Shown: piece after piece, positions 1 through 10,968 of the stretch
Layout: every line of letters begins with the position of its first letter
Position numbering within the stretch: the stretch's first letter is position 1
Assembly: GCA_028693335.1 (NCBI GenBank)
Contig: JAQUVR010000016.1
Location: 1-10,968 of the forward strand
Direction of reading: 5' to 3'
Length of the DNA stretch: 10,968 nucleotides
From: Candidatus Iainarchaeum sp.
GTDB lineage: Archaea; Iainarchaeota; Iainarchaeia; Iainarchaeales; CSSED10-239
The notes under the pieces: model-generated
Databases searched by the model: none
Seen by the model: only the letters and a program-made list of their open reading frames with translations
Told to the model about the DNA's origin: nothing
Position numbers and translations under genes: made by a program

Positions 1-523
1 GGTCGTAAACCTCATCGAACAGGCAGTTCAGGCGGCCTTCCACATTGGATGTCTCGTTTATGTGACCCAAAGTCTTTCCCGAAGGATCGTCGTCAAGCAT
101 CGCCGGCCAGATCTCCATAGGCATCGGGTTGCCGGTCCAGCCCTCGTAGGCAGTCGTGACGAACGGGCCCCTGAACGCTGTCGCGTCTGTACCGTCAATG
201 TCCACCTGCGCGGAATCGAGATAGCCGCCGAACATGAGCGCTCCCAGCCAGATGAACTCCGTGCCCGTTCCGCCAGGCATCTCGCCCGAAACAGCGGTCT
301 TGCCCGTGCAGGGGTCTTTCAGACCGAGCCACGGCTCGCCAAAAAATCCCATGTTGGATGTGTTCAGCCATAACAGGCCCGCCCTGTGCACCCTGTATTC
401 CATCGTCGGCCGGAGAGCTTTTGACGGAGCAAGATCAAAGCTCCGCAAACCGTATGACGGATCCGGCGCCGGAAAGAGGCTTATTGCGAATATGAAGATC
501 AGTAAAAGATTTATCTTTATCAT
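1..523 (-). CDS. Secreted protein of unknown function, N-terminal part (gene continues past the left window edge)
   Basis: The minus-strand frame is open from ATG at 523-521 to base 1; it is absent from the ORF track only because no stop lies in the window. Hand translation begins MIKINLLLIFIFAISLFPAPDPSYGLRSFDLAPSK (signal-peptide-like) and continues ...EYRVHRAGLLWLNTSNMGFFGEPWLGLKDPCTGKTAVSGEMPGGTGTEFIWLGALMFGGYLDS.... It is GC-rich like the right flank. The + strand ORFs 62..373 and 234..536 are its antisense shadows. I recognise no family. Confidence 0.65.
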   Translation of the reverse strand, partial: MIKINLLLIFIFAISLFPAPDPSYGLRSFDLAPSKALRPTMEYRVHRAGLLWLNTSNMGFFGEPWLGLKDPCTGKTAVSGEMPGGTGTEFIWLGALMFGGYLDSAQVDIDGTDATAFRGPFVTTAYEGWTGNPMPMEIWPAMLDDDPSGKTLGHINETSNVEGRLNCLFDEVYD

Positions 524-624
524 GCCGATAATTTAAACATACACTGAAAAATATGCAATTCTATATTAAATTAAATGATGAAGACGGTCATGGTTAATGG
601 TGTATAGAAAATTGCTTTCTGTAA
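515..624. repeat. Repeat B, copy 1 (5' region and first three codons of the left flank gene)
   Basis: 515-572 matches 4983-5040 with one mismatch over 58 nt. Looser similarity with indels then runs through gacggtcatggttaat to attgctttctgtaa (611-624 vs 5077-5090). Confidence 0.85.
530..558 (-). promoter_or_regulatory. Candidate sigma70-like promoter for the left flank gene, implying a leaderless or near-leaderless mRNA
   Basis: The minus strand reads TTGCAT, 17 nt, TAAATT, atcggc, ATG. The -10 element ends 6 nt before the start codon and there is no Shine-Dalgarno sequence. An identical arrangement is present in repeat B copy 2. Confidence 0.3.
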
Positions 625-721
625 CCGTACGATATTCTCGTACACTTCGCATAAGGTTCTCATAAGTTCGCATTATTTTTGCATAATAGGTTTTAGTGCT
701 CATAGCTATTAAATCACTTAA

Positions 722-808
722 AACTCTCTTAAATTATTTTCTATTTATTTAAGAATTAGCTACAAACTCTCTTAAACTCTCTTAAAATTCGCTAAAAACT
801 CCCTTAAT
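722..808. repeat. Iteron-like direct repeats AACTCTCTTAAA (three exact copies, one degenerate)
   Basis: Exact copies lie at 722-733, 765-776 and 775-786, with a degenerate copy AACTCCCTTAAT at 797-808. Start-to-start spacings of 43, 10 and 22 nt are close to whole helical turns. They sit in a 590-bp region with no convincing ORF. Confidence 0.45.
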
Positions 809-1214
809 TAATCTTTTATTGCATTTCAATATAGATAAAACATAATTTAGCAATAGTAATATTTTCGGTAGAATAATTAAAAGAAAGTGGAATCGACTCA
901 GAAAGTGGGTTTTACTAACGATTGGTGAGGCTCGGCGCGATTTGTCCGGGGTGGCTACAGATATGTAGGTGCTACCTAATGTAGCGTTGCGATCCGTAAT
1001 CAATACATTTTGGGATCATATAAATACAGCATCGGTTTCAGGATCGCCAGTACGAAATAACGGCAATGGCAAAAAGCAAACTGTTATCTCTCTGTTTCTT
1101 TATACAATTTAACAAAATTATGTGTCAAAAAACAGTGTACACTACAGTTAGGAAAAACGAATCTTCATCGGGAGTATTTTTTGCGTTATTATCTGTGATA
1201 AAATCATTAGTTAC

Positions 1215-2204
1215 CTATAATTTCTTATATTTTGCTATAATTTCTTTTAAAGCTTTAGTTTGTGCGTCATTCAATGTCATTTCATAAGCATATTTTCCAA
1301 CAAATCTTACATCAATTTTATCTGATTCAGCAATTTTAAAGATAGATTTATCTAAATTATCGATACTATTATCAGACCACTCTTTTACACCGTTGCCAGA
1401 GGTATCAGTTTGTTTTTCAGGATAGTCACAATTAATTTCAATCTGTATATTATCAGCATGTACTATTACTTTGTCATAAAACATCCAGTTATCATTGCTA
1501 TATTGAGTTCTTAACCTTAGAAATTTGCTACCAGATTTATTTTTCACTATATAGAATTCAAAAGTTAATAAAGCCCTACCTGAATGTTGACAAGTGAGTC
1601 TTTTTGTCTCATAAAAAATACAGGATTGCATCTTATCTTCAGTTTCAGAAATAAATTCTTCAGATTCATATTCGTAAAGATATTTGTTATATATATTTCT
1701 TAATTTGATTGAATCATTTTTATTCAAAAATAAATTATCGAAATCATCTTGGATGCTGGAAATCTTTTTACCTAAAGATAGTGATTTAGTTTTATTAAGG
1801 GTTGATTTTAAATTACTATTAGAAATTTTATCAAGTTCACTGATTTTATTGTTACTATTTTTTACTAAATCACTGTTGGGGTAAAATGTAGTAATCATGT
1901 TAAATAACAAAAACGCTTTCTTCAATTGGTTTAATTTCAGGAATTCTATTCCTTTTTTATAATAGTATTCAGGTGTTTGGGTAGCTTCATTGTATCTGAC
2001 CTGTAATTCATTCTTTTCTTTTGTGCAATTCTCAATCTTACTAGATAAATCATTGTGTTGAGTTTTTAATTCTTCAATTTCCTGTAAAAGTTTAACTTTT
2101 TCACTTTCAGAGTTACTATATTTAGAATTGAGCTCAGTGAATTCTCTTTTTGAAACACAGCTAATTAGGAATAAAGCAAATGTTAATAGTATTATTTTTT
2201 TCAT
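1215..2204 (-). CDS. Lipoprotein with a coiled-coil N-terminal half, function unknown
   Basis: 329-aa ORF. The N-terminus MKKIILLTFALFLISC has a lipobox-like LISC, and GAGG lies 8 nt upstream of the ATG. The first ~70 residues after the Cys are heptad-like and rich in E/K/L/Q. I cannot name a family for the C-terminal half. Confidence 0.75.
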   Translation of the reverse strand: MKKIILLTFALFLISCVSKREFTELNSKYSNSESEKVKLLQEIEELKTQHNDLSSKIENCTKEKNELQVRYNEATQTPEYYYKKGIEFLKLNQLKKAFLLFNMITTFYPNSDLVKNSNNKISELDKISNSNLKSTLNKTKSLSLGKKISSIQDDFDNLFLNKNDSIKLRNIYNKYLYEYESEEFISETEDKMQSCIFYETKRLTCQHSGRALLTFEFYIVKNKSGSKFLRLRTQYSNDNWMFYDKVIVHADNIQIEINCDYPEKQTDTSGNGVKEWSDNSIDNLDKSIFKIAESDKIDVRFVGKYAYEMTLNDAQTKALKEIIAKYKKL

Positions 2205-2398
2205 TTTTTACAACCTCGCTATTTAAATTAAAAAACACATATTGCCTTATCTGTCATGGTAAATGCCCACTAGGTAAAGATAACAAGGGATAGGGTATCA
2301 TGTCAATGTTCTCTGTCTATAGTGATTAGTTTTATGATAGATTATTGATTTTTCCATTTTGCTGTCTCGAAAGTGTTCAATAAATGTCTAAAGAAAAT

Positions 2399-3760
2399 TT
2401 AATCTGGAAATTCATTTCCTTTTTTTCTATTTAATTTTAAATCCTTTGATTTTAAGAATCCAAATTGTGCGTTTAAAGAGTCGTAGTATTCTTCGTCTTC
2501 TTTTGTCCAGTGTGAGCAGTCTAAGTATATAAAATCTTCAGAAGTTCCTTCGTTTAATTTTGGTGGTTCAGTAGCTATTCCAATTATAGAATGCAATTGC
2601 TTAAATTTATTCTTGGTTACCCCACAAGCTATTTCAAGTAATTGTTGCCTATAAGGACGATATTCGTTGTCGTAGTCGGAAATAGGATCAATCTTTAATT
2701 GGAGAAATAGATATGCCCTGTTTTTGTGAAACGATTCTATGTAAGTTAATAAACGAACAAAGGGTTGTTGCGATTGAGGAAAATTATTTATTGCACGCAC
2801 TATTCTATCTGAAAGTTCCCTTCTATGAAAACGTGGCTCCATTGCCATATAATATATTGCATTTTTATTGTTAAATATAGATGCACCACGAGTGATACCA
2901 TCGAGGGCATATTGGCACGTTTTCTGAATTAATCCATCCCAAACGTAAGAAATTTCATCAGATTTCTTTTTCCTTTTAAAAATATCACTTTGTTCGAAAT
3001 CTTTCCATTCACCTTCACCGATAATAATCATATTTACTTTTTTATCCTTGTAACCTATGAAATGAGTATGATTCGATTCATCGTAATTTAACATGTAATG
3101 TGCGAGTAAATCTTCTTCACCACAGTATATTAAAGCCTCATAGTTATTAATTGCTGATATTTTTGCCTCCAAGTATCTGGAAAAGTCATAAAATGTATCG
3201 AGTTCTTTAAATATCAATTCAAGGTTTTCGCTATCAAAAATATGTACAGGATTGTTTTTATCTAAAGTTATTAAAAATGGAAAAGGAATATTGTCAGATT
3301 TATCACCATAAATTATAGCCAAACTACCAAAAACATTTTCATCAGAAAATTCCCTACATGCATCTTTAGCTCCATGAGCGATTACAATTTTGTGTACAAT
3401 CATATTATTCGTATCAATTTTTATAGGGAAAGGAGATTTTAATTCCACATCAAGAAATATTTTAGCATTTCTTCTTATATATTTTTCAGCACCATGTGCA
3501 GTTTTAATTTGCATGTCAATTGCTTTTTTTTTCCATCTTTCCCAGTTTGTTATTGTGTCACCTTCTTTTTTTAATGATAAATTCTCTCTATCATAAAAAA
3601 TAAATACATGATTGCCGAAAATAGCCAGTAAATCACACAACTCTTTTTTATCATCTTTGATTGGATTGGGGTAACTCCATAATTTCAAGAAAGTATTTTC
3701 ACACAATTTAGCTAGAAGATTTTCCGTAGGTGTTACACCTTCTGATTTCGTGATCTTCAT
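2399..3760 (-). CDS. Hypothetical cytoplasmic protein (453 aa), family not recognised
   Basis: Long ORF with GGAG 5 nt upstream of the ATG and no signal peptide or TM segment. The N-terminal segment LCENTFLKLWSYPNPIKDDKKELCDLLAIFGNHVFIFYDRE loosely recalls the strand core of restriction-endonuclease-like folds, but I cannot identify catalytic residues. Confidence 0.8.
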   Translation of the reverse strand: MKITKSEGVTPTENLLAKLCENTFLKLWSYPNPIKDDKKELCDLLAIFGNHVFIFYDRENLSLKKEGDTITNWERWKKKAIDMQIKTAHGAEKYIRRNAKIFLDVELKSPFPIKIDTNNMIVHKIVIAHGAKDACREFSDENVFGSLAIIYGDKSDNIPFPFLITLDKNNPVHIFDSENLELIFKELDTFYDFSRYLEAKISAINNYEALIYCGEEDLLAHYMLNYDESNHTHFIGYKDKKVNMIIIGEGEWKDFEQSDIFKRKKKSDEISYVWDGLIQKTCQYALDGITRGASIFNNKNAIYYMAMEPRFHRRELSDRIVRAINNFPQSQQPFVRLLTYIESFHKNRAYLFLQLKIDPISDYDNEYRPYRQQLLEIACGVTKNKFKQLHSIIGIATEPPKLNEGTSEDFIYLDCSHWTKEDEEYYDSLNAQFGFLKSKDLKLNRKKGNEFPD

Positions 3761-3806
3761 GAAATCTCCGCATTGTTTTTTAAATGATGCTCAACAAATA
3801 CTAGTT

Positions 3807-4280
3807 CTACATATCTAAACTTTCAAGTTCCCAAGAATCGCCGTTACTTTTTAGAACACAAATATAATACGTTCGGATATTTGCGCCAAAACTATTTTCA
3901 GAATCAACATAAGCTGATACCTTGTATTTATTGTTTCCTAAATTTGATACTTTCGCGTCCAAAACAGAACAGAAATCTGCGGTAGCCGGTGCTTTTAAGT
4001 TTTGTTCAACAAATCGCTGGCTCATCACAAAAGCCATTCCGCTATCATCTGAATTACGACGAGAACTGCTTGATTTCTGTTCAGGTGGAGGTCTATATGA
4101 TGATGACCCGCCATATTTGGCTGAAAAAGAAAATAATTTGACAAGCAAATATACGAGTATAATCAAAACTAAATAATTTAAGCAACTGCCCTTTTTTTTG
4201 GGAATATAACCGCAATTGGGGCAGGATTTAGCTTTTGTGCTAATATCTTTTCCGCATTCTTTGCATTTTCTTAATGCCAC
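3807..4280 (-). CDS. Membrane-anchored zinc-ribbon protein with a small extracytoplasmic C-terminal domain
   Basis: GTG start 4 nt after AGGAGG. It has a CKEC-x10-CPNC zinc ribbon, a hydrophobic helix LNYLVLIILVYLLVKLF, an S/P-rich linker and a C-terminal globular part of about 80 aa (...YKVSAYVDSENSFGANIRTYYICV...). Confidence 0.8.
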   Translation of the reverse strand: MALRKCKECGKDISTKAKSCPNCGYIPKKKGSCLNYLVLIILVYLLVKLFSFSAKYGGSSSYRPPPEQKSSSSRRNSDDSGMAFVMSQRFVEQNLKAPATADFCSVLDAKVSNLGNNKYKVSAYVDSENSFGANIRTYYICVLKSNGDSWELESLDM

Positions 4281-4288
4281 AAAACCTC

Positions 4289-4816
4289 CTATTCATTTGC
4301 CCTTTCAGCCAACATTCTGCCTGTAATAATGCCAAGTGTAATAGCAATGACAACTCCTGCAACAATTTTAAAATTATCATTGCCCTCTCGGTCTTTTATA
4401 TTTTCTTCTTTAAAAGCAGAACTAGAGTTGATTTTTATGTTAGGATTTAATGTCTTGAAAAATTCCGCTTGGCAACTATAACAAGAATTAAGCATATCGG
4501 GTCTACGTTCGTCAATTATGTTTACAATATCAGCCCCCAAATAGCTTGCTTCTTCTCGTAACATTCTAATCGCATCGGATTCTCTACAACCAGCGGTAAA
4601 GGCATTGTCTCTTAATTTGATTTCTCTAATTTTCTCATAGGCATTAGAATTAAAGCTTGAGAATTTCACAATAGATATTTCTGCTGTCGATTTTATATCT
4701 TGTGAGTTCTGTTCTTTTTCGTAGCCCGATCGTTTTACTGTATAAGATGTACAGCCTGAAATAAAGAAAACATTCAGGTATAATACGATCATCAGAAACA
4801 CACTACTCTTTAACAT
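4289..4816 (-). CDS. Lipoprotein with a C-terminal TM helix, function unknown
   Basis: The N-terminus MLKSSVFLMIVLYLNVFFISGC has a lipobox-like ISGC, and the C-terminal stretch IVAGVVIAITLGIITG is hydrophobic. The Cys-containing middle (AGCRESDAIRMLREEASYLGADIVNII...SCYSCQAEF) loosely recalls RcsF/DUF4156-type lipoproteins. Its TAG stop overlaps the AGGAGG of the next gene. Confidence 0.75.
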   Translation of the reverse strand: MLKSSVFLMIVLYLNVFFISGCTSYTVKRSGYEKEQNSQDIKSTAEISIVKFSSFNSNAYEKIREIKLRDNAFTAGCRESDAIRMLREEASYLGADIVNIIDERRPDMLNSCYSCQAEFFKTLNPNIKINSSSAFKEENIKDREGNDNFKIVAGVVIAITLGIITGRMLAERANE

Positions 4817-4935
4817 TTTTATCTCTCATGTTTAAACTAACAGCAACTCCTCTGTTTTGAACAAGTTTTTCGCATACTGTACGGACAAACGTCATTTTGT
4901 TTTTTTGTATATATGAATTATCCGTCTGCCATTTT

Positions 4936-4988
4936 AAAAATTATGATAATTTAATTATGATGTCAACGAGTTTCTTATTTTTCTTTAT
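4936..4988. repeat. Repeat A, short copy (promoter segment only) ending in the junction core CTTTAT
   Basis: aaaaattatgataatttaattatgatgtcaacgagtttcttatttttctttat differs by one base each from 7453-7505 and 10663-10715. Confidence 0.9.
4938..4966 (-). promoter_or_regulatory. Candidate promoter (TTGACA, 17 nt, TAATTT) for the module I operon
   Basis: The minus strand reads TTGACAtcataattaaattatcaTAATTT, about 120 nt upstream of the 4816 start. The same sequence is conserved in three copies in the window. Confidence 0.5.
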
Positions 4989-5090
4989 CATGCCGATAAT
5001 TTAAACATACGCTGAAAAATATGCAATTCTATATTAAATTATTTGGAGACGGTCATGGTTAATACGGCAAATTATCATTGCTTTCTGTAA
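4983..5090. repeat. Repeat B, copy 2 (internal; fused on its left to repeat A and on its right to the Bro-N pseudogene)
   Basis: See copy 1. This copy retains the ATG ATA AAG of the left flank gene, but here it opens only a 16-codon chimeric ORF (MIKKNKKLVDIIIKLS). Confidence 0.85.
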
Positions 5091-5506
5091 ATAGGTTTTC
5101 ATAGCTCTGTCGAATGAAAGTTCAGGATCTCCAGTCTCTTCGATTCTTTCATAACCCGTTTTAGCAAGCCAAAGCTTAAAAGGTTCCGCCCTTTGGCGAA
5201 GGAATTGACTGAACTACACGCAATAAATCTTCTGTTGAGAAGCAATCTGTAGCATAAAACTTGCCGTCACTAGCCTCAAATTTCAGTTGTACGATTTTTT
5301 CGTACACCTCACTTCCTTCTTTTTTGAGCTTCTTCTTTAAGTCGCTCCAATAACGTTTGGAAATAGATGAATCAGTCAGAATCTCTATCATATCAATAAT
5401 TGAAAAATACCAGAGTTCATTATCTCCGTCCCAAAATCGCCGGACTTGTTTTTGGTTGTAGCACAGATAATTTGTGTCTTATTACTTTTTTCTCTGCTGT
5501 TGTCAT
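5081..5506 (-). pseudogene. Bro-N/DinD-like pseudogene (3'-truncated, at least two frame disruptions)
   Basis: Nucleotide- and protein-level paralogue of the N-terminal ~135 codons of 8234..9124. AAGGAGG precedes the ATG at 5506-5504, but the homologous frame (NQKQVRRFWDGDNELWYFSIIDMIEIL...) is offset by one base from that ATG. An extra base near 5188-5191 ends the tracked ORF at PSPKGGTF*, and homology resumes in another frame (AEPFKLWLAKTGYERIEETGDPELSFDRAMKTYLQK). The gene stops at the junction with repeat B. Confidence 0.85.
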
Positions 5507-5632
5507 TTTATTCCCTCCTTTTCTGAAATATAATAAATCATTTTTCGTTAGGAAAGAAGCTTAAGCAGACATATCATTTTTTATTTTTCCTCTTATTTAA
5601 TTAACCGCACTCTCTCGTTAACCTTGCCCATA

Positions 5633-5704
5633 ACGGTCATGAAAAAAAGATCACAAGCAAACATAACACGGTAAAGTCATATAGCCAATGTTAGCGGTTG
5701 TGTG
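5633..5704. repeat. Repeat E, copy 1 (~70 bp, between the cargo genes and the Bro-N copy)
   Basis: It shares acggtcatg, a similar cacaag...cat segment, an exact 11-mer tagccaatgtt and ggttgt with 9145-9220. By eye roughly two thirds of positions are identical, with a 4-nt length difference. Confidence 0.6.
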
Positions 5705-5707
5705 TAA

Positions 5708-6499
5708 TTATTCAATTTTCATTCGAGAATTATTCTTTAGAAGTACTGCTATGTCATTCCTTTTTTTTATTATTACAGTATCAAAAATATCTTGGATAAA
5801 AGGAGCGATTAAATATTGAGAATTTTCTCCAGGTGATATTCCATTGTCTAAAGCATCAATATAATCACTTGACATCATATAATGGTCATTTAAATAGAAT
5901 ACATAAGAAAAATGTTGAATAAAAATATCATTTAAATCAGAAGAAAACAAATCTAACATTTTAAGTCTTACAGGATTATAGATCTCGTTATCATTAGAAA
6001 GTACATTATGAAAAAAATTGTAATGAGTATTATCGTTGCACCTTTCTCTAATCTTTTTGTACCTTTTGTCTTTATCAAGTAGTAAAGTAATCGGTTTCAA
6101 CAGACAAGAATTTTTTATATAGCTTGAAATTATCCTATATTCGGGAATGGTTTCAATTCCCTCTATCCACTTGTCAATCTGTTTAACTATAAGATTATCG
6201 ATACTGTAATTATTTTTTAGATAAAGATTTAAGTAGACATTTATAAATGTGGAATCATAATATTTTCTTAGAAGAGCATACGCATCATTAATACGACCTT
6301 TTAATAAAACATCCCGTATTGAATCAAGCGTTCCATGCATCGATGAGAAAATATGAGCATCAAGGTTGTTTTCGATCTTAGTTCCTAGTAATATAAAATA
6401 CATGATAGAGTCAGATAATGAATTGTAAAAATCTGCAATCTCTTTCAACTCAGAGAATACTATGTGCCCAGTATAATTTTTATTTATAAAATTATTCAT
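5708..6499 (-). CDS. Hypothetical cytoplasmic protein (263 aa) with a possible HEPN-like R-x5-H motif
   Basis: The ATG overlaps the upstream stop (ATGA at 6496-6499). No signal peptide. Motif KKIRERCNDNTHYN (R153-x5-H159, nt 6023-6043) and an earlier helix GRINDAYALLRKYYDS recall HEPN/Abi-type proteins. This is motif-level only. Confidence 0.7.
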   Translation of the reverse strand: MNNFINKNYTGHIVFSELKEIADFYNSLSDSIMYFILLGTKIENNLDAHIFSSMHGTLDSIRDVLLKGRINDAYALLRKYYDSTFINVYLNLYLKNNYSIDNLIVKQIDKWIEGIETIPEYRIISSYIKNSCLLKPITLLLDKDKRYKKIRERCNDNTHYNFFHNVLSNDNEIYNPVRLKMLDLFSSDLNDIFIQHFSYVFYLNDHYMMSSDYIDALDNGISPGENSQYLIAPFIQDIFDTVIIKKRNDIAVLLKNNSRMKIE

Positions 6500-7212
6500 T
6501 TTGAATTTTGATAGCTAGTCAATATTCCATTTTCAAAGTATAAATATAAATTACTATAAACCCATTGTTCATGGATACCCCAATCACCGACAGTTTTATT
6601 TATATTATTGGGGTTACCTAAACTTATTGAGGCCATTTCAACCGTCATTCCCACCCAGTAATAACCATTAAATAAGTCCTCGCCGATATTTTTCCCGAAT
6701 TTATCCGTTAAAAACTTTTTGTACTCTTGTTTCTTCTTTTTATTAAAATTGATCTCATTTTCTTGCTTTTCTTTAATTATATTTTCTCTGAAAAGTATAA
6801 TATCTTCTGTTTCGGATAAAATAGACTCAAAAACATAACCGATATGTTCGTCTTTTTTTACAAGCCATGAATTTTCTTTAACAAATTTTTCGTTAAAACA
6901 GTAATCTAGCAAAATTAAAGTATCATTTATTTCAGTCTTGAATAAAATATCTGAGTACATTGAATTTTCTTTTCTAATCTCACCTTTTGATTTGCAAACA
7001 ACTTTTATAGAATTTTTCCCTTTCAACTCAATTAGTTTTTTTTGCATAATGTATTTATCCAAGTCATTTTTTACTATCTCTAATGAATCTGTTTTTGACT
7101 TTATTAGATTTTCTAATCGCAATCTATCTATTTTTAAATTCGCGATATTAGAATCTATACTTTGACATAGCAGAGCACTTTGAATAACGAATAATACAAT
7201 AATGAACTTCAC
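6496..7212 (-). CDS. Secreted protein with a coiled-coil segment and a C-terminal BamE/SmpA_OmlA-like motif
   Basis: GTG start 5 nt after AGGAGG. Signal peptide MKFIIVLFVIQSALLCQS. The C-terminus GYYWVGMTVEMASISLGNPNNINKTVGDWGIHEQWVYSNLYLYFENGILTSYQ fits the GMT...LG.P...E.W.Y...YL.F.NG.L pattern of small BamE-like domains. Confidence 0.75.
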   Translation of the reverse strand: MKFIIVLFVIQSALLCQSIDSNIANLKIDRLRLENLIKSKTDSLEIVKNDLDKYIMQKKLIELKGKNSIKVVCKSKGEIRKENSMYSDILFKTEINDTLILLDYCFNEKFVKENSWLVKKDEHIGYVFESILSETEDIILFRENIIKEKQENEINFNKKKKQEYKKFLTDKFGKNIGEDLFNGYYWVGMTVEMASISLGNPNNINKTVGDWGIHEQWVYSNLYLYFENGILTSYQNSK

Positions 7213-7262
7213 ATGATCCTCCTATAAAAAACAATTTAAATTACACATTTCCGCTAACGAGC

Positions 7263-7288
7263 GGCTAAGCGAATGGTTTCGTTTAGCC
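7263..7288 (+). other. Conserved 11-bp-stem hairpin in the repeated leader
   Basis: ggctaagcgaa-tggt-ttcgtttagcc. All pairs are Watson-Crick except one G-T, which is a G-U wobble only if read as + strand RNA. It is conserved at 10524-10547, with a degenerate second copy at about 7313-7337. Confidence 0.45.
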
Positions 7289-7454
7289 GTGACATTTGCG
7301 CCTGTTTGCGGAAGCTAAGTGAATGGTTTCGTTAAGACTGCATGTTTGAACCTATTTCAAGAAGCTATATGCCACAGCGGTGCTTTTTTCTTCTGAATGT
7401 GAAAGAGCCTCATGTGTTTACCTTGTTCGATCTGTATTCTTATCTCAGTCAGAA

Positions 7455-7483
7455 AAATTATGATAATTTAATTATGATGTCAA
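7455..7483 (-). promoter_or_regulatory. Candidate promoter A (TTGACA, 17 nt, TAATTT) upstream of the module II cargo
   Basis: Identical hexamers and spacer to 4938-4966 and 10665-10693, followed by a ~240-nt leader before the GTG at 7212. Confidence 0.5.
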
Positions 7484-7516
7484 CGAGTTTCTTGTTTTTC
7501 TTTATTGAAAGATATA

Positions 7517-7573
7517 TTACATTAGTCCGTCAGCGAGGATCTTGAGGCCGATGAGGATCAATACAATGTCGTT
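7517..7573 (-). pseudogene. Displaced remnant of the mntP 3' end (last ~17 codons plus stop)
   Basis: The reverse complement reads DIVLILIGLKILADGLM*, against GGIVLILIGLKILADGLM* in the intact gene. There is no upstream coding continuation. Confidence 0.9.
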
Positions 7574-7584
7574 CGAGTAATATA

Positions 7585-7613
7585 TTGATTTAAGCGAAAA
7601 AAATTTGTATATT
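7585..7613 (+). promoter_or_regulatory. Candidate promoter for the + strand antitoxin-like/DUF2442 genes
   Basis: TTGATT, 17 nt, TATATT, ending 45 nt upstream of the ATG at 7659. Confidence 0.4.
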
Positions 7614-7658
7614 GAGATCAAGTAAAGAAAAGAAGCTTATTTATAAAGAAGTGATTAT

Positions 7659-7853
7659 ATGAAACTGCATACTCAGATCATAGAAAAAGAAGGAAAGAAA
7701 GAATTTGTTGTAATACCTGTCAAAGAATTCAAGATATTAGAAGAAATGATAGAAGATTACGAAGACCTTAGAGACTTAAGAGAAGCAAAAGCAAGCTCAA
7801 AAGGCGAAAAGGCAGTTCCTATTAAAAAGGTAATAAAAAGCCTGAAACTGTAA
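7659..7853 (+). CDS. Phd/YefM- or RelB-like type II antitoxin-like small protein
   Basis: 64 aa. KEFVVIPVKEFKILEEMIEDYEDLRDLREAKASSKGEKAVPIKKV matches the common short-antitoxin pattern (a strand, then an acidic EDxEDL helix, then a C-terminal tail). Confidence 0.6.
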   Translation: MKLHTQIIEKEGKKEFVVIPVKEFKILEEMIEDYEDLRDLREAKASSKGEKAVPIKKVIKSLKL

Positions 7854-7867
7854 TTAATATAGCCTAG

Positions 7868-7957
7868 ATGGAAATTCATAAAGAAGACCTGCAGGCTGAT
7901 TGGGATTTAGCAGTTAATGGTAAAACATCATTTCTGATAACGAGGTTAGACCAATGA
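7868..7957 (+). CDS. 29-codon ORF between the antitoxin-like gene and DUF2442 (doubtful)
   Basis: MEIHKEDLQADWDLAVNGKTSFLITRLDQ. Its TGA overlaps the next ATG (ATGA at 7954-7957). It sits where a toxin gene would be expected but is too short, and I do not recognise it. Confidence 0.2.
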   Translation: MEIHKEDLQADWDLAVNGKTSFLITRLDQ

Positions 7958-8193
7958 GAATAAAAAAAATTGAAGCTATGTCAAATTATATCCTGAGGAT
8001 CGAATCTGAGGGAGGTCAGATCGGAGATTTTGATGTTAAGCCTTACTTGGCTTATGAAGCTTTTATTTATTTAAAAGACATTGACCATTTCATGCGCGTC
8101 AGAAACGGCGGATATTACATAGAGTGGGACTGCGGTGCTGATCTTTCTGCCGATACTATTGAAGCAAAATGGAAAGTGCTCGTATCGGAATAA
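7954..8193 (+). CDS. DUF2442-family small protein
   Basis: 79 aa, with GAGG 7 nt upstream. The pattern ...NYILRIESEGGQIGDFDVKPYL...F..LKD...F..V...G..IEW.CGADLSADTI is typical of DUF2442. Confidence 0.65.
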   Translation: MRIKKIEAMSNYILRIESEGGQIGDFDVKPYLAYEAFIYLKDIDHFMRVRNGGYYIEWDCGADLSADTIEAKWKVLVSE

Positions 8194-8233
8194 CTAGCTC
8201 AATTGCTGTAAATGATCACTGCTTTCTGCAAAA

Positions 8234-9124
8234 TTATTCTTCGTCATCTTTTTCAGTCTTATCTAAAAAGTTATTTTCCTTACCGGTTAACAAGGTCTTT
8301 GCATTTTCCGGGCTTACTATACTTTCACCTGTCTGCTTTTCGATTTCTATTCTTGCCTGCTTTGCCGCAAATCCGCCCTTTTTTGCAACTTCAACATTTT
8401 CATGAAAACCATCCGGTTTCTGCTTTTTAGATATTTCTGAAGTCGAAGCTTCCGCAAGCATATTTAAAACCAGTTCAAGGTTAGTCATATTGTCTCTCAA
8501 GTTTTCTTTCTTGAGATTCTTCAGCTTTTTATATTGCTTTACCGATTTATCTGACCACGCTTTTGTAATCTCATCTGTCAAAATAGCATAATCCTGCTCT
8601 TTCTTCATTCCTCTTTCTTTCCACTCATCAGTAAGCTCTTTCCTGACTTCAATACTCTTTAACCTCTGATTGATCCATTCCTTAGAATACCCTTTCTGTA
8701 AATAGGTTTTCATAGCTCTGTCGAATGAAAGTTCAGGATCTTCAATTTCGTCTATTCTTTCTCTTCCAACTTGAGCTAACCATAACTTGAACGGTTCTGC
8801 TTTCGGAGACGGAACAGACTGAATAAGCCTGAACAGTTGCTCGGTATCAGCGACATCGGTAAGCCTCATTTTGCCGTCAGCAGCCATCATTTTCAAACTG
8901 TGACAATTTGTCACGGTTTCATTTCCCTCTTTTTTCAACCGTTCTTTCAATTTACGCCAATATGCACCTGAGTCAATACTTTCAGTAAGCACTTCGATCA
9001 CATCAATAATAGAAAAATACCACTGTTCATTATCTTCGTCCCAGTGGCGACGGACTTGTTTTTGATTGAATAAGATTATTGAGTTTGAGTTTTTCATTGT
9101 ATGTTTAAGCTCCTTTATTAACAT
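8234..9124 (-). CDS. Bro-N domain / DinD-like (phage antirepressor-like) protein
   Basis: WYFSIIDVIEVLTES...YWRKLKERLKKEG...LKMMAADGKMRLTDVADTEQLFRLIQSVPSPKAEPFKLWLAQVGRERIDE is the widespread Bro-N-type N-terminal module. The C-terminal half (...NLELVLNMLAEASTSEISKK...AKKGGFAAKQARIEIEKQTG) resembles the DinD C-terminal region. The track start at 9145 is a TTG. I prefer the first ATG at 9124 (AGGGGTGAAA upstream); 9097 is an alternative. Confidence 0.8.
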   Translation of the reverse strand: MLIKELKHTMKNSNSIILFNQKQVRRHWDEDNEQWYFSIIDVIEVLTESIDSGAYWRKLKERLKKEGNETVTNCHSLKMMAADGKMRLTDVADTEQLFRLIQSVPSPKAEPFKLWLAQVGRERIDEIEDPELSFDRAMKTYLQKGYSKEWINQRLKSIEVRKELTDEWKERGMKKEQDYAILTDEITKAWSDKSVKQYKKLKNLKKENLRDNMTNLELVLNMLAEASTSEISKKQKPDGFHENVEVAKKGGFAAKQARIEIEKQTGESIVSPENAKTLLTGKENNFLDKTEKDDEE

Positions 9125-9144
9125 TTTCACCCCTAAAGCCTTCA

Positions 9145-9220
9145 ACGGTCATGGCTAAAAGCACCACACAAGTCACAATGAACCAGTCAGTTTCATGTAG
9201 CCAATGTTGTCTGGTTGTTG
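9145..9220. repeat. Repeat E, copy 2
   Basis: See copy 1. It sits between the stop of the FGE-domain gene and the start of the intact Bro-N gene. Confidence 0.6.
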
Positions 9221-9270
9221 TTATAAATATCGTTAATTGCCTAAGCTACACAAGTTAGAATGAAATACTA

Positions 9271-10431
9271 TCATGGTGTTCTCACAATCCGAAAGCCCAA
9301 GTCGTAAGTGCTGCTGTTCGGGCTGAAGTATTTGTAGCGATAAGCAACACGACAGGTGCTGGTACTACTGGCCCAACCACCACCATGTAGAACACGATTA
9401 GTCCCATTAGTAGGTCCATAAGGGTCAGTCACTGTTCCCAGATCATTACAAGTAGTGTAATAACTGCTTCCATACCAATCCCAACACCATTCATATAAAT
9501 TTCCAGTCATGTCATAAATTTCAAGCTGATTAGGTGCTTTTGTACCAGTGGGTTTTGAACCGTAGGGATTATTATTCTCGGTATACCAAGCAACTGTACT
9601 AACTGTATCGCTACCGCTGTAACGATAATCGTCAGTATGATGACTACCACCTCTCGCAGCATACTCCCACTCTGCTTCTGTAGGTAGTCTGTAGCCATTG
9701 GCAGACCAGTTACATTCTACAGCATTCCATGTAGAGTCTGAACTAGTCGGCACCGTTCCCCAGATATCTGGATCTGTTGAACTATTTATAGTATAACACG
9801 GAGTGATGCCTTCGGCTATGCTCCTTTTATTACAATAAACCATTATTTCATACCAACATACAGAGTAAGCCGGATAATTGTCACCCGTTCCGTAAGAACT
9901 CCAATCCTTAGCAGGCATATAAATAGTCCATTCAGACTGTGTTACCTCGCATACTCCCATGTAAAAATCACTAACTGTCACACTATGTAAAGGTGTTTCA
10001 TCAATAGAACCTTCGTTAAAATGATCACCCATCTGGTATGTACCTCCTTGAACAAAGACCATCTCAAGGGAGTCTGTTACAGTTATTACTTTGCTATCTG
10101 TATCTGAATCCTGCCCATCGCTAACTGTAACCGTAATTGTATAAGTATAGTTGGTATTTGGAGCTGTCCAAACTGTACTTGAACCAGTTGTTGTAGAAAG
10201 ATCACCACCTGTCGATATCCAGCTGTAGGTCAAACTATCTCCATCATCGTCTGTTGCGCTACAGCTTAAATCTACTGTTCCACCTTGCTGAACAGATGTC
10301 GCCGATGCTGTCATACTGTTAATCAACGGAGTATTGTTTGTCGGTTCTGTACCTCCGTCATCATCAGAGCATGACAAAAAAATCATTCCTAGTAGCATAA
10401 AAGTAAGTAAGATAGGTATCCATTTTTTCAT
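9271..10431 (-). CDS. Lipoprotein with a PKD-like Ig domain and a C-terminal formylglycine-generating-enzyme (SUMF1/FGE-sulfatase, C-type-lectin fold) domain
   Basis: Preferred start is the ATG at 10431, 6 nt after AAGGAG, giving MKKWIPILLTFMLLGMIFLSC (lipobox). PKD-like segment: SATDDDGDSLTYSWISTGGDL...WTAPNTNYTYTITVTVSDGQDSD. FGE-domain hallmarks: MVFVQGGTYQMGD, ETPLHSVTVSDFYMGVCEVTQSEW, GYRLPTEAEWEYAARGG, YDMTGNLYEWCWDWY, RVLHGGGW and LGFRIVR. Confidence 0.85.
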   Translation of the reverse strand: MKKWIPILLTFMLLGMIFLSCSDDDGGTEPTNNTPLINSMTASATSVQQGGTVDLSCSATDDDGDSLTYSWISTGGDLSTTTGSSTVWTAPNTNYTYTITVTVSDGQDSDTDSKVITVTDSLEMVFVQGGTYQMGDHFNEGSIDETPLHSVTVSDFYMGVCEVTQSEWTIYMPAKDWSSYGTGDNYPAYSVCWYEIMVYCNKRSIAEGITPCYTINSSTDPDIWGTVPTSSDSTWNAVECNWSANGYRLPTEAEWEYAARGGSHHTDDYRYSGSDTVSTVAWYTENNNPYGSKPTGTKAPNQLEIYDMTGNLYEWCWDWYGSSYYTTCNDLGTVTDPYGPTNGTNRVLHGGGWASSTSTCRVAYRYKYFSPNSSTYDLGFRIVRTP

Positions 10432-10523
10432 TTTGTTCTCCTTAGATTTAAATATCTTAGTTAAGCTTAGGCACATCTTTTATCCATAATATTTTGTAAC
10501 AATTGCACCTGACGTGCGGCTAA

Positions 10524-10547
10524 GCTAAGCGAATGGTTTCGTTTAGC
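10524..10547 (+). other. Conserved leader hairpin, second copy (10-bp stem)
   Basis: gctaagcgaa-tggt-ttcgtttagc, with the same G-T position as in copy 1. Confidence 0.4.
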
Positions 10548-10664
10548 CTCGACGTTTGAACCTATTTCAAGAAGCTATACGCCACAGCGGTGCTTTTTTC
10601 TACTGTATGCGAAAGAGCCTCATGAGTTTACCGTGTTCGATCTTTATTATTATCTCAGTCAGAA

Positions 10665-10693
10665 AAATTATGATAATTTAATTATGATGTCAA
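10665..10693 (-). promoter_or_regulatory. Candidate promoter A (TTGACA, 17 nt, TAATTT) upstream of the FGE-domain gene
   Basis: Starts 33 nt downstream of the mntP stop on the minus strand and is followed by a leader of about 230 nt. Confidence 0.5.
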
Positions 10694-10726
10694 CGGGTTT
10701 CTTATTTTTCTTTATCTGAAGATAAA

Positions 10727-10968
10727 TTACATTAGTCCGTCAGCGAGGATCTTGAGGCCGATGAGGATGAGTACAATGCCGCCGACGAGTTCGGCGCTCT
10801 GTCCCAGCCTTCTGCCGGCGCGCTTGCCGATGTTGACGCCGACGAGAGATATGACGAAGGTGGTGCATGCGATCAGGACGGCGGGATAGTATATCTCAAC
10901 ATCAAGAATAAGTATGCTTAAGCCGGCAGCGAGGGCATCTATGCTGGTCGCTACAGCCATAACGAGCA
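10727..10968 (-). CDS. mntP: Manganese efflux pump MntP, C-terminal part (gene continues past the right window edge)
   Basis: AVATSIDALAAGLS...GVNIGKRAGRRLGQSAELVGGIVLILIGLKIL matches the second repeat of the MntP/DUF204 family (compare E. coli MntP AVATSIDAMAVG...[20 protein letters not shown]). The frame stays open upstream of the tracked Met to base 10968. GC-rich. Confidence 0.85.
   Translation of the reverse strand, partial: LVMAVATSIDALAAGLSILILDVEIYYPAVLIACTTFVISLVGVNIGKRAGRRLGQSAELVGGIVLILIGLKILADGLM

What the first reader, a model, noticed from the sequence alone, without database searches (positions are those of the whole stretch)
511..10726. Recombinase-less tandem array of att-like flanked modules stacked downstream of mntP
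A ~10.2 kb AT-rich block sits between two GC-rich host genes and is partitioned by duplicated junction sequences into three modules, at about 625-4982, 5081-7515 and 7574-10725. None of the three encodes an integrase, transposase or relaxase. This resembles accretion of cis-mobilisable, integrase-less elements at one chromosomal site, served in trans by a recombinase encoded elsewhere. The target here is the 3' end of a protein gene (mntP), not a tRNA gene. Repeated Campbell-type homologous insertion is the alternative explanation.
Basis: partly seen in the sequence, partly recalled or inferred. Interest (0 to 1): 0.75.

Follow-up and report, generated by a model that had tools for sequence, protein, structure and literature searches.

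The report
Integron-type gene cassette array beside mntP
The AT-rich block between mntP and a secreted-protein gene is best read as an integron-style array of gene cassettes with no integrase in the window, a known kind of element whose blocks have also been duplicated.

Summary
A 33% GC block (524-10726) lies between 55-60% GC genes. It is cut into three parts by long direct repeats, and no recombinase gene was found.

It is a ~75-nt site on the minus strand, conserved from AAC to GTT (window 9137-9215, 5625-5699, weaker 2242-2317, plus half and collapsed copies). In related contigs this site follows each gene set in one orientation. The DNA just after the G|TT of one site is complementary to the DNA just before the AAC of the next site. 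That is the signature of integron cassettes and attC sites. One complete cassette sits in the window (7257-5634, two genes).

So the block is most likely an integron-type cassette array with no integrase in view (CALIN-like), in a Delongbacteria-related genome. They are separated by duplicated boundary segments: a conserved ~46-nt Y arm, a 13-nt core, and either the mntP 3' end or the start of the left gene.

How those blocks were stacked is unresolved. Tandem duplication, Campbell insertion and a second att system all fit. Cassette content differs between three samples.

This is a new member of a known kind, of moderate interest.

The parts
1..523 (-). 5' part of the left flanking gene, a secreted protein of unknown family. 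ATG at 523-521. The first 15 codons are AT-rich (four ATA codons); the rest has GC3 of 0.72.
509..626 (.). Junction J0: 13-nt core (509-521, which overlaps the left gene's first codons) plus the X arm.
583..626 (-). Shortened attC-like site inside X: GGTTACA..TAACC ATGACC G|TC, with the G at 585.
   Evidence: (7.3 bits, weak)
1059..1095 (-). Collapsed attC remnant: GAGATAAC..TTTGCC ATTGCC G|TT.
   Evidence: (D10); read from the sequence
1215..2204 (-). 329-aa lipoprotein gene (module 1).
2242..2317 (-). Degenerate full-length attC between the 453-aa and 329-aa genes: AAC at 2310-2308, G|AT with the G at 2251.
   Evidence: (21 bits, E 6e-4)
2399..4816 (-). Three module 1 genes: 453 aa (phrog_18195), 157 aa (zinc ribbon, phrog_13160) and a 175-aa lipoprotein.
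4936..5090 (.). Junction J1: Y arm (4936-4976), core (4977-4989), then X arm with a half attC (G at 5050).
5081..5466 (-). Bro-N pseudogene: residues 8-136, one frameshift, truncated exactly where X begins.
5625..5699 (-). attC of cassette C2: AAC at 5692-5690, G|TT with the G at 5634. Its L' box has decayed.
   Evidence: (68 bits)
5634..7257 (-). Complete cassette C2: 238-aa gene (6496-7212), 263-aa gene (5708-6499) and its attC. Its first 24 nt are complementary to the 24 nt ending at its own AAC (17/24). The reconstituted site folds with a 9-bp outer stem and an 8-bp R box.
   Evidence: (I25)
7264..7367 (-). Two 50-nt hairpin units, read as short attC-like sites: GGCTAA..TTAGCC + 4 nt + G|TT, with the G at 7258.
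   Evidence: (D4); read from the sequence
7289..7571 (.). Junction J2: leader and Y arm, core (7494-7506), and a 55-nt mntP 3' pseudo-end (7517-7571).
7659..8193 (+). RelB-like antitoxin gene (7659-7853) and DUF2442 gene (7954-8193). 7858-7953 is the remnant of a DUF4160 gene that is intact in L091.
8234..9097 (-). Bro-N domain protein, 287 aa (PADLOC PDC-S13, E 2.8e-136). It is the first gene of a cassette that starts at 9145. The 3' end and attC of that cassette are missing.
9137..9215 (-). attC of cassette C3: AAC at 9208-9206, G|TT with the G at 9146.
   Evidence: (88 bits)
9146..10512 (-). Cassette C3: FGE-sulfatase/PKD lipoprotein gene (9271-10431, or 10476 from the upstream ATG) plus its attC. 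It starts after G|TC (G at 10513). Complementarity between its two ends is only partial.
10496..10781 (.). Junction J3: hairpin unit (10524-10577), leader, Y arm (10663-10703), core (10704-10716), and the true mntP 3' end.
10727..10968 (-). 3' part of mntP (79 codons plus stop).

Best explanation
The AT-rich block is an integron-type gene-cassette array. It lies in a Delongbacteria-related chromosome between mntP and a secreted-protein gene, and no integron integrase is present in the window (CALIN-like).

Anatomy:
- All cassettes read on the minus strand.
- Each ends in a ~75-nt attC site: R'' ..AAC, 3-4 nt, L'' GGCTA, a ~40-nt variable part, L' TAGCC, ATGACC, then R' G|TT.
- The cassettes carry lipoproteins and secreted proteins, an FGE-sulfatase protein, a toxin-antitoxin pair, proteins of unknown function, and a very conserved Bro-N (PDC-S13) gene.

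Shown:
- The sites, their single orientation, and their position after gene sets.
- Exchange boundaries exactly at AAC and at G|TT.
- Complementarity of cassette ends across each cassette.
- Differences in cassette content between samples.

Inferred:
- An IntI-type tyrosine recombinase encoded elsewhere excises cassettes as circles by attC x attC recombination and re-inserts them. This would turn over the cargo.
- The three modules arose when blocks of cassettes were duplicated or re-inserted together with a boundary segment. That segment is a conserved ~46-nt Y arm (with a TTGACA-17-TAATTT promoter-like motif) plus a 13-nt core, joined either to the last 55 nt of mntP or to the X arm.
- The X arm holds a half attC, a candidate promoter, and the left gene's start codon.
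- The J1 joint lies within an 8-13 nt identity (GATAAAGA..), which fits unequal crossing-over or a single crossover with a circle. The blocks then diverged by cassette turnover and decay.
For: 1. Array organisation in relatives. In L092/L093 and L011 (Bro-N 83% identical), the site recurs in one orientation after each gene set: [779 aa, 538 aa HNH_2, Bro-N]-site-[276 aa]-site-[nucleotidyltransferase/HepT toxin-antitoxin pair]-site.
2. Limits of conservation. Conservation starts at AAC and stops at GTT, and the flanks differ from cassette to cassette.
3. Cassette-end complementarity. The 24 nt from the GTT of site n are complementary to the 24 nt ending in the AAC of site n+1 in 17-20 of 24 positions. 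Against unrelated sites the figure is 8-14. This holds for four cassettes in relatives and for window cassette C2.
4. Covariation. On reconstituted circular-form sites all 63 cells pair. Four of the 8 R-box pairs carry changes on both sides. None of 500 shuffles reaches the observed score, and slid controls pair in 22-39% of cells.
5. Folding of reconstituted sites as single-stranded DNA: L093 C2 -20.7 kcal/mol, z -5.8; L093 site 1 z -2.7 to -3.0; window C2 -12.2 kcal/mol, z -2.6.
6. L-box compensatory change in L102: GGCAA/TTGCC in place of GGCTA/TAGCC.
7. Motif counts in the window. CATGACMGWY occurs 5 times, all on the minus strand, against 0.09 expected. AACATTGRY occurs 3 times, each about 56-60 nt upstream of a 3' motif on the minus strand. 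The covariance model scores 88, 68 and 21 bits.
8. Strain variants break at the site's edges. L091 loses similarity to the window exactly at the G|TT position (9146|9145). L007 loses it at 9240/9241, the outer edge of the same attC.
9. One end of the J2/J3 repeat coincides with the G|TT and G|TC points of the hairpin units (7258 and 10513).
10. CALINs, attC architecture with conserved AAC/GTT triplets, and routes that place cassettes away from intI are described in PMC4889954 and bioRxiv 10.1101/2022.09.11.507474.
Against: - No integron integrase was seen, neither in the window nor in any related contig that carries the site. All of those contigs are short, or the array runs off their end.
- The sites could not be scored with the standard IntegronFinder attC model.
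- The RYYY/RRRY parts of the R boxes fit the textbook consensus only loosely. The stems extend about 10 bp beyond the R box, which is not typical.
- In array context the sites do not fold better than shuffles. This is expected for chimeric sites, but it means the structural evidence rests on my own reconstitution.
- Only one window cassette (C2) has cognate ends. C3 is partial, and the module 1 cassettes show none.
- The Y arm, the core and the mntP' copy are not explained by G|TT exchange. The J0/J1 breakpoint lies 11 nt upstream of the nearest GTT.
- The cassettes are unusually large and multi-gene (1.4-5.2 kb).
- The links from the array to the full mntP, to the left gene, and from X (J1) into module 2 rest on this assembly alone.
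Confidence: 0.62

Rival explanations
1. Three integrase-less integrative elements (like cis-mobilisable elements, CIMEs) accreted one after another at an att core at the mntP 3' end. A tyrosine or serine recombinase encoded elsewhere recombines the 13-30 nt core. Each element carries replacement gene ends. The attC sites would then be cargo-level detail.
For: - All four junctions share the core ATTT(A/T)TCTTTATC plus about 10 of the next 14 nt. This includes an imperfect palindrome, TTTATC-n4/5-GATAA.
- The arms chain as expected for tandem insertion: J3 and J2 are mntP-core-Y, J1 is X-core-Y (attP-like), and J0 is X-core-left gene.
- The mntP' copy keeps the last 16 codons, with a synonymous Leu change.
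- L091 shows a minimal 1.7-kb unit, Y-BroN-toxin-antitoxin-mntP'-core-Y, bounded by Y on both sides.
- Tandem accretion of CIMEs at gene 3' ends is documented (PMC5704250).
Against: - J2 should be X-core-Y under the simple model, but it is a second mntP-core-Y.
- An empty site, mntP-core-left gene, would lack the left gene's ATG and upstream region.
- The centre of the palindrome differs between copies (TGAA, GAAA, GAAC, ATGCC). That is unfavourable for a strand-exchange overlap region.
- No recombinase, no empty site and no circular junction was found. The Y-arm 30-mer gave no hit in JGI metagenomes or IMG/VR, and only L007 in the GTDB genome collection.
- The long repeats (117-286 nt) make homologous recombination sufficient.
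Confidence: 0.15
2. There is no site-specific step at the junction level. A single array flanked by chance-similar 8-13 nt sequences was tandemly duplicated by unequal crossing-over or replication slippage, or circles were inserted by Campbell-type homologous recombination through the 117-286 nt homologies. The copies then diverged. This is compatible with the integron reading of the cargo and is included in my best explanation.
For: - J1 switches from J0-like to J3-like sequence within the GATAAAGA microhomology.
- The repeat lengths are ample for RecA-dependent recombination.
- Identity is uneven: 97% near the core and 85-89% further out. L091's junction is 89% identical to the window while the adjacent genes are 97% identical. 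This suggests gene conversion among copies.
Against: - The Bro-N copies of modules 2 and 3 are only 56-65% identical as protein, while their upstream leaders are about 89% identical. The blocks are therefore mosaics, not simple duplicates.
- This model does not explain why the same core also lies next to both host genes.
Confidence: 0.15
3. Assembly artefact. The three blocks are alternative occupants of one site in different strains, or the GC-rich ends belong to another organism, and the assembler chained them through the shared repeats.
For: - The window comes from metagenome-type data.
- Short-read contigs of the same material break at every repeat (L001, L003 and L009).
- The links array-to-full mntP, array-to-left gene, and X (J1)-to-module 2 have no independent contig.
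- The cassettes' other hosts are AT-rich (L102 is 28-39% GC), unlike the window's flanks.
Against: - L007, from a separate MAG assembly, spans module 2-J2-module 3 at 99.9% identity.
- L002, from another sample, spans module 1-Y-core-X.
- L003 spans C3 up to Y.
- J2 and J3 differ at about 10% of positions, so they are distinct loci.
- The GC-rich mntP fragment sits inside the array in three assemblies (window, L007, L091).
- Both flanking ORFs stay in frame across the joins.
Confidence: 0.07

Closest known systems
CALIN (cluster of attC sites lacking an integron integrase) or a fragment of a sedentary chromosomal integron (Cury et al. 2016, PMC4889954; IntegronFinder 2.0)
   Same: - Co-oriented cassettes, each ending in a palindromic site with conserved AAC/GTT triplets and an R-UCS-L layout.
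- Chimeric sites within the array.
- Sites that are homogeneous within the lineage.
- Toxin-antitoxin cassettes and cargo of unknown function.
- No nearby intI.
   Different: - The host lineage (Candidatus Delongbacteria, going by the MAG label) has no integron report in the searched literature.
- Cassettes are large and multi-gene.
- Stems extend about 10 bp beyond the R box.
- The array is interrupted by duplicated boundary segments that include host gene ends.
- Several sites are decayed.
- The standard attC model was not run.
CIME/ICE tandem accretion at the 3' end of a protein gene (ICESt1/CIME at fda in Streptococcus thermophilus; reviewed in PMC5704250)
   Same: - Integrase-less units.
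- Direct repeats that include a gene's 3' end.
- Tandem stacking, with an attP-like internal joint.
   Different: - No decayed conjugation or integration genes.
- No known cognate element or integrase.
- One internal junction (J2) has the wrong arm.
- The left gene's 5' end is duplicated as well.
Cassette insertion at genomic attG sites by integron integrase (Loot et al., bioRxiv 10.1101/2022.09.11.507474)
   Same: It offers a route by which cassettes come to lie between ordinary chromosomal genes, away from intI. It also allows imprecise excision that captures or alters flanking DNA. The exchange points are GWT.
   Different: - That work was done with single cassettes in E. coli.
- Here there is a 10-kb multi-cassette block.
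- The outermost joins are not demonstrably at GWT.
Tandem genomic islands at ssrA in Dehalococcoides (PMC3146451), and Xer-dependent integrating elements (IMEX) or pdif modules (from my own knowledge)
   Same: Stacking of islands at one site, with a repeated copy of the target's 3' end. In the IMEX and pdif cases the recombinase is supplied in trans.
   Different: - The ssrA islands each carry an integrase.
- No dif-like 11-6-11 site was recognised here. This was judged by eye only.

Membership tests
Integron cassette array / CALIN | At least two attC sites clustered on one strand. | tested here: met
   A lineage-specific covariance model gives 88, 68 and 21 bits, all on the minus strand. The 3' motif occurs 5 times on the minus strand against 0.09 expected. 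This was tested with my own model, not with IntegronFinder's.
Integron cassette array / CALIN | attC architecture: R''(..AAC)-spacer-L''...L'-spacer-R'(GTT..), with conserved triplets, a variable part of 20-100 nt and a palindromic fold. | tested here: met
   AAC and GTT are invariant in all copies. The L boxes GGCTA/TAGCC show one compensatory variant. The variable part is about 40 nt. Reconstituted sites fold with z -2.6 to -5.8. The RYYY/RRRY positions fit only partly.
Integron cassette array / CALIN | Cassette boundary at G|TT, so that the distal R' of site n belongs to the next cassette and pairs with the R'' of site n+1. | tested here: met
   Cognate ends match at 17-20 of 24 positions, non-cognate ends at 8-14. 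Four of 8 R-box pairs are compensatory, and no shuffle out of 500 reaches the score. In the window this holds for cassette C2 only.
Integron cassette array / CALIN | Detection by the curated attC covariance model (IntegronFinder). | not testable with these tools
   The model is not available here. Rfam gave no match in the window.
Integron cassette array / CALIN | No integron integrase within about 4 kb (CALIN), as opposed to intI plus attI next to the first cassette (complete integron). | tested here: inconclusive
   There is no tyrosine recombinase in the window, and mntP sits where intI/attI would be. The window ends 240 nt beyond the array on the mntP side and about 520 nt beyond it on the left-gene side, and the rest of the genome is unseen.
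CIME-type accretion (cis-mobilisable elements) | Each unit is flanked by attL and attR related to the att sites of a known ICE or IME. | not testable with these tools
   No cognate element is known. The Y-arm 30-mer was found only in one contig of the same locus.
CIME-type accretion (cis-mobilisable elements) | Internal junctions of a tandem array are attP-like hybrids of the two outer arms. | tested here: inconclusive
   J1 fits (X-core-Y). J2 does not (mntP'-core-Y).
CIME-type accretion (cis-mobilisable elements) | Remnants of integration or transfer modules, or demonstrated excision. | tested here: not met
   No such gene remnants were found. No circular or empty-site junction was recovered.

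The most novel reading that the evidence does not exclude
A two-level system. Blocks of integron cassettes are themselves packaged as integrase-less modules. These modules recombine at a separate ~13-30 nt core that overlaps both the end of mntP and the start of the next gene, and they restore both gene ends when they stack. Such modules could be as small as the 1.7-kb Y-BroN-toxin-antitoxin-mntP' unit seen in L091. The very conserved Bro-N/PDC-S13 protein, the only gene that recurs in every block, might take part in that second reaction.
Probability: 0.1. Interest if true: 0.75.

Novelty: new member of a known kind. Interest (0 to 1): 0.4.

Why it matters
If the reading is right, it extends integron-type cassette arrays to a poorly known candidate phylum. 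It also shows cassettes that are large and multi-gene.

It gives a concrete example of a cassette array wedged between ordinary chromosomal genes of very different base composition, with host gene ends duplicated inside it. That bears on how CALINs arise and how they remodel their surroundings.

Finally, it flags a Bro-N/PDC-S13 gene, 70-80% identical across many phyla, as a recurrent cassette passenger.

For the scan itself the lesson is practical. The conspicuous long repeats were not the informative ones. The short, strand-biased AAC...GTT sites were.

Tried and rejected
Searches for an empty site in relatives:
- Left-gene homologues are at most 63% identical, and their upstream neighbour is a TonB-dependent receptor or outer-membrane beta-barrel gene, not mntP.
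- No mntP above 59% identity exists in the protein collection.

DNA searches:
- The Y-arm 30-mer gave 0 hits in JGI metagenomes, 0 in IMG/VR and 1 in the GTDB genome collection.
- The hairpin and X-arm searches in IMG/VR gave 0 hits.
- The 16-mer from the attC 5' end gave 36 IMG/VR hits. All were chance matches, since none scored with the covariance model.

RNA searches: Rfam and tRNA searches found nothing.

attC first rejected, then accepted: the site in array context folds no better than shuffles. I reversed that once the flanks were paired across cassettes.

Other attempts:
- Promoter and terminator scans are uninformative in this AT-rich DNA (55 found against 43 expected). The Y motif did not pass that scan's threshold.
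- A dif or Xer-type reading of the palindromes was considered by eye only. The spacings do not fit 11-6-11.
- Looking for intI: only an unrelated recombinase fragment (next to a transposase-like ORF, which I took for IS91 type by eye) turned up in L027. The 31-kb L102 contig shows the array end next to core genes, but its start runs off the contig.
- An AlphaFold model of the Bro-N protein was confident only for the N-terminal domain (pLDDT below 50 for the C-terminal half), so I did not run a fold search.
- Cognate-end tests failed for the module 1 cassettes and for the Bro-N cassettes of modules 2 and 3. I read these cassettes as decayed or truncated.
- Literature searches for PDC-S13 and for Delongbacteria plus integron found nothing.

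Full report
**1. The observation**

The window has GC-rich ends: 0.596 for 1-480 and 0.554 for 10727-10968. Between them lies a 10.2-kb block at 0.331.

- The right end is the 3' part of mntP on the minus strand, with its stop at 10727-10729 (Pfam Mntp, E 4.8e-23).
- The left end is the 5' part of a gene on the minus strand. Its ATG at 523-521 opens a signal peptide that aligns with the N-termini of four distant homologues, one of them from a Candidatus Delongbacteria MAG.

- 7289-7571 matches 10496-10781 at 89% over 286 nt.
- 509-624 matches 4977-5090 at 85% over 117 nt, and at 97% over the first 65 nt.
- A 54-nt stretch occurs three times at 96-98% identity (4936, 7453, 10663).
- A four-way alignment shows a shared core, ATTT(A/T)TCTTTATC, plus a partly conserved extension.
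- The longest exact repeat is 50 nt. First-order Markov resamples give at most 18 nt.

I call the junctions J0 (509-626), J1 (4936-5090), J2 (7289-7571) and J3 (10496-10781). Read on the minus strand, the arms are:

- J3: mntP 3' end, core, Y arm.
- J2: a 55-nt copy of the mntP end, core, Y arm.
- J1: X arm, core, Y arm.
- J0: X arm, core, which here forms the first codons of the left gene.

The mntP copy in J2 keeps the last 16 codons, with a synonymous CTC-to-TTG change.

No ORF matches an integrase, transposase or relaxase in Pfam, NCBIfam, PHROGs or PADLOC. Two proteins (453 and 263 aa) have no informative match anywhere.

**2. What the genes are**

All genes are on the minus strand except the toxin-antitoxin pair.

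- Module 1: a 175-aa lipoprotein, a 157-aa zinc-ribbon membrane protein, a 453-aa protein (phrog_18195) and a 329-aa lipoprotein.
- Module 2: a 238-aa secreted protein, a 263-aa protein, and a Bro-N pseudogene. The pseudogene covers residues 8-136, has one frameshift, and is cut exactly where X begins.
- Module 3: an FGE-sulfatase/PKD lipoprotein, an intact 287-aa Bro-N protein, and on the plus strand a RelB-like gene and a DUF2442 gene.

The Bro-N protein matches PADLOC candidate system PDC-S13 over its full length (E 2.8e-136). It belongs to a family of more than 8000 proteins that are 70-80% identical across many phyla.

**3. Comparators**

Exact-protein look-ups and one DNA scan recovered only short contigs of the same locus.

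- L001, L003 and L009 (SRR22315505): L001 and L003 are 100% identical to the window; L009 carries the identical 263-aa protein. All three stop at the repeats.
- L002 (SRR2043626) spans module 1 into J1.
- L007 (MAG GCA_028702975.1, labelled Candidatus Delongbacteria) spans window 6599-9240 at 99.9%. It therefore confirms the module 2-J2-module 3 join. It then diverges at 9240/9241 into a different, divergently oriented gene.
- L091 (SRR15237817) reads Y-core-mntP'-DUF4160-DUF2442-BroN-59 nt-Y. It lacks window 9146-10656, and it has an intact DUF4160 gene where the window has the RelB-like gene.

No empty site could be found. The host's mntP and left gene have no close relatives in the collections.

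**4. The missed repeat**

Among 80 loci encoding relatives of the Bro-N protein, only L011 shared non-coding DNA with the window. Contigs for a further relative (L092-L101) shared it as well. The shared element is ~75 nt and lies at window 9137-9215 and 5625-5699.

In L092/L093 it follows each gene set in one orientation: [caspase-FGE protein, HNH_2 protein, Bro-N]-site-[276 aa]-site-[nucleotidyltransferase/HepT toxin-antitoxin pair]-site. In L011 it brackets [656-aa lipoprotein, 616 aa, Bro-N].

Conservation begins at AAC and ends at GTT. The layout is AAC-ATT-GGCTAC...TTAGCC-ATGACC-GTT, which is the R''-spacer-L''...L'-spacer-R' layout of integron attC sites. In those sites the AAC and GTT triplets are the best-conserved positions and the variable part is 20-100 nt (PMC4889954).

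The decisive test was whether cassette ends pair across the cassette.

- The 24 nt from the GTT of one site are complementary to the 24 nt ending in the AAC of the next site downstream in 17-20 positions. Against unrelated sites the figure is 8-14.
- This holds for four cassettes in L011, L092 and L093. It also holds for one cassette in the window, whose start GTTAGCGGAAATGTGTAATT (7258-7239, minus strand) pairs with the flank of the site at 5625-5699.
- I rebuilt the site each cassette would carry as a circle. All 63 cells then pair, and four of the eight R-box pairs carry changes on both sides.
- None of 500 shuffles reaches the observed score, and slid controls pair in only 22-39% of cells.
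- These rebuilt sites fold as single-stranded DNA well beyond shuffles. Values are -20.7 kcal/mol (z -5.8) for L093 cassette 2, z -2.7 to -3.0 for L093 site 1, and -12.2 kcal/mol (z -2.6) for window cassette C2.
- The same sites in array context do not fold better than shuffles, as expected for chimeric sites.
- L102 adds a compensatory L-box variant, GGCAA/TTGCC.

**5. Parsing the window with this key**

A covariance model built from six copies scores 88 bits (9137-9215), 68 bits (5625-5699) and 21 bits (2242-2317), all on the minus strand.

The 3' motif CATGACMGWY occurs five times, all on the minus strand, against 0.09 expected. The 5' motif AACATTGRY occurs three times, each about 56-60 nt upstream of a 3' motif on the minus strand.

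The two extra 3' motifs lie in the X arms, which are shortened sites (GGTTACA..TAACC ATGACC G|TC). A collapsed remnant lies at 1059-1095.

The 50-nt hairpin units in the leaders of modules 2 and 3 (GGCTAA..TTAGCC, 4 nt, then G|TT or G|TC) look like short derivatives. They sit exactly where cassettes C2 and C3 begin.

- C2 (7257-5634; 238-aa and 263-aa genes plus attC) is complete.
- C3 (10512-9146; the FGE gene plus attC) has only partial end complementarity.
- The Bro-N cassettes lack their 3' sites.
- The module 1 cassettes show no cognate ends.

The strain variants break at the edges of the 9137-9215 site. L091's similarity ends exactly at G|TT (9146|9145). L007's ends at 9240/9241, the outer edge of the stem.

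[quoted passage not shown] Three caveats apply. I used a lineage-specific model. No intI has been seen anywhere in this lineage's short contigs. The window ends close to the array.

**6. The junction repeats**

G|TT exchange explains one boundary of the J2/J3 repeat, at the hairpin sites (7258 and 10513). It does not explain the rest.

- The Y arm is conserved on both sides of its own GTT.
- J1 switches from J0-like to J3-like sequence within GATAAAGA, 11 nt upstream of that GTT.
- The mntP copy ends inside the coding sequence.

Three processes fit the topology:

- unequal crossing-over at the 8-13 nt identity, followed by cassette turnover;
- a single crossover with a circle carrying 117-286 nt of homology;

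Some points argue against a simple version of the third. J2 has the wrong arm. An empty mntP-core-left gene site would lack the left gene's ATG. The palindrome centre varies between copies.

Other points argue against simple duplication. The Bro-N copies of modules 2 and 3 are only 56-65% identical, while their leaders are about 89% identical. The blocks are therefore mosaics.

Imprecise excision and genomic (attG) insertion by integron integrases are documented routes that could move cassette blocks together with captured flanking DNA (bioRxiv 10.1101/2022.09.11.507474). I could not test that here.

**7. Composition and assembly**

The same cassette family sits in AT-rich genomes elsewhere (L102 is 28-39% GC, with AT-rich core genes next to the array). 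The array is therefore compositionally foreign to the window's flanks.

The first 15 codons of the left gene are also AT-rich, with four ATA codons. The X arm carries a candidate promoter, TTGCAT-17-TAAATT, ending 6 nt before the ATG. This suggests, but does not show, that the array supplies the start of that gene.

A chimeric assembly is unlikely for three reasons. The GC-rich mntP fragment lies inside the array in three assemblies. L007 and L002 span two internal joins. Both flanking ORFs stay in frame. Even so, the outermost links and the X (J1)-to-module 2 link rest on this contig alone.

**8. Verdict**

This is a new member of a known kind, in an unusual lineage and with some atypical features. 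Interest is moderate.

Noticed in passing
L092 1-6660 and L093 1-6562: Contigs from two JGI samples are circular permutations of each other with a period of about 7219 nt (L092 6115-6660 equals L093 1-546). The cassette set [caspase-FGE, HNH_2, Bro-N][276 aa][nucleotidyltransferase/HepT toxin-antitoxin pair] is therefore tandemly repeated, a graph cycle through identical attC copies, or a circle made only of cassettes.
   Followed up: partly
L011 162-182 and 5051-5071: A perfect 21-nt inverted repeat (TTGCAGAAAGATAATCCCATT) brackets the three-gene cassette. It resembles the distal end of the window's X arm and the Bro-N codons TYLQKG. Deletion between such look-alike 10-mers would explain the truncation of the module 2 Bro-N gene.
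   Followed up: partly
window 8234-9097; loci L010-L103: The Bro-N/PADLOC PDC-S13 protein is 70-80% identical across many phyla, with more than 8000 relatives. It is usually the last gene behind a variable partner (HNH_2, a 616-aa protein of unknown family, DUF4238, or an unannotated 317-aa protein), sometimes with overlapping stop and start codons. Its function is unknown. The AlphaFold model is poor for the C-terminal half.
   Followed up: partly
window 625-1058: About 430 nt with no convincing gene. It contains 10-11 nt tandem repeats (646-673, 764-786) and a GC-richer patch around 900-1000. A 43-aa ORF on the minus strand (705 to 577) runs through the X half-attC and has a counterpart ending in ..INHDRLQII in J1. 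There is no Rfam or tRNA hit.
   Followed up: no
window 7637-7953 vs L091 164-439: The window has a RelB-like antitoxin gene where L091 has the 5' two thirds of a DUF4160 gene. Window 7858-7953 keeps the DUF4160 3' remnant. One partner of the toxin-antitoxin pair has therefore been swapped between strains.
   Followed up: partly
window 7264-7367 and 10524-10577: 50-nt units, each with an 11-bp hairpin (GGCTAAGCGAA-TGGT-TTCGTTTAGCC): two tandem copies in module 2 and one in module 3. They lie in the leaders upstream of the first cargo genes. I read them as short attC derivatives, but a role in the mRNA leader is not excluded.
   Followed up: partly
window 4936-4976, 7453-7493, 10663-10703: On the minus strand the Y arm carries TTGACA-17-TAATTT, overlapped by two direct ATCATAATT repeats 14 nt apart. 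This looks like a promoter with an operator. It did not pass the consensus promoter scan.
   Followed up: no
L102 1-18766: In a 31-kb AT-rich contig, the Bro-N gene and a single attC (8950-9022) form the end of a run of co-oriented genes. That run lies directly next to core genes: a hybrid-cluster (Prismane) protein and an MMPL transporter. This is an example of an array end in a native, compositionally matched host.
   Followed up: partly

Follow-up and report, generated by a model that had tools for sequence, protein, structure and literature searches.

The window, i.e. the whole stretch of 10,968 nt that was analysed, is framed by two host genes: the 5' part of a gene X at the left end and the 3' part of mntP at the right end. 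The X orthologues in two of the loci used for comparison (all of which carry L numbers) were 94.5% (L011) and 88.8% (L016) identical at the nucleotide level, and the mntP part was 98.8% identical to that of L137. Between both genes lie tandem units that meet at a short common sequence, the core, next to three kinds of arms termed A, B and C. The features around the junctions are:

1-523, minus strand: host gene X, 5' part; secreted protein (1064 aa in L011), ATG at 521-523
509-521, minus strand: core copy 1, GATAAAGATAAAT, X codons 2-5, preceded by TTATC-ggcat; native B|X join
521-582, minus strand: B arm copy 1, X promoter-like region TTGCAT-N17-TAAATT and start codon; homologous to L016 8165-8236
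583-660, minus strand: possible degenerate attC remnant closing unit 1, GGTTA...TAACCATGACCGTC; 13/15 nt in common with the attC 3' end
4936-4976, minus strand: A arm copy 1, promoter-like TTGACA-N17-TAATTT with direct repeats ATTATGAT (twice); only 46 nt in common here
4977-4989, minus strand: core copy 2, B|A hybrid junction
4989-5090, minus strand: B arm copy 2, duplicate of the X promoter and ATG, together with a truncated 3' piece resembling attC
7453-7493, minus strand: A arm copy 2
7494-7506, minus strand: core copy 3, AATAAAGAAAAAC, slightly degenerate; C'|A junction
7506-7571, minus strand: C', displaced duplicate of the last 54 nt of mntP and its 3' tail; 91% identical to 10716-10781
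10663-10703, minus strand: A arm copy 3
10704-10716, minus strand: core copy 4, C|A junction, preceded by TTTATC-ttca; palindrome TTTATC/GATAAA; same junction in L011-L015
10727-10968, minus strand: host gene mntP, 3' part (manganese efflux pump; Pfam PF02659, E = 5e-23)

Four copies of the core were found in the window (ATTTnTCTTTAT on the + strand, GATAAAGAnAAAT on the gene strand), exclusively at the junctions given in a preliminary description of this DNA. The underlying pattern, ATTT[A/T]TCTTTA on the + strand or TAAAGAnAAAY on the gene (minus) strand, occurs at 509-519, 4977-4987, 7494-7504 and 10704-10714 and is absent elsewhere in the 10,968-nt window. By chance 0.29 ± 0.52 copies would be expected, and four copies were reached in none of 200 shuffles. 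All four junctions could hereby be confirmed, with the same core in direct orientation at each of them. Its suspected extension to about 13 nt was borne out as well: the common sequence is GATAAAGAnAAAT, from the G preceding the core through AAAT, and the 8-nt segment GATAAAGA contains the TCTTTAT that had originally been noticed. Between the cores at the two ends of the island 12 of 13 nt are identical. In agreement with the overlap described for the left gene, the ATG of X lies inside the B arm and codons 2-5 lie inside the core.

In every pairwise comparison of the arms the identity changed at the core. The A arm copies (4936-4981, 7453-7498 and 10663-10708) were 96-98% identical and the B arms (521-573 vs 4989-5041) 97%; the C arms are 7506-7571 and 10716-10781. 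The proposed switch of partners at the core holds for the arms as such, but X|B is not recombinant and the two A|C copies are not independent. The latter follows from their position: the A|C junctions at 7499 and 10709 are two copies within one 260-nt direct repeat (7312-7571 vs 10522-10781, 91% identical). In the window C' remains in frame and reads IVLILIGLKILADGLM up to a stop, and its homologue in L137 has decayed by deletions and substitutions. Judged by its sequence, C' is a spare, displaced copy of the mntP 3' end.

The nature of X|B becomes apparent from L016, a locus without insert, in which mntP (89% identical in amino acids to that of the window) and X are spaced by about 215 nt. 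This spacer contains neither the A arm nor the core. About 55 nt upstream of the X ATG are homologous to B, with a score that was reached in 0 of 500 shuffles. Since a B-like region precedes the ATG without any insert, X|B is the native join and an empty site X|C was never required. B is the predicted native promoter of X together with its start codon and no arm of an element. Its previous assignment as an element end did not hold, and the paradox that an empty X|C site would leave X without a start codon dissolves, B being native to X in L016.

Taken together, the four junctions comprise a native join (B|X), another join (C|A) that occurs twice within a longer repeat, and a single true hybrid (B|A, or A|B on the + strand). 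Among the four, only A|B requires an exchange at the core. Here the variable core base matches the A side, such that the exchange is confined to GATAAAGA. As had been proposed, A|B has the form expected from an exchange between X|B and A|C, and it represents a junction between tandem units. The B variant of this second junction (4989-5090) sits directly on X in L137. The window therefore corresponds to an L137-like locus with unit 1 inserted at the X core.

At every live junction a small palindrome, TTATC-N4/5-GATAA, was found. Its right half is the core itself, and the spacers between the halves differ between B and C. Elsewhere the palindrome is rare (1.3 per 100 kb in the arrays described below, 0 with the core attached). 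The core may accordingly be read as a true att site, at which modules bounded by A and B are moved by a dedicated recombinase encoded elsewhere and GATAAAGA (7-8 nt) serves as the overlap region. This is the model of the preliminary description, amended such that every unit carries a copy of the X promoter. The strongly non-random core in one orientation only, the identical 7-8-nt segment, which suits the overlap region of a tyrosine recombinase, and the palindrome itself agree with it; moreover, core copies bracket the single unit of L011-L015 as direct repeats and the core edge of A is constant across six sources. We nevertheless regard an att site as fairly unlikely. No tyrosine recombinase or integrase was found in any of the three units of the window, in the L011 insert or in the 10 kb that flank the corresponding L011 locus on each side, and no X|C site was found; a self-contained integrative element, as first suggested, is not supported. 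Since B is native to the host, X would lose its promoter and start codon upon excision at the cores. The sequences from TTATC to the exchange point differ (ggcat for B vs ttca and gttc for C), and an inverted partner half-site beside the core was found neither on the A side nor on the X side. Furthermore, a single independent hybrid junction is known, and C' attests at least one accretion step that did not rely on the core alone. In the genome collection the A arm is confined to one locus, and it is absent from the JGI and IMG/VR scans, i.e. it gives no sign of spread.

The core-side edge of A coincides with the core in every related locus (the window, L002, L003, L004, L011-L015 and L137), and its far edge varies, being 31, 46, 52, 87 or at least 190 nt away from the core. 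Scattered instead of fixed switch points had been named as the observation that would point to illegitimate events. Both were found: the core edge is fixed, but all other block edges are scattered, e.g. at 5090, 7858 and 9240. The A module has no significant homology to the L016 spacer, the array loci or the recombinase promoters, and a promoter scan did not single out A arm copy 1.

The 13-mer might instead be a common operator, with GATAAA hexamers and the upstream TTATC forming a Fur-family-like box for X and for promoter A, and A|B an accident. The Fur box of E. coli is made of GATAAT/ATTATC hexamers, and mntP belongs to metal homeostasis. The core reads GATAAA GATAAA T on the X side, and the A arm has ATTATGAT twice over its -35/-10-like hexamers; an operator would account for the conservation of the motif in both places. 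An identity of 12/13 nt is above what is usual for operators of one regulon, and the C|A copy lies upstream of the -35 element, which is unusual for a repressor box. We consider an operator improbable; it would complement the explanation favoured below rather than replace it.

Among close relatives at least five arrangements were found between the same flanks, with strongly differing contents. The contents of this hotspot downstream of mntP include a restriction-modification module and a candidate defence gene. Another explanation would be a chimeric assembly, in which variants from different strains with common A and B flanks were joined and the tandem array is not on one molecule. The source is evidently metagenomic, several variants occur together across samples, and the related contigs L001, L002 and L004 end inside A and B arms, so that these repeats do confuse assemblers. 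On the other hand, the 13-nt core is shorter than any assembly k-mer, such that k-mers across B|A and C'|A must stem from real reads. The A|B junction was also found in the independent Logan contig L002, and A|C'-type junctions in L003, L004 and L137. SNPs distinguish the A copies, and the two 260-nt repeats match at no more than 91%, which makes them resolvable. At the junction level the junctions are not assembly artefacts, and a chimera is highly improbable. The order given here for the three units along the 10 kb is that of the assembly.

The units carry the following cargo and heads:

1215-4816, minus strand: unit 1 cargo, four genes (175, 157, 453 and 329 aa) for lipoprotein-like and zinc-ribbon proteins of unknown function
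5081-5623, minus strand: truncated Bro-N paralogue and upstream region; cassette begins TTATGGGC directly after attC
5624-5700, minus strand: attC of loop subtype b, in which two pairs of the L stem are broken; 51.3 bits in the covariance model (E = 2.7e-12)
5701-7257, minus strand: complete integron-type cassette with 238-aa and 263-aa genes; begins G|TTAGCGG, GTT at 7258-7256
7256-7398, minus strand: attI-like head of unit 2 with hairpin repeats 7264-7287 and 7314-7337; degenerate recombinase-gene end
7659-7853, plus strand: Phd/RelB-like antitoxin gene, within the 7659-8193 block
7858-7953, plus strand: DUF4160 3' remnant, within the same block
7954-8193, plus strand: DUF2442 gene, within the same block
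8234-9145, minus strand: gene with a Bro-N domain and a match to the PADLOC candidate defence family PDC-S13; cassette begins TTGAAGGC directly after attC
9136-9216, minus strand: attC, loop subtype a; covariance model 81.7 bits, E = 3.1e-21
9271-10476, minus strand: FGE-sulfatase/PKD-domain lipoprotein gene; module boundaries non-canonical, many homologues in array loci
10511-10608, minus strand: attI-like head of unit 3 with the terminal 9 nt of a recombinase gene (ATACAGTAG, 10600-10608), then a hairpin

The integron-type cassette nature of this cargo had been overlooked in the preliminary description. The two attC sites are 3.4 kb apart, with no integrase, in agreement with the definition of a CALIN (at least two attC within 4 kb, integrase absent). 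They belong to a family for which 119 metagenome stretches yielded 237 copies, on one strand, with a median spacing of 1131 nt and at most 6 copies per contig. The consensus folds into R and L stems (nAAC/GTTn plus TGGCTA/TAGCCA) with an asymmetric internal loop; the invariance of the stems was imposed by the retrieval pattern, which required them, and says nothing on covariation. Upon single-strand folding, only the attC copy of L011 was significant from end to end (z -3.4), and the window copies gave z -0.5 and -1.9. The covariance model found no attC in the insert-free relatives and did not detect the remnant at 583-660; for the truncated piece in B arm copy 2 it gave a non-significant E = 4.7.

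For 118 array cassettes the start and end of the same cassette were complementary at 9.7 of 14 positions vs 5.05 ± 1.9 in controls, with matches of 92-98% at the first five positions. The two flanks of one attC copy remained at the control level (5.0). Since cassette ends pair with their own start and the flanks of one copy do not exceed controls, the crossover is placed at G|TT. The cassette from 7257 to 5701 follows this rule (11/14, same controls); the FGE module fails it (4/14). Blocks are shared with other loci: the cargo of unit 1 is also present in L001 and L002, the 5081-5623 block is 89% identical to the array locus L119, and the Bro-N module of 8234-9145 has an identical start point in L004 with a different left neighbour.

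The cassette recombinase itself could also have made the junctions by using a GWT-type (attG-like) secondary site in the genome, the units being oversized cassettes inserted at G|ATAAAGA. A GWT consensus was reported for genomic insertions by IntI1 (bioRxiv 10.1101/2022.09.11.507474). A G directly precedes ATAAAGA at all live junctions, GAT suits this consensus, and cassettes and attI-like heads of the system occur in the island. What speaks against such insertions is that attC should abut the target AT: the nearest attC-like piece is about 75 nt off at the first and second junction, and there is none at the third and fourth. In addition, a three-base motif discriminates poorly, the starts of the units lack the complementarity to their own ends that real cassettes have, and the recombinase is not a canonical IntI. 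We therefore assign this possibility a low probability.

The unit 2 head is 74.6% identical to L038 4804-4940 (E = 2e-17), a type of region that follows the recombinase stop in intact platforms, and the similarity of the unit 3 head to L033 and L038 was reached in 0 of 1000 shuffles. In intact platforms the recombinase gene lies beside uvrD. The arrays in L029, L033 and L121 have the array-heading recombinase directly upstream; the array heads end in GTT and the first cassettes fit the cassette rule at 11, 8 and 8 of 14 positions, with the first 5-6 positions perfect. Members of this recombinase family were found in Delongbacteria MAGs. The close homologues are all recorded with PF00589, the catalytic domain of tyrosine recombinases, and PF13495, and Box II (HSLRHSFA) is present. 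In the alignment with VchIntIA (2a3v), a 66-aa segment of IntI4 (residues 181-246) faces 23 aa of the recombinase (residues 179-201), and the alignment to the XerC-like structure 4a8e is continuous. TIGR02249 gave 217 bits in two stretches, under the cutoff of 265. From these comparisons, the array-heading recombinase is Xer-like and devoid of the IntI-specific insertion (about 35 residues near patch III, intI_Cterm).

On balance, the window is probably a strain-variable, integrase-less cassette island (CALIN) of three tandem units, with one short-homology exchange, in the mntP-X spacer of a Candidatus Delongbacteria bacterium. Every unit begins with the 13-nt core and the promoter-like module A. 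Two units continue with an attI-like head that holds a 9-nt relic of the deleted recombinase gene, and the unit ends are copies of the bordering host DNA, either B (X promoter and start codon) or C' (mntP 3' end). The cassettes would have been delivered and turned over by the Xer-like cassette recombinase of the phylum, encoded elsewhere. Growth unit by unit would have occurred via out-of-register recombination between versions of the whole locus, contributed by sister chromosomes or by DNA taken up from other strains. The 260-nt C'-core-A repeat (91% identical) would be compatible with homologous or duplicative joining. The A|B hybrid would have arisen by one exchange within the 8-nt GATAAAGA common to the cores that bracket a one-unit locus such as L011. 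Such a short-homology event could be a RecA-independent unequal exchange or an X-anchored homology-facilitated illegitimate recombination and would need no dedicated integrase. Since every inserted unit brings its own B copy, X retains promoter and start codon throughout.

Several observations stand against the CALIN reading. The 12/13-nt identity at both island ends, each after TTATC-N4/5 and thereby part of a small palindrome, exceeds typical chance microhomology in length and in structure, and the core-side edge of A is invariable. One independent A|B event is documented, the FGE module breaks the cassette rule, and the putative remnants of attC in the B arms did not reach significance. The palindrome core TTATC-N4/5-G|ATAAAGAnAAAT could alternatively be a second-tier site, at which the Xer-like cassette recombinase excises and re-inserts whole promoter-led units instead of single cassettes, each with a spare promoter of the neighbouring gene that would spare the host gene from silencing; the same enzyme would run canonical G|TT arrays despite missing the insertion regarded as the hallmark of integron integrases. 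We regard this as distinctly unlikely.

Most CALINs are silent on their own origin. With its attI-like head, the 9-nt recombinase stump and unit-sized steps that copy the host flanks, the window illustrates the formation and growth of a cassette cluster that has no integrase. The region downstream of mntP is moreover an insertion hotspot, for which close relatives show at least five states, and tracing the junctions led to a large integron-like array family in Candidatus Delongbacteria. Current detection tools require the IntI-specific insertion, which is absent from the array-heading recombinase. If this recombinase indeed runs the arrays, a part of integron diversity has been missed and the necessity of the insertion for attC recombination needs rethinking.

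With CALINs the island shares at least two attC sites that lie on one strand, no more than 4 kb apart and 3' of their respective genes, the absence of an integrase nearby, cassette homologues in complete arrays and AT-rich accessory cargo including toxin-antitoxin-like and defence-candidate genes. It differs in that it retains a recognisable platform relic, missing from 95% of CALINs (Cury et al. 2016, PMC4889954), namely the attI-like head with the 9-nt end of the recombinase gene. Moreover, it consists of three repeated units with the same promoter-like lead that are closed by copies of the host flanks, and its cognate recombinase has no IntI-specific insertion. The tandem accretion of genomic islands at the 3' end of a target gene, e.g. 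at tRNA and tmRNA genes, is similar in that C' lies between blocks in direct orientation and the live gene is intact. Here, in contrast, no block of the window contains an integrase, the duplicate belongs to a 260-nt repeat that includes the core and the A head, and the other end duplicates the promoter and start codon of the neighbouring gene. Insertions at attG sites and SALINs (Loot et al., bioRxiv 10.1101/2022.09.11.507474) likewise place off-platform cassettes beside host promoters at a motif of the GWT kind, and rearrangement is possible after imprecise excision. The core junctions of the window have no abutting attC, however, and the repeated entity is a multi-gene unit with a promoter-like head. 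Tandem duplication mediated by short repeats and homology-facilitated illegitimate recombination are known processes for comparison. The window resembles them in the one junction within 8 identical bases, the longer homology on one side (X, B) and the tandem allelic array, but differs in its long repeat (12/13 nt), which is associated with a palindrome and present at both island ends in every insert-bearing relative.

The host DNA at the two ends of the window is GC-rich (58% GC at positions 1-508, 55% GC at 10727-10968) and encloses 10.2 kb of AT-rich DNA with a GC content of 33%. This island consists of three tandem units. Every one of the repeats previously described, i.e. the arms A, B and C, was found in the window:

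left end, ATG at 521-523, minus strand: host gene X
right end of the window, minus strand: 3' part of mntP (manganese efflux pump)
4936-4981, 7453-7498 and 10663-10708: arm A, promoter-like (repeat comparison)
521-573 and 4989-5041: arm B, the first copy at the start of X (repeat comparison)
7506-7571 (C') and 10716-10781 (C): arm C, the mntP 3' end (repeat comparison)

The sequences at the four junctions, on the gene strand, are:

C-A junction: C..TTCAG ATAAAGAAAAAT AAGAAAC..A
C'-A junction: C'..TTTCA ATAAAGAAAAAC AAGAAAC..A
B-A junction: B..GGCATG ATAAAGAAAAAT AAGAAAC..A
B-X junction: B..GGCATG ATAAAGATAAAT CTTTTAC..X

The core motif TAAAGANAAAY occurs four times in the window, confined to the junctions and always on the same strand, with 0.29 copies expected by chance; none of 200 shuffled sequences contained four. 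Because the variable base at the A-B junction follows the A side, the exchange at this junction lies within GATAAAGA. This segment contains TCTTTAT, which the preliminary description had named as the switch point. The junctions are not assembly artefacts: the B-A junction was also found in the independent Logan contig L002 and the C'-A junction in three related contigs (L003, L004 and L137).

Among species representatives the A arm matched only two genomes, both Candidatus Delongbacteria/UBP11 MAGs. Further states of the locus were retrieved using mntP orthologues as anchors; X homologues yielded only distant sequences in other contexts. In the relative L016 (mntP 89% identical in amino acids, X 88.8% in nucleotides) the two host genes are separated by only ~215 nt, in which neither A arm nor core is present. 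The ~55 nt preceding the ATG of X are homologous to B (score matched by 0 of 500 shuffles), and by this comparison B is the native promoter and start codon of X. Since B is native to X, the X-B junction is a native join, which removes the supposed paradox that X would be left without its start codon. C' is a displaced duplicate of the final 54 nt of mntP, and both A-C junctions of the window are copies of a single join within a 260-nt repeat. Of the four junctions described earlier as partner swaps, the A-B junction alone calls for an exchange at the core.

The locus varies between strains. Five samples (L011-L015), with flanks 94-97% identical, show the order mntP, C-core-A (87 nt), restriction-modification module, one attC, B-ATG-core-X. 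In this sister lineage (L011 10740-13446, likewise L012-L015) the A and B arms enclose, in compact form, a D12-class methyltransferase, an HNH nuclease and an N4/N6 methyltransferase, followed by the attC; the module looks like a multi-gene defence cassette. The mntP part of L137 matches the window at 98.8% identity; past the mntP stop codon this locus has, in this order, unrelated DNA, a reversed Phd gene, a decayed C', the core, an A arm of 31 nt, a Bro-N fragment and a B arm of the A-B junction type joined directly to X. The window corresponds to a locus like that of L137 to which unit 1 (4468 nt) has been added at the X core. In L004, C'-core-A comes after a DUF4160-DUF2442-Bro-N block that begins 52 nt past another A arm, and L003 follows window 6599-9240 and diverges beyond. 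The core-side edge of the A arm was constant in all loci while the far edge varied, with values of 31, 46, 52, 87 and ≥190 nt, and the edges of other blocks lie at 5090, 7858 and 9240. Inversions also occurred at the locus, since L003 (2643-2695) and L137 (1650-1700) share a ~50-nt block (ggcttaatggacaaaatcgggtgctaaaatc...) that is flipped between them with respect to the genes. In L017, L138 and L139 the genes after mntP are unrelated, with a MazE/PIN pair or other accessory genes just downstream of mntP in L017 (10630-11273) and likewise in L138 (10586-13963). Judging from these more distant Delongbacteria (L017, L138), the mntP 3' flank resembles a phylum-wide hotspot for insertions.

Cargo genes at window 9208, at window 5692 and in L011 carry at their 3' side a two-ended element with the ends ..nAACATTGGCTAnATG and TTTTAGCCATGAYCGTT... 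A metagenome scan for this element returned 237 copies in 119 stretches, with no more than 6 copies per contig, on a single strand and at a median spacing of 1131 nt. In the consensus fold nAAC/GTTn pair as the outer stem and TGGCTA/TAGCCA as the inner stem, with an asymmetric internal loop between the two; the centre that they enclose is variable and occurs as three subtypes. For 118 cassettes we compared the 14 nt after GTT with the complement of the 14 nt before the cassette's own AAC, which gave 9.7 matches versus 5.05 ± 1.9 when ends were re-paired as controls. In 92-98% of the cassettes the first five positions agreed, and complementarity between the two flanks of one element copy was at control level. 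This start/end complementarity is decisive: integron cassettes that cross over at G/TT bear this permutation signature. A covariance model built from the retrieved metagenome copies found one attC in L011, none in the insert-free relatives and two in the window:

9136-9216: attC, 81.7 bits, E = 3e-21
5624-5700: attC, 51.3 bits, E = 3e-12

Candidate attC halves in the B arms (CCATGACCGTC pieces) were not significant with this model. The module of 238-aa and 263-aa proteins is a complete cassette (11/14 matches, start G/TTAGCGG at 7258); the FGE module departs from the rule (4/14). Homologues of Bro-N, Phd, DUF2442 and FGE are present in cassette arrays. The A module, core, B and C were not found within cassette arrays, and neither the A arm, the core nor the core-attached palindrome occurred in 607 kb of integron arrays.

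The cargo itself shows smaller rearrangements. The Bro-N domain protein (8234-9145, minus strand) is a near full-length match to PDC-S13, a PADLOC candidate defence family (E = 3e-136). A truncated paralogue (5081-5520) is joined to a B-arm remnant at 10 nt (TTACAGAAAG, gene strand, 5081-5090) that recur in the other B arm (615-624) and within the intact gene (8695-8704). Here partners switch a second time at a short stretch that they have in common, in what looks like a microhomology deletion. Positions 7858-7953 are the 3' remnant of a DUF4160 gene; L004 has this gene in intact form upstream of DUF2442, and in both the window and L137 its 5' part has given way to a Phd/RelB-like antitoxin gene, the block edge being precisely at 7858. 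In a search for defence functions the genes of units 1 and 2 matched no PADLOC or Pfam family. Window 600-1214 comprises ~600 nt devoid of a convincing ORF, with AAACTCTCTTAAA repeats at 721-798 and no Rfam family match; within it, 627-723 are ~80% identical to stretches of the array loci L067 and L069.

In three array loci (L029, L033 and L121) the first cassette has the gene of a 278-aa tyrosine recombinase immediately upstream, in the same orientation. We located the gene at:

L029 1672-2535, minus strand: 278-aa recombinase
L033 3810-4646: 278-aa recombinase
L121 80-766: 278-aa recombinase
L140 3275-4036: 278-aa recombinase

Past its stop codon follow hairpins and then ..GTT, which joins the first cassette by the G/TT rule. 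In units 2 and 3 the extended A region shows homology to this post-recombinase region (74.6% over 138 nt with L038, E = 2e-17; 0 of 1000 shuffles matched the scores with L033 and L038), and unit 3 retains ATACAGTAG, the recombinase's final two codons and stop. These codons also close a seven-codon mini-ORF at 10600-10623 (minus strand; ATG agg ctc ttt cgc ata cag TAG), which may be the leftover of the recombinase gene after internal deletion. L038 is a second decapitated platform (gene orientation, ~4800-5010 of the + strand): on a 495-kb contig only the final ~16 nt of the recombinase gene are left, beside the gene of a NUDIX hydrolase, and attI-like hairpin repeats and then a cassette come next. 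Several Delongbacteria MAGs have close homologues of this recombinase in their annotation, and in L029 and L140 its gene comes after that of a 657-aa UvrD helicase, indicating that the intact system is this phylum's own and located elsewhere in the chromosome.

Several other origins of the A arm were considered. Native intergenic DNA homologous to the L016 spacer was not significant (140-259 of 500 shuffles matched the score). The same holds for A as recombinase promoter/5' UTR, the core then being left over from the 3' end of uvrD ahead of intact platforms: the best ungapped match, picked post hoc, was 19/26 and was equalled by 16 of 300 shuffles. A Xer/dif-like site, as in IMEX-type elements, was rejected from the sequence, as the ATTATGAT repeats are direct rather than inverted and the switch point lies ~20 nt off. 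No tRNA, tmRNA or any known RNA family was found as target or among the repeats. Exact matches to the A arm were absent from JGI metagenome contigs and IMG/VR, a collection that is incomplete for this lineage, since the same scan missed the JGI carriers L012 and L014. A promoter scan showed no overall enrichment (55 versus 43 ± 6.5) and did not list the TTGACA-N17-TAATTT of A, so that its promoter role is only inferred.

How would such a pattern arise? The analysis demonstrates the unit structure, B as native DNA, C' as a relic, cassettes as the cargo, the lack of a recombinase and the differences among strains, from which the most likely course is inferred. The recombinase is absent from all units of the window, and cassettes would have been supplied and exchanged by a recombinase acting in trans. 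The island would have grown via out-of-register recombination among versions of the entire mntP-to-X locus, for which the 260-nt C-core-A repeat (91% identical) is long enough to allow homologous or duplicative joining. The A-B hybrid needs one exchange inside 8 identical bases, which would have taken place between core copies bracketing a one-unit locus such as L011; it may have been RecA-independent and unequal, or else illegitimate and facilitated by homology, with X or B as the anchor. With every added unit comes another B, such that X is never left without promoter and start codon. Out-of-register growth leaves unexplained that all insert-bearing relatives carry a motif identical in 12/13 nt at both island ends and L016 at neither. 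At the island ends TTATC-N4/5 stands ahead of the core copies and makes up a small palindrome with them, one seldom seen elsewhere, and this keeps three alternatives alive. The core may be a true att site; however, no unit encodes a recombinase, excision would remove the promoter and start codon of X, the spacers of B and C differ, and a single independent hybrid is known. It may instead serve the cassette recombinase as a secondary site of the GWT type; against this speaks that no attC adjoins the core. Finally, it may be a putative shared operator of GATAAA hexamers. The X-side core (509-521) reads GATAAA GATAAA T, and ATTATGAT occurs twice in the A arm at a 14-nt pitch over the -35 and -10-like hexamers (4940-4976, 7457-7493 and 10667-10703). 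The hexamers of A arm and X core resemble Fur-box hexamers beside a manganese-efflux gene and are a possible candidate operator.

The junction pattern is of moderate interest; follow-up would be most worthwhile for the Xer-like platform. Opposite residues 181-246 of VchIntIA (66 aa) the array recombinase has 23 aa, it aligns continuously with an XerC-like structure and it scores below the TIGR02249 cutoff. It is Xer-like, lacks the IntI-specific insertion and is no IntI by the test defining that family. Such recombinases had been seen only where fewer than three attC sites accompanied them, and were judged not to be IntI (Cury et al. 2016, PMC4889954). Here the same kind heads integron-like arrays of Candidatus Delongbacteria with many canonical cassettes that obey the G/TT rule and have an attI-like head. 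The literature searched held no paper linking Delongbacteria with integrons. As Cury et al. 2016 (PMC4889954) define the term, the window contains a CALIN, a group of clustered attC sites with no integron integrase. While most CALINs have no platform relic, the island has kept one. It belongs with CALINs and cassette arrays, and its unusual traits are the repeated promoter-like heads, the copies of host flank that close its units and the visible platform stump.

Follow-up and report, generated by a model that had tools for sequence, protein, structure and literature searches.

The window, a stretch of 10,968 nt, raises the question of how two gene groups on one strand can have the same ends and yet carry unrelated genes between them. 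According to the initial annotation, two minus-strand modules have a common order, that is, a promoter with its leader (head A), cargo, a repeat (repeat E) and a Bro-N gene. The modules lie in a chromosomal slot of fixed position. On its left boundary lies the manganese efflux pump gene mntP, whose 3' part occupies 10727-10968 on the minus strand (Pfam Mntp 1.2e-22; 55% GC; 98.7% identity to the contig L098 described below), and on its right boundary lies the 5' part of a conserved gene for a large secreted protein (1-523, minus strand, start ATG 523-521; 57% GC), which is 1064 aa in length in L098. The GC content of the 10.2-kb island is 33%, as against about 56% (55-57%) for the two flanking genes. 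All features are located on the minus strand, except a Phd/RelB-like gene (7659-7853) and a DUF2442 gene (7954-8193), both assigned by Pfam, on the plus strand; this oppositely oriented pair (7659-8193) looks like a toxin-antitoxin-like module.

The common order of head, cargo, repeat E and Bro-N was found in both modules, but the Bro-N gene of module II is a pseudogene. The cargo of the two modules is unrelated, as stated, and BLASTP analysis showed no detectable similarity between the cargo proteins. The cargo of module III (CDS 9271-10431, minus strand) is indeed a PKD/FGE lipoprotein, with Pfam matches to FGE-sulfatase (1.6e-45) and PKD (1e-6) and support from NCBIfam. Module II carries a 238-aa exported protein (6496-7212, minus strand), the gene of which overlaps by 4 nt with that of a 263-aa all-alpha protein (5708-6499, minus strand). 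The former had been labelled BamE-like; this label found no support, as the protein has no Pfam match and no PDB sequence match and hits only an unannotated PHROG. For the latter, the motif behind the proposed HEPN likeness, R-x-R-C-N-x3-H, is invariant across 42 homologues, but no PDB fold match was obtained for the AF2 model (pLDDT 88). The 263-aa family comprises at least 946 homologues, which stand alone, adjoining R-M systems. The remaining cargo, identified from ORFs and by Pfam and PHROG searches, includes three co-directional minus-strand genes (2399-4816) 3' of a further promoter copy, which encode a 175-aa lipoprotein (4289-4816; the first gene after the promoter), a 157-aa zinc-ribbon membrane protein (3807-4280) and a 453-aa protein (2399-3760; phrog_18195), and a gene for a 329-aa lipoprotein (1215-2204, minus strand).

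The intact Bro-N family gene (8234-9097, minus strand, ATG at 9097) encodes 287 aa (Pfam Bro-N 4e-12) and falls into the PADLOC candidate defence family PDC-S13 (PDLC04920, 3e-136; phrog_15286, 1e-121). It has at least 396 metagenome relatives with 66-90% aa identity, and their neighbours are hypervariable and often belong to R-M systems. The pseudogene (5081-5466, minus strand) contains two frameshifts and matches residues 8-152 of the intact copy in two frames with 56-65% aa identity, or 82-93% nt identity in blocks. Its 3' half was lost between two TT[A/G]CAGAAAG direct repeats, one internal (TTTACAGAAAG) and one in a tail motif, TTTGCAGAAAGCAGTGATCATTT, which is located just 3' of the intact Bro-N gene (8210-8232, minus strand) and again at 5074-5090 and 608-624. 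These three minus-strand matches compare with 0.07 expected by chance; outside the window the motif is found 3' of Bro-N in the contigs L010 and L011 only. The pseudogene shares 89.4% nt identity with the Bro-N gene of L011 and about 80% with the intact copy of the window. Because it is closer to the former, we concluded that the Bro-N cassette, which forms one conserved end of the modules, was acquired separately.

The other conserved end is a duplicated array head, consisting of a 3' fragment of mntP, the promoter, the leader and a hairpin site. Its two copies, 10496-10778 and 7289-7568, are 89.8% identical over 284 nt (E=8e-101). Copy III (10496-10778, minus strand) is composed of the last 52 nt of mntP, a promoter-like core (10663-10716), a leader of about 150 nt with no Rfam match and no significant fold, and the hairpin GGCTAAACGAAACCATTCGCTTAGC(TTAGC)C at 10518-10548, followed by GCAC/GTC (here and below, a slash within a sequence marks the position corresponding to the crossover). 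Copy II (7252-7568, minus strand) has its promoter core at 7453-7506; after the leader come a degenerate hairpin, hp1 (7313-7338), and a further hairpin, hp2 (7263-7288), which is followed by GCTC-G/TTAGCG with the G at 7258. Since head A contains the last 52 nt of mntP, the segment 7517-7568 at the start of copy II represents mntP sequence displaced from its gene. The junction on the upstream side of this fragment, 7568/7569, is illegitimate, and the same junction is present in an independent contig, L002. The promoter core of 53-54 nt occurs in three copies (10663-10716, 7453-7506 and 4936-4989) with 96-98% identity, the third of which is absent from the initial annotation. This third copy belongs to a hybrid junction, X_I/A_I (4936-5090, minus strand), in which the tail motif and a 3' remnant of repeat E (ATTAACCATGACC/GTC) are followed by a copy of the upstream region and first 5 codons of the secreted-protein flank gene, joined to the promoter core at GATAAAGAAAAAT; this junction was also found in another independent contig, L004. 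The claim of conserved flanks around a variable slot holds in so far as unrelated cargo lies between conserved ends, but these are not the two ends of a single mobile module.

For repeat E, the gapped alignment of about 9225-9144 with 5709-5632 gave a Smith-Waterman score of 37 (500 shuffles, 18.1 +/- 2.3, maximum 28), and the nhmmer E-values of these two segments were 1e-27 and 6e-21. Three full copies (E_III, E_II and E') and two 3' remnants (X_I and X_0) were identified, every one on the minus strand and always between co-directional genes. The site pattern is a box ending in AAC, 3 nt, a stem of GGCTA and TAGCC enclosing a variable part, 6 nt and a box starting with GTT, with a span of 69-76 nt. 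The attC-like site E_III (9140-9212) reads AGACAAC-ATT-GGCTA...TAGCC-ATGACC-G/TTGAAG, with the predicted crossover at 9146/9145; E_II (5628-5696), also attC-like, reads CGCTAAC-ATT-GGCTA...CATGACC-G/TTATGG, with the G at 5634 and a degenerate L' half. E' (2245-2314), which separates the 453-aa gene from that of the 329-aa lipoprotein, is a decayed copy in which GTT is changed to GAT; a model built without E' recovered it at nhmmer E=0.007, with alignment scores of 50-52. In a later nhmmer search, the six best matches in the window had E-values of 3e-19, 4e-19, 5e-16, 0.012, 0.068 and 2.1. The fourth is the remnant of X_I (5068-5046) and the fifth that of X_0 (579-624, minus strand), where the tail motif is combined with the same ATTAACCATGACC/GTC at 600-582. 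X_0 represents the array end and lies directly upstream of the promoter region of the flank gene, where L098 has a complete E. The sixth, E'' (GCCATTGCC/GTT; 1059-1081, minus strand), is a possible further remnant downstream of the 329-aa lipoprotein gene and is not significant. A likeness in layout only (nhmmer E=5.6) weakly suggests that the short GGCTA...TAGCC hairpin of the leader may be related to E.

When the conserved ends were sought in other contigs, they recurred with different content in L098, L002 and L011, a result in favour of the variable slot that was initially proposed. The evidence for a cassette structure comes from two closely related strains and L011. L098, a strain-level relative from a Ca. 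Delongbacteria MAG, has the full mntP, the same promoter and the same flank gene, with 4.5 kb between the flanks as against 10.2 kb in the window. Its content is Bro-N, followed by a DUF2442 gene reduced to a 3' remnant, an Amidase_6 protein and a full E. The promoter of L098 is followed directly by Bro-N with nothing in between, and the extra cassettes of the window are found at the array head, between the promoter and the Bro-N cassette. The two sequences match from 10968 to 10657, are interrupted by 59 unrelated nt, and match again from exactly 9145 (TTGAAGG...). The crossover in E_III had been predicted at about 9146 (G/TT) before this comparison was made, and the homology restarts at the TT. 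Because homology between the strains ends exactly at the 3' edge of E, repeat E marks the slot boundary, as initially proposed. Other strain breakpoints are located away from E, at the 3' end of the promoter (10663, 10657), at 9240 (L002), at 8072 (L098) and at 7568. In L002, E and Bro-N have an upstream neighbour unlike that of the window, and the order in L011 is E, an fn3/LTD lipoprotein gene, a GmrSD gene, Bro-N and a second E. With the PDC-S13 assignment of Bro-N, the R-M systems beside the 263-aa family and GmrSD in L011, the expectation of defence-type genes was borne out for part of the cargo.

In three clean cassettes, the 5' start was found to be the reverse complement of the stretch preceding the cassette's own E. 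In cassette C3 (5634-7258, minus strand), which contains the genes for the 238-aa and 263-aa proteins and ends with E_II, the start GTTAGCGGAAATGTGTAATT can pair with AATTACACACAACCGCTAAC, immediately 5' of E_II, at a complementarity score of 34, which was reached by 1 of 2000 shuffles. The start of the L011 cassette and the flank of its own E scored 40 (reached by none of 2000), and the start of cassette C1 (9146-10513, minus strand), which carries the PKD and FGE-sulfatase lipoprotein gene and ends with E_III, scored 24 against the 5' flank of E_III (reached by 49 of 2000). The 5' boundary of C1 is ambiguous between 10513 and 10496, and both candidates fold about equally well. In swapped controls, in which a start was combined with a non-cognate E flank, the complementarity was not significant. 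The R boxes CCTTCAAC and GTTGAAGG in L011 and CCGCTAAC and GTTAGCGG in C3 each form a perfect 8-bp pair, and at the three positions where the two pairs differ the changes are compensatory. When reconstituted junctions were folded in a 3 x 6 matrix, the cognate combination was the most stable in each row (-21.7, -13.6 and -31.8 kcal/mol; all others -9.2 to -14.2); for C1 the values were -21.7 kcal/mol for the cognate and -11.9 to -14.1 for the non-cognate junctions. The complementarity in L011 consists of three blocks, which reach as far as about 150 nt and contain an inverted repeat of 21 nt that is perfect. No cognate end-complementarity was detected for C2, C4 and C5.

Published attC sites contain R'', L'', L' and R' boxes, with conservation limited to AAC and GTT (PMC5027507), and the layout of E agrees with this description. 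The spacing of E also falls under the 4-kb rule used for clustering attC sites (PMC4889954). In contrast to attC, the R' box of E is GTTRRRG instead of GTTRRRY, three sites have GTC, the R'' boxes fit RYYYAAC at just 5-6 of 7 positions, and the complementarity reaches far past the 7-bp R box. Several cassettes also contain more than one gene and long 5' leaders, which is atypical of integron cassettes. In its exported proteins and lipoproteins, its opposed TA-like pair and its defence-type genes, the cargo resembles that of cassette arrays in general, and defence cassettes within integrons have been documented (bioRxiv 10.1101/2024.07.02.601719; PMC12614218). On balance we think it probable, if by no means certain, that 523-10726 is an integron-type mobile cassette array without a visible integrase (CALIN-like), which carries surface-lipoprotein and defence-type genes and has two array heads in tandem.

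A different view would regard the locus as an ordinary hypervariable hotspot of defence and surface-protein genes between two core genes, into which DNA taken up from related strains entered by homologous and illegitimate recombination. Repeat E, the hairpin and promoter A would then be no more than regulatory or terminator sequences that are held in common and offer patches of homology, and no dedicated site-specific system would be at work. Several breakpoints do coincide with microhomologies or with sites of no special character (the join at GATAAAGAAAAAT in A_I, the TT[A/G]CAGAAAG deletion, 7568, 8072 and 9240), both Bro-N and the 263-aa family belong to the usual gene content of defence islands and R-M loci, and no recombinase gene is nearby: none was detected in the window by profile searches or among the called genes of the 11.4-kb L098 contig. 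We nevertheless consider this view unlikely, though deserving of attention, as it leaves unexplained the complementarity between the 5' end and the E flank, which differs in sequence for each clean cassette, the breakpoint between L098 and the window exactly on the predicted G/TT, and the conserved AAC...GTT frame around the GGCTA/TAGCC stem. Closer to the phage or satellite moron hotspot of the initial annotation is a tandem accretion of integrase-less elements or satellites, mobilised in trans, at an att site overlapping the 3' end of mntP, with the duplicated mntP end and promoter as the identity segment. Displaced gene ends are known from tandem island arrays, and one such fragment (7517-7568) heads module II; moreover, A_III, A_II, A_I and A_0 have only GATAAAGA(A/T)AAAT in common, and their arm combinations resemble attL, attP-like and attR sites. 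However, A_II would be a second attL-type (B-O-P') site, which is not a product of simple serial integration, the identity segment would need 284 nt at just 90% identity, the variable part of L098 begins after the promoter and not within mntP, and the E sites are unaccounted for. Genes for an integrase, an excisionase, replication or phage functions are missing from the modules, neither the window nor L098 contains genes for phage structure, replication or an integrase, and the DNA anchors are absent from IMG/VR; the hotspot of phage type is not supported, and we hold such accretion to be improbable.

Inversion of the DNA is a still poorer candidate. The cargo of C3 and L011 is bounded by inverted repeats of 20-27 nt, among them the perfect 21-nt repeat of L011 (162-182 and 5051-5071), and many of the cargo proteins are exported or located at the surface, so the cassettes might flip relative to promoter A and give phase-variable surface proteins. 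Each cassette, however, has a single orientation in all contigs, no invertase gene is present, and neither the directly repeated E cores beside the inverted repeats nor the presence or absence of cassettes between strains with G/TT breakpoints is explained; we regard it as very improbable. It is scarcely credible, finally, that the window is an assembly chimera, in which the 53-nt promoter repeat served as a bridge for stringing together alternative versions of one locus from strains that live side by side. Such an error might be suspected of a window that is a whole MAG contig with three nearly identical promoter cores, the more so as the Logan unitigs of SRR22315505 break at repeats and 4966-5611 is covered by no independent contig. 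Against it, the diagnostic junctions are found in independent assemblies from other samples: L002 covers 6599-9240 (Bro-N, the TA pair, the mntP fragment, A_II and the 238-aa gene), L004 covers 1537-5008 (X_I, the promoter and the 175-aa gene), and L098 covers both ends of the window. Because these contigs span the key junctions, the layout is not an assembly artefact; the mntP fragment, moreover, is fused to AT-rich DNA that is not mntP, and is therefore not the product of joining two intact alleles.

If the locus is an integron-type cassette array, it would be set in a Candidatus Delongbacteria-like genome, between mntP with its fixed outward promoter A and the conserved secreted-protein gene. 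The modules of the initial annotation would be two array heads, each with the mntP 3' fragment, promoter, leader and hairpin site. Behind the heads would lie different cassettes, that of the FGE lipoprotein in one module and that of the 238-aa and 263-aa pair in the other, and then, in each module, a Bro-N cassette. The second head and the part downstream of it would have come from another lineage's version of the locus by illegitimate recombination at 7568/7569, and the Bro-N gene behind it probably decayed after arrival. Every cassette would end in an attC-like site, this being either repeat E or the short GGCTA...TAGCC hairpin that closes the leader; as single-stranded DNA, the site is predicted to fold into an R-box, an unpaired spacer, an L-box and a variable loop. 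We infer that a tyrosine recombinase encoded elsewhere may cut the folded site at G/TT, so that cassettes would leave the array as circles and be integrated again, by preference at the array head, just downstream of the promoter that would express them.

The window has two GC-rich ends and an intervening stretch of 10.2 kb with 33% GC. At one end lies the 3' part of mntP (10727-10968, minus strand; 55% GC; Pfam Mntp, 1e-22), and at the other the 5' part of a gene encoding a large secreted protein, referred to here as the flank gene (ATG at 523-521; 57% GC). The genes of the array and of its flanks are all on the minus strand, with the exception of one gene pair. In this direction, mntP is followed by the array head A_III (10496-10778), which comprises the terminal 52 nt of mntP followed by a promoter-like core, a leader of about 150 nt and a hairpin, and then by a PKD/FGE-sulfatase lipoprotein gene, a copy of repeat E (E_III, 9140-9212), an intact Bro-N gene with a 23-nt 'tail' motif behind it and a DUF2442/Phd-like pair in the opposite orientation. 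A second head, A_II (7252-7568), repeats these 52 nt of mntP at its start and leads into the genes of a 238-aa and a 263-aa protein, overlapping by 4 nt, after which come E_II (5628-5696), a Bro-N pseudogene and a hybrid junction, X_I/A_I, with a third copy of the promoter core. The remaining part consists of the genes for a 175-aa lipoprotein, a zinc-ribbon protein and a 453-aa protein, a decayed E copy (E', 2245-2314), a gene for a 329-aa lipoprotein, about 0.6 kb of non-coding DNA and the junction X_0 next to the flank gene. The non-coding stretch (625-1215, minus strand), which is located 3' of the 329-aa lipoprotein gene, has a GC-richer patch at about 900-1000 and tandem AGAGAGTTT(T)AAG repeats at 721-798. 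No Rfam match, tRNA or Bro-N remnant was found in it, and it may be a decayed cassette. Searches of the whole window with Rfam at E<=1 and with ARAGORN gave no match of any family.

The contig, 10,968 nt in its entirety, belongs to an NCBI MAG whose label, 'Candidatus ainarchaeum sp.', is that of a DPANN archaeon (proteins MDD3244760-65). The same DNA was found at 96-99.9% identity in two Candidatus Delongbacteria MAGs (contigs L002 and L098), the nearest named relative of the flank protein is likewise from Delongbacteria, and the gene types, such as lipobox lipoproteins and a GldK-like FGE domain, are bacterial. Because of the bacterial-type lipoproteins and the Delongbacteria matches, an archaeal origin is unlikely and the contig was treated as one that has probably been mis-binned. 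Two contigs from independent samples cover 6599-9240, including the join of the TA pair to the mntP fragment (L002), and 1537-5008, including the X_I/promoter join (L004); L098 gives independent cover of both window ends, and Logan unitigs from SRR22315505 contain most of the remaining sequence at 100% identity. Since independent contigs span the unusual junctions and only the segment 4966-5611 is uncovered, a chimeric assembly is unlikely.

The initial annotation had described two modules with the same ends and unrelated cargo, module III starting at A_III and module II at A_II. Much of this description was borne out. The heads A_III and A_II are 89.8% identical over 284 nt, E_III and E_II show a gapped similarity over about 80 nt that is far above that of shuffled sequences, and the cargo proteins of the two modules are without similarity to each other. 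The Bro-N gene ascribed to both modules is present in module II as a segment matching residues 8-152 of the intact copy, but this segment lies in two reading frames and is a pseudogene, having been frameshifted and having lost its 3' half through a deletion from an internal TTTACAGAAAG to the tail motif TTTGCAGAAAG. In addition, the shared head includes a displaced piece of mntP, the adjoining core gene, and the promoter and E both recur at further places in the window. The label 'BamE-like' given to the 238-aa protein found no support in family or PDB sequence searches. The view of the locus as a moron or defence hotspot of a phage or satellite was not borne out: the flanks are mntP, a tRNA-U5-methyltransferase and the large secreted-protein gene. 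Four anchor patterns (promoter 26-mer, leader, E and hairpin) gave no match in IMG/VR, and only 3 relatives of Bro-N, all distant (56-57% identical), were found in viral contigs, versus at least 396 metagenome loci at 66-90% amino acid identity, an unusual degree of conservation, whereas the neighbours at these loci are almost never the same. A phage or satellite framing is not supported.

Further copies of repeat E were searched for by nhmmer with an HMM built from the E copies. In the window it matched E_III, E_II, E', the 3' remnants within X_I (5046-5068) and X_0 (582-600) and, weakly, a sixth site, also a remnant, at 1081-1059 (E=2.1); the matches are on the minus strand only and always between co-directional genes. 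Two more copies were found before and after a three-gene unit in L011, an activated-sludge contig whose Bro-N is 83% identical. The good copies are 69-76 nt in length and have the frame AAC-ATT-GGCTA, a variable part, and TAGCC-ATGACC-GTT. The attC site of integrons consists of R'' (RYYYAAC), spacer, L'', variable loop, L', spacer and R' (GTTRRRY) within 57-141 nt; the AAC and GTT triplets alone are conserved, and crossover takes place between the G and the TT (PMC5027507). E_III, the second L011 copy and, in part, E_II have the AAC/GTT triplets, a GGCTA/TAGCC L stem, spacers of 3 and 6 nt and a length of 69-76 nt. Only 5-6 of the 7 positions of the E boxes match the degenerate attC consensus, and three sites have GTC. 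A CALIN, that is, an integron-type cassette array without an integrase, requires two or more attC sites that share a strand and are spaced by less than 4 kb (PMC4889954). If E counts as attC, the copies at 9140-9212, 5628-5696 and 2245-2314 and the remnants, all on the minus strand, are separated by gaps of less than 4 kb, and the array would qualify as a CALIN by this spacing rule. The leader ends in a hairpin, GGCTAAACGAAACCATTCGCTTAGCC, with 4 nt and GT(T/C) after it; this is the same L-box/spacer/GTT layout as in E with a short loop, and the layout suggests that the hairpin may be kin to E. A_II has two hairpin units 50 nt apart (7263-7367, minus strand) versus one in A_III, and its second unit could be an 'empty' mini-cassette made up of the recombination site only.

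The crossover point of E_III was predicted at about 9146 before L098 was retrieved. L098 is an 11.4-kb Delongbacteria contig that represents the same chromosomal locus and has a Bro-N at least 90% identical to that of the window. Its positions 2888-3199, with mntP and the promoter, correspond to window 10968-10657 (98.7%); 59 nt unrelated to the window, and not homologous to the leader, follow; and positions 3259-4331, with Bro-N, the tail and a DUF2442 remnant, correspond to window 9145-8072 (96%). After 4331 there are 3.3 kb of unrelated sequence encoding an Amidase_6 protein and then a complete E, and positions 7685-8274 correspond to window 593-1 (95%). A strong terminator-like hairpin (ATTCATCAGCCTTGC and GCAAGGCTGATGAATTTTT) lies at 4400-4470 of L098, between the Bro-N/DUF2442 remnant and the Amidase_6 gene. 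The homology restarts at window position 9145, where ATGACCG is followed by TTGAAGGCTTTAGGGG. With the G predicted at 9146, this is the first T behind it, so that the breakpoint falls exactly between G and TT, as expected of cassette gain or loss, in one event only. Since L098 and the window match at both ends and differ between them, the variable slot is bounded by mntP plus the promoter and by the flank gene, and measures 4.5 kb in L098 versus 10.2 kb in the window. The additional units of the window (leader/hairpin and FGE cassette) sit at the promoter-proximal head, the end at which integrons insert new cassettes. A third state is provided by L002, which is identical to the window through E_III and has a different neighbour from 9240. 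Homologues of the flank gene (47-63% identity), examined as a route to an empty site, adjoin TonB-dependent receptors and were uninformative, and a search with the mntP fragment gave no relative above 59% identity. An empty site would read as the leader hairpin joined to TTGAAGGCTTTAGGGG.

In an integron array the sites are chimeric: the DNA downstream of the crossover point belongs to the next cassette and pairs with the R'' at that cassette's own far end (PMC4889954). Complementarity between the two ends of each cassette was scored against shuffled sequences. For the cargo cassette of module II (C3), the start GTTAGCGGAAATGTGTAATT pairs with AATTACACACAACCGCTAAC just before E_II, and the score of 34 was attained in 1 of 2000 shuffles. 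The scores were 40 (0 of 2000) for the L011 cassette and 24 (49 of 2000) for the FGE cassette of module III (C1). Swapped pairings of cassette ends, used as a control, were not significant. The 8-bp R boxes of L011 (CCTTCAAC/GTTGAAGG) and of C3 (CCGCTAAC/GTTAGCGG) are each perfectly paired; they differ from one another at three positions, with both sides changed. When the 3' ends of the three cassettes were each joined to six candidate 5' starts and folded, the cognate junction was the most stable in all three rows (-21.7, -13.6 and -31.8 kcal/mol, versus -9.2 to -14.2 kcal/mol for the others). For three cassettes, complementarity and folding agree with the chimeric sites expected in an integron or CALIN; no cognate complementarity was found in the composite, rearranged or decayed units C2, C4 and C5. 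The 5' boundary of C1 is ambiguous (10513 or 10496). A circular C3 would carry the junction of TTTTTTTCATGACCG with TTAGCGGAAATGTGTAATT, and a circular C1 that of TAGCCATGACCG with either TCAGGTGCAATTG or TTACAAAATATT. The complementarity extends 20-150 nt past the R box. L011 has a perfect 21-nt inverted repeat (AATGGGATTATCTTTCTGCAA at 162-182 and TTGCAGAAAGATAATCCCATT at 5051-5071), located about 110-150 nt inside each cassette end and containing the Bro-N 'tail' motif, a motif present at only 2 of 78 loci of the Bro-N family and hence not general to it. A transposon with terminal inverted repeats was considered and rejected: the repeats differ in sequence from cassette to cassette, so no common transposase could recognise them.

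Copies of the promoter core are located at 10663-10716, 7453-7506 and 4936-4989 (minus strand). The promoter reads TTGACA-N17-TAATTT and was not flagged by a strict sigma-70 scan; as judged from its sequence, it may resemble the Bacteroidetes type, TTG-N20-TAATTTTT (cf. TAnnTTTG). The core contains an imperfect palindrome, ATCATAATT-A-AATTATCAT. A 26-mer from the promoter was absent from IMG/VR and the JGI metagenomes and occurred once in the GTDB genomes, in the same sequence (L002). Because three different sequences come after the core, in A_III/A_II, in A_I and in L098, the 3' edge of the promoter is itself a recombination breakpoint. A role of the leader as a riboswitch or sRNA was dropped, since the leader of about 230 nt was not significantly structured when folded (z = -1.4 and -0.3).

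In each module an array head is succeeded by a single cassette, then by an E site and finally by a Bro-N cassette. An origin of the two modules by simple tandem duplication was rejected, because their common parts diverge unequally (identities of about 90% for head A, 80% for Bro-N and 70% for E) and because the Bro-N pseudogene is closer to the L011 allele (89.4% identical over 378 nt) than to its intact neighbour (about 80%). As the mntP fragment at 7517-7568 shows, module II at one time immediately followed an mntP gene; on its upstream side the fragment is joined illegitimately to the Phd promoter region. Most economically, another lineage's version of this locus would have been captured behind the resident one, through a single illegitimate join and a second join within shared sequence, and the captured copy would then have decayed. 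In the A_I hybrid, the upstream region and first five codons of the flank gene are joined to the promoter core at a 13-nt match, GATAAAGAAAAAT; this hybrid is another such recombinant.

The PKD/FGE-sulfatase lipoprotein, the 175-aa and 329-aa lipoproteins and the 238-aa protein with its signal sequence constitute exported or surface cargo. Cassette arrays are known to carry surface proteins, defence genes and inverted TA-like pairs, inversion being common among TA cassettes. The Bro-N protein is matched end to end (3e-136) by PDC-S13 (PDLC04920), a PADLOC candidate family mentioned by no paper in our literature search. In 80 metagenome loci surveyed, Bro-N often sits, with gaps of 0-16 nt, between a RadC/Dam-like methyltransferase on its upstream side and a PLD-type nuclease on its downstream side, or else beside HsdM/HsdS; the upstream gene is DUF2971 in L010, another Bro-N locus, and GmrSD in L011. 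The Bro-N of the window shares with PDC-S13 of R-M operons the end-to-end match and hypervariable defence-type neighbours, but it does not lie between a methyltransferase and a nuclease and is a cassette-like unit that starts at the E crossover. The 263-aa protein (5708-6499, minus strand) has at least 946 homologues at 56-66% identity in Bacteroidota, Atribacteria, Omnitrophica and others, standing alone beside type I or type III R-M genes. It had no Pfam, PADLOC or NCBIfam match. The family has an invariant R-x-R-C-N-x3-H block, within which R153-x5-H159 of this protein lies; a HEPN assignment calls for a four-helix fold plus a catalytic Rx4-6H, and the confident AF2 model is all-alpha (pLDDT 88) with no PDB fold match at E<=0.001. 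We regard the protein as a candidate single-gene defence protein. The sole match of the 453-aa protein (2399-3760, minus strand) was phrog_18195 (2e-45), a family without assigned function; by eye, its N-terminus (KKELCDLLAIFGNHVFIF) may resemble a PD-(D/E)xK/NERD-type nuclease motif. PDB sequence searches with the 453-aa, Bro-N and 238-aa proteins found nothing.

With moderate confidence, we consider the locus to be an array using an integron-type mechanism. It has in common with integrons and CALINs co-oriented, unrelated and mostly promoter-less genes, each followed by an imperfect palindrome of about 70 nt; the AAC...GTT frame with its L-box stem, unpaired spacers and crossover between G and TT; sites that are chimeric in situ and self-complementary once both ends of a cassette join; alike sites within the array, promoter-proximal new cassettes and a GC content below that of the host; and oppositely oriented TA-like, defence-type and exported-protein cargo. 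It differs from them in that no intI was found, the R'/R'' boxes deviate from GTTRRRY/RYYYAAC, the cassette-specific complementarity reaches 20-150 nt past the R box, several cassettes carry 2-3 genes and up to 3-5 kb, and the head (promoter, leader, hairpin and core-gene piece) is duplicated within the array and adjoins mntP, not intI/attI. A complete integron has an integrase, a tyrosine recombinase with an IntI-specific insertion, beside an attI site. The window ORFs and the L098 genes gave no match to Phage_integrase or another recombinase, and because there is no integrase in either contig the locus is not filed as a complete integron; as both contigs are only about 11 kb long, an intI may lie farther away. 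Most CALINs in MAGs are likewise without an integrase in view (PMC9668308).

Ordinary recombination also shapes the locus, since several strain breakpoints (9240, 8072, 7568 and 10657) are not at E sites; a hotspot shaped by general recombination only is unlikely. The locus resembles chromosomal defence-island hotspots such as those of E. coli and Pseudomonas (PMC10121019, PMC10250203) in its fixed core flanks, strain-specific defence-type content and low GC. Such hotspots, however, mostly acquire their content from mobile elements with an integrase or through homologous flank exchange, and they show neither a repeated structured site after each gene nor cassette-specific end complementarity. 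Even if the integron reading were wrong, the end complementarity of each cassette and the exact breakpoint would still require a mechanism. Another reading, of low probability, is a cassette system distinct from classical integrons. Its cassettes would have long, cassette-specific foldback ends (20-150 nt of 5'/3' complementarity around a conserved core of about 60 nt), a recombinase other than IntI, or one encoded at a distance, would swap them at the fixed chromosomal expression site behind mntP, and whole array heads could be copied into the array. Accretion at att sites, inversion and an assembly artefact share the smaller remainder of the probability.

That a contig with a DPANN label is likely mis-binned bears on any claim that Archaea have integrons or bacterial-type lipoproteins. 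If the locus is an integron-type array, it would provide exact cassette boundaries for the 263-aa R-x-R-C-N-x3-H family, Bro-N/PDC-S13 and phrog_18195, all of them widespread families without assigned function, and a route by which two array heads end up stacked in tandem. An uncultivated lineage of the FCB group, Ca. Delongbacteria, would then keep an integron-style bank of genes for surface lipoproteins and defence-type functions at one fixed place in the chromosome that comes with its own promoter, with recombination sites that stretch the usual definition of attC.

Follow-up and report, generated by a model that had tools for sequence, protein, structure and literature searches.

The window, which is the whole stretch of DNA analysed here (10,968 nt), contains a 10.2-kb island of about 30% GC, compared with 40-60% in its flanks, that fills the gap between mntP, a manganese-exporter gene, and a secreted-protein gene on the left flank. 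The latter has homologues in Candidatus Delongbacteria, with which its signal-peptide N-terminus aligns, and its product is 1064 aa long in the relative L014. The 3.2-kb module described in the initial annotation is one of three units in this island. Let c stand for the mntP 3' end, b for a conserved element lying past the end of mntP, and a for the region upstream of the left gene. In the mntP sense, the island then reads mntP-c-b-(FGE, X4, Bro-N, DUF2442, RelB) for the first unit; a displaced copy of c, followed by b-(two ORFs, X3, Bro remnant)-a-ATGATAAAGA, for the middle unit; and b-(four ORFs)-a-left gene for the last unit (U1). The features, with strand where one applies, are:

1-523, minus: left-flank secreted-protein gene, 5' part; start codon at 521-523 (translated)
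509-625: element a, copy 1, native left-gene upstream region; core 509-573, looser extension to about 625
626-4935, minus: cargo of unit U1, four ORFs and about 600 nt without an ORF
4936-4989: element b core, copy 1 (repeat search, motif census)
4982-4991, minus: duplicate of the left gene's initial 10 nt, ATGATAAAGA (compared with native L014 sequences)
4990-5095: element a, copy 2, with the core ending at 5041 and the extension at about 5095 (repeat search, BLAST)
5081-5460, minus: Bro-N gene remnant with internal deletion (repeats, BLAST)
5620-5697, minus: X3, attC-like boundary element, apparently degenerate (motif pair, alignment)
5708-7212, minus: two overlapping ORFs of 263 aa and 238 aa (ORF list)
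7249-7313: 65-nt imperfect palindrome, TTCCGCTAAC, central 11-bp hairpin, then GTTTGCGGAA
7261-7515: long repeat arm, left copy, holding a b core (7453-7506) and a 46-nt block (7440-7485)
7516-7578, minus: displaced mntP 3' remnant, an exact 43-nt block (7516-7558) plus diverged 7559-7578
7571-7590, minus: junction of toxin-antitoxin promoter flank and remnant, AATCAATATATTA/CTCGAAC (motif census, alignment)
7659-7853, plus: RelB/Phd-like antitoxin gene (Pfam)
about 7858-7957, plus: DUF4160 gene, 3' remnant (Pfam)
7954-8193, plus: DUF2442 gene, intact (Pfam)
8234-9097, minus: Bro-N domain protein, 287 aa (Pfam, PADLOC)
9140-9216, minus: X4, attC-like boundary element (motif pair, alignment)
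9271-10431, minus: FGE-sulfatase/PKD-domain lipoprotein gene, strain-variable (Pfam)
10510-10725: long repeat arm, right copy, with a b core at 10663-10716
10727-10968, minus: mntP, 3' part of the functional gene (Pfam Mntp, E 4.8e-23)

The four ORFs of U1 lie on the minus strand at 1215-2204, 2399-3760, 3807-4280 and 4289-4816, and profile searches of this cargo found no recombinase family. Family searches gave no assignment for the two-ORF unit, which is flanked by 20-nt inverted repeats (5690-5709 and 7239-7258). The Bro-N remnant of the middle unit shares 72-82% identity with parts of 8692-9068, within the intact Bro-N gene. That gene, the most frequent neighbour of the X elements, encodes a protein matching the PADLOC candidate defence family PDC-S13 (E 2.8e-136), with a DNA-binding fold that resembles DdrC and not a recombinase. 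The antitoxin gene stands without a partner in the window, the ParE toxin gene of L009 being absent, while the DUF4160-DUF2442 pair is intact in L002, which is 97% identical to the window over 7858-9145. Searches of the window with Pfam, NCBIfam, PHROGs and PADLOC found no integrase, transposase or other recombinase. Nor did any phage or plasmid record match the whole module, matches being confined to the Bro-N gene and 48 nt of the FGE-sulfatase gene.

Repeats and their reality

A repeat search of the whole window gave a direct repeat of 260 nt (7312-7571 and 10522-10781, 91% identity, offset 3210), and alignment of 7314-7571 with 10524-10781 showed 23 mismatches in 258 nt. The alignment confirmed that the repeats share an exact run of 43 nt (7516-7558 = 10726-10768), made up of 1 nt past the stop, the mntP TAA (10727-10729, minus strand) and the last 13 codons. 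The decay of homology beyond this block, also described initially, was found as well: it fades over 7559-7578, which is diverged and has a 3-nt gap. The arm is likewise diverged, though with 14 mismatches in 172 nt (7344-7515) and not 11 in 164. The proposed signature of a perfect core in diverged arms fared less well. The 43-nt block is exact, but the longest exact block in the repeat, of 46 nt, lies inside the arm (7440-7485 = 10650-10695). Random placement of 23 mismatches over 258 nt gave one run of at least 43 nt in 28% of trials and two in 1.4%; together with the observed runs of 46 and 43 nt, this points to two conserved blocks and not to a single core.

To the left, the repeat extends into a hairpin unit (7264-7288 = 10524-10548), and the left copy alone has a 50-nt tandem duplication (7264-7313 and 7314-7363). 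The 54-nt core of element b was found a third time, at 4936-4989, where it is promoter-like on the minus strand (TTGACA, 17 nt, TAATTT); the three copies are 96-98% identical to one another. A second repeat family joins 509-573 to 4977-5041 at 97% identity, and the extension of the second copy of a gave 82% by BLAST with L004.

Repeats of this kind raise the question of whether two co-existing strains with different cargo were merged through the c-b repeat during assembly. The exact blocks of 46 and 43 nt exceed the shortest overlaps of k-mer assemblers, the unitigs L004 and L021 from the likely source sample end inside exact blocks, and the L001 strain has another neighbour at 9240. Against a merger, the second copy of c is real in any case, because the remnant adjoins a toxin-antitoxin promoter and not the body of mntP. 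Moreover, L001, a MAG from another sample, covers 6599-9240 at 99.9% identity and with it, independently, cargo 2, the left arm copy, the remnant, and the toxin-antitoxin and Bro-N genes. In L009 and L020, from two data sets, mntP and the remnant lie 645 nt apart on one contig. L021 matches 9162-10667 at 100% identity and connects the FGE gene with variants specific to the right arm copy, L004 matches 544-4965 at 100%, and L005, from a third sample, crosses the 4989/4990 junction. Given these matches of L001, L021, L004 and L005, the repeat is not an assembly artefact, and a merger of strains is a very improbable source of the arrangement.

The same site in relatives

The window mntP is 99.2% identical to that of L009. 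In four other assemblies (L014-L017), whose mntP has 96% protein and 92.6% DNA identity to that of the window, the site begins with b behind mntP, continues with a restriction-modification system of 2.9 kb and an X element, and ends with element a before the left gene. In L018 it holds MazE-PIN and an ABC transporter, and in L019 only about 218 nt separate the mntP stop from the left-gene start. The left-gene protein is 94% identical in L014, L015 and L017, and 92% in L019. Element a is local DNA: L014 keeps it ahead of the left gene, and it is significantly conserved in the empty site of L019, where none of 500 shuffles reached its score. The same holds for b in the L014-type clade, as window positions 10626-10726 (about 100 nt of the arm) directly follow mntP there, in single copy and with no remnant; L014 is 95.6% identical over 10626-10968. 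It follows that the arm is duplicated local sequence and not an element-specific att arm. An earlier, related occupant, as first suggested, is indeed present on the far side. Because b was not significantly conserved in L019, the only empty-site relative, its local status derives from the L014-type clade, and b may alternatively represent the arm of an element.

A displaced mntP 3' end, as first described, was upheld and lies at 7516-7578. L001, L002 and L009/L020 carry this remnant too, and its junction with the promoter flank is identical in all of these and the window, that is, in every assembly that carries the remnant. Between remnant and mntP lies acquired, GC-poor DNA that differs from strain to strain, and the module is not a constant unit: mntP and the junction are separated by 0.59 kb in L009, where RelB-ParE alone intervenes, by about 1.55 kb in L002, and by 3.2 kb in the window. 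The FGE-sulfatase gene is missing at the matching position in both L001, where a different neighbour replaces it and which diverges from the window at 9240, and L002, which has no FGE gene. The remnant core in the window has the variants of the window's own mntP, while in L002 the remnant and adjoining b have L014-type variants, a pattern consistent with sequence exchange involving the remnant and an mntP end, whether resident or donor.

The initial annotation had read the module as the product of site-specific integration into the mntP 3' end. One form of such a reading would be a tandem accretion of integrase-less satellites, likened to cis-mobilisable elements, whose att site would include the mntP 3' end; a recombinase of the tyrosine or serine type, encoded elsewhere in the genome, would insert newcomers at the mntP-proximal site, and these would push older units and the remnant outward. 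The mntP 3' end does lie within direct repeats, and mntP stays intact. In several strains the remnant is always beside the toxin-antitoxin promoter, L009/L020 carry a minimal, repeat-flanked RelB-ParE unit of 0.65 kb directly after the stop codon, and the same site holds different cargo in each strain. Several junctions also fall inside a 16-nt palindrome after the mntP stop (TTTATC-TTCA-GATAAA), and a similar one is found at the left-gene start. However, this palindrome does not recur at other junctions, and a search for a dif-like site that would permit Xer hijacking found none. The arm adjoining functional mntP is the b that follows mntP in L014, which has no remnant, and the mntP-proximal boundary of the inserted DNA varies, lying directly after TAA in L009, within b in L002, and after GGTAAAC in the window and L014. 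The window has no recognisable recombinase, and no integrase-family domain was among the precomputed Pfam hits for genes within 10 kb of mntP in L014-L019, nor within that distance on seven related contigs, the related contigs being short or covering only 10 kb on each side of mntP. Finally, the U2/U1 junction uses the start codon of the left gene and not mntP: insertion at the mntP 3' end cannot yield the junction of left-gene start and mntP-downstream element at 4982-4991. On this evidence, site-specific accretion appears unlikely, although it is the most probable of the alternatives weighed here.

Boundary elements of the cargo

The X elements are framed by AAC...GTT and contain an inner stem, spacers that stay unpaired and a loop that varies, and the stem shows compensatory changes (GGCTAAA/TTTAGCC in L014 versus GGCAAAAA/TTTTTGCC in L010). 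They are found at synteny breaks, between the restriction-modification system and a in L014, between Bro-N and core genes in L010, and at the GTT end of X4, where L002 departs from the window. These features invite comparison with an integron-like array lacking a local integrase (CALIN-like), with cassettes bounded by X elements and the 7249-7313 palindrome, b as the array promoter or entry region, and the c-b duplication as a by-product of cassette traffic. The X folds beat shuffled sequences in L014 (z -3.4) and L010 (z -2.6), and the palindrome, folded as DNA, gives z -3.0 and -3.1 for its two strands. The two-ORF unit starts with TTAGCGG..., a 20-nt complement of the CCGCTAA... sequence flanking its own X3, and toxin-antitoxin pairs, a restriction-modification system and a candidate defence gene are typical array cargo.

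Neither complete X copy of the window has a significant fold, however (X3, z -0.4; X4, weak at z -1.2), and the spacer lengths are unlike those described for canonical attC sites (PMC5027507). The units are multi-gene and 1.5-9 kb long, far above typical cassette size; L001 diverges about 25 nt outside X4, past its other end, at no G/TT point; and an integron integrase was not seen in the window or near mntP in relatives. The X motif was absent from the viral contigs searched, and the duplicated 63 nt of mntP coding sequence and 10 nt of the left gene are left unexplained. An integron-like origin is accordingly rather doubtful.

Origin of the island

The reading we favour, with moderate confidence, is that of a hypervariable island at an mntP/secreted-protein hotspot of a Candidatus Delongbacteria genome, in which three 'alleles' have been concatenated by homologous and microhomology recombination. 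The repeats of about 300 bp are then most likely two copies of c-b, at the seam between the first and second versions of the island, and not the ends of a mobile element that integrates itself. The middle unit opens with the final 63 nt or so of mntP and closes with ATGATAAAGA of the left gene, the latter copy being fused to b through 8 common nucleotides, GATAAAGA (4982-4989).

We infer the recombination pathway and the order of events as follows. Illegitimate, microhomology-type joins would first have made the seams, one linking the toxin-antitoxin promoter flank to a point about 63 nt before the mntP stop, the other attaching the left gene's initial 10 nt to the GATAAAGA immediately behind that stop. 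The duplicated a, b and c could then have served homologous recombination that swapped or added cargo from related strains, possibly by Campbell-type insertion of a circle, unequal crossing-over, or DNA uptake guided by anchor homology. Going by minimal homology requirements, exact blocks of 43 and 46 nt should be long enough for RecA-type exchange and for gene conversion between copies.

Some points count against the recombination reading. Integrase-mediated integration would leave the same textbook scar, in which acquired DNA has a displaced 3' piece of a gene at its far end, here with a toxin-antitoxin pair adjoining, and the genome could encode a recombinase at another locus. The module as it stands is without mobility machinery of its own, and recombination between the repeats could probably delete it.

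Setting and composition of the island

The two ends of the window have a GC content of 48-60%, and the 10.2 kb between them is at about 30%. A secreted protein has its N-terminal part encoded on the minus strand of the left end (start codon 521-523; the left gene, hereafter); its homologues came from Candidatus Delongbacteria and have signal peptides that align with that of the window's protein. One of the contigs carrying part of the island is from a Delongbacteria MAG. Between the manganese-exporter gene mntP and the left gene lie three units that contain recurring elements: a, the upstream region of the left gene; b, an element downstream of mntP; c, the 3' end of mntP, with its displaced copy c* (7516-7578); and the attC-like boundary elements X3 and X4.

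Units of the island, each read in the sense of mntP
Unit next to mntP: mntP, c, b, then FGE-sulfatase gene, X4 (9140-9216), Bro-N gene, DUF2442 gene, DUF4160 remnant, RelB gene and promoter
Middle unit: c*, b, then 238-aa ORF, 263-aa ORF, X3 (5620-5697) and Bro-N remnant, followed by a and ATGATAAAGA
Last unit: b, then ORFs of 175, 157, 453 and 329 aa, followed by a and the left gene

Pfam, NCBIfam, PHROGs and PADLOC assigned no recombinase, integrase or transposase family to any ORF of the window, and neither Rfam (E up to 1) nor ARAGORN detected a riboswitch, tRNA or tmRNA in it that could have served as a target. A transposon or insertion sequence was discounted, as there was no transposase family and the 3.2-kb module beside mntP ends in direct rather than inverted repeats (258-310 nt). 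The commonest gene beside X elements encodes the Bro-N protein (287 aa, 8234-9097, minus strand), which is 71-90% identical to aligned homologues from very different phyla; those with a source name were from Anaerolineae, Bacteroidales, Deltaproteobacteria, Planctomycetes, Actinomycetia and candidate-phyla-radiation genomes. That the protein is so conserved from phylum to phylum suggests very frequent horizontal transfer of the gene. Along its whole length it matched PDC-S13, a candidate defence family of PADLOC (E 2.8e-136). Its structural model (mean pLDDT 69.6) resembled only DdrC, a DNA-binding protein of Deinococcus, at TM-scores of 0.30-0.48, and with a predicted fold that is DdrC-like only, it was rejected as a hidden recombinase. 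The same candidacy was rejected for the 453-aa protein (2399-3760, minus strand), which matched phrog_18195 alone, a family of unknown function, over nearly its full length (E 2e-45) and had no Pfam, NCBIfam, PADLOC or PDB relative, and for the 263-aa protein, which had no sequence relatives in the PDB. A known phage or plasmid was likewise set aside, the only matches being the Bro-N gene and a 48-nt stretch of the FGE-sulfatase gene (one plasmid); the mntP-end core and the X motif were absent from viral contigs. The second Bro-N copy (5081-5460) is decayed, 72-82% identical to the first, and has lost an internal part, which brings the 3' flank of the gene (5069-5091, similar to 8210-8232) up against its middle.

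Several features of the non-coding DNA were recorded. The left-gene start codon lies only about 6 nt past a promoter-like TTGCAT, 17 nt, TAAATT (524-560, minus strand), with no Shine-Dalgarno sequence, suggesting that its mRNA may be leaderless or near-leaderless. The core of b (4936-4989, 7453-7506 and 10663-10716, and 10566-10619 in the related contig L014) carries on the minus strand TTGACA, 17 nt, TAATTT, together with two direct AATTATGAT repeats and the near-palindrome TCATAAT-TAA-ATTATCA. It heads every unit and is oriented into the cargo, as if each unit had a regulated promoter of its own, the element being promoter-like by sequence. About 600 nt (600-1215) are without a convincing ORF and include a GC-richer patch and words like the 3' ends of ORF6N/Bro-type genes, especially at 900-1060. 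This stretch had no Rfam match and its folds were not significant, and a structured RNA at 880-1070 was dropped from consideration on account of its folds. On a 183-kb contig (L012), four near-identical copies of GGTGTCACTATATGACCGTCTCCGCATGTTATC (6960-7000, 7945-7985, 10995-11035 and 12120-12160) each lie about 45 nt upstream of successive ORF6N-domain genes, and the window has the ATGACCGTCTCC core of this repeat next to each copy of element a.

The displaced mntP end and the direct repeats

The module next to mntP had been described as bracketed by direct repeats of about 300 bp, and a repeat finder recovered them at 7312-7571 and 10522-10781 (260 nt, 91% identity, offset 3210). The part that aligns in register from 7314 to 7571 has 23 mismatches in 258 nt, and a hairpin unit (7264-7288 = 10524-10548) extends the repeat leftward. 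The left copy of the long repeat alone carries a 50-nt tandem duplication of the hairpin-containing unit (7264-7313 and 7314-7363, GCTAAGCGAATGGTTTCGTTTAGCC...). An exact block of 43 nt (7516-7558 = 10726-10768) comprises the final 13 codons of minus-strand mntP and their TAA stop, as first reported, and one base beyond it. The product of this gene matched Pfam Mntp (E 4.8e-23); mntP is intact to its stop, and the 3' end of the target gene is present in both direct repeats. Decayed similarity to mntP runs on to about 7578 with a 3-nt gap, so that the remnant corresponds to about the last 63 nt of the gene. The displaced remnant is real, and its extent is close to the 7517-7573 first proposed.

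The initial annotation had taken the repeat for a single perfect core inside diverged arms. That description is weakened by a longer exact block of 46 nt (7440-7485 = 10650-10695): the repeat has two conserved blocks, not one core. When the 23 mismatches were scattered at random, 28% of trials gave one run of at least 43 nt and 1.4% gave two. Two further repeats had been missed, namely a third copy of the 54-nt element b (4936-4989) and a second repeat family, element a, at 509-573 and 4977-5041 (97% identity).

An assembly artefact, the concern raised at the outset, was dispelled by contigs from other samples that span the remnant and the junctions. Contig L001, from another sample, matches 6599-9240 at 99.9% and runs through the middle-unit cargo, the left repeat copy, the remnant, the toxin-antitoxin genes, Bro-N and X4. 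Two unitig-like contigs from SRR22315505 (L004 and L021) match 544-4965 and 9162-10667, each at 100%, and both stop inside repeat blocks; L005, from a third sample, covers the junction of b and a at 4989/4990; and in two data sets (L009 and L020) mntP and the remnant lie 645 nt apart on one contig. Since all of these support the assembly, the duplication is biological.

Variable cargo and junctions among relatives

Four assemblies of the restriction-modification type (L014-L017) carry an mntP that is 96% identical in protein and 92.6% in DNA, and their left-gene region is 93.8% identical to window 1-597. Their order is mntP, b (corresponding to window 10626-10726), a 2.9-kb low-GC restriction-modification system, an X element, a and the left gene; they have a single mntP end and no remnant. 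Only about 218 nt separate the mntP stop from the left-gene start in L019, which is therefore an empty site, one seen solely in this more distant relative; element a is significantly conserved there and b (10626-10726) is not. In L018, mntP is followed by MazE-PIN and an ABC transporter. The mntP of L009 is 99.2% identical to that of the window; about 60 nt come directly after its stop, then RelB and ParE, encoded on the other strand and with their promoter, and then a remnant. Beyond this lie an FGE-sulfatase gene unlike the window's, three further genes, Bro-N and DUF2442. Because the contents differ among relatives, the interval between mntP and the left gene is a hotspot with strain-specific cargo. 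Homologues of the left gene on L006-L008 were rejected as synteny guides, being too distant (47-63% identity) and not having mntP upstream. The pattern of b had no match in JGI metagenomes and in reference genomes only one, a 2.8-kb MAG contig, and the mntP-end pattern found L020 alone, which is identical to L009.

The island is in these respects like the chromosomal hotspots of horizontal gene transfer between conserved core genes that Oliveira, Touchon, Cury and Rocha reportedly described in 2017: two conserved flanking genes surround low-GC, strain-variable cargo, which includes a restriction-modification system, toxin-antitoxin pairs, a candidate defence gene and unknowns, and there is an empty site in a relative and no local recombinase. 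It differs in that versions of the island are stacked in tandem, each keeping copies of a, b or c, including coding slivers of the flanking genes.

The relatives also disclose the origin of the repeat. About 100 nt of its arm (10626-10726) directly follows mntP in the L014-type genomes, which have no remnant, and is not conserved in L019. Given that this is the DNA ordinarily found after mntP in the L014-type clade, the repeat represents duplicated local sequence (c plus b) rather than an att arm specific to an element.

Where the remnant meets the flank of the toxin-antitoxin promoter (AATCAATATATTA followed by CTCGAAC), the join is identical in the window, L001, L002 and L009/L020; it arose once and was then inherited. 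From functional mntP to this join the distance is 0.59 kb in L009, about 1.55 kb in L002 and 3.2 kb in the window. The mntP-proximal boundary falls right after TAA in L009 and inside b, after ...CTGACT, in L002, and the window shares b with L014 as far as GGTAAAC. A different neighbour replaces the FGE-sulfatase gene from 9240 onward in L001, L002 is without that gene, and the window's RelB patch (7626-7858) is L009-like, with ParE lost. Since both content and mntP-proximal boundary vary among strains, the 3.2-kb module is not a unit. Instead of the fixed ends and insertion point expected of an integrative element, the strains show a constant distal junction, an mntP-proximal boundary that differs between L009, L002, L014 and the window, and cargo that is piecewise variable. 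What stood of the site-specific integrating element first proposed was the displaced mntP end and the acquired variable segment, and not self-contained integration; a recombination seam in a hotspot island is favoured instead. The initial annotation's suggestion of an earlier, related occupant was upheld, an older relative lying beyond the acquired segment.

The toxin-antitoxin region (7626-7957, compared with L009 1648-2238 and L002 167-439) has a RelB-like antitoxin without ParE, about 236 nt being missing relative to L009, and just the last ~100 nt of DUF4160 is left, upstream of DUF2442. With ParE lost and DUF4160 truncated, this region is a patchwork of two different modules.

About 63 nt of mntP open the middle unit, and a followed by the first 10 nt of the left gene closes it; there it is fused to the next b via a shared 8 nt, GATAAAGA (4982-4989). 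In effect the unit duplicates the entire locus between the two genes and takes in a sliver of each. Precise action of an integrase at the 3' end of mntP cannot produce this fusion of a and b; joining at a microhomology can. A simple recent tandem duplication was rejected, the two Bro-N copies being only 72-82% identical and the remaining cargo unrelated, as was a recombination palindrome (TTTATC-N4-GATAAA) after the mntP stop, which did not recur at other junctions or loci. In its exact core, the remnant of the window has the same variants as the window's own mntP, and the L002 remnant and its adjoining b carry L014-type variants. These patterns point to probable exchange between remnants and resident or donor mntP ends.

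On balance, we lean towards a concatenation of allelic versions of the island. The pathway that we infer behind the observed architecture, repeat origin and variability would begin with rare illegitimate joins, which would have made the seams. Homologous recombination via the duplicated a, b and c could then add or swap cargo from related strains, and gene conversion would keep the 43- and 46-nt blocks identical. A comparable process is homology-facilitated illegitimate recombination during DNA uptake, reportedly treated by de Vries and Wackernagel in 2002. As in that process, one side is anchored in a conserved flank and the other at a microhomology, here the 8 nt at 4982-4989, and the outcome is the same, foreign DNA inserted beside resident DNA. 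Unlike the described uptake process, the one proposed here is read from sequence in an uncultivated lineage.

The main rival, tandem accretion at mntP by a recombinase encoded elsewhere, is unlikely, even though it would account for the remnant, the neighbouring toxin-antitoxin pair and the minimal RelB-ParE unit of L009. Such accretion is said to have been described by Pavlovic et al. in 2004 for ICESt1-related elements of Streptococcus thermophilus, among them integrase-less, cis-mobilisable elements at the 3' end of a gene, and the island shares with it direct repeats that contain the target gene 3' end, tandem units without an integrase, and an intact gene. It fits poorly with an arm that consists of local DNA (about 100 nt from downstream of mntP), with boundaries that vary on the mntP side, and with a middle-unit junction that uses the left gene, the other flanking gene. 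Nor was a cognate integrase-bearing element present at the site in any relative examined, and among the genes called up to 10 kb from mntP in L014-L019, and among those of L009, no integrase-family Pfam domain was listed. Hijacking of Xer would be at odds with the absence of a 28-nt dif-like site (CATAA-N6-TTATGTWAAAT, up to 3 mismatches).

Boundary elements and meaning of the island

The X elements are recurrent sequences of 75-80 nt with the form ...ACAAC-AT-TGGCxAAA ... TTTxGCCA-TGAyC-GTTGT..., which lie at cargo boundaries: at 5620-5697 and 9140-9216 in the window, between the restriction-modification system and a in L014 (13484-13562), and between Bro-N and core genes in L010 (8950-9024 and 2-10). 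Partial copies occur in the window at 575-600 and 5042-5065, and in these, as in L014, X always abuts element a. The X elements show the frame of integron attC sites (PMC5027507), in which AAC/GTT is conserved and R and L boxes accompany unpaired spacers and a variable loop. The attC criteria used were at least 2 sites, R boxes with AAC/GTT, L boxes, extrahelical bases, a length of 55-140 nt and hairpin folding, and the X elements of L014 and L010 agree with these. Comparison of L014 with L010 reveals a compensatory change in the inner stem. Against shuffled sequences the folds scored z -3.4 in L014, -2.6 in L010, -1.2 for X4 and -0.4 for X3, so X3 and X4, folding no better than shuffles, were rejected as canonical attC sites. 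A separate 65-nt palindrome with an 11-bp central hairpin (7249-7313) had a z of about -3, and 20-nt inverted repeats at 5690-5709 and 7239-7258 (GTTAGCGGTTGTGTGTAATT and AATTACACATTTCCGCTAAC, including GTTAGCGG and CCGCTAAC) bracket two ORFs at 5708-7212. The right one overlaps the 65-nt palindrome. A related motif, AATGTGTAATTTA, occurs after the mntP stop in L009 and after an X end in L010.

That some of the cargo came as integron-like cassettes is suggested by the attC frame of the X elements, by the significant L014 and L010 folds, and by the palindrome and inverted repeats, but as an explanation of the array it is rather improbable. Two features are like those of integron arrays and of CALINs, clusters of attC sites without an integrase: cargo boundaries with imperfectly palindromic sequences (AAC...GTT frame, inner stem, unpaired spacers, variable loop), and a promoter-like element heading each unit. 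The units, however, are multi-gene, span kilobases and are far larger than normal cassettes; the window's own X copies have no significant fold; integron recombination leaves the duplicated mntP and left-gene fragments unexplained; and no intI with attI, which an integron requires and a CALIN does not, was found next to the array in the window, nor was an integrase-family domain listed in the relatives' flanks. Slighter still is the chance of a novel cassette platform in Candidatus Delongbacteria, in which each unit would have a b-core promoter-like head and an attC-like X tail and be shuffled between strains by a recombinase encoded elsewhere or a structure-specific mechanism; such a platform would be integron-like and mntP-anchored, with kilobase multi-gene cassettes and no linked integrase.

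The case has consequences for annotation, as a repeated gene 3' end around acquired DNA can arise in an island that is otherwise without signs of an integrase, and such a scar alone should not lead annotators to infer a self-mobile element. The locus documents, in an uncultivated phylum, a recombination hotspot with defence and toxin-antitoxin genes, where versions of the island are stacked in tandem, each with its own conserved promoter-like element. For now, the locus is best classed as an ordinary genomic island, variable and placed at a core-gene hotspot, whose history of recombination is unusually easy to read. The parts most worth attention are the attC-like elements and the promoter-like b core of each unit; if the attC-like X elements are functional, integron-type cassette traffic would reach this lineage.
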